The notes beneath the pieces were generated by a model that saw only the letters and a program-made list of their open reading frames with translations, was not told where the DNA came from and ran no database searches. 64,000 nt of DNA from Macrostomum lignano (Eukaryota), in the NCBI GenBank assembly GCA_002269645.1, contig NIVC01001079.1, forward strand, positions 62,001 through 126,000, given 5' to 3'. A program made the translations under genes and the position numbers. Shown piece by piece: positions 1-64,000 of the stretch (positions are counted from its first letter, which is position 1; every line of letters starts with the position of its first letter).

Positions 1-884
1 AAATAGGAAGAAGCAGACGAGGAGAACAACAACACCAATTCCTCTCTCTCTCTTTTCCTCTCTCTTCAAAAACTGATTAGCAGCGCTTGAAGCATGCAAT
101 ATAAATTTTAGTTAACATAAATTCCAACAACAGGGGCGAAACTTGGACGGGCAGCTGGGCAGCTGGTTTGGCAAAGGAGTGGGCACAAGGTTGAGCAATA
201 GCAGTTTACGCAGAAATTAACGAGGAAAAATAACAAAACAGGAGTGGGGAAACATTGATTCAATAGGTGGGACATATATTGGAGGAACAAAAATTGGGAC
301 AAAGGACAACATCGGGAAAGTGACGAAATAAACAACTATTGAAAAGAAAAATACGCAACATTTCCGGGAGTTGGGGCACGTAATTAATTCTCAGGAACTT
401 AGTAAATTGAACGCGAAAAAAATATTAAAGGAATTGCAAAATCGAAGTGGCAACCCGACTGCCACAATATACTGCAAGATATTTCTATGAACTATACGGT
501 ATAGTATAACAAAAAATACGTTAACGCTAAATAAGAAAGTAAATTTAGGTGTAATGATGTAAAAAGAGATAAAAATGCTGCACATGTACGACGCAGAATA
601 AGAGTTTAGAAGCATAAAAGAAAGTGACATCGTCACACTCACCATGAACTTGCGACCGAGAGAATGCTTGTATTTGTCAAAGTATCAAGTATATATAGAA
701 ATAGAAAGTATGCATCCGTGCGAGGGGCGCTGAGCAATTTGATCGCTGAGCAACATGCTGAGCAACATGCTGATCGCTGAGCAACATACAACGTACATGT
801 ACATGTACATGATTGTGGTTTGGGGATGATTGGGGGTGCGGGGGGAGCATACAATAAAATACAATTACGGCATCTCGATCTCTT

Positions 885-2310
885 TTAATTGGTGAAGCGA
901 TCGATATTCCATCAGCGCAATTTCTGGCTGATCGGCTTCCTCATGATGTTCTTCGCTACTTTCTTTGACTGCCTTCTCAGCCATCGATCCCGTTTGGATT
1001 GCGCGTATCCGGGTGTCGTCCACGAAACCAAACTGTGAAACTTAAACGAGAGAATGGGGGACCATTAGCACTGACCACTTCTTGGATGATCCCGAACCTG
1101 GCGAACATCGACTACTGATTAATGCGAGCAATTATCGACACCGATCAGCTCCAAACGCCATTGACCCACGTTCCCATTGAAGTCCAGCAGATGACAACCA
1201 ACCTTGTTCCATGGTGTATTCAGAATCTGGCTCCTTCGGGTTGGCCGGCTGAAACGTCTGATGCGTGCTGCAGTGCTTCGTGAAGTTCTTAATGTCCGTT
1301 GATATACCATAGCTGCAGCCAGTATAGAATTTGACGATCGAGCTCAGGCCTCCGTCTTGCCCACACCAAGCATGCAAATGACCTTGTGTAAAAGTTGGAT
1401 GCAGAATCTTCTGCCGCAAGGAGGCTGGAACAATAACTCGATCCAACTTCGTCGGTACGCCATCATATATATTGTAAGTCAAGTCCTCTTTGAATCTCCA
1501 ATGGACGGACAGATAACCAACCTGAACAAACCGCGCGAACAGCGCTGGCTACAACATTCAAGTCCGAATATTTGCGGGTCTCGTCTCGGCCGGATTTCCT
1601 GCAAGCGAATGGCAGAAATCGGGAGGCTCAATTGCTCATCTGATGCACCTCCACCTCGATTTCGTCGTCCAGGAGAGCAGCCTCGGCCTCCGAAAGGTAA
1701 GCTCTTGAAAAGCGTAACGGCAATTAGCATCTTAGATTCCGCTGCCAGAATTACACTCGAATTGTATCTTTTGAGCTGTTCAGTATTCGATCAGAGCAAC
1801 GCGTGGCGGAACATGCAGCAAGTCACGCTTAAAAATAACCTCCAAGGGTCTTGTGGTCTGTAGTCACTCGTACTACACTGGAAGGCCAAAAGTAGTCAGG
1901 AAATTTCTTGCAGGCAATATAACAGCAGCCAGCTAGCAGAGTCCTACTCAATTGCTGCTTCTCTTGACAGTCGAAAACACCTATGAGCAGTGCACGAAGA
2001 GGGTCAGTAGTGATGTCCGACGCATTCGGAATGAATCTTTCCCATCCTAGGTAGGTTGCCATTCCAAGCAGCCGCAACCACTAGCTGCTTGCTTATCGCC
2101 TGGAACCGGAAGCTCCAGATCTGGACTGAACGAACACCGTCAGATGAAACCACGTGACCGACATAGTTTACTGAAGAAACACCAACTTTCGGATTCTTGC
2201 GATTAAGCTTTTTAGATTCGACTGACGTGTCTCATTGAGCACACAGCTTGAGAAGCTTTTTATGGTTTCGTCCCCAAACAAGTATATTGTGACGTCTTCC
2301 AATAAGACTA
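885..2310 (-). mobile_element. Decayed Ty3/gypsy-type pol (RT end, RNase H, integrase) with frameshifts
   Basis: Minus-strand fragments in gypsy order. RT: NILVWG (degraded YxDD region), KLNRK..VGHVVSSDGVR. Connection/RNase H: RLLGMATYLG..FIPN, VRVTTDHKTL. Integrase Zn region: RVIVPASLRQKIL, DIKNFTKHCSTHQTFQPANPKEP. Integrase core: PWNKVG, FARFGII.EVVSANGPPF, MAEKAVK, EIALMEYR. Frames are broken and no LTRs were identified. Confidence 0.88.
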
Positions 2311-2778
2311 TAACACAGAAAGCCGCAATTAATTGGGCAAGTAAAAATTAGAAAAGTTCGACAAGCCCGCGCTTATATTTGCATCAGAGCAGAATTACGA
2401 GCGTATTACACGATTCATAATTTCCATAAATATTATTTATTCGCGTAACATTTTATTTACGTAAAATCCTACTTATAGTAGAGTAGTAAGAAAAAATGTA
2501 ATAAAAAACTAAACTTGTTATTTTGTAAAACGGCCCTTTCTATAGGGCCTCTTTGTCACGACACAACACATCATCAACAATTATCTCAGTCCAGCTACTG
2601 AAGATTTTGATTAGCTCACATTGGTAAACTTCCGAGGCATCAATAGTTCCCGGGGGCAGGCAGGTTAACTTTGATTAACGGTACAAAATTACCATTTCCA
2701 TTAATTCGTTCACTATAATCTTACATTGCTACTTGTAATAGAAAGCAATGCAACATACAAAGCTGGTACATAATAATG

Positions 2779-4627
2779 TGTAGCGATGTTATTCCAATGT
2801 ACCTAGTTTCTAGAAGTTTCCTTTCCCCTTCGCGCATTCTATACGAGTAAAATTTCCAAATTAAGTAAAAGAAATTTCTGCATTTTTCTTCGAATTTCCA
2901 TAACAAAATATTTCTACGCGGAACCTTTACATATCTTATAGTTTAATTATTAGCCATATTCTTATTCAACGCATTTATCCGTGTTAGCTACAGTTTACAT
3001 TATAACGTTGTATCTTTGTTATAATTCTAAAGAAATTTCCAGAACACCGTTAATTTTGCTATAAATATACACCAGGCAAACCCAGCTAATAAGCAAGTGT
3101 TTTTCCGGTAATCTCGACTATCGATAATAAATAATTGAACCGCCGCTTTCAAGCCTCATTTATTTTTCAGGCACGCTACAACTGGTCCGGCGAGGCGTCC
3201 AACATTCATCTGAGTCCCCAGTAAGGGGCTACGCTGGCGAAGCATGGATGAAGCGCGTACGTGTGTGTAAATACCGCTGTAAATACTGCCTGTAAGTAGC
3301 ATAACGCCATCATCGACATCGCCATCAACGCCATGCTTCATCATCGTCGTCTGCACGCGGCCGTCGTCCAACTACTGTCTCTGCCGAAGTCATCATATAC
3401 GAAACCTAATTCTGCAAACGCTGTACCGAAGTTGGCACGGATCTCAATCGACGACCGCCAGAAAATGCCTACACGGGTTATTACCAGGCCGTTCGATAGA
3501 GTCTTCCGTGAGCCCCACCAAATTCTACGCCAAAATAAGCCGAAATATCATCAGTCAACCAAGCTGCTATTGACCAAGGAACGCGCGGCTGAAACCTTCG
3601 GCGATCGTCTTTCTATGACACCTTCCACGAGGTGATCGACATCCCGAGGGGCAACCCAGCCTGTCAATCGGTTCGCCTTGTGCGCTCCATCAGCCATGCC
3701 CAGCAATATTCAGCGACTGCCCGCCGTCGTCCTCATATTAGTCTCGGGAGTCTGCCTGCAATTCGAAAGGTCGTCCTGCCTGACGATCCGTCGTCCTGGA
3801 GCGTGGCTGAGCGTGCCACAAGCATCCCAAGTTCTCCTACCAGAAGCGCGTTGCGTGTTCACCTGCTACGAGATGCCTACCGAAGCAGAGCGACAGCCCG
3901 CCTCGACTCACGGTGCACCGATCTTGTTCCGGGTGTCGTCTGTCTGCATCCTGGCACATTCCGTCTATGTACATTGCTATTCGGCCAACCGGGGGCATCG
4001 CAGTAAGGTCTGATTTGCGAAATGACTAATTAATCAAGCAGCTTGACTTCACCAGAAATAACGTTTCACTTATTATTGAATATGTACATCATCGCCCCTA
4101 TGCTGTAACAGTTTGAAATCTGCATGTACAAACGTACATGTCCACGCCCCCCCAATTCATCATCTAATGTATATCACTTTTTCCTGTACTTCTCCAGGTG
4201 ACTCCGTCTCCGGCGGGGGAACTGTTGTAGCGATGTTATTCCAATGTACCTAGTTTCTAGAAGTTTCCTTTCCCCTTCGCGCATTCTATACGAGTAAAAT
4301 TTCCAAATTAAGTAAAAGAAATTTCTGCATTTTTCTTCGAATTTCCATAACAAAATATTTCTACGCGGAACCTTTACATATCTTATAGTTTAATTATTAG
4401 CCATATTCTTATTCAACGCATTTATCCGTATTAGCTACAGTTTACATTATAACGTTGTATCTTTGTTATAATTCTAAGGAAATTTCCAGAACACCGTTAA
4501 TTTTGCTATAAATATACACCAGGCAAACCCAGCTAATAAGCAAGTGTTTTTCCGGTAATCTCGACTATCGATAATAAATAATTGAACCGCCGCTTTCAAG
4601 CCTCATTTATTTTTCAGACACGCTACA
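2779..4627 (+). mobile_element. Short non-autonomous LTR retroelement (TRIM-like or internally deleted gypsy)
   Basis: LTRs at 2779-3180 and 4226-4627 (402 bp each, about 3 mismatches by eye). Termini TGTAGCG...CGCTACA. 4-bp TSD AATG at 2775-2778 and 4628-4631. Candidate PBS TGGTCCGGCGAGG just after the 5' LTR and G-rich PPT (GGCGGGGGAA) before the 3' LTR. The 1045-bp internal region has no long ORF. Confidence 0.92.
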
Positions 4628-4850
4628 AATGTGTTTCTGATTTATCAAACAAAAAAATCCACTAACAAAACTCCTAGAGTAAACACAACACTCTACAGTT
4701 ACATAGTAAGTTCTGCAGCTGTGCAAACTTTGGGTAGGTAAAAAATCCAATAATGAAGAATAAGAAATGCTTCGTTGGATCCCAGGGATTTGCGATTTAT
4801 ATATATACACAGAATCTGCGCTACATACACGTATATAAGTTAACTGACGT

Positions 4851-5780
4851 CCTACCCCTGATCTGTCTCACTCTACCCCTGATCTGTCTCACTCTACCCC
4901 TGATCTGTCTCACTCTACCCCTGATCTGTCTCACTCAACCCCTAATCTGTCCCACTCTACCGTTGATCTGTCTCACTCTACCCCTGATCTGTCTCACTCT
5001 ACCCCTGATCTGTCTCACTCTACCCCTGATCTGTCTCACTCTACCGTTGATCTGTCTCACTCTATACCCCTGATCTGTCTCACTCTACCCCTGATCTTTC
5101 TCACTCTATACCCCTGATCTGTCTCACTCTATACCCCTGATCTGTCTCACTCTACCCCTGATCTGTCTCACTCTACCCTTGATCTGTCTCACTCTACCCC
5201 TGATCTGCCTCACTCTACCCCTGATCTGTCTCACTCTACCCCTGATCTGTCTCACTCTACCCCTGATCTGTCTCACTCTACCCCTGATCTGTCTCACTCT
5301 GCCCATGATCTGTCTCACTCTACCCTTGATCTGTCTCACTCTACCCTTGATCTGTCTCACTCTACCCTTGATCTGTCTCACTCTACCGTTGATCTGTCTC
5401 ACTCTATAACCCTGATCTGTCTCATTCTGCCCCTGATCTGTCTCACTCTACCCTTGATCTGTCTCATTCTGCCCCTGATCTGTCTCACTCTACCCCTGAT
5501 CTGTCTCACTCTACCCTTGATCTGTCTCACTCTACCCTTGATCTGTCTCACTCTACCCCTGATCTGTCTCACTCTACCCTTGATCTGTCTCACTCTACCC
5601 CTGATCTGTCTCACTCTACCCTTGATCTGTCTCACTCTGCCCATGATCTGTCTCACTCTACCCTTGATCTGTCTCACTCTACCCCTGATCTGTCTCACTC
5701 TACCCTTGATCTGTCTCACTCTACCCCTGATCTGTCTCACTCTACCCTTGATTTGTCTCATTCTGCCCCTGATCTGTCTC
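4851..5780. repeat. 21-bp minisatellite (CTACCCCTGATCTGTCTCACT)
   Basis: Direct tandem copies. It explains the LPLICLT and RVRQIRG ORFs. Confidence 0.95.
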
Positions 5781-6192
5781 TGTCTCTACTCTCACCCACA
5801 TGCACTCGCCGCTTACTTTTTGCACTCGCGTTTTCCTTTATCTTTCTAGGAACTCATTTCTGTTGACTAAACCTGCAGTCAATTGGTGCTGCCCACACGC
5901 TCAGTCAAAGCGGCATGGTGTATCGAAAATTCTCACAGGGGTAGAGTTTTTGTATCTGAAGCAGATCTGCAAAAGAAGATACGAACACCTACCTAGCTTC
6001 TGCTTTGATACACAAAGCGCTGAAAACTTCAACAGTAAATCGATCATCTCAGCCCTGTTAATTTTGAATCGAAGCACAGCGCAGATTGACGTCTTTGACT
6101 TGTACATGTAGCGTTGTCAGTGCTTATTGAAGCTGAAAATAAAATATAGAAACAACTTTTTAGGTTGACTGCTTGGGAGTTACTAACGCCTC

Positions 6193-6839
6193 ACAGCATC
6201 TCTACAGCATCACTACAGCACCTCTACAGCACCTCTACACGCCCCTACAGAACCTTTACAGCACTTTTACAGCACCTTTACAGCACCTCCACACAGAACC
6301 TTTACAGCATCTCTACAAAACCTTTACAGCACCCTTAGAGAACCTCTAAAGCACCTTTACAGCACCTCTAAAGCACCTTTACAGCACCTTTACAGCACCT
6401 CTACAGCACCTTTACAGCACCTCTACAGCACCTCTACAGCACCTCTACACGCCCCTACAGAACCTTTACAGCACCTCTACAGCACCTCTACAGCACCTTT
6501 ACAGCACCTCTACAGCACCTCTACAGCACCTCTACAGCACCTTTATAGCACCTCTACAGCACCTCTACACGCCCCTACAGAACCTCTACAGCACCATTAC
6601 AGCACCTCCACACAGAACCTTTACAGCACCCTTACAAAACCTCTACAGCACCTCTACAGCACCTTTACAGCACCTCTACAGCACCTTTACAGCACCTCTA
6701 CAAACCTTCCTCTACAAACATTTACAGCACCTCTACAGCACCTCTCTGCAGCACTCCTAGAGAACCTTTACAGCACCCTAGAGAACCTTTACAGCACCCC
6801 TAGAGAACCTTTACAGCACCTCTATAGCACCTCTATAGC
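6193..6839. repeat. 11-bp minisatellite (ACAGCACCTYT)
   Basis: Direct tandem copies, degenerate. Confidence 0.92.
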
Positions 6840-7492
6840 GCATCCCAAACTCCCAAATGCATTCCCTGGCACCCCTATGACGCTTTCACAACAGATCAGC
6901 AATTGCACCTCCTCAACACTGATGCGGTGAAATCAGGTAATATTTTATTTTTATATTAAAATCAGGCCATCTAAAAAATTAAATTGTTTTGCAGCAAAAA
7001 TATAATTTGAAACACGAGCGCCACTTTGCTCCGGAAAATGTTGATTTTCAACATTTCTAGAAGTCCAATAGAAGTCAATTTGGTTTATTAAAATTCTGGT
7101 TGAACAAGCACAAAGTCTTGCATCAATAAGATTGAATAGGTCATAATTTATTGTTTTGGATGGTCAGAAATATCTTTATTGCTTATTTATAGCTTGGCAG
7201 AAACCTTCCGACCCATGGAGTCTCCACAAAAAATACACTTTATTGCATTTTGTCTTCTGGTGTAATAATATAAAGATAAATTTCAAAATAAATTGAAGCA
7301 TAATATCATTCAAATTTTGACGGGTTATGACATACGGGCTGAAAAAAATCTAATAAATCCGATCTGTAGCTAGCGGATGCTCCCGAAATTTGCTTTGTTA
7401 AAATCGTGTCTTTCTAAAAACGAGCATCAGACTTTTTTGTCAAGCGCTCGGCTGTGTTGCTTCTCGTCTCGGTTCAACCAGCTGTCAAGTTA

Positions 7493-7971
7493 TTAGAGAC
7501 CATTGTTCACGTGATGGCAGATCACTGCGCACCGACGCATGACGCATCGATAGCTCAGGCTGTTGTGCCGCCTGGCGCAGTCCCTGTTGGTGAAGCATTG
7601 GACACGAAGCACGTAGCAGTCACCGTTAGAGTGAAACAAAAATCGCTTGTTGATGGCAGGGCCCTGCTGCTGCGGCTGGTTCTCCGACTGCTGCAGGTTG
7701 CGGGCTCTGGGGTCAATGCTGAGCCACTCGAGTGCTGGGTTGGGGTCCTCGTCCACTGCGCGGTTGGTTGGTTGGTTGGTTGGTTGGTTGGTTGGTTGGT
7801 TGGTTGGTTGGTTGGTTGGTTGGTTGGTTGGTTGGTTGGTTGGTTGGTTGGTTGGTTGGTTGGTTGGTACAAAGACTTACCCAGTCCGACGTGAAAGCCG
7901 CCAACAAAGACTATTGGGCCAATGCCAGCTACTAGAATCGCAAGCAGAGCAGTTCTCAGTTGAGTGTGCAT
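7493..7971 (-). CDS. Secreted cysteine-rich peptide precursor, 117 aa, 2 exons
   Basis: Exon 1 7971-7881 ([30 protein letters not shown], donor G|GTAAGT). Intron 7880-7756. Exon 2 7755-7493 (acceptor CGCAG|), in frame. Hydrophobic N-terminus, acidic/Gln-rich spacer, KR, then a 49-aa peptide with 6 Cys and a stop. Confidence 0.8.
7762..7867. repeat. (TTGG)n microsatellite filling the peptide-gene intron
   Basis: Perfect tetranucleotide run. Confidence 0.97.
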
Positions 7972-8241
7972 GTTAAAAACTAATAATTCTATCTAAGGCT
8001 GTAGGTCCTGCCGCATTGAACTAGTCAGTGATTTGCATTGGCCCCCTGCTCATCCTTATTTAACCATTCGCTATGTGGAATTTTCCCTCTTGATTCGGAG
8101 GTGCAACCTGATTGGCTGGCAGCAAGCTGGGGCTTGCGTTGTCTCATGTCTTCTATTGGATCAGAAATTGTGAAGCATGAATTCTTTTGGATAGTTAATA
8201 AGGTAAAGAAAGAAAAATGTTAGATTGGTGCGAACTATTTC

Positions 8242-8610
8242 AGATGCACAGGGGATCAGATAGATGCACAGGGGATCAGATAGATGCACAGGGGATCAGA
8301 TAGATGCACAGGGGATCAGATAGATGCACAGGGGATCAGATAGATGCACAGGGGATCAGATAGATGCACAGGGGATCAGATAGATGCACAGGGGATCAGA
8401 TAGATGCACAGGGGATCAGATAGATGCACAGGGGATCAGATAGATGCACAGGGGATCAGATAGATGCACAGGGGATCAGATAGATGCACAGGGGATCAGA
8501 TAGATGCACAGGGGATCAGATAGATGCACAGGGGATCAGATAGATGCACAGGGGATCAGATAGATGCACAGGAGATCAGATAGATGCACAGGGATCAGAT
8601 AGATGCACAG
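8242..8610. repeat. 20-bp minisatellite (GATAGATGCACAGGGGATCA)
   Basis: Near-perfect tandem copies. Confidence 0.96.
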
Positions 8611-9277
8611 GAGACGATATAGATGTATATGAGATTCGATAGAAGGATAGGAAGACTTACAGACAGGCAAGTTTAAGTACAAGTCAACATTTAAAAAATA
8701 TCAACATCATGGACAACCTCCTACCCCATACAGCCTCCCACTCTTCATCGGAGCCGATTCCAAAGGATGTCCAAAATAAGGGTTAAAGATTTTTCTGCTG
8801 GCAGGACTGGGCCCACACTCACTTGAGTTGAAGAGAACCAAAGACTATTGGTGAGTATAAGACAAAATTTTCAAGCAAACAGCCCTGCTGGATAATGTCG
8901 GCTTGCATGCGGGCTGCATGTGTTTATGGATAGCAAGGGGGCTGGAGGGCGAGGCGGTGGGGATCGATCTGAGGCGGATCGGGTAGCTATTAGTTAATTG
9001 ACAAATTTTAGATAAACAGACTGGCTAGTTTGTTTTTGGCGTCAATGCTGGTATTTTTTATGCTTGTGTAAACAGAAGAGAAATGTCATACGTTATAGGT
9101 AGGAATTAGGGAAGGGTAAAGACAGGTAGCAAGAGAGGGGAGACACAGGTAAGAGAGGGGAGAGACAGGTAAAGAGGGGATAGACAGGTAAGAGAGGGGA
9201 GAGACAGGTAAAACAGGGGACAGAGTAAGAGAGGGAAGAGGAGAGACAGGTGATAGAGGAGAGAGAAATGGGTGATG

Positions 9278-9566
<289 letters not shown>

Positions 9567-12201
9567 GGCGGTGAACTGTAGCGGTGCTAACAAAACATCA
9601 ATCAGTGGTTAATCGCTATTTATTGCAATAACAAGCAATATCCGGTGAGCAGTGGGTCTAATGCAATCGCCGGGGCGCACCGCACAGTCAGAGGCCTATA
9701 GGCATCGGACGTACACAAAATGCCCAGCTGACCATCAGCCAGTCAGCTGTGCTGCGGGCTACGCAGATTTGCTATACAAGTAGCTGAGTGGGCGGACTCA
9801 CTCGATCGAGGTCGCGACCCCTCGAGGCGGCAATCGAGCATCGAGGCTTTATTTTGACCCGCGCAAACCGCAAGGCGTCCCCGATGCAAGAAATTATTGT
9901 GTATTGTATAATAATTTTACAGGCTGAGAGGTCAATGAGTATATAGTAAGTTGTTTTTGCTTCTGACTTGGAATGTATAAAAATAGCAACTGCCTTATTT
10001 GGCTTCGGTTGAAAGGGCTGATTCATGCTAGTATTTACGGGTATTGATGGTCAGCGCTACTTCGATTCCTAATCCAAAATTGAGTAAACTATATATGTAG
10101 TGTTCCATTATAGATGCCTTCTCTGGGTTCTGGCGCCCCTGGTGCTGGCGCCCCTGGTGGTGCTGGTGCTGAAGCCGCCCCTGGTGCTGGCACTGACCCA
10201 ATTAAAGTATCGCTCCTCAAGATTCCTCAGTAATAAGAATTCATGGCCCTATACACCACTCTGTACATACATTGTACGAGCTGCATGCACTTAGAGGTTT
10301 CTATACAGTATGTGCATGTACGAGTATTTTCAACGCCAATCTTGCGAAGTCAATTTCATATATTGATGTTGATTGATATTGATGTTTTGAAACTGATATG
10401 TCTCATCAGTTTCAAAAGCCAAAAAACTGTGGCACAACCATGTAACACATAGTACATGTTGCTGTACATGTGAGGACATATCGCCGCTGTTCTAAGTAAG
10501 TATTTTTTAAATGATGACGTTATCGATCCTAACATCAACTTTAACAGCGGAAAAATTCGCAGCTACAATGTACATGCTGCATGTTACATGTAGTACCAAA
10601 GTTCAATTAAGATAGTTTCGCTGCATGTTTGACAATATGGCTGCAGTGAGATCTGGAAAATTCAAAGGCTTTTTCCTGGATTTTCCATGAATTTTCCATG
10701 GATTTTCTTTATCGTATATTCCCTTAATCACGATGCTTTCAAAGCGCTGAAAACCTACGGGTGATATGGATGCAGCAGTGCGGAAAACTGTTGTGTACAT
10801 GTATGGCTTACTGCTGCTGCTGGGATCAGGATCAAAATTCACAAGCGCTCGTGTCAGCTTGGTAGGCAGTGGATGAAGCACCAAGCAGTCAAGCCTTTTC
10901 GATTGCGTGCAGCAGCGTATGCAGCAGATGCAACGGCAGCACTCCCACCTTGCATGCATGTACATGTAAATACAAGTACTAGTTTGCGACTAATTGTTTC
11001 GATTCATGTCTTTTAGTTGATAGAGTGAAAAGGCGTCTGCCTCGCGTAGAATGCAAAAAAGTTTTTGTAGATTAATGTTTTTTGGCTTATTGTCTGCTTG
11101 AATGTTCAAAATATTGGACTACATTTTGATGTACATCCAATATACTAAATACTAAACTAAATGTACAGGGCCGTAAATTATTCAAAATACGTCACCTTAT
11201 ATTTTTGTATAAAAATTATCTAAATATATAATTATCTAAAATTATTTAAATAATTTTTTAGCTTTTTGATTTTATTTTTTTATAGTTTTTTTAGCTTAAC
11301 CGTTTGAATTTTTTTTATTGCTTTGTTTTATTTTGCAATAGTTTATCATAGCAGTGTGCAAGATTTTAAAAAGGGAATATTTTAGAGTTTCAAATTATTA
11401 GATAATTTACTATGAATTTACTATGCCTATAGATTTTTATACTTTTTTTAGACCAATAGGCTGTATATTGATTTTATATTTAAGTAGAATATTTATTTAT
11501 TTCATAAATACTTATATTTTTATTACTACAAATTGTTATTTTTAATAGTAATTATTATTATTGAAATTTACCTATCCTCTAAATAAGGCTTTTGATCCAA
11601 TACTATTTTATAAAAATAATTGCTAAGCTAATTTGAAGCTAGAGGCAAAGGTTTATCATGTAAATGTTAAAACCATGTTATGAAATTTATTATTATGAAA
11701 TATATTTAGTAGAATGATAGTTTGTGATTTGTATTAAATTTACCTTTTTTTGAACCACTCAAATTTTATTTAGATTAATTGCTTTACCACAGTTTAATTT
11801 GTATATGTTCAACTAGGCCTATTTAGTTTCTAAGAAGCAAAGCACAATGAGGTTGTACTATAAAGCTGTTATAGCATAAGTTCAATTGTATGTCAAAACT
11901 TTTACACTGCCAAGATAGGAGCAAGAATGATCTTATCTTAGCTCATACAATGGCTTTATACAATGGGCCCAATATTTTTCAAATCTAGTTTTTAAGAAAT
12001 ACAGGATGTTTTGGTACCTAGTTTCTAAGAATTGCATGTGCTGTCTAAATTTATATTTTTTAAAGAAACGATTTGTAGCTGTAATGAGAATGCACATTTT
12101 AAAATTTCAAAATCGCTACTGTAATGAGAACATCCATTTGACAGTTCAAGGACTCTACAAGGCCTAAAAGTACACTGCACAGTAGTAGCACACTGACTGC
12201 G

Positions 12202-12882
12202 ATGCCTTCATCAGGCAACGGCGGCAGTTCTAGCGGCAGTTTACATCATCGGAAAAGGAAAAGCAGACGGCACAGCGGTGGCAGCGGCTCGGCTGCCCCC
12301 AAGGTTTGCCCCGTGTGCGAGACCCTCCTCCCAGCTGACAGCCGTCACCGCCAGCCGGAGGACCACATCCTTGACCTGCTCCGCTCTGTGTTCACCCGCG
12401 GTGCCAGCCAATCATTTTACCATCATGCTCTGCAAATTCACTGGGATTCATTTTTCATGGCCATGCCGGCAGACTTCCCCTTACCCTACTGCCGGCTCTG
12501 CTGCATGCACTTTCCCGGCTTTGTGCCGTTCGCGCACCACCTGTGCCAGCGAGCCAGCCTGATTGTGGACACCAAAACTGACCGACTGCACACTGAACTG
12601 CTGGGCCATTTTGTAGTGTTTCTAGCCGGAGTTGGCAACCCAGCGCTGGATCTGCGCCTGCAGGCTGAGAGAGCCGGCGAGTTCCTGTGCCGCCGCTGCC
12701 AGCCGGGCATCGAGAAGCTGCAACTGAAATCTGGCGCAGCCAGTGCTGCAGCCAAGGCGGCTGCCGCTGCCAACCGGTCTGCCGCTACCGCCGCCACCGC
12801 GGTGACCTCTTCGTCTGATTTTGCTGTCAAACTGGAGCCCACCGGCACCCCGTCCGTGCTGCTGCCGCCACCTGCCCAGCCT

Positions 12883-12918
<36 letters not shown>

Positions 12919-15900
12919 CAACAGCAGCACTTCTCTTATCAGTGAGTTCTGTACTTCCGCAATTTCCTGTTTCTATTAAAATAGCGAGATACAACTGAGT
13001 CTTTTTTTAAAGAATTTAATAATATTTTGGAATCTCTTCAATAATTGCTTATCAGATTTTAATATCGTTTCTAAGAATTGGGTGAAACTTCTATAATCTA
13101 GTTTTGAAATCTAGTTTCAGGGTATTAGGTAAACTTTGAGATGTATTTTCTAATGACGTAGGGGTTACTTCTGCCTTCTGGAATAAATTCTACGGCTGAC
13201 ACCAAGCTTTCGCAGGGATTTTTCCTGTATTATGAGAAATCCCACCCGGTTAGCCACTAAGCCTAACAAGTGTACAAGCTGTGATTCCTTCTCTCTGAAA
13301 TCTCTCTCTCAAAGAACTGCGACAACGGAAACGAATTATTTGATCTGGCTCTCAGTTGGCTCCTATTTATAGTAAAAATTTTCCTAACTATTTTAAACAA
13401 AACAAGATATACAAAATATTTCAAAATATTCGTTCGGTATAACAAAAAATAAAGCTTTGCAATTATAGGTTTCTAAGAAAGTTTGCCTACTAAAAGCGAA
13501 GCCTATTACACTTAGAAAAGCAATGCGTTTTAGAATCTATTTCCTAAAAGTTTGTGAGATGTTTATAGTATAGTTTCTTAGAAATGCAAGATTTTTGGAA
13601 TCTACACGTAGTTTCTAGGAATCGCGTAAGCTGTTTGTAATCTAGTTTCTAAGAATCGCGTAAGCTGTTTGTAATCTAGTTTCTAGGAATCGCGTAAGCT
13701 GTTTGTAATCCAGTTTCTAAGAATCGCGTTAGCAGTTTGTAATCTAGTTTCTAAGAATCACGTTAGCTGTTTGTAATCCAGTTTCTAAGAAACGCGTTAG
13801 CAGTTTGTAATCTAGTTTCTAAGAATCGCGTTAGCAGTTTGTAATCTAGTTTCTAAGAATCGCGTTAGCTGTTTGTAATCTAGTTTCTAAGAATCGCGTT
13901 AGCTGTTTGTAATCTAGTTTCTAAGAATCACGTTAGCTGTTTGTAATCTAGTTTCTAAGAATCGCGTTAGCAGTTTGTAATCTAGTTTCTAAGAATCACG
14001 TTAGCTGTTTGTAATCCAGTTTCTAAGAATCGCGTTAGCAGTTTGTAATCTAGTTTCTAAGAATCGCGTTAGCTGTTTGTAATCTAGTTTCTAAGAAGAA
14101 AAACAATATTTTTTGCAATCCCACCTAAGAATCGAGTTATTGCGATTTATTGTTTCTAAGAAACAAGTAATTCGAGAAGACCTCAAAGTTCAAAACTATT
14201 TGAAACTGTACACGTATCTCCGCCAGAACCCCAGCTGGATCGGCGACAGCGGTTGGTTTTACCGATATCAAGATGCCGTCGATGCCGTCGCGGCAGCGAC
14301 TGCTGTTCAGAAATCGCTCCAGCATGTTGATGTGCGGCGTCTGCCAGACTGGCATCGACAACTTGGCCGCTCACCTGCTGACGGTGCTGCGCAGCCTGAA
14401 GCCGCCTGCCGATCAGCGAAGCCGCAACCGGGTGGTCAGCGGCACCACCCGCTCCGCCCTGGCTGAGTACCGCAGGTCGCACGTGTCCCAACTCATTGGC
14501 GATTGCGTCTCAACTCGTATCGAACGGTACAACATCATGCGCACAGTGTTCATGTGCCCCGCATGCCAGCTGCACTTCCATTCGCCCAGCTCGTTCTACA
14601 CCTACTTCTTTAATCACCTGGCCAGGAATTACAGGTGAGACTAATTTGGGAGGTCTTGAAGCTTAAATTTGCTTATTCTCTGCTCCCCTCCTCTGCTTAG
14701 ATGCTCAAATCTGCGTCTCAGATGTTTGAATGCTTGAATCTACCTCTCAGATGTTTGAATCTTTCTCTCAGATGCTTGAATCTACCTCTCAGATGTTTGA
14801 ATCTACCTCACAGATGTTTGAATCTGCCTTTCAGATGCTTAAATCTACCTCTCAGATGTTTGAATCTACCTCTCAGATGTTTGAATCTGCCTTTCAGATG
14901 CTTAAATCTACCTCTCAGATGTTTGAATCTGCCTCTCAGATGTTTGAATCTACCTCTCAGATGTTTGAATCTGCCTCTCAGATGCTTGAATCTGCCTCTC
15001 AGATGTTTGAATCTACCTCTCAGATGTTTGAATCTGCCTCTCAGATGCTTGAATCTGCCTCTCAGATGTTTGAATCTGCCTCTCAGATGCTTGAATCTGC
15101 CTCTCAGATGTTTGAATCTGCCTCTCAGATGCTTGAATCTACCTCTCAGATGTTTGAATCTTTCTCTCAGATGTTTGAATCTGCCTCTCAGATGTTTGAA
15201 TCTGCCTCTCAGATGCTTGAATCTGCCTCTCAGATGCTTGAATCTGCCTCTCAGATGTTTGAATCTGCCTTTCAGATGCTTGAATCTACCTCTCAAATGC
15301 TTGAATCTACCTCTCAGATGCTTGAATCTGCCTCTCAGATGTTTGAATCTGCCTCTCAGATGCTTGAATCTGCCTCTCAGATGTTTGAATCTGCCTCTCA
15401 GATGCTTGAATCTGCCTCTCAGATGTTTGAATCTGCCTCTCAGATGCTTGAATCTGCCTCTCAGATGCTTGAATCTGCCTCTCAGATGTTTGAATCTGCC
15501 TCTCAGATGCTTGAATCTGCCTCTCAGATGTTTGAATCTACCTCTCAGATGCTTGAATCTTCCTCTCAGATGTTTGAATCTTCCTCTCAGGTGCTTGAAT
15601 CTTCCTCTCAGATGCTTGAATCTGCCTCTCAGATGTTTGAATCTACCTCTCAGATGTTTGAATCTGCCTCTCAGATGCTTGAATCTTCCTCTCAGATGTT
15701 TGAATCTTCCTCTCAGGTGCTTGAATCTTCCTCTCAGATGCTTGAATCTGCCTCTCAGATGTTTGAATCTACCTCTCAGATGTTTGAATCTGCCTCTCAG
15801 ATGCTTGAATCTGCCTCTCAGATGCTTGAATCTGCCTCTCAGATGCTTGAATCTGCCTCTCAGATGCTTGAATTTGCCTCAGATGCTTGAATCTGCCTCT

Positions 15901-17515
15901 CAGATGTTTGAATCTGCCTCTCAGATGCTTGAATCTGCCTCTCAGATGCTTGAATCTGCCTCTCAGATGTTTGAATCTGCCTCTCAGATGCTTGAATCTG
16001 CCTCTCAGATGCTTGAATCTTCCTCTCTGCTCCACCTATTAGCCAGTCCATCCGCGTCCCCCCTGGCCCCCATAGGGAGGACCAGCCCGAGCAGGCCCAC
16101 ACAATCTTGATGCACCGAATTGTCGCGTTGCTGATCGACTACGTCGCCGATCGGGTGAGCATCGACGAGGTCGAGCAATTTTTTTTCGGCGGCGGCAACA
16201 AAACCGGCGACTGCGGCTTCTTCTGCGACGCCGGCGGCCTGGAGCTCCGGCACGTTCGCAACGGCACCGGCATCTGCGTCGGGCAGCAGCGGATCACCGA
16301 CTTCGCCGTCGACTGGATCGCTCCGGCCGGATTTTCCACAGATGGTCTGACGGCCGCCGCCTCCGTCTGGCGTTCGAGATCTTCGTCCACCACCTCCCTC
16401 GTCGTGCCCGACTCGCCGACGGCCACCGACGCGACGATCATAGTGCCGAATAATGCCGACGTCGTCTGCCAGTACTGCGGCGCCGGATTCAGCGGCCGAC
16501 ATCACCTGTCGGCGCTGCACAATCACCTGCTGCGCGCCCTGTTCCTTGGCTCCTGCGAGGAGGAGGCCGGTGACCTGCCAGGTGCTGCAGAGACTTCCCA
16601 GCGGCGGCATCGACTGTGCTGGTCGGCTTTCGCGCCTGCGGCACGGCCCGCCAGGTATGTTGGCTTTTTATTGATACCTGTGTCTACTGCCCCAGACTGT
16701 ACACTCCCTCAATCGATATCTGGTTCCCTTACCCCAGAGTGTTCACTCCCTCGATCGATATCTGTTTCCCTTACCCCAGAGTGTACACTCCCTCGATCGA
16801 TATCTGTTTCCCTTACCCCAGAGTGTACACTCCCTCGATCGATATCTGTTTCCCTTACCCCAGAGTGTACACTCCCTCGATCGATATCTGTTTCCCTTAC
16901 CCCAGAGTGTACACTCCCTCGGTTGATAGCTGGTTCCCTTACCCCAGAGTGTACACTCCCTCAATCGATATCTGTTTCCCTTACCCCAGAGTGTACACTT
17001 CCTCGATCGATATCTGTTTCCCTTACCCCAGAGTGTACACTCTGTCGATCGATATCTGTTTCCCTTACCCCAGAGTGTACACTCCGTCGATCGATATCTG
17101 TTTCCCTTACCCCAGAGTGTACACTCCGTCGATCGATTTCTGTTTCCCTTACCCCAGAGTGTACACTCCGTCGATCGATATCTGTTTCCCTTACCCCAGA
17201 GTGTACATCCTAGAATACATTCGATCTCTAACCCCTCTCAGATGCACCGCCTGCGGCAAAATCTGTGGCAGCCTTGAGCTTCTAGCTGAACATATTGGCG
17301 ACAAAATCCTGTCGACCGGGTCGGCTTCTCACCACGCGGTGGCTGAGGACATCGCCGAGATGCTTATGGACGTGGCCACCGGCCGTGCTGCTCACGAGCG
17401 GGCGTGCGGCTACATGGAGAATTTCCTGCTGCTCAACGACAAATCCGTCGACGGCTGCGACGACGACGACGAATTTCCGGCTTCCGCTTCGGCGATTTCC
17501 ACGAAACCTGTGTGA
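12202..17515 (+). CDS. Orphan protein with multiple atypical CxxC...H zinc-finger-like motifs, 677 aa, 4 exons
   Basis: Exons 12202-12941, 14227-14634, 16043-16654 and 17242-17515 join in frame (all introns phase 2, GT-AG; total 2034 nt). Motifs: CPVC..EDHI, CRLC..AHHL, CGVC..AAHL, CPAC..FNHL, CQYC..HNHL, CTAC..AEHI. Basic HRKRKSRRH patch plus polyA and polyQ tracts. Confidence 0.82.
13605..14097. repeat. 34-bp minisatellite (TCTAGTTTCTAAGAATCGCGTTAGCTGTTTGTAA), intron 1
   Basis: Tandem copies. Confidence 0.95.
14698..16025. repeat. 21-bp minisatellite (CTCAGATGCTTGAATCTGCCT), intron 2
   Basis: About 60 copies. It explains the 469-aa and 386-aa heptad ORFs. Confidence 0.96.
16690..17207. 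repeat. 42-bp minisatellite (CCAGAGTGTACACTCCCTCGATCGATATCTGTTTCCCTTACC), intron 3
   Basis: About 12 copies. Confidence 0.96.
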
Positions 17516-17977
17516 AAAAGTTCAAAAACAAAATCCGAAAAATTGCTTTGACATCTTTTTTGTCATGAACCGCTGATATTTACTGATGCCAACACTTCCA
17601 ATTTATGAAACTGGCGAGTTAGCAATAAATTTTTGTCTGTTTCTAAGAAATCTACGGCGAATTCTTATTTCCGCTAATTATTTTATAGCTAATATTTTAT
17701 GCGAGGATAATTATCATGCATGATTATCGCCGTAAATGGATGGAAATTACGGGCTTTAGATGGGCTACCGCTACTCAGAAAATTTGCGTGTAAGCTACTT
17801 TGAGTTCAGTAGTTATTTAAACGAAAGCATTTTAATGTATTTTAAGACAAAACTCGTTTATAAACTCTTTATTCCACATAAATCCTCTACCCACGCCCCG
17901 CCGCCCAACTTTTATTGCCTTCCTCGGTGTACCAACCTTCAATGGCGCTGGCTAATGTACATTATTAGCTGGATCAA

Positions 17978-18011
17978 CTAGCAATCTAGTGCGGCCCCCC
18001 TTCGGGGCGCC
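17978..18011 (-). mobile_element. Possible Helitron 3' terminus
   Basis: Minus strand reads GC-rich hairpin GCGCCCCGAAGGGGGGCCGC, then about 10 nt, then CTAG|T. The 5' end was not identified. Confidence 0.4.
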
Positions 18012-20284
18012 CAATAAGCAAGGAGCATTAAACACCAATTCCTTCTTCACTTTAAAAATCACCTTATTCATGTAAAATTGTCACGGACAATGATATTTGC
18101 TATGAATCTCTTTTTTTCTAAAATCAACAAACAGACAACAAAATATAGCTTTCACAGAGATAACAGACATTCCCGCTAAATAGAAAATATTCCCAAGACA
18201 GCAAGCATCCCCCAGATATTGTTAAAGCATACACCTAGATAGCTAGCGATGATTGTATTGCCAAAAATAATTGGGAAATTAGTTTAATTCGATCATAGCT
18301 GCAGATCTTTTGAAGAAAATGAAACTCGACTTTATAAAAGATAGAAAATTCAATATCGTCAATGTAGATATTCTCTAAAATTTTAAGTGTTGCGTCATTA
18401 GTGGCTTTTACAGTTTGCAGGTAGAAAATAATTTTTGTTTTGATGTGTAATTTTTTTTCAAATCTGGTTATTGTCTCACTATTGGCTCATTATACTTATT
18501 TGCAGCGACAGTTTTGGTGCTTGGTTCTATTTTAATCAAATCTTCCTTTTGAAGTCTTCGTTGGTTTTGTTTGTAAGGCAAATTTTTTTTAGAAATTTTG
18601 TAAATTTAAAATCTATTGGTACTACTCGAATTATATTTATTTACATGTACATGTAAGTAGTGCTTGGCAAATTGAAAGAAAATTTTTACTTGTCAAACAA
18701 TTTTTGTGTTAATTTCCGATTTATCTGACTTTACACCTGTAGTTTTCGCTTGTTGTTTTAAATACGTAATTTTTACTATTTTTTGTTTAAATGCACTACA
18801 ATCGATATTAAAGAGTTAATTGCTTTATTAAATAAACCTGACGACGAAAATTTTAGACTTGGCAAAAAAACATTTTTTAAAGAATTTTTAAGACCAATAA
18901 TTTTACTTTTAAGAGAGTGAAATGTTTGTGGTTTATTTATTTCTTGGACAAATATCTGAGGGGAGCGGCTGCACTTTGCCGGTTCAATTTTAAACACTTA
19001 TTTCAGGTTTTTCATTTGTTCTCGGTAATTCATTTGGTCGCTTCAGACTTCGAATGATAAGTGTTGTGAATTATAAAAAAAATTGGTGTGGATATGGGAT
19101 TAGTAGCATGCATTAGTAGTATTGATAATGCAGTGACAATATAAGTAAATTTACGAAGCACAATTAATGAAAAGCGGAATAAATAATATTATGAAAATTA
19201 AACATTAAAAAGCGACTTATCTGAAATAAATATTAGTTGGAAAAATTGATCGCTAATTTCAATTGAAGCGAACGAATTAAAATGATAAAAACAGCAAATT
19301 CTTGTAGTAGTAATAAAGCAAATTTAATTGAAAATTGAAATAAAATTGTACCAACTAGTGCTGGCTACTACTAGTAAAGCCATAAGCATGGAAATTCTTG
19401 GCAATATGGTATTTTTTGGAGAAATATTGAAAAATAAATTACTTTAAGTTCATGCAATACTAGTTATTAGTGAATTTGGCAAAGTAACAATAAGTAGTAA
19501 TAGTATGTAGTGAGCGCATTAAATCATTGATTAAATATGAAATTATTGTAGCAACAATCAATAAATTTTTTTATGCAATTTCTTCCGATTCAAAAGGCAC
19601 ATTTTTTAATTACTTTTTTACACATTTTAATAATTTTTAGCGTAAAATGGATTGGAAAGAATCACATTTTGACAAGGAGGTAAAAGGTATTGCAGCGTCC
19701 CTCGAACAGAAATTTAGCGAATGAGTTTTAGCGCATTTAGGTTGTGGGAATAAATAAAAAATAACACAAAAGTTGCTTGTGGACATAAAAGAAATAAACG
19801 CGGCGTGCTGCTCCACAGACTCGTTCATAAATATAGGAAAATAACTTCAATGCAGACTTCTGTGCAAGCGAGTGGGCGGCGTACGGTTATCGCGTCTTTG
19901 TTTTAACGAGATAGCTATTCAACTACAATTATAAGCACAAAGACTTGCCTTTGTACATCCGGGATGTCGTGGTTTATCAAAATGTTCAACGAAAAAAAAA
20001 CTGTTATTATTTAAACTAAAAGTCGAACCAAATATTATATAAATAGGAAAGTTCAAACACGAAAAGAAAAACAATAGATAAGATTAACAAAAAGTATAAC
20101 AAAATGAACACACCGATGCATCGGTCCGCTTAATGCAGCGACACTTTAACAGAAATAGAGCAAGAAATAAGCGAAATAAAACCGACTTCATCAAGTTTTA
20201 AATAAGAACGAAGCGACGGCAAAATAAAAAAGTAAAAATAAAGCGAAACACGGCCGACTTTTTTCACACCTCAAATTGTCGACA

Positions 20285-28816
<8,532 letters not shown>

Positions 28817-29184
28817 GCGGGCTGCAGTTGTTGGTGGCCGCTATGGCTGATACACAAATGCAATAATTAACTGTGTGCGCCCAGTTCACGAGCGGACTGG
28901 AAATTTTTATAACTAAAATCTGCCCTCCGAACCCCCCCCCCCCAAATAGACTGAGTGGGGCTGGCCTTATCTGTCCTCCGCGCGCGAATTCATTGGCTTT
29001 TGGCTTTGTGAACTGCACGCAGGCGTAGGGGGGGGGGGGGTTGGGCGCATGGGTTAGCTAACTTTAGGGGGCTGCCTAGTTAACCAGCAATCTGCAGATT
29101 AGGATAGTTGGGCTTCTTGCATGGTCGCTTTTTCATTAGCTCCCGTGATTCTACATCTTGACTTTGAGAATGTGTACATGTAAA

Positions 29185-30332
29185 AATCGAGCTTGTGAAG
29201 ATTCGAGCTTGTGAAGATTCGAGCTTGCTTGTGAAGATTCGAGCTTGTGAAGATTCGAGCTTGCTTGTGAAGATTCGAGCTTGTGAAGATTCGAGCTTGC
29301 TTGTGAAGATTCGAGCTTGTGAAGATTCGAGCTTGTGAATTTTCGAGATTGTGAAGATTCGAGCTTGTGAATTATCAAGCTTGTGGATTATCAAGCTTGT
29401 GGATTATCAAGCTTGTGGATTATCAAGCTTGTGGATTATCAAGCTTGTGGATTATCAAGCTTGTGGATTGTCAAGCTTGTGGATTATCAAGCTTGCGGAT
29501 TATCAAGCTTGTGGATTGTCAAGCTTGTGGATTATCAAGCTTGTGGATTGTCAAGCTTGTGGATTGTCAAGCTTGTGGATTGTCAAGCTTGTGGATTGTC
29601 AAGCTTGTGGATTGTCAAGCTTGTGGATTATCAAGCTTGTGGATTGTCAAGCTTGTGGATTGTCAAGCTTGTGGATTGTCAAGCTTGTGGATTGTCAAGC
29701 TTGTGGATTGTCAAGCTTGTGGATTATCAAGCTTGTGGATTGTCAAGCTTGTGAATTATCAAGATTGTGAATCATCGAGCTTGTGAATTAGCGAGCTTGT
29801 GAAGATTCGAGCTTATGAACTATCAAGCTTGTGAATTATCAAGCTTGTGAAGATTCGAGTTTGTGAATTATCAAGCTTGTGAATTATCAAGCTTGTGAAG
29901 ATTCGAGTTTGTGAATTATCAAGCTTGTGAATTATCAAGCTTGTGAATTATCAAGCTTGTGAATGATCAAGGCTTGTGAATTATCAAAATTGTGAAGATT
30001 CGAGCTTGTGAATTATCAAGATTTTGGATTGTCAAGCTTGTGAATTATCAGGGCTTGTGAATTATCAAGCTTGTGAATGATCAAGGCTTGTGAATTATCA
30101 AACTTGGGAAGATTCGGGTTTGTGAACTATCAAGATTGTGAAGATTCGGGTTTGTGAGTTATCAAGATTGTGAGTTATCAATATTGTGAATTATCAAGCT
30201 TGTGAAGACTCGAGCTTGTGAATTATCAAGCTTGTGAAGACTCGAGCTTGTGAATTATCAAGCTTGTGAAGACTCGAGCTTGTGAATTATCAAGCTTGTG
30301 AAGACTCGAGCTTGTGAATTATCAAGCTTGTG
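29185..30332. repeat. 16-bp minisatellite block (TCAAGCTTGTGGATTR / TCAAGCTTGTGAATTA / TCGAGCTTGTGAAGAT variants)
   Basis: Tandem copies upstream of the RRM gene. Confidence 0.95.
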
Positions 30333-30984
30333 AAATGGACTACGAAATTCTACATCAACTGTTATATTCGATAACAAATATAACTAGAATTGGAATTGGT
30401 AAGAGCCAAGAATACGAAGTCACATTGGAAAAAATTGAAGATACGCCTTTGCTGGCGAGGTTTCGGTTAAAAATTCAGCCCCATTATCGTACGAAGCTCG
30501 CTAAAGCGGTCTCTCAATGCACAGATAAGATATGGAGCTGCTGAGGTATTCAGTAGGATCACAACTGTCGAATGCTATAGATTAGCTCAGTGCACATTGC
30601 CAATTAAGGTACACACAAAGATCAGAAGGTTGCTTCTTCAAGTCTTACTAATATTAAAAAGTTAAAAGCCATTGAAAGTTAGTATTCGAAATTTCTGCTT
30701 TAAGTTGCGCCTCGATCTGCAGAAAATGCAGTGGCGTATTAATTCCATTTATAACCGTACAGGACCTAGAAAGCTTGCATACGCGGTGACAAGGGTGAAA
30801 CTTCATGAAACAGGGAGGCCCTCGGAGCCTCTACAACCTCTAGGTTCAAAGTTCTAACCATTGCGCAGATTTTTCAATTTAACTTCAAATTTTATCAAAA
30901 TGTAAATTTGTTGCCGATTTTGTTACTTTCATGTAAGACGAAGCTTTGCCTAATTGACTGCTGTTAGTGTTATCTGACAGTGAG

Positions 30985-31350
30985 TGAAGGGCACGCGATT
31001 CTCACAGTAGGTGAAGGGAGATTCTCATAGTTGGGTGAAGAGCGATTATCACAGTGGGTGAAGGGCGATTCTCACAGTTGGGTGAAGGACGATTTTACAG
31101 TAGTTGAAGGGAGATTCTCACAGTTGGGTGAAGGGAGATTCTCACAGTTTGGTGAAGGGAGATTCTCACAGTTGGGTGAAGGGCGATTCTCACAGTGGGT
31201 GAAGGGCGATTCTCACAGTTGGGTGAAAGGCGATTCTCACAGTGGGTGAAGGGCGATTCTCACAGTGAGTGAAGTGCGATTCTCAGAGTGGGTGAAGGGC
31301 GATTCTCACGGGTGAAGGGCGATTCTCACAGTTGGGTGAACAGCGATTTC
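30985..31350. repeat. 23-24-bp minisatellite (GGGTGAAGGGCGATTCTCACAGT)
   Basis: Tandem copies. Confidence 0.92.
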
Positions 31351-31749
31351 CACCAACGTGCTAACTTACCCAAGCAGTCCATCACTGTGCGCTGATCAAG
31401 GGAGACAATTCCTTTTCAACGTCGTAGCTGACTTCAATTGTTTGTACAAACTCAACACTTTGATTCAGTTGCTAATTATTTTAGTAATTTTAATTAGCAT
31501 AATTAATCGAACTCTTTTTCTAAAAAGTTAATGTCACTAAAATTTCACTTCCTCTCAATAAGACTTCTTAATCTAAAGAACGTTACAAGCCGGATTGTCT
31601 TATCAAGCGAAGCTTACTTTGTAAGGGTTTTTAAAGACATGCTGTGGGCTGTAGAAGGGTCTGGGCCATAGACAACGAGAGTTGAAATTAAAAGTAGCTG
31701 GAATCACAGATAACTTTAAAAATTACTGTGTAAAGTCGTTTTTGGTGAG

Positions 31750-32580
31750 CGCCCCCGTCTCTTGGTGGGCGGCCCTGTCTCTTGGTGGGCGGCCCTGTCT
31801 CTTGGTGGGCGCCCTTGTCTTTTCGTGGGGCCCCTGTCTCTTGGTGGGCGCCCTTGTCTTTTGGTGGGCGCCCTTGTCTCTTGGTGGGCGGCCCTGTCTT
31901 TTGGTAGGGCCCCTGTCTCTTGGTGGGCGCCCCTGTCTCTTGGTGGACGCCCTTGTCTTTTGGTAGGGCCCCTGTCTCTTGGTGGGCGGGCGCCTGTCTC
32001 TTGGTGGGCGCGCCCCTGTCTCTTGGTGGGCGCCTCATCTCTTGGTGGGCGCCCCTGTCTCTTGGTGGGCGCCCTTGTCTTTTGGTAGGGCCCCTGTCTC
32101 TTGGTGGGCGGGCGCCTGTCTCTTGGTGGGCGCGCCCCTGTCTCTTGGTGGGCGCCTCATCTCTTGGTGGACGCCCCTGTCTCTAGGTGGGCGCCCCTGT
32201 CTCTTGGTGGACGCCCTTGTCTTTTGGTAGGCCCCCCGTCTCTTGGTGGGCGCCTCATCTTTTGGTGGGGCCCCTGTCTCTTGGTGGGCGCCTCATCTTT
32301 TGGTGGGCGCCCTTGTCTTTTGGTAGGGCCCCTGTCTCTTGGTGGGCGGGCGCCTGTCTCTTGGTGGTCGGCACCCCTGTCTCTTGGTGGGCGCCCTTGT
32401 CTTTTGGTAGGGCCCCTGTCTCTTGGTGGGCGCACTTGTCTTTTGGTGGGCGCCCCTGTCTCTTGGTGGGAGCCCCTGTCTATTGGTGGGGCCCCTGTCT
32501 CTTGGTGGGCGCCCTTGTCTTTTGGTGGGGCCCCTGTCTCTTCGTGGGCGCCCCTGTCTCTTGGTGGGCGCCCTTGTCTT
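31750..32580. repeat. ~20-bp GC-rich minisatellite (CCCCTGTCTCTTGGTGGGCG)
   Basis: Tandem copies. It explains the overlapping ORFs at 31.7-32.7 kb. Confidence 0.94.
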
Positions 32581-33559
32581 GTTGCCCCTCTGATGTAGTG
32601 CAAAAAATAACTGAAAAGCAAAACCATCCACCAAAAATCGGCATTATTTGGAATGCTGCTCAACTTCAATTTAGTCAGTCGGATTAACAACTGAAGTTTA
32701 ATAGCTCTTGGTACCTTCTGACCATGGCCAACCAGTTGATGCAGTTATCTACATGCATACTGCAGGTTGCATCAGTTAAGTCTAATTTGTTATCTCAATT
32801 TTTGTAAGAGAGGCGCACACAAGTGTTATCTTATCGTCCAAATTACTGCAATTATTACGAGCTAGGGTAAACTCTAAAGAGGCCGCCCAGCATTCAATTG
32901 TTTGTTTATTCGGGCGATAGAAATTTTCTAGCAAACAATAATTAGGATCTGTGAATGTGCCATCGGTCACGTGACTTTGGCAGTTGGTCATGGCGTGCAT
33001 TGTTTTTGTGTAAATATTCTGCGCGTAAGTCAAGTCAGAAAGGAAAATTTATTAAAATACAAACAGACACCAACAATACAGATAAAGACACGGGCTGACG
33101 GACACAGACAGACAGGCAGACAGACAGACAGACAGACACAGACAGACAGACACACAGACATACAGAAAGACACACAGACATACAGAAAGACACACAGACA
33201 GACAGACAGACAGACAGACAAGCATTTGCACAATGAAAAGAGTATTAACAAAGTCACACTAGTACTGCAGACCCAATTGGCAATATAATTACAAGTCGTA
33301 TTTTAAGTAACTAAAATAATGTGTATTATTTGTGAGTAAAAATATGATTTCACTTACACATTAGCATGCTTTAGACAAACAGGAAACATCTTTAAACAGA
33401 TTCAGTCGGAATTTTTTAGAAGAAAATGTTGCAGCAATACTGAGAATGAGCGAAAATAACAAATAAAATATGTTAAATACCGCAGTTGCTACTAATATTA
33501 GATAGGTTTACAGGTTAAATACCTAAAATGGACATACATTTAAAATGCAATGCAGATTC

Positions 33560-34075
33560 TTAGGGGGATTCTTGTGGTGATTAAAGGGTGATTCTCAGGG
33601 GGTGTTTAAAGGGCGATTCTCAGGGTGTTTAAAGGGCGATTCTTAGGGTGACTAAATGGCCATTCTCACGGTGATTAAAGGGCAATTTTTAGGGTAATTA
33701 AAGGGCAATTATCAGGGTGATTAGGGGGGATTCCCATGGTGATTTTCAGTATAATTCTCAGGGTGATTAAAGGGCGATTCTCAGGGTGATTAAAGGGCGA
33801 TTCTCACGGTGATTAAAGGGCGATTTTTAGGGTAATTAAAGGGCGATTATCAGGGTGATTAGAGGGGATTCCCATGCTGATTTTCAGTATAATTCTCAGG
33901 GTGATTATTAGAGTGATTAAAGAGCGATTCTCTAGGTAATAGAAGGGTGATTCTCAGGGTGATTAAAGGGCGATTTTCAGGGTGATTAAAAGACAATTCT
34001 TAAGGCGATCAAAAGGCGATTTTCAGGGTGATTCTCAGAGGGATTAAAGGGCGATTTTCAGGGCGATTCTCAGGG
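33560..34075. repeat. 23-bp degenerate minisatellite (AAAGGGCGATTCTCAGGGTGATT)
   Basis: Tandem copies just 3' of MITD1. Confidence 0.9.
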
Positions 34076-34128
34076 AAATTCGCAACACAGCTTTAGCCTC
34101 TCAAATCAAGTCCCAATCCCCCTGTCTC

Positions 34129-36200
34129 TTATCTCAAAATAGACTCATGAAAGATGTCCACCGTGGTCTCCAAGCACTGGCGCAGCGACAAGTCGTGAGT
34201 GCCCAAGTCCAGCTGCCTGGACAGCTTCCTGTACAAGCTGAGGCCCCGCCCGATCTTCACCCGCCAGCCGTTGCTGAAGTACACCTCCCGGTCGTGCAGG
34301 CTGTCGCGCAGGCTCAGCCGCAGTTGGATGCCCCGCTCGGCCAGGGACTCGGCAATGAGGTCCAGGCTCTGGCGCTGCTTAGCCGCGTCCGCTTCGTCCG
34401 GCCCGGTGACCAGGTGGATCTCCTGGAGGCAGCCGGGGCAGCGGCTGGCGCAGAGTTCGCAGAATTGCAGAAAAAAGTGCAACTGAGGGAATGCGTAAAA
34501 GCGATTAAAATCTTGTTATCAGGAATCTCTTTAGCGATTCTTGTCACGGTCACATGAAACTTTCACTACACAGGAATATATGGTGCAGGCTAAATCTATA
34601 GTCGCACTTGCCTGGTACATCTTTCTAATATAAGGATCTTCAACTCGAATCCACACAACTGACGCATCCTTGAGGCAGTCGCCGAAAATTCTATCGTAGC
34701 CGTAGCCAGTCTCGCCCTCGCCGATTCTATACTGAGTATGCTTTGGTTCGCTTGCTAAAAATAAAGATAAGTACAATTGTCCAATATAAATAAATCAGTA
34801 AAAACTTCATTTATAATGATACTACTATATTATGAAAACTGAGTAGCCAGATGCGCACATTGCGGACTAATTTGTCCAGAAGCGAGCAGCTTCTTTTTAA
34901 GCGATTCAGCGCGACCCAAATACTCTACGAGTCGAGTTCGAATAGCAGTTCGCTTGGCCACCTCGGATTCTGGCACGGTTTTGAGGAACTCCATCAACTT
35001 GTCCAGGCCTTCCTTGTAGCAGGAGAAAGCGGCAATCAGTCTGTGGGCAAAGAGAAAAATCAGTTGTGCAAAGAAACCTCAGCAGGACAGTCACCCTCGA
35101 ATCAGCAAGGGTGCAAAGCAGCAAACTGAAGTCACCTTTTTAAACGTTTAAATGTTTGGTAGCTAAATTTCATGGATATAGAAATATTAAATTGACAGTA
35201 GTTAAATATATCAAATATATCTTTTGCCTTCTGTTACGTCATATTTATATTTGTATACATTAAATAATCATGTATTTTGTTATGATATAGTTTCTAGATC
35301 AGTAGATCATGGGCCTTAAGTAGCTTAAGTGGCTATAAGAAAGTGAGGGTTTAATAATTTTAATTAAATATTAATATGAAAATAAGCAAATTTAGAATGA
35401 TAATAGAACATATAGAAAATTAATTTTAAAAGGGCTGAGTTATTTATTGTACTAAATAATGAAATATTTATACTATGGAATAAAAATAAAACTTTGAAAT
35501 TTAGAAAAAAACAAAATTTCCACAGTAGACTCAGTGTCTCATTAAAGCTCAATGGGCCTCCCACAATTGGTATAAGGCCTAGGCATGGGGAGCAACAAAA
35601 ATGTATGCATTTTTTAGGAAATAATAAAAAATAAATTAATAAAAGGTCTAGATTGTTTAAAATATTTTTATGTACAAACTACAATTATAATTAAAATAAC
35701 TAGAGATAATAAGTAGGCTATAAGTAGGCTCTTGAATTATTGTATCTGTAATTCTAAAATTAACTAAATTATGCATGCCTAAAAATATCAATACCTAATT
35801 GTTGCAGCTATTATAAAATAAACAGGAGCAAATAAAGAGAAAAATATTTAATTCTATAATGCATACTAAACTTATTGTAAAATTCATAGTAAAATAACTA
35901 CTACACATACATAGTAAGTTACTTAGTATGCATCCTATAATATGCAAAAAATGTTACTTGTCAAGAGCCATGGCTTAAGACTAAGTTCACTAGCTGTACG
36001 AATAATCAAAAATATTTTTTTGATACTGCAGATGGCGAAGGATTAGTAATAATTAATAGAGTATAGGAATACAGCTTTTTAAAGTCAAAAAACAAGAAAT
36101 TCTTTGCTTACTTGTCTTCACTGTCGAATGTAACTGCTTTAAGAAGCCAACGTTTTGATACATCAAATAAGTTTTCTGTTACATCGCCTGATACTGCCAT
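34129..36200 (-). CDS. MITD1: MIT domain-containing protein 1 (ESCRT-III-binding; MIT + PLD-like domain), ~255 aa, 4 exons
   Basis: Exons 36200-36112, 35040-34859 (alternative donor 34868), 34754-34612 and 34482-34129. MIT: LLKAVTFDSEDKLIAAFSCYKEGLD..EYLGRAE. C-terminal: GYGYDRIF, EDPYIR, LHDREVYFSNGWRVKIGRGL, CLETTVDIFH. Confidence 0.95.
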
Positions 36201-37067
36201 GACCTAGGTATATTATTACCAATCGTGCAGCAAAAGAAAACAAGATTTAGGTAAAAACAGAAAACAATTCACAATTGCAAATTTTGAATTGATTGATGAA
36301 TATGATTTCTTTCTACTGATTTTTACTGAAAAAATCATAAAATAAAAATATTAACTAGATAATCTAGAATAAAAACAATTTAAACAAAGCGCAGAGAAGA
36401 AATTAAAACAACAGCAACCAACTTTTATTTTTAAGTTTAATTACTGATTCAATTCAACTTCCAGCGAAATTTTTAACGCATTTCTATGAAAATCGAAAAT
36501 TCGAATGCTCGGTCCACTTTAACAAAATACGGTAAATACAAAATGCTGCATTGCATTCAAGGTGAAGCCGTTTAAACGAGTAATTAAGTAACATAAGGGG
36601 TGTAAATGCTTTTTCACCCCATTAATTAAGGGTTGAGATAAAGACAGACTTTACATACCCTGGTAAGCAATGTAAGTGTAACTATAACTTATAACTTAAC
36701 ACTAACACTATCTAGCTATCTTTTTTTCTGCAAGCCCTCAAGACTTTTTAAGCCAAGAGGAAGGCAGTGCAGAAACCTTGTATAAATGAGTTGTAATTGT
36801 GTAGCATCGCTAATAAAAGTCAAAACAAAAGCGGAAGCTTCACGCATCAGATCCAACGGCCCAAATTTATGCGAGCGATATTTTTCTGATAGAATTGCAG
36901 AAATCCAGAAAAAACAACAGCTCCGATCGACATGCCTAAAGGAACAGAAAATACTGAGAAAAAACTAACTGGCTTTATTTTGAAAGGATAAATATGGAGA
37001 AAATGAATATCGTCTCTCTGAGCTTCTGAGCTCATCACAGGATCACCGTCTGGTGTCTGCTGAAACA

Positions 37068-38148
37068 ATGGATTGCCTAGCTGAAGCCTCAAGCTGTTGC
37101 TGCTCTTGATTGCTGTTCCAATCTGCTGTTGATTGCTGTTGAGTGCAGCAAACGCACTGCTGAAGTATTGATAAGATCAAGTTTCACTTACGCTCGTAGC
37201 GTTGAAGAAGTCGAGCAGTCCAGCTAAGCTGCTCACATCGTTACCGACATTTTTGCCTGCGCATTTCTGTGCGCTAAACGGCCGGGCTGTCTGACTTTCG
37301 GCTACTCCGTTGAGACCCTCATCTGCGAGATGACGAATGAGGAAGGCAGGCTCTCCGATGAGGGAGCCGTCTTCTACGACAAGAGCAAGCCAGATGAGCA
37401 GCTGAGCCACGTGATCTAACAAGAAAGTCAATTACCCGCTGCTTCTGCTCAAGCAGATCTGCTTTTTGGCGCATATTTCCCACCCGCAGCCGCGAGTCCA
37501 GCCTGCACGAAGACCAGATCGGCGACCGATGACGGCCGTCTGTGGTGCGCCCCTTCCAGCAGCGGGTGAGCGATTTGGTCAGCTTCGAGCAGCCCTGGAC
37601 TGGCTACGAGGCCGAGTTCGGTGACTCGGTGAACTTCTGGATCGGTGAGTGGCCTGCCAGCTGTTCACAGAATTTTAATAATAAAGCTCATTTTTGAGCA
37701 ATCAATCAATTTCAGGCTTGCAAGCCATTCACCAGCTGAGCACGGTTTTTGCCGAGGGTGTCACTCTGCTAGTCGAAATTGTCACCTGGCAGGACGAGAA
37801 ACTGATCCAGGAGTACCCCGGCTTCCGTGTTGAAAATGCCAGCACAAAATACACGATGACTGCGGGATCCTTGAATCGCAATCGTTCCAGCACTTATAAA
37901 GACAATTTAAGGATAATAGGGGAATGATGTTCTCAACAATGGACCACATTTATGGCTCGTATTTGGACTCGTGCTCAAAAGTTTATCACGGCAGCAGCGG
38001 ATGGTGGTTTGGTAAATGCTCAAGCTCGAATCCGAATGGCTTGTACTCGCTATCGGAGGTCAACGATCCGGAATTTATCTGCTGGAAGCGAAACAGCAGC
38101 TGGACGTCGTTCAAGGCTACCCGGCTGTCGCTGGGTCCTTCGAAATGA
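37068..38148 (+). pseudogene. PAN/Apple + fibrinogen-related domain gene with disabling lesions
   Basis: PAN-like CAFLCAKRPGCLTFGYSVETLICEM follows an in-frame TAA (37225-37227). FReD motifs: FQQRVSDLVSFEQPWTGYEAEFGDSVNFWIG|LQAIHQL (intron 37645-37715), MMFSTMD, GWWFGKCSSSNPNG. Frameshifts near 37540 and ~37910. Confidence 0.8.
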
Positions 38149-39514
38149 AAAACCAAAGTTTTCGTTTACAATTGTTCCAAAGGTCAAGTGTTTAAATCTT
38201 AAATTAATATTTATTAGTTCCTATCTCTCTGCTCTAGCTTTTCACTTAGCTAGCTATTCTATTTTCCACAGTCAAAATTGTGTTCCTTCAATGACGAAAG
38301 TAGCTTGCCCTTCTTCTTTGTCCAGTTCATATTGTACTCCCCCAAACACACTAAATATGAGCTATAGGATAAGTCCAACCTTTAAAAAATTATTGTTGCA
38401 ATTCTTTTTTTATCGGCTTGGCATTCATTGTTACACAATATTTTGGGCTACTGGTCCTTCCCTTCCATACATTACTCGGACATTCCTTTGATCAATGAAC
38501 GAAGCCTTTGATAAATCACATCGGTCTTGAACCACGCAGGTAGAGGACACTCACACATCCAGAGACTCACCTTTGGACACTCACCCAGACACTCTGCTGC
38601 CCGACCCCTCATCCAGCCTGTCCGACCCCACTCCTGGGCCTGCCCGACCGGCCTGCCCCACCCCGCCTCCGGGGCCTCCTCATCGCTGATTGGCTCCCCT
38701 TCGCTTGGCCAATCAGCGACGTGGGCCAGATTGCACCATTTTCCTACTACTTACATGGTATAGAGGGGTAAATAAAACTGATCGAGGAAAGAAAGCAACG
38801 GTGCACCTAAAAAGAACGAATCTTTTAAAAGCAATTCTATTTTATAATTGAGATGAGCTGAATTGTTTAGAATCTCAACATAACTTGTCGTGCGATTCAC
38901 ACCCCACGAGGGCCAACCCTCCAAGGCACACAGAGGTGTACATGCCCTGTGTGAGCGTGCGTACGAGTGCGTTTTGACAATTACTATAACATAAACAATT
39001 GTTACACGCTAAAAGTGCAAAACAAGTGTAAAAAACAAAGACTGAAGACTAATTAATTCTCTGGCCGTTGCTGAAACAAAATTTGAAGCCAAGCCGTGTT
39101 CTGATTGTTTATATTCTTTAGCAAAATAAACATGTTATTCTAAACACTGTGGGTTGAAAAGGAGGATGGACAGGGCCGCAGGCATTAAGCGCAACCTTGG
39201 ACAGAGGAAAACACGGCATCATCAGAGAGGCAGCCAGGGTGTAAAAAATTTCACCCACTTCAGCTGACAAAGCCTACAGTCAAACAAAGGTGATCAAAAC
39301 TAAAAAAGGAAAATTAGTCAAACTGTGCAGGCAAGCTGATGTGATTAGTGCAGTTCTTTAGACAATGCTGACAAACCAGAGCCTCATCTAAGCCTCAGGG
39401 TGAATTATGGAACCGATGACTGGTAGAAGAATTTAAAAAAGTGGTAGCCAGTTATCAGCCAGCCACTGTTGACTTCTTCTAGTCGAAAATGAGTAGATTA
39501 GCGTTCTCGGCTCG

Positions 39515-39905
39515 CCAAAAACCCTGGTTGCCATGAGGAAATAGCCAAAAACCTTGGTTACTGTGAGAACGTGGCCAAAAAACCATGGTTGCTATGGGCT
39601 GAGACTATAAAAAACCTGGTTGCTATGGGAATGTGGCTGAAAAAGCCTGGTTGCTATGAGGAAATGGTCAAAAACCCTGGTTGCTATGACGATTGCTATA
39701 GAGCTGGGGCTCTTAAAATCCTGGTTGTTATGGTGACGTCACGTGGCTGAAAAGAACCTGGTTGCTATGGGGATTTGGCAAAAAATTCCTGTTGCTATGC
39801 CACAGACGCGGTCATAAACACTGGTTGCTATTATGAAGATGCTACGGAGTACCAAAGCCCTCTATTTGCTATGCATCCGAACAGCCCCTCCACCTAGTTG
39901 CTATG
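39515..39905. repeat. Degenerate tandem array with core CCTGGTTGCTATG
   Basis: About 12 irregularly spaced copies. Confidence 0.85.
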
Positions 39906-40444
39906 CAGCCTACAAAAATTCAAAGAGTTCAAGCTGAGTGAAACAAAGCATGTATAAATATAAAAAGAGCGGGCCAATTGGCAAGAGACAAATCTCTATC
40001 TAATAAATAACAGAAAATTTGAAACATTATAATGGCACGAATTCAAACGTCAGAGTGCATAATTGTTAAAACAAGTTACATAGCACACCATATATAGTTA
40101 AATGGGAATAATTCAATTGTGCGCATAAAACAGCTGTCGGGCAATTTGGAAAGTGCAATTGTAATGATGAACAGAGAAGGCTGCTGATTATTAAAGCTCA
40201 CCATACTACTGAGAAAAGTAATAATCTTAAATTATTGAATGGGCATAAAATTTAATAAATATTTTTTATCGATTAGACACAAAACTGCAAATTGGTAATC
40301 AAACTGGTTTGGTAGAACTAAGACACTTCAGATATATAAGCACTCATTCACCGTTTGATCTCAGCGGCTGACCCCATGTGACCTCTGAGCAGTCGACAGT
40401 CAAGTTGACCATCCATCTCCTCTCAACGACCCAATTAAATTAAC

Positions 40445-41307
40445 AATCGAAAGGGGTCAACTGACCCCTCTAGCCAGTAAGCAGGGTCAACTGACCCTTC
40501 TAAACAGTCAGCAGGGTCAACTGACCTCTATAAATATTCAGCAGGGTCAACTGACCCCTCAAAACAGTCAACAGGGTCAACTGACCCCTCAAAACAGTCA
40601 ACAGGGTCAACTGGGTCAACAGGGTCAACTGACCCCTCTAGCCAGTTAGTAGGGTCAACTGACCTCTCAAAACAGTCAGCAGGGTCAACTGACCCCTCAA
40701 AACAGTCAGCAGAGTCAACTGACCCCTCTAGCCAGTAAGCAGTGTCAGCTGATCCCTCTAAATAGTCAGCAGGGTCAACTGACCTCTCTAAACAGTCAGC
40801 AGGGTCAACTGACTCCTCTAGCCAGTAAGCAGGGTCAAATGACCCCTCTAAATAGTCAGCAGGGTCAACTGACCTCTATAAATATTCAGCAGGGTCAACT
40901 GACCCCTCAAAACAGTCAACAGGGTCAACTGACCCCTCAAAACAGTCAACAGGGTCAACTGGGTCAACAGGGTCAACTGGGTCAACAGGGTCAACTGGGT
41001 CAACAGGGTCAACTGGGTCAACAGGGTCAACTGACCCCTCTAGCCAGTCAGTAGGGTCAACTGACCTCTCAAAACAGTCAGCAGGGTCAACTGACCCCTC
41101 AAAACAGTCAGCAGAGTCAACTGACCCCTCTAGCCAGTAAGCAGTGTCAGCTGATCCCTCTAAATAGTCAGCAGGGTCAACTGACCTCTCTAAATAGTCA
41201 GCAGGGTCAACTGACCCCTCTAGCCAATAAGCAGGGTCAAATGACCCCTCTAAATAGTCAGCAGGGTCAACTGATCCATCAGAACAGTCAACAGCGTCAA
41301 CTGACCC
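40445..41307. repeat. 30-bp minisatellite with palindromic core GGGTCA-AC-TGACCC
   Basis: Tandem copies immediately downstream of the GPCPD1 stop. Confidence 0.94.
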
Positions 41308-41339
41308 CCAAAAATGGACAATCAAAGCTTGTCAAACAT

Positions 41340-44198
41340 TCACAGACAGCCGCCAGTCTGCGACGAAGATGTAGAAGCCGTCGAAGGCGACCGGTGCGGT
41401 AGCTGGTGGTGCTGGGCCAGCGGAGAAGCGGAGGAGCTCCTGCTGGTATCGGCAGCCACGCCGGTCGCAGCCTCAGTCTCATTCTCGGCCTGCTCAAACA
41501 CTGTCCGACTGCCGAGCGCCTTCTCTGCGTGGATATAATCGTAGATGAGGGCGTCGACGCCCAGCTGTCGGAAACGGGCCTTGACATTGGCGTCGTTGAG
41601 CCCGTCACCCCAGACGAACAGCACCAAACCGGCATTTTGCACCCGGGCCACCAGAGATTCTTCTTTCAGCAGCTCTTCAAAGCTGGCTGACAGGCCGAGT
41701 ACGCCTAGGGATAAAGCGTGGCGCATTGACGCCAGAGTGGAGTTGCAGCGGGGGTCCTCATAGGGCGGGTAGGCCTCCGACCGGCCCTGGGTGAGGAACA
41801 GCACCGGGTAGCGGTTCTGCTTCAGCTGCACCATGGTGCAACAATCGGCATCGAAGGTGCACAGAACTATTCTCCTGCGGCCGCCGCATTCGATGACGTC
41901 TTTGAGAATTCTATTGACGTATCTATTACGCTCGGAGTAGTGCTCCACATTCTCCTCTAGCTGGCTGCCCTTCACCTTCTGAGGATATTTGATCTCGATT
42001 AGGAATCCAGTGTCCGGGTTCACCTGCGCGTGGATGCGAGGAGTGGTAGGGACTCGGTTAGCTTTGGCTGAAGCTGTTTGATTAGTACCTGTGATACCTG
42101 TGATACCTATCAGTCTAACCTGTGAACCCGTCAATTTTACGTGCGACCCCTGTCAGTCTCACCTGTGACCCCTATCAGTCTCACCTGTGACCCCTGTCAG
42201 TCTCACCTGTAACCCCTGTCAGTCTCACCTGTGACCCCTATCAGTCCCACCTGTGACTCCTATCAGTCCCACCTGTGACCCCTATCAGTCCCACCTGTGA
42301 CCCCTGTCAGTCTCACCTGTAACCCCTGTCAGTCTCACCTGTGACCCCTATCAGTCCCACCTGTGACTCCTATCAGTCCCACCTGTGACCCCTATCAGTC
42401 CCACCTGTGACCCCTATCAGTCCCACCTGTGACCCCTATCAGTCCCACCTGTGACCCCTGTCAGTCTCACCTGTGACCCCTATCAGTCCCACCTGTGACT
42501 CCTATCAGTCCCACCTGTGACTCCTATCAGTCCCACCTGTGACCCCTATCAGTCCCACCTGTGACCCCTATCAGTCCCACCTGTGACTCCTATCAGTCCC
42601 ACTTGTGACCCCTGTCAGTCTCACCTGTGACCCGTGTCAGTCTCACCTGTTCCAGGCACTGGCGCAGGCTGGGAAAGGGCTGCAGCTCCACAGGATCGAT
42701 ATCGTCAGTGTCCAGATGCTCCTCATTGTCGGTCATCTCGGCTAGGGAGCAGAGCTTCATGCTTTGCAGACTTTCCATTGTGAAATTTTTAACAGGGACT
42801 TCAATCTGTTTGAGCTTTCGCTGCTTCAATCGCATGGTTACGGCTACGTTGAAGTCGTGAAACACAACCGGAATCTGCGGTTGAAAAAGGTGTCAAAAGG
42901 GTTCAATTCATATAGTTTAAGCAAGAAGCAAGTCGGCCTTCCACACAACCGGCGAGAGGCATTGCTGCCCATTCCGCCGACTCCCCTGAGCAGGCACACA
43001 AGCGCGCGGATACTTCCGCAGTCATACGCACAGGCACACACTCACACAGGAGTGTACAGCGGCCCTAACTTGATTCATCGTTAGGCATGTACACTTCACT
43101 GCCCTTGGGCTTTGGCCCTTAAGGGTGTTAATTGCACGAGCAGAGCCAAGCCGAGAAGAGAGGTCTCATCACTCTATCGCAACTCCAACACTATATCTCC
43201 AGAAGGAAGTAACGGAGATATGAAATCCCAGAGATATGAAATCCCAGAAATATGAAATCCCAGAGATATGAAATCCCAGAGATATGAAATCCCAGAAATA
43301 TGAAATCTCAGAGATATGAAATCTCAGAGATATGAAATCTCAGAGATATGAAATCTCAGAGATATGAAATCTCAGAGATATGAAATCTCAGAGATATGAA
43401 ATCTCAGAGATATGAAATCTCAGAGATATGAAATCTCAGAGATATGAAATCTCAGAGATATGAAATCTCAGAGATATGAAATCTCAGAGATATGAAATCT
43501 CAGAGATATGAAATCCCAGAGATATGAAATCTCAGAGATATGAAATCCCAGAGATATGAAATCCCAGAGATATGAAATCCCAGAGATATGAAATCCCAGA
43601 AATATGAAATCTCAGAGATATGAAATCCCAGAGATATGAAATCTCAGAGATATGAAATCTCAGAGATATGAAATCTCAGAGATATGAACTCAGAAATATC
43701 AAAGCACCCCAGCCGAGATTCGATTTTGGCCCCTAATAAATGTGACTGCACTTAGAATCGAGCCCGGGCCGCTGGCACATCAGAACGCCGCGCTAGACCA
43801 CTAGGCTACAGCTCCCATTTCATAACCATAGACACGCCAAAACTGACTGTCCCTGTCCTACTCACGTTGTCCTTAGAGAATTGAACGTCGAATTCGACAA
43901 AGTCGGCTCCGTGGCTGGCGGCCAGATTCATGGAGTGAATGGTGTTCTCCCGCACAGTGTTAATGAATGTGTTCTTTTTGTGCGAATTGCCGGCGCCTCT
44001 GTGCCCGACATCCATGGTTTTGCGCTTCACCCAGTGCCGCCTGTACGTCACCGATACGTCGTTGCGAAGGTGCGGTGACATCGAAGTGATGAACAAATAC
44101 TGCAATTTGAGTGTGCCCACTAGCACAGGAGCGCCCTGCTTGCTCACCATCACCTGCGGGCAGCGGGGTGAGATGAAAGCTGGTCAGCGGTCTGTTGA

Positions 44199-44233
<35 letters not shown>

Positions 44234-44242
44234 CTATCTCAC

Positions 44243-44283
<41 letters not shown>

Positions 44284-44328
44284 GCCTGTCCTATCTCACT
44301 GTCTGTCTGTCTGTCTGTCCTATCTCAC

Positions 44329-44373
<45 letters not shown>

Positions 44374-44418
44374 GCCTGTCCTATCTCACTGTCTGTCTGT
44401 CTGTCTGTCCTATCTCAC

Positions 44419-44455
<37 letters not shown>

Positions 44456-44500
44456 GCCTGTCCTATCTCACTGTCTGTCTGTCTGTCTGTCCTATCTCAC

Positions 44501-44549
<49 letters not shown>

Positions 44550-44594
44550 GCCTGTCCTATCTCACTGTCTGTCTGTCTGTCTGTCCTATCTCAC

Positions 44595-44626
<32 letters not shown>

Positions 44627-44730
44627 CTATCTCACTGTCTGTCTGTCTGTCTGCCTGTCCTATCTCACTGTCTGTCTGTCTGCCTGTCCTATCTCACTGT
44701 CTGTCTGTCTGTCTGTCTGTCCTATCTCAC

Positions 44731-44774
<44 letters not shown>

Positions 44775-47700
44775 ACTGTCTGTCTGTCATGCAGTACCAG
44801 TCAGGCCAAACCTGCAGTATTTTGACGCCCTTGCTCTCCTGACTGCGCAGCGGCATGAGGCTGGCTTTGCCAATCAGCTGCCGGCTTTTCGGATCGCGCA
44901 GCTCGATGTCGAAAGCGGTGGACTCCAGGTCGAATGTGTCAACCTGGCGGTCAGGTATTGAAAATGAAATCAGTTTAGTGAATTAGTGAATCAGTTATTC
45001 ACTACTGTTGAAAGAAACCTGGCACTGTTGACTCACCTGGAACACCAGGTGACTATCCGGGGTGCAAAGTTCGCCAGAGGTAGCCTGAGGTCGAGTACGG
45101 CAGTCGGCGTCCGGGTCTGACGAGTCGTCATTTGGAGGCGTCGACTCGCCGATGCTACACACGGTGGCGGGCAGCCTGTGAAGATCAGAAGCCAATTGAG
45201 TCAAGGCAGATGTACAACTTTAGGATGTTCACCTTCATGATTCACAACGTCCAGAATGTACATTTTCATGATGTACAACGTCAAGGATGTACCCCTTTAG
45301 GGTCACAACTTCAAATATGTACGCTTGTACACCTTCAGGATGCCCACCTCGAGCATTTACAACTTCAGAATGTACTATTTCAGGATGCACCCCTTCAGGA
45401 TGTACAAAAATAGGAGCTACAACTTCAGGATGTACATCTGCAGAGTGTACAGCTTCAGGAAGTAAAGCTTCATGCAAGGATCTCACTTTCTCTAACGCTT
45501 CCTGTAATTCTGTAACAGCTCACCTGCCAGCCAGGTATTCGTCGCCATTGAGCGACTCTTCCAGTTCGCCCATCTGAATAGGCAGAGTCGCAGAGCTGCC
45601 GCCGCCACCTCCAGCGTTGCTGTTGTTGGCCGCAGCGGAGGTCATCGAGTTGGCAGCGTCCGAATAAGCCGCCGAGCCGGTGCCCTCGGCTATGGAGTGC
45701 GACCAGCAGGACACCAGGGCGGTGCGGACCGCGCGTCGGTAATTGGGCCGGAACCATTCCAGACAGCCGGGCATCAGGTGCAGGTGCACCTGAGTCTGGC
45801 CGGTCAGCCAGCCACGCTGGATGCGCTTCTGCTGCTGTAAGGGGCGAGAGGGAAAGTGTACATGTGCACATTGCAGGGCGTACGCAGACACGCACTCATA
45901 TACACATTCACAACAGGGTGTACAGCAACCCCGATTTTCTAATCGTCAGGCATGTACACTCACTGTGCCTTCTGGGTTGGGCCTCATGGGTGGGAATCGC
46001 GATCGCAACGCACGAAATCAAATCAATGTAGTATGTACATTGGGAAGGTGGGCTACAGAGAGTATGTACATTGGGAAGGTGGGCCACAGATAGTATGTAC
46101 ATTGACAGGTGGGCTACAGAGACTATGCACATTGGGAAGGTGGGCTACAGAGAGTATGTACATTGGGAAGGTGGGCCACTGAGACTATGTACATTGGGGA
46201 GGTGGGCCACAGAGAGTATGCACATTGGACAGGTGGGCCACAGAGAGTATGTACATTGGACAGGTGGGCCACAGAGAGTATGTACATTGGACAGGTGGGC
46301 CACAGAGAGTATGTACATTGGGGAGGTGGGCTACAGAGAGTATGTACATGGGAAGATGGGTCACAGAGAGTATGTACATTGGACAGGTGGGCCACAGAGA
46401 GTATGTACATTGGACAGGTGGGCCACAGAGAGTATGCACATTGGACAGGTGGGCCACAGAGAGTATGCACATTGGACAGGTGGGCCACAGAGAGTATGCA
46501 CATTGGACAGGTGGGCTACAGAGACTATGTACATTGGGGAGGTGGGCTACAGAGACTATGTACATTGGGGAGGTGGGCTACAGAGACTATGTACATTGGA
46601 CAGGTGGGCTACAGAGACAATGTACATTGGGGAGGTGGGCTACAGAGACTATGTACATTGGACAGGTGGGCTACAGAGACTATGTACATTGGGGAGGTGG
46701 GCTACAGAGACTATGTACATTGGGGAGGTGGGCCACAGAGACTATGTACATTGGGGAGGTGGGCTACAGAGACTATGTACATTGGGGAGGTGGGCTACAG
46801 AGACTATGTACATTGGGGAGGTGGGCTACAGAGACTATGTACATTGGACAGGTGGGCTACAGAGACTATGTACATTGGGGAGGTGGGCTACAGAGACTAT
46901 GTACATTGGGGAGGTGGGCCACAGAGACTATGTACATTGGGGAGGTGGGCTACAGAGACTATGTACATTGGGGAGGTGGGCCACAGAGACTATGTACATT
47001 GGGGAGGTGGGCTACAGAGACTATGTACATTGGGGAGGTGGGCCACAGAGACTATGTACATTGGGGAGGTGGGCTACAGAGACTATGTACATTGGGGAGG
47101 TGGGCCACAGAGACTATGTACATTGGGGAGGTGGGCTACAGAGACTATGTACATTGGGGAGGTGGGCTACAGAGACTATGTACATTGGGGAGGTGGGCCA
47201 CAGAGACTATGTACATTGGGGAGGTGGGCTACAGAGACTATGTACATTGGGGAGGTGGGGCCGAGAAGACGGACAGTGGACACCTAAAGGCTGAGCCACT
47301 CACACTGCCATCCTGAGCAATAACGACGCCGAACTCCGGCACGTCAACGTCGGGTTGAACAGCCCCCGTCAGGCAGTCCATCAGGGCCAGGCGCCTAGGG
47401 TTGCGAAACGATTCCCAGTGTGAGATGCACAGCGTCACTTCGCTGTCCTCGTCGTTGGGATTGTGGCAACGGGCGAGGAAGAACCTGCGAATCGTGCAGG
47501 GCATTCTCATTGGATTAACGAATTCATAGTTAATATCAATAGAATAATGGGAAAATAGGTTTAAATAGGTTTTTATCAGCTTGAAGCAGTGAACGCTATA
47601 AGTTAGCTACATTTTTATGTTCTAGCACAAAATTTCAATTTGCACTTAGCCTCGAAATTGGCTCGCTCGATTAATGAAATATCATACGCGAGGGTGAGAA

Positions 47701-49382
47701 ATAAGGTTAAAAATCATAGACTGGCTGAAGAACTGACTTCAAAAATCTCAAACTCAAACATTAAGAGTGACACAAAACACGCACACACAGGCTCAGACAA
47801 AGTGTACAACACGACTGGGACTTTCTCATTGCCAGGCATGTACAACACACTGTGCCTTGGGGGTTGGCCCGCATTAGTTTGAATGGTATGACAACCGCTC
47901 ACGAAATTGAACCAGAGGTCGAGGCGCGATGCGTTTATCGTAGATAAGGGTGGCAGTGTAATTATAAAATGCCGTAATTGAGATGACTAATGAGGTAACG
48001 AAAGCGAGATTGTTTGTGCTCTAGCTGCCTTCAGAAGCGCTAGTGTCAATGAGGGCCAGGGTGATTTTATTGAGTGAGTCGGTGAGTGAGTGAGTGACTG
48101 ACTGACTGTCCGACTCAGTGAGTGACTTGACTGACTGACTGACTGAGGACTGACTGAGTGAGTGAGTGAGTGACTGAGTGAGTGAGTGACTGTCTGACTC
48201 AGTGAGTGACTTGACTGACTGACTGAGTGAATGAGTGAATGAGAGAGTGACTGGGTGAGTGACTGAGTGACTGACTGACTGAGGACTGAGTGACTGACTG
48301 AGTGACTGACTGACTGAGTGCGTGACTGAGTGAGTGACTGACTGAGGACTGAGTGACTGAGTGCGTGACTGAGTGAGTGACTTGACTGACTGACTGACTG
48401 AGGACTGAGTGCGTGACTGACTGACTGACTGACTGAGTGCGTGACTGAGTGAGTGACTGACTGAGGACTGAGTGACTGAGTGCGTGACTGAGTGAGTGAC
48501 TTGACTGACTGACTGACTGAGGACTGAGTGACTGAGTGCGTGACTGAGTGAGTGACTTGACTGACTGACTGACTGAGGACTGAGTGACTGAGTGAGTGAC
48601 TGAGTGACTGACTGACTGGGTGAGTGACTGAGTGACTGACTGACTGGGTGAGTGACTGAGTGACTGACTTACTGGGTGAGTGACTGAGTGACTGACTGAG
48701 TGACTGAGCGACTGAATGAGCGAGTAAGTAAGCAATCATTTGGAAGGTCTGAGCCCCAGAAGTTGGCACCCAGCCAGAATACCAGTAACTCGAGAGTGGG
48801 GGCCCTTTCCGTTTTGGCGGAGTTGAGCCGTGCAATAGCTTAATGCCCTTAGGTGAATTTCCAACCTACCCTGGCTGACTCAGGGCTGGTCCACGCTGTC
48901 AACCCCACCGTTTATCAGCAGCAACAACAATTGACGGTGACTCAGACACATCTAATTCGATGCTTGATATTAGGTTATAAAAACTCACCATTAAATGTAA
49001 AAAGAAACTGCTCAAAAACTCGCTGTGCTTAAAAATCATTAAAAAAAGCTTTCTTTACAGAGAGGCAACAGTCGAAGCACTCTCTCAGATATCCATGCGC
49101 GCCATCTAACCTGTAGGCAACATTGCCAAGCGGCAGCGGGATCTGCACGTCCCGGCCAAATTCAATGTAGTCGGCAGTCTTCTGGGCAATAGGCATGGAC
49201 TTGGCCTTCTCCACATTCCAGGCGCCCAGCTGGTTGCAGTCGCCAACTAGGTAACAGGCAATATCGGGGGCGCCTAAGCTGCCTAACAGCTGGTCTGGCA
49301 CTCGAACTCGGAATGGCACCACCACCTGGTGCTGCCGAGGACCGCATGATGAACTGCTGCTGGTAGTTGACTTAGTTGCCAT
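41340..49382 (-). CDS. GPCPD1: Glycerophosphocholine phosphodiesterase (CBM20 + GDPD), ~744 aa, 8 exons
   Basis: Exons 49382-49111, 47484-47304, 45834-45524, 45175-45037, 44943-44812, 44153-43866, 42874-42647 and 42023-41340 join in frame (2235 nt). CBM20: LVGDCNQLGAWNVEKA. Family motifs: GWLTGQTQV, DVGHRGAGNS, RENTI.S, GADFVEFDVQ.SKD.IPVVFHD, PFPSL, IEIKYP, KQNRYPVLFLTQG, GVDALIYD. Confidence 0.95.
42130..42650. repeat. 22-bp minisatellite (GACCCCTATCAGTCCCACCTGT), GPCPD1 last intron
   Basis: About 23 copies starting at the splice donor. Confidence 0.95.
42955..43156. mobile_element. ~200-bp dispersed structured repeat, full copy A
   Basis: Closely matches 56240-56435. Shorter related copies at 38896-38968 (inverted), 45880-45995, 47778-47870 and 60558-60636. 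Confidence 0.85.
43215..43690. repeat. 16-bp minisatellite (GAGATATGAAATCYCA)
   Basis: Tandem copies, intronic. Confidence 0.96.
43743..43816 (-). ncRNA. Degenerate tRNA-like sequence (pseudo-tRNA or SINE head)
   Basis: Minus strand GGGAGCTGTAGCCTAGTGGTCTAGCGCGGCGTTCTGATGTGCCAGCGGCCCGGGCTCGATTCTAAGTGCAGTCA. A-box-like TAGTGGTCTAG and B-box-like GGCTCGATTC. Resembles metazoan tRNA-Glu, but the T-stem is broken. Confidence 0.55.
44197..44790. repeat. (TCTG)n microsatellite interrupted by CCTATCTCACTG
   Basis: Fills the intron almost end to end. Confidence 0.96.
46030..47258. repeat. 31-bp minisatellite (GGGCTACAGAGACTATGTACATTGGGGAGGT)
   Basis: About 39 copies. It explains the three ~400-aa plus-strand ORFs. 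Confidence 0.96.
48070..48725. repeat. (TGAC/TGAG)n compound simple repeat
   Basis: Intronic, degenerate. Confidence 0.94.
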
Positions 49383-49999
49383 GCTGGTTTTAAACGTGTC
49401 AAGCTGAGCTGTCCATTTTGAAAAACAAAAACGTTTACTAAATGGTTAATAGCTTGCTTTTTTACTACGGATATACTGGCGCTTATTCAAACAAGCAAAC
49501 TAACGATATCAGTTGCAGTGGTAGCCTTGGCTCTGAAAAAAAATACATCGCGAAAAGTATTAGTAAAATAATCCGAAAATCGTTTTTTTCTATCACCTAC
49601 AATTAGGAGCAATAGCAATTAGGAAAAGTAGTGGTATTAGTTTTATAATGGTTTTATTATACACCCGTTATAGGAAAAAAACAATGCACTTTGTAAGCTA
49701 AACAGCCTATGTACATTTTGCAAGCTGAAATCCTAACCACTGGCGGCGAGGGTGGGCAATAAAATGGGGAGGGCGCAGAGACAGAGAGCCAAGCGACTCA
49801 GTTTTATTACCAATCTAGAAGGGGGTACGAGCGTAACAATAATGCGCAGCTAGTTAAGCGCGACAGATAATGCTGTTTGTTCCACTTTAACTGCAGCCGA
49901 AACATGGATGAATGAATAGAATTCTATTCTATTCTATTCTATTCATTCATCCATGAGCCGAAACCCCCTTGGGTAGGAAGAGGACAGGAAATAAAATTG

Positions 50000-50525
50000 G
50001 AGGGTGTAAGGCAGCACGTGACCCGGTTTTATTATCAGTCTAGGAAAGAAAATCTATGTACATTTCAAAGCCCGACAGCTAACGTACATTCTACAGCTGA
50101 AAGCCCGGTTAATATCGACAATAAAATGGGGGGATCGTGGCAGAACGTGACCCACCAGTTTTATATCAGTCTAGTAAAGAAGAACAATGTACATTTCTAA
50201 GCGCCGCCAGCTAGTGTACATACTACAGCTGAAACCTCCGGGGAATATTGGCAATAAAATGGGGGAGGGTGTAGCAGAAGCACGTGACCCACCAGTTTCT
50301 CAGTCTAGTAAAGAAAAACAATGTACATTTCTAAGCCCCGCCAGCTAGTGTACATACTACAGCTGAAACCTCCGGGGAATATTGGTAATAAAGGGGGGGG
50401 GGTGGCAGAAGCACGTGATCCACCAGTTTCTCTATCAGTCTAGAAAAGAAAAACATTAGAAACTTTACAAACTCCAGGGCATTTCGGCAATACAATGGGG
50501 AAGGTGTGGCAGTAGCACGTGACCA
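50000..50525. repeat. ~130-bp tandem repeat (about 4 copies) carrying CACGTGA E-boxes
   Basis: Unit GCACGTGACC...CAGTCTAG.AAAGAA...TGTACATT...ACAGCTGAAA...AATAAAATGGGGG. Located 0.6-1.1 kb upstream of the GPCPD1 ATG. Confidence 0.85.
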
Positions 50526-51574
50526 AGGTACTTTTGTCTCTCTTGGAGAGGAGACCTATCACCTATCTACTAGAAGCAGTAATTCCCGATTTTTACTAAA
50601 TTGTTCAACAACCAAAAATGAAAAGTACAAAACCAAAACACCACAGTTTGTTAAGTAAAAACAACTGAACTCACATTAACGTGTATTTAATTAACATATC
50701 GAGTTGACAACACGTGTAGTATAAATTAAATTACCAATCATTTTTGACAGAGAGTAATGCGAATCACATTAAAGATAACCCAGATTACTAAGCTACCAAT
50801 CCAATTAAAAAACTCTGTAAAAAAACTTTTTTACTCGTTCCCAACTTCGTACAGACCAAAAAACTTTTTTTAAGTTTCTCAAACAGTTATGATTCAAGAC
50901 AAACTTAATTAAAATAGAATTAGAAAAAAGTGTTCAGGTAATTTACGTACTAAAAGGTTCCAATTGTCAATCTTCTGGATTACCAAAATAAAAACTAAAA
51001 GACTATGACGTTAGACTGTAATAAATTGATCAATGCCACGATAGTGGATGGCTGTGAGAGATTGCCTAAATAAACTTATGCACATTAATCAATACGCGGA
51101 AACTACCCGTATCAGGTATGTAATATTCATAAACAATCAAAGATAAAATATGCCATTTAAAGTAATATTGATGACTAATATGAATTCAATCAATACTGAG
51201 CTTTCTTATAAGGAACAGAAAATATTTATGGCAATCGAAATAAAAATATGCAATCAAGAGACTAATAATAATCTGTCATATGACTTGATACAAACAATTA
51301 AAAATTATTACAGCAGGTCACACCGACCGTCTCATTGTAAGTAAAAACTGTCTTCTACTATACTACTGATTAAAAACGATCAGTAGTATCAGATAAAAGA
51401 GAAAAACAAAATTAAATATAACTATTGTATTGCACTTAATATTGCAATTATTGTATTGCAATATTAAGTATTTGTTTTTAACCACACGTTTGAAAGCCTG
51501 AGGTTGCTAGACGCTTCATTCTGAGAAACGAAATTGTTAAGAACGGCTTTCTAACAGTCACTTTAGCTGCGATG

Positions 51575-54500
51575 TCAAGCCACGGTGGTCGCCTGTCCCG
51601 ACTGCAACGGCTGTTTGAATATCCAGTCGCCCTCCTCATCTCTGATGAAGTATTTCACCGGAAATTGGAGGCCGTGATCGCGACGATATCTTCCGCAATT
51701 CCGTTGACGATCTTCCAGCTGTATGATGGTAAACAATACAAATGAAATTATTGATAGAATGAGTGCTACTCAAGTATGCTACTCATAAAGGGGAAAACAA
51801 AGATTAGACACGGTTAGAAAAGATAATACAAGTAATAATATAACGGATTTACAGTTAGATTGGAATTTATACAGGTAAGATAGCACAGGTAGATTAAGAC
51901 ACACACAGGTGAGATAGCACAGGTAGATTAAGACACACACAGGTGAGATAGCACATGTAGATTAAGACACACACAGGTGAGATAGCACAGGTAGATTAAG
52001 ACACACAGGTGAGATAGCACAGGTAGATTAAGACAGACACAGGTGAGATAGCACAGGTAGATTAAGACACTCAGGTGAGATAGCACAGGTAGATTAAGAC
52101 AGACACAGGTGAGATAGCACAGGTAGATTAAGACACACACAGGTGAGATAGCACAGGTAGATTAAGACACAGAGGTGAGATAGCACAGGTAGATTAAGAC
52201 ACACACAGGTGAGATAGCACAGGTAGATTAAGACACAGAGGTGAGATAGCACAGGTAGATTAAGACACACACAGGTGAGATAGCACAGGTAGATTAAGAC
52301 ACACAGGTGAGATAGCACAGGTAGATTAAGACACACACAGGTGAGATAGCACAGGTAGATTAAGACACAGAGGTGAGATAGCACAGGTAGATTAAGACAC
52401 TCAGGTGAGATAGCACAGGTAGATTAAGACACACACAGGTGAGATAGCACAGGTAGATTAAGACACACAGGTGAGATAGCACAGGTAGATTAAGACAGAC
52501 ACATGTGAGATAGCACAGGTAGATTAAGACACAGAGGTGAGATAGCACAGGTAGATTAAGACACAGAGGTGAGATAGCACAGGTAGATTAAGACACACAC
52601 AGGTGAGATAGCACAGGTAGATTAAGACACACAGGTGAGATAGCACAGGTAGATTAAGACACAGAGGTGAGATAGCACAGGTAGATTAAGACACACACAG
52701 GTGAGATAGCACAGGTAGATTAAGACACTCAGGTGAGATAGCACAGGTAGATTAAGACACACACAGGTGAGATAGCACAGGTAGATTAAGACACACACAG
52801 GTGAGATAGCACAGGTAGATTAAGACAGACACATGTGAGATAGCACAGGTAGATTAAGACACAGAGGTGAGATAGCACAGGTAGATTAAGACACACACAG
52901 GTGAGATAGCACAGGTAGATTAAGACACACAGGTGAGATAGCACAGGTAGATTAAGACAGACACATGTGAGATAGCACAGGTAGATTAAGACACAGAGGT
53001 GAGATAGCACAGGTAGATTAAGACACAGAGGTGAGATAGCACAGGTAGATTAAGACACACACAGGTGAGATAGCACAGGTAGATTAAGACACACAGGTGA
53101 GATAGCACAGGTAGATTAAGACACAGAGGTGAGATAGCACAGGTAGATTAAGACACACACAGGTGAGATAGCACAGGTAGATTAAGACACTCAGGTGAGA
53201 TAGCACAGGTAGATTAAGACACACACAGGTGAGATAGCACAGGTAGATTAAGACACACACAGGTGAGATAGCACAGGTAGATTAAGACACTCAGGTGAGA
53301 TAGCACAGGTAGATTAAGACACAGAGGTGAGATAGCACAGGTAGATTAAGACACAGAGGTGAGATAGCACAGGTAGATTAAGACAGACACATGTGAGATA
53401 GCACAGGTAGATTAAGACACTCAGGTGAGATAGCACAGGTAGATTAAGACAGACACATGTGAGATAGCACAGGTAGATTAAGACACTCAGGTGAGATAGC
53501 ACAGGTAGATTAAGACACAGAGGTGAGATAGCACAGGTAGATTAAGACACAGAGGTGAGATAGCACAGGTAGATTAAGACACACAGGTGAGATAGCACAG
53601 GTAGATTAAGACACACACAGGTGAGATAGCACAGGTAGATTAAGACACAGAGGTGAGATAGCACAGGTAGATTAAGACACAGAGGTGAGATAGCACAGGT
53701 AGATTAAGACACAGAGGTGAGATAGCACAGGTAGATTAAGACACACAGGTGAGATAGCACAGGTAGATTAAGACACACAGGTGAGATAGCACAGGTAGAT
53801 TAAGACACACAGGTGAGATAGCACAGGTAGATTAAGACACAGAGGTGAGATAGCACAGGTAGATTAAGACACAGAGGTGAGATAGCACAGGTAGATTAAG
53901 ACACACACAGGTGAGATAGCACAGGTAGATTAAGACACACAGGTGAGATAGCACAGGTAGATTAAGACACACAGGTGAGATAGCACAGGTAGATTAAGAC
54001 ACTCAGGTGAGATAGCACAGGTAGATTAAGACACAGAGGTGAGATAGCACAGGTAGATTAAGACACAGAGGTGAGATAGCACAGGTAGATTAAGACAGAC
54101 ACATGTGAGATAGCACAGGTAGATTAAGACACAGAGGTGAGATAGCACAGGTAGATTAAGACACACAGGTGAGATAGCACAGGTAGATTAAGACAGACAC
54201 ATGTGAGATAGCACAGGTAGATTAAGACACACAGGTGAGATAGCACAGGTAGATTAAGACACACAGGTGAGATAGCACAGGTAGATTAAGACACACAGGT
54301 AAGATAGCACAGGTAGATTAAGACACACACAGGTGAGATACCACAGGTAGATAAAGACACACAGGCGAGATAGCACAGGTAGATTAAGACACACAGGCGA
54401 GATAGCACGGGTAGATTAAGACACACAGGCGAGATAGCACAGGTAGATTGACACACACACAGGTGAGATAGCACAAAAAGATAAGCAAAAAAGTACGCAT

Positions 54501-57500
54501 AGACAATAATCAAAGACCGACAAACCTTTTTCTTTTCCTCGGTCGCCTTGGCAATGTCGCCGGCTCGCAGTGCCTCGGTAACGGACTCCCACAGTCGGCG
54601 CGACTCGTAGGCCCGCTGATGATGGCGCGGCCGGACCCGCTTTGGCAGGGCGGGCAGCTGGGCAACGTGCAGCTGCCGGCGCTCACCAGTGGCCGGATTT
54701 TCGAATTCCAGTTGGCCGCTCCATTCGCCGCTAACTCGACAGGCGACGCCGCCAGCTGGGCTGCGAACTTCGGCGCTGATGCGGTGCAGCTTGCCGCCAT
54801 AGAATGGCTTGGTGTGGAATATCACCGAGGCGGAGAACCGGGACTTGGCGCAGCTGATGCCCACCTGACAGCGGCAATGAGGCAGGAGTGAGGCATCTCA
54901 CAAGGGGCGATTCTACAGTAGCAGAATGTAGGATAGGGGCGATTCTACAGTAGCAGAATATAGGATAGGGGCGATTCTACAGTAGCATAATGTAGGGTAG
55001 GGGCGATTCTACAGTAGCAGAATGTAGGGTAGGGGCGATTCTACAGTAGCAGAATGTAGGGTAGGGGCGATTCTACAGTATAATTTAGGGTAGGGGCGAT
55101 TCTACAGTAGCAGAATGTAGGGTAGGGGCGATTCTACAGTATAATTTAGGGTAGGGGCGATTCTACAGTAGCAGAATTCAGGGTAGGGGCGATTCTACAG
55201 TAGCAGAATTCAGGATAGGGGCGATTCTGCAGTTGAATCACAGGTTCAGATGCGATTCTGCAGTTGGGGCACACAGGGTCAGATGCGATTCTGCAGTTGG
55301 GGCACACAGGTTCAGATGCGATTCTGCAGTTGGGGCACACAGGTTCAGATGCGATTCTGCAGTTGGAGCACACAGGGAGCACATTGGAGCACACAGGGAG
55401 CACATTGGAGCACACAGGGAGCACATTGGAGCACACAAGGAGCACATTGGAGCACACAGGGAGCACATTGGAGCACACAGGGAGCACATTGGAGCACACA
55501 GGGAGCACATTGGAGCACACAGGGAGCACATTGGAGCACACAGGGAGCACATTGGAGCACACATTGGAGCACACAGGGAGCACATTGGAGCACACAGGGA
55601 GCACATTGGAGCACACAGGGAGCACATTGGAGCACACAGGGAGCACATTGGAGCACACAGGGAGCACATTGGAGCACACAGGGAGCACATTGAAGCACAC
55701 AGGGAGCACATTGAAGCACACAGGGAGCACATTGAAGCACACAGGGAGCACATTGGAGCACACAGGGAGCACATTGAAGCACACAGGGAGCACATTGAAG
55801 CACACAGGGAGCACATTGGAGCACACACCTTGTCTCCCAGTTCGACCCAGGGCACGGTGAGAATAGACCTGGCGTAGGCGCTGGGCAGCTGGATGCTGTA
55901 GACCTCGCCGTGGCCAAGCAGATGCAGCTGCAGTTTACCAATCATGTTGACACCGATACTCATTCCCATGAACTTGCTCTTAGTATAGATGCTGGCATTC
56001 AGCCAAATCTGTTTCTGTGGACACTCCAGATAGAATGCGGTCACTGGCGGATGGTGCGAAACCTGCTCGGCCGTGTACACCAGCTGGGTGCTGCCGTCGC
56101 CTAGCAACCAGGAGCAGTGGAAAGTCTCGCCAATTAGCGGGTTGTACGGCTTCTTGGCGATGGCGCCCTGAGTGAGTTGGTTGTACAGTATTAATTTTAA
56201 TTAGAGGCAGGGAGCTGTGTGCACCCTGGCGCACTTTAAAGAGGCATTACTGCCCATACCACCGACTCCCCTGAGCAGGCACACACGCGCGCGGATACGT
56301 ACGCAGGCACACACTCACACAGGAGTGTACAGCGGCCCTGACTTTATTTATTGTTAGGCATGTAATGTACACTTCACTGTGCCTTGGGGGTTGGCCCTCA
56401 AGGGTGTAAATTGCACGAGCAGAGCCAAGCCGAGATTCCAGTTTACGAGTAGACATCTAAGATAAAAATCACCTGACCAGTTTCTATAATAGCGATTTAT
56501 TGCACAACGATATTCTAATATATTATCTATACTACTCACCCTTGGCTATCTTTAGTATGGCATGCAAAATTAGCATAAACAAAATGTTTACTACCAGGTG
56601 GTTGCACAATAACAAAATGCATTTTTTACTTCTATTCGTTTTATATAGCACTAATTGCCAGTATTTAACATATTCCCTGTCAGTGGAAATGAAGGCGATT
56701 TTCAGAGAGTATCAGGGGCGATTTTCAGAGAGTATCAGGGGCGATTTTCAGAGAGTATCAGGGGCGATTTTCAGAGAGTATCAGGGGCGATTTTCAAAGA
56801 GTATCAGGGGCGATTTTCAGAGAGTATCAGGGGCGATTTTCAGAGGATCAGGGGCGATTATCAGAGAGTATCAGGGGCGACTTTCAGAGTATCAGGGGCG
56901 ATTTTCAGAGAGGATCATGGGCGACTTTCAGAGAGTATCAGGGGCGATTTTCAGAGAGGATCAGGGGCGATTTTCAGAGAGTATCAGGGGCGACTTTCAG
57001 AGAGTATCAGGGGCGATTTTCAGAGAGTATCAGGGGCGATTATCAGAGAGTATCAGGGGCGATTTTCAAAGAGTATCAGGGGCGATTTTCAGAGAGTATC
57101 AGGGGCTTCTAATAATAACTTCTACCCTTACTCATCTTTTAGTTAGAACAGAGTTTAGCCTACTTAGGGTCCCAATGTCCCAATACCTATTTTTGCACAG
57201 AAAGACCCTTTAAACACAAATTAATAATGCATTTCACGTGGAAAAAATGAATAGGGATATTCAAAACAGATGTTATAATGCTATTATAAAGATGTTTTTA
57301 AAAGACTAATAACCAATAATGCATAGGAAAAAAGCCAAGCAATTAATAAGTTATTTAATGGAAAACAACACGACGCTAAAACAGCTGGTTAATTAAGCGC
57401 ACTCACCTTCTTCGGGTTAAAAGTATTCTAAGAAAAAGCGACATTGTGTGTTAGAGGTTAGAACTGATGAAAAAGCGCTGCTATACGAGTCTAAGACACA

Positions 57501-60500
57501 AATATTTTAAACAATAAAATAAAAACATACATACAAGTGAATTATTGCATTTTAAAAATACTTTAGTGAGACAAAAGCGCGTTTATTCAATTGTGCTCAA
57601 GTCAAACGGGTAGGCTTGTGCGCAATAAAATCATTGTTGCGTAACTGGACTTTTCAAGATTGAGAATCATCATGACTATGAACTGTCAAGATTATGAACT
57701 GTCAAGATTATGAGCTGTCAAGATTATGAACTGTCAAGATTATGAACTGTCAAGATTATGAACTGTCAAGATTATGAACTGTCAAGATTATGAACTGTCA
57801 AGATTATGAACTGTCAAGATTATGAACTGTCAAGATTATGAACTATCAAGATTATGAACTGTCAAGATTATGAACTGTCAAGATTATGAACTGTCAAGAT
57901 TATGAACTATCAAGATTATGAACTGTCAAGATTATGAACTATCAAGATTATGAACTATCAAGATTATGAACTGTCAAGATTATGAACTGTCAAGATTATG
58001 AACTATCAAGATTATGAACTATCAAGATTATGAACTGTCAAGATTATGAACTATCAAGATTATGAACTATCAAGATTATGAACTGTCAAGATTATGAACT
58101 GTCAAGATTATGAACTATCAAGATTATGAACTATCAAGATTATGAACTGTCAAGATTATGAACTGTCAAGATTATGAACTGTCAAGATTATGAACAGTCA
58201 AGAGTATGAACTGTCAAGATTATGAACTGTCAAGATTATGAACTGTCAAGATTATGAACAGTCAAGAGTATGAACTATCAAGATTATGAACAGTCAAGAG
58301 TATGAACTGTCAAGATTATGAACTGTCAAGATTATGAACTGTCAAGATTATGAACTATCAAGATTATGAACTATCAAGATTATGAACTGTCAAGATTATG
58401 AACAGTCAAGAGTATGAACTGTCAAGATTATGAACTGTCAAGATTATGAACTGTCAAGATTATGAACAGTCAAGAGTATGAACTATCAAGATTATGAACA
58501 GTCAAGAGTATGAACTGTCAAGATTATGAACTGTCAAGATTATGAACTGTCAAGATTATGAACTATCAAGATTATGAACTATCAAGATTATGAACTATTA
58601 AGATTATGAACTATCAAGATTATGAACTATCAAGATTATGAACAGTCAAGAGTATGAACTGTCAAGATTATGAACTATCAAGATTATGAACTGTCAAGAT
58701 TATGAACTACCAAGATTATGAACTATCAAATATTAAGAACTAATAAAGACGATGAATTATCAGGATTATGAATTAACGGCAGCTTATGAAAAGTTAAAAT
58801 TGTGATGCTTGGATCTCCTCAAAGTTAAGACAGGATAGATATAATAACACTGAGACTCACCTTCCTGCCAGCGTGAAAGCTGGTCAGAAACCACTCCAGC
58901 ACGGCAACCATACGGGACTCGGGATCCGGCAGGTCGGCAGCCCGCAGGAACAGCTCCGGATGAAGCATGGAATCTGCGAACATCTCCAGTAGGGAGCGCT
59001 TCTCCAAGATGAAGGTCGGCAGCACAACCCTAGTGAGATCCATGCCGAGTTTGAGCTGCTGCAACAGGTGCAAGATCACCGATTTGTGCTCTTCCACGCT
59101 GCCGAGGTCCGACTCCAGCTCCGCCGGGCCGTCCTCTTCATCGTAGGCGTGCGGCACCGGAAACAGCGGCGCCTCCAGCATCTCTGGCAGCGGCACCGAG
59201 GACAGGGGCCCGGGCGCCGACAGCTGCGGCGAGACCGACGTTGACGACGAAGACGCCACGGCTGGCAGATTGGTGGCACTGCCGGGCGACAGATTAGTGG
59301 CTTGACCTGTCTGCCTACCAGACTGACAACCAATCCTACTGACTTATCTACCTGCCAGCCTACTAGCCTACCTACCTGCCAGCCTACTAGCCTACCTACC
59401 TGCCAACCTACTAGCCTACCTACCTGCCAACCTACTAGCCTACCTACCTGCCAACCTACTAGCCTACCTACCTGCCAACCTACTAGCCTACCTACCTGCC
59501 AGCCTACTAGCCTACCTACCTGCCAACCTACTAGCCTACCTACCTGCCAACTTACTAGCCTACCTACCTGCCAACCTATTAGCTTACCTACCTGCCAACC
59601 TACTAGCCTACCTAACTGACAACCTACTAGTCTATACCTACCTGCCAACCTGAAAAACTACTAAACTAGCAACCTACCTATTAAAACTTCTAACATATAA
59701 CCAATCAACTTACCTACCAAAAATCTAAGCTATCTACCTATCATTTATCTACCCTACCTACCCACCTATCTCCGTCAACCGTCCCTAGCGGTTTCTCTCC
59801 GCTGCGTGTACCAGTCTAGGTTTTTATACTGACTGCATGCCTGTGTGTAAGGGTGCCTGTTTTTCTACTAGCTAACCTACAACCTACCTACCTACCTACC
59901 TACCCACCTACCTACCTACCAGCCCACCTACCTACCTATCTACCAATCCACCTATCTACCTACCTACCCACCTACCTACCTACCAACCCACCCACCTACC
60001 CACCTACCTACCTACCTACCAATCCAACTACCAATCCACCTACCTACCTACACACCTACCTACCTACCAACCTACCTACCTACCTACCAGCCAACACATT
60101 TGTATAACTAATCTATACTTTAGAAAATTTGGACTCTCAAATGTCCCAGCGCCAATTCTAAACTGGCCAGAACAGTAGCTATTCAGACAAAAACCAGCGA
60201 GGCGAAATTGAGAATTTATTATGCCAACATTAGAAGTCGACTTAGCAACTGAAGGTGAGTACATGTTTTATGCAGATGGGAAGCCACTAGCGGAGCTTGG
60301 GGGAGAGAGAGAGCATAATCTTGACAGGTAGGCAGGCCGCACCAATCCATTAATTAATTAAAGCTAATTATCCCGAATCACTGACAGCCATATAAGGTCA
60401 GAGTTGCACAGACAGTAGAAGAGCATCAATCTAAGTTGCTATGGAAACCAACTGAGAAACTCAATCACACTAACTAGCTGTCCTAGACTAGCAGACGAGT

Positions 60501-60831
60501 GTCCATTAATTTTTAACAGTCAGTCAGTCAGCTGGCAATACTGAGTATTTCACATATCACACAGAGTGCACAGCGGCCCTGACTTTCTAATCGTTATGCG
60601 CATGTACAGTCATGGGGGCTGGCCCTCATGGGTGCAAATAGCATGACAACAACCCTCAGTCGGTCAATTTTCCTCTCATCATCTGTCCTCTCACCTGAGC
60701 GATTTCTGATCATTATTATTAGACCTGACGCCGGAGCCCGCAGTCAGGGAGGACGCGGCGCGCAGGTGCTGCAGCACAGGCAAGTCAGAGGCGCTCAGGT
60801 GCAGCATATCGGATGATTCGTCAACTGCCGG
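51575..60831 (-). CDS. Oxysterol-binding protein-related protein, ORP9/10/11 subfamily (5' end not resolved)
   Basis: Exons 60831-60695, 59278-58861, 56167-55829, 54864-54526 and 51718-51575 join in frame. Motifs: [48 protein letters not shown]|[24 protein letters not shown] signature [20 protein letters not shown]...KYF..W.FKQPL. No start exon or PH domain was found. Confidence 0.93.
51875..54475. repeat. 32/34-bp minisatellite (GAGATAGCACAGGTAGATTAAGACACACAGGT), ~2.6 kb
   Basis: About 80 copies in the last ORP intron. Confidence 0.97.
54900..55828. repeat. Three abutting minisatellites: 32 bp (AGGGGCGATTCTACAGTAGCAGAATGTAGGGT), ~33 bp, and 21 bp (GGAGCACACAGGGAGCACATT)
   Basis: Together they fill the intron from acceptor to donor. 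Confidence 0.95.
56240..56435. mobile_element. ~200-bp dispersed structured repeat, full copy B
   Basis: Aligns end to end with 42955-43156. Confidence 0.85.
56690..57107. repeat. 23-bp minisatellite (ATCAGGGGCGATTTTCAGAGAGT)
   Basis: Tandem copies, intronic. Confidence 0.95.
57672..58760. repeat. 16-bp minisatellite (AAGATTATGAACTRTC)
   Basis: About 68 copies, intronic. Confidence 0.96.
59325..60090. repeat. 24-bp minisatellite (CCTACCTACCTGCCAACCTACTAG) plus degenerate (CCTA)n
   Basis: Intronic. Confidence 0.92.
60435..60448. promoter_or_regulatory. RFX X-box-like site GTTGCTATGGAAAC
   Basis: Matches the established RFX palindromic consensus. It lies in an ORP intron. This is a sequence match only. 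Confidence 0.35.
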
Positions 60832-62047
60832 CTGCGGAGTAAAAATGAAGGACATACCGAGTCGTAAATGCACTTTTTCGTTTTCAACTCCACAGTTAAC
60901 TGAGCCGGTTGATTGGCAAACTGACTTACATGCACACGCAAGCTGAGCACACAGAACAATAGAATGCCTTTAGTTAGCAAAGTGAAAGTATAAGTTCCTT
61001 TCTGTTTCGTAACTATTCTAGCTATTGAAATAAGAGAGCCACGGCCTCTCTAGGAAAAGTGGGACTGTGGGAGAAGTGGCTGAGGACAGCCAGATCAGTC
61101 CAGTAACTGAAGGGGATATTTAACACAGCTGAGAGGTGGGTAGGGGTGTGGAAGAAGAGTATTAACCCCCTCCCCCCCCCGCATGGAAAGCGCTCATCGT
61201 TGCACTTGGGACCGATGCCAACCAATTGGAAGTCGGCCAAAGACGGATTTAATCCCACTCAAATTCAACCTACTGTGTCTGTGAGCCTCCCCTCCCCCTC
61301 TTCTGCCTGCCCGTCTGGATAAATATAATAGAGGAAACACTCTTGCCGCCTGCCTAACCCAACTAAAAATGAGTTCTGGCGCGCCATCGGATTCAAAATA
61401 GGGACTTGAGGTACTCTTGTTGCTAGCATAATCTGAAACAGAACCGGAAATCCCCTAGGACAGAATTGGAAGAATTGGAGAAACGCATGCATAAGCAGTC
61501 GAGATGAGCAACCGGGGGGAGGACATTGAGAATCGAGAGAAGTATTTCCGAGCAACTGTTCGCTTCCGTTGCTGCTGCTTAGCACTGGCCTAAATCCCGA
61601 GAGGAGCGAAGGAAGTGGTGGATGAAGAGGCAGAGCCGTGCGAGGGGAGGTGGGCCAAGATGGGGGCAGACGCGGGAGGCTGGAAGCGGGGTTTTTTATT
61701 TTATTTGAGTACGCGCTCAGGCCTGGGCGAACAGGCGGACAGACAAGCAAGTGAATGGTTTGTGTGTAGCACTCGGGGTTGGGGCCCACACTCATGATGC
61801 GCGATGAGGCCCAGGCGGATCGGAGGGAGACACATAAAATAAACATGAGCAAGGCTAGGATCGGCTAGGCTCGGCGGCTAGGCTCGGCGGCTAGGCTCGG
61901 ACGCCACTGGCGTTAGGGAAGTTTTTTGGTCGAACTGGACTACAAACAGATCGATACCAATATATCCAATTAGTGGCTAGTCAGTACAAGATGCAACAAA
62001 GCGAAACCTTGGCGAGTAGGTGAATAACTGGATTAATCAGTGCCTTT

Positions 62048-62578
62048 ATAAGTGCCTCCAGTATCCACCACAGCTGGCAGAAGTCCTGAATCCTCATCAG
62101 TAAGACAAGCCTTCATCTGTCTATAAGTGCCTCCAGTATCCTCCACAGCTGGCAGAAGTCCTGAATCCTCATCAGTAAGACAGCCTTCATCTGTCTATAC
62201 ATGTAAGTGCCTCCAGTATCCACCACAACTGGCAGAAGTCCTGAATCCTCATCAGTAAGACAGCCTTCATCTGTCTATAAGTGCCTCCAGTATCCACCAC
62301 AGCTGGCAGAAGTCCTGAATCCTCATCAGTAAGACAGCCTTCATCTGTCTATAAGTGCCTCCAGTATCCACCACAGCTGGCAGAAGTCCTGAATCCTCAT
62401 CAGTAAGACAGCCTTCATCTGTCTATAAGTGCCTCCAGTATCCGCCACAGCTGGCAGAAGTTATGAATCCTCATCAATAAGACAGCCTTCATCTGTCTAA
62501 GTGCCTCCAGTATCCATCACAGCTGGCAGAAGTTATGAATCCTCATCAGTAAGACAACCTTCATCTGTGAATAAGTGC
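62048..62578. repeat. 74-bp tandem repeat (about 7 copies)
   Basis: Unit TAAGTGCCTCCAGTATCCACCACAGCTGGCAGAAGTCCTGAATCCTCATCAGTAAGACAGCCTTCATCTGTCTA. Confidence 0.95.
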
Positions 62579-62949
62579 TAATATCAGTAATAGTCCCGAT
62601 AAAGAGGAATTAGACAAGCTAATAGAGCGGCAATTAGCCAAGATCTTTTAAACAAATTAAACTAGCTGTATAATAACCCTGGGGATAGGAAATTCAATTA
62701 TCAGGAACAGAGTGACGCAAATTAGCATTGGCAACGTGCCAGCAGTGCTGATGACTGCCTTTTGAAAGACAAAAAAAAGATTAATCAAATTCACAAAGTC
62801 GATTAAATTGCGTTCAAAAAGCGAAAAAAGATCCGTGCCACAGCAAGATAAGGAAAGCGAAGGAAAACCGCAATTTAAAAAATGAGGTCAAATAATACAC
62901 ACAAAGAACTTAAATTCGAATTTTTTAAAACAAATTCCTGCCAGACATT

Positions 62950-63295
62950 TTCCTGCCAGTGACATTTGCCTGTCAGTGACATTTGCCTGTCAGTGACATA
63001 CGACTGTCAGTGACATTTGCCTGTCAGTGACATTTGCCTGTCAGTGACATACGACTGTCAGTGATATTCGACTGCCAGAAACATTGGACTGCCAGTGACA
63101 TTTGCCTACCAGTGACATTTGTCTATCAGTGACATTTGCCTACCAGTGACATTTGCCTACCAGTGACATTTTCCTGTCAGTGATATTCGACTGCCAGTGA
63201 CATTTGCCTACCAGTGACATTTGTCTATCAGTGACATTTGCCTACCAGTGACATTTGCCTATCAGTGACATTTGCCTACCAGTGACATTTGCCTG
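62950..63295. repeat. 17-bp minisatellite (CCAGTGACATTTGCCTA)
   Basis: Tandem copies. Confidence 0.93.
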
Positions 63296-64000
63296 CGAAC
63301 CGTAGCTTTAAACCTGAATTTAGACTACGCGTGAATCCAAACCCGAATTTAAACCTCAAACTAAACGCTATGTTCTTTACGCGTATAATTTTGCTACCCC
63401 AATACTATAGTAGCAAGTGAAGTTAATAACTGTTAAAAATGAGATAAAAAAACAAGGCCCAGCATAAACTTACAGATATCGCGTCTTTAAATTTGCTACT
63501 ATTACTAAAAAGGTATAAGAAAAAATGCAACAGAGTTTAATTGGCAAACACACCTAACCTCCAGGGGAAAGGCACCTGGCTAATGCAAGTTAAAAAAGCA
63601 ATTTTAGCATACAATAGCTAGTCACAGCAAAAACTGTACAGCAACCATGCAAAACTATCTTTTGTTAAAGCAATTAGCAACTATGACTAAGTTAAACTAT
63701 TCAATACTAAGGCAAACACACATACACACACACACAACTTACACTCCATATCAATATTTGAGGCCTTCCGTAGCTGCACATTTGATACAGAGAATTCACT
63801 AATAGACACAATGGTAGTGAGGCACAGTATGGTCTAAGTCAAGCACAGATGAGAACTGACAAGCTGATAAATGGAAGTTGATTAGAGAAGTTACGAGACT
63901 AAAGATAGCGAGTAGCGACTAAAAGCAGACCTATACTGAGCGCTTAGAAGCGGATATATTTATGAATTTTCATCGGCTGTTAACGTCGGCAACGAAGGGG

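Follow-up and report, generated by a model that had tools for sequence, protein, structure and literature searches.

Lineage-specific cysteine-rich secreted peptides are common in invertebrate genomes. A signal sequence followed by a pro-region, a dibasic site and a disulfide-rich peptide is the classic layout of toxin precursors, and a phase-1 intron between the signal and the mature exons is common in genes for antimicrobial peptides. The described classes to which such a peptide may be compared have different cysteine frameworks. CSαβ (cis-)defensins and scorpion-toxin-like peptides have six cysteines in ~45-50 residues and a helix followed by a two-stranded antiparallel sheet, with CxxxC in the helix and CxC in the last strand, and β- and big defensins carry C-x6-C-x3-4-C-x9-13-C-x4-6-CC on an all-β core. 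ShKT domains (PF01549) combine a C-terminal C-x3-C-x2-C spacing with a helical fold, BPTI/Kunitz domains are spaced C-x8-C-x15-C-x7-C-x12-C-x3-C, knottins have a short or zero gap between the third and fourth cysteines, often as adjacent CC, and the WAP four-disulfide core holds eight cysteines. The legume late nodulins or NCR peptides (PF07127) are a lineage-restricted family of plants. Big defensins follow a dibasic pro-site (PMC3182236). Furthermore, the Mytilus MgCRP-I and conotoxin-type peptides are short secreted pre-pro-peptides with six invariant cysteines, encoded by lineage-restricted multigene families, and in venom and antimicrobial families such as MgCRP-I the pre-pro part is conserved and the mature part hypervariable (PMC4558851).

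The locus that we compare with these systems lies in a window of 64,000 nucleotides of Macrostomum lignano (contig NIVC01001079.1, positions 62,001 to 126,000 of the forward strand), the window being the whole stretch of DNA that was analysed, and is a two-exon gene on the minus strand, 7971..7493. Scripted splicing of this strand gave a coding sequence of 354 nt, and the product of 117 aa reproduced exactly the pre-pro-peptide that an initial annotation had read across the microsatellite intron from the same coordinates. Exon 1 (7881..7971, 91 nt, CDS nt 1-91) extends from the start codon ATG at 7971 and Met1 to the first base of codon 31, in agreement with the deposited CDS, and encodes an n-region (MHTQLR) followed by an apolar stretch of 20 residues, a putative signal peptide or possibly a signal anchor. 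The donor TGG/GTAAGT (exon 1/intron boundary at 7881/7880) and the acceptor CGCAG/TG (intron/exon 2 boundary at 7756/7755) delimit a phase-1 intron of 125 nt (7756..7880, GTAAGT...CGCAG), nearly all of which is (CCAA)n microsatellite; Tandem Repeats Finder places the perfect 4-nt repeat at 7762..7868 (period 4, 26.8 copies, 100% matches). Exon 2 (7493..7755, 263 nt including the TAA stop at 7493..7495) encodes an acidic and Gln-rich pro-region that is predicted to be disordered (residues 31-66, ending in QQQGPAIN, 7649..7755), the codons AAG CGA for Lys67-Arg68 (7643..7648), a putative proprotein-convertase site, and a mature-like peptide of 49 aa with six cysteines (FLFHSNGDC...CHHVNNGL, 7496..7642). 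The recomputed cysteine layout of the 49-mer, C-x6-C-x5-C-x10-C-x4-C-x3-C (gaps 6/5/10/4/3), and the KR site are those initially described; the peptide is Arg/His-rich, with a net charge of +5, four His and a pI of 9.2. The earlier remark that ORF finders split the gene also holds, as the ORF list contains an 87-aa ORF (7493..7756) and a 138-aa read-through ORF (7555..7971), the latter translating the microsatellite as (PTNQ)n and then leaving the frame. Outside the coding region, AATAAA at 7239..7244 on the minus strand, 249 nt past the stop and at equal offset in all three genomic copies, is a likely poly(A) signal, and TTAAATAA (8056..8063, minus strand), ~90 nt upstream of the ATG and conserved in the three copies, may be a weak TATA-like element.

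The identical 117-aa protein is deposited in GenBank as PAA72559.1 and PAA84384.1 (“hypothetical protein BOX15_Mlig006190g1/g2”) and in UniProt as A0A267GG84, and the gene segment of NIVC01001079.1 is identical to the window. The three Mlig006190 genes are located on NIVC01001079.1, NIVC01000376.1 and NIVC01000384.1 of assembly GCA_002269645.1, and g3, the third of them (PAA84257.1), carries the changes N66S and Y78F. According to PMC5730564, the assembly was annotated from RNA-seq and from no other source: StringTie, TACO and de novo assemblies supplied the transcripts, trans-splicing and poly(A) reads fixed their ends, and TransDecoder called the ORFs. The 7881/7755 junction therefore has RNA support by way of the deposited annotation. 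The evidence that the gene is expressed is in this sense indirect but real, and its description as hidden in the initial annotation was not borne out, the exact protein being present in both databases and in an RNA-seq-based annotation. The public record includes the gene model, but in the literature searched we found no description of the family, of its processing motif or of its cysteine framework: the name Mlig006190 is absent from the full-text literature, and the work on Macrostomum cysteine-rich and secreted products, prohormones, antimicrobial peptides and single-cell atlases contained no paper on the family. The four family gene IDs were likewise not found in the supplements of the M. 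lignano expression papers PMC5816591, PMC7336406, PMC5946080, PMC5977470, PMC12896417 and PMC12732829, a weak negative as other identifiers may be used there. Spliced-leader trans-splicing is common in M. lignano (PMC5730564), and an AG acceptor-like site 9 nt before the start codon, in TTATTAG/TTTTTAAC-ATG (window 7972-7995, minus strand), could serve as a spliced-leader trans-splice site.

The three loci are syntenic over ~17 kb with ~90-95% identity and have in common an upstream neighbour gene of 679-681 aa, which fits the hidden polyploidy of M. lignano (PMC10733133). Splice sites are the same in the three copies and the intron measures 125 nt in the window, 201 nt in g3 and 235 nt in the remaining copy. 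If retained, the intron shifts the frame in the window copy (125 nt) and in the copy with 235 nt; in g3 (NIVC01000384.1) the 201-nt intron is a multiple of three and free of stops, leaving an unspliced continuous ORF of 184 aa with a (PTNQ)n insert in the pro-region. The variation in length between identical splice sites, together with the frame breaks on retention, indicates that the repeat behaves as non-coding DNA that needs removal by splicing. In the three paralogue groups with all copies fetched, and with one count per variable site, the pooled within-group changes were 10 synonymous and 7 nonsynonymous (pN/pS 0.22, binomial P=0.002 against neutrality), with no substitution at the KR site, the cysteines or any other invariant position. 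The copies are under purifying selection.

The protein belongs to four paralogue groups, Mlig006190 (the window gene), Mlig017203, Mlig004136 and Mlig025436, each with about three genomic copies and exactly three in each of the three groups fetched in full. A phmmer search with the precursor against 1.84 billion representative proteins returned six matches, all six from M. lignano, and in a word-indexed search of 5.8 billion clusters neither the single protein, which matched one cluster, nor the family profile retrieved anything but M. lignano proteins, in accordance with the lineage restriction proposed initially. The 64-kb window holds no further paralogue according to tblastn, in which all three queries (precursor, mature peptide and exon 1) matched no place other than the gene. 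By these protein searches, the four groups form a small uncharacterised family, detected so far only in M. lignano. Loss of the KR site and of the six cysteines in homologues had been named beforehand as evidence against a processed peptide; the paralogues, which share 27-40% of their full length with the window protein as identical residues, keep both. From KR onward 13 positions are invariant among the eight aligned members (K67, R68, F69, S73, G75, C77, C84, F85, D89, C90, C101, C106 and C110), giving the family motif KR/F-[LM]-[FY]-x-S-[NG]-G-x-C-x6-CF-x3-DC-x9-10-C-x4-C-x3-C. Before KR only M1 and A48 are invariant, the length of the pro-region varies widely, and the signal and pro parts cannot be aligned between groups. 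As judged from these alignments, which compare paralogues of one species, the mature domain is the conserved part of the precursor and the signal and pro parts are divergent. Lys67-Arg68 is kept in all eight sequences in the contexts INKR, ISKR, KTKR, AYKR and RAKR, and both the furin-type RAKR of Mlig025436 and the KTKR of Mlig017203 fit classical convertase sites. All four groups have one phase-1 intron just after the signal sequence, of 125 to 2201 nt, and their net charges are +5 (window gene), +3, +1 and -1. The N-terminus of the window protein has Arg6 followed by the 20-residue apolar run (maximal KD9 3.09), with small residues at VAG/I and VGG/F, and in the other three groups the h-region is short and classical, with 7-12 residues. 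With an identical deposited model, two further copies that have the same splice sites and three divergent paralogue groups that keep KR and the six cysteines, the gene is far beyond chance.

Five UniRef entries (P0003, P0007, P0008, P0011 and P0013) are older gene models that seem to be fused or frameshifted versions of these loci, and they were left out of the family alignments. They carry extra N-terminal sequence (331, 149, 1437, 177 and 120 aa, respectively), presumably so in the 1437-aa entry, and the 331-aa older model switches frame within the cysteine domain. The automatic names on these older models (BRICHOS, BPTI/Kunitz, Ion_trans and DUF4149) are mutually inconsistent for one peptide domain. 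Moreover, two identical-CDS copies of Mlig025436 were observed on NIVC01002470.1 in opposite orientation and ~28 kb apart (66841-69908 and 95507-98336), with introns of 789 and 551 nt; the pair looks like a recent local inverted duplication.

Profile and structure searches assigned the peptide to no known family, which agrees with the initial statement that none was recognisable. Among the eight members searched against Pfam, only two Mlig006190 sequences matched Nodulin_late (PF07127; E=0.0012, 19.5 bits against a gathering cut-off of 30.4), over residues 69-106 and five of the six cysteines, and apart from these there was a single DUF match, at E=0.065. The hmmscan of the eight members gave no match to ShK, Kunitz, WAP, defensin, EGF or LDLa models, and none to ShK even at E<=10. 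Sequence searches of the PDB, with the single protein and with the profile, gave nothing below E=0.69, and the rows for VLDL-receptor LDLa, NOS and Kir were rejected as noise. Structure prediction, suggested initially as a check, gave a helix and a β-hairpin: AlphaFold2 modelled the 49-mer from a 7-row family alignment with a mean pLDDT of 79.6, as a short strand, a helix at 19-26 and a hairpin at 31-36/39-44. The same elements appeared in the model of the full precursor, in which the domain has a pLDDT of 84-89, residues 21-68 are below 50 and KR lies exposed in the disordered low-pLDDT segment at the domain boundary. Foldseek of the pLDDT 79.6 model against 350,542 PDB chains returned no row below E=1. 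At the top were WAP half-domains (half-SLPI with TMq 0.49, elafin and omwaprin; E 1.1-7.9), and rows to scorpion CSαβ K+ and Na+ channel toxins had E 3.7-5.6 and a probability of <=0.06.

Compared with the described classes, the precursor resembles convertase-processed prohormones and neuropeptide precursors in its putative signal sequence, its disordered pro-region and an invariant KR right before a conserved C-terminal domain, and differs from them in having one peptide copy per precursor, no amidation signal and no sequence relation to described prohormone families. It shares with CSαβ defensins the six cysteines, the length, the predicted helix followed by a two-stranded antiparallel sheet and, in the window copy, the cationic charge. 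However, the CxxxC and CxC elements are missing from the family (gaps 6/5/10(9)/4/3 in all members), only C22 sits in the predicted helix, the Foldseek probability is as low as given above and no Pfam defensin model matches. The spacing resembles that of the β- and big defensins in its first gap (6) and between C4 and C5 (4), but every member ends in C-x3-C and not in adjacent CC, a central helix is predicted in place of an all-β core, and Foldseek and Pfam lend no support. Late nodulin is the only Pfam model with any real score, yet it lies below the gathering cut-off and matches only two of the eight members; as NCR peptides are a plant family of restricted lineage, the resemblance to them is most simply convergent cysteine spacing. 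With ShKT domains the peptide shares six cysteines within ~40 residues, and A0A267DLA0 is auto-named ‘ShKT domain-containing protein’, whereas the spacing is C-x4-C-x3-C, a β-hairpin is modelled and none of the eight members matches Pfam ShK. That UniRef name was rejected, as ‘BPTI/Kunitz’ stands on the same mature domain in another entry and ‘BRICHOS’ on a fused model; the names contradict each other and are unsupported by Pfam. The lack of the classical knottin pattern, noted initially, extends to all members, in which the C3-C4 gap is 9-10 residues. The six cysteines of the peptide stand against the eight of WAP domains, its spacing differs from that of BPTI/Kunitz, and neither has a Pfam match. 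Finally, the family recalls MgCRP-I and conotoxin-type peptides in its general organisation, but its cysteine framework is another one and its mature part is conserved while the pre-pro part diverges.

As the role of the peptide we favour, at somewhat less than even confidence, a signalling ligand ahead of a toxin or a membrane-active antimicrobial. The hydrophobic N-terminus would direct the precursor into the ER, where the six-cysteine domain would fold oxidatively with three disulfides into a compact helix and β-hairpin; a kexin/furin-type convertase would cut after Lys67-Arg68 and remove the disordered pro-region, and secretion would release a peptide of ~49 residues, which may act as an extracellular hormone- or neuropeptide-like ligand on a conserved endogenous target. 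This reading is favoured because the mature domain is conserved, including the first seven residues after the cleavage site, in precursors with a divergent pre-pro part, because net charge is not conserved, and because the family is small (four groups only) and under purifying selection. Against it count the lack of a C-terminal amidation signal or other neuropeptide hallmark in the precursor and the strongly cationic, Arg/His-rich composition of the window 49-mer, which would suit an antimicrobial; against secretion itself counts the apolar run of the window paralogue, which could be a signal anchor. The initial annotation had called the peptide toxin-, defensin- or neuropeptide-like: the toxin and defensin part is disfavoured by the conserved mature domain, the charge range from +5 to -1 and the lack of a defensin, ShKT or knottin signature, and the signalling part stands as the favoured reading. 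Its most specific form, to which we give a rather low probability, is that the four groups are an undescribed flatworm- or Macrostomum-restricted family of convertase-released hormones, with a six-cysteine framework of its own, a fold absent from the PDB and, in F-[LM]-[FY]-x-S-[NG]-G, a conserved N-terminus that would engage the receptor.

The leading alternative, although unlikely, is a host-defence peptide, antimicrobial and defensin-like, which epithelial or gland cells would release to kill or restrain microbes. The charge, the four His and the pI of the window 49-mer speak for it, as do the broadly defensin-like helix and β-hairpin, the sub-threshold late-nodulin match and the phase-1 intron that splits the signal exon from the mature exon as in antimicrobial peptide genes. 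However, the paralogues at +3, +1 and -1 do not keep the charge, the CSαβ signature (CxxxC...CxC) and the terminal CC of β- and big defensins are both missing, Foldseek found no defensin and gave its best scorpion-toxin-like rows a very low probability, the NCR score stays under the gathering cut-off in the two Mlig006190 sequences to which it is confined, and a conserved mature part with a divergent pre-pro part is the opposite of what is typical of antimicrobial families. Less probable still is some other extracellular role as a product of glands, for example as a protein of the seminal fluid or of reproduction more generally, as a protease inhibitor, or as an adhesive or rhabdite component. 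Many small, lineage-restricted secreted gland products occur in M. lignano (PMC5977470), and WAP-type inhibitor domains head the Foldseek list; every Foldseek E-value is nevertheless above 1 and the WAP cysteine number does not agree, the family IDs were not found in the seminal-fluid-screen or positional-expression supplements, in which other identifiers may be used, and purifying selection is unlike the fast evolution of reproductive proteins. An orphan-like gene confined to the data of one species, with a long apolar N-terminal run in the window paralogue, might also be a young ORF that is transcribed but has no function, or might encode a type II membrane-anchored protein from which no peptide is ever freed, but this is improbable in view of the 13 positions, KR and six cysteines included, that are invariant across four divergent groups, the pN/pS of 0.22, the confident AlphaFold2 domain model and the short, classical signal sequences of the remaining paralogues. 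The least probable reading, and a very improbable one, is in our view that of a toxin, or of a neurotoxin-like peptide used in defence, with ion channels of prey or predators as its targets. The precursor has the classic toxin layout, one paralogue is labelled ‘ShKT domain-containing’ in UniRef and scorpion K+ and Na+ channel toxins appear as weak matches in the Foldseek list; on the other hand, Pfam ShK is silent for all eight members even at E<=10, the conflicting ‘BPTI/Kunitz’ label on the same domain makes such labels unreliable, the C3-C4 gap of 10 rules out the knottin pattern, the modelled β-hairpin is unlike the helical ShKT fold, and there is neither a hypervariable mature region nor a large gene expansion. 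Furthermore, M. lignano is a diatom feeder and is not known to have a venom apparatus.

M. lignano is used as a model organism in work on regeneration, on stem cells and on reproduction in hermaphrodites and is, to our knowledge, the only flatworm with routine transgenesis, and its repertoires of peptide signalling and innate defence are poorly described. A small, constrained family of putative processed three-disulfide peptides provides four defined candidates that can be taken into in situ hybridisation and RNAi, and would give peptide catalogues a new cysteine framework. The find is of a routine type that would not surprise a specialist, a modest lead whose value is that of a testable candidate set in a tractable flatworm. 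For annotation practice, the locus indicates that RNA-seq-based annotation already catches short split genes of this type, and that UniRef automatic names for such peptides (ShKT, BPTI/Kunitz, BRICHOS) are not to be trusted.

On both sides the gene is flanked by long and very regular mini- and microsatellite arrays. In the window these are a 21-mer x44 array (4852-5780), an 11-mer x59 array (6189-6839), a 20-mer x18.5 array ~270 bp upstream of the ATG (8242-8611), (GATA)73 (9274-9566), a 34-mer x14 array (13609-14097), a 21-mer x62 array (14730-16027) and a 42-mer x12 array (16690-17207). The gene-flanking arrays align to the homeologous g3 locus (NIVC01000384.1), and many of these repeat alignments are offset. 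Two of the longest ORFs of the window, at 14701-16110 and 16616-17515 on the plus strand, are minisatellite translations, (CLNLPLR)n and (FPYPRVYTPSIDIC)n, and both fall within the neighbouring 681-aa gene model (window ~12157-17515, plus strand; no Pfam match). Because of this location inside the span of the gene model, the two minisatellite ORFs are probably intronic artefacts and not coding repeats.
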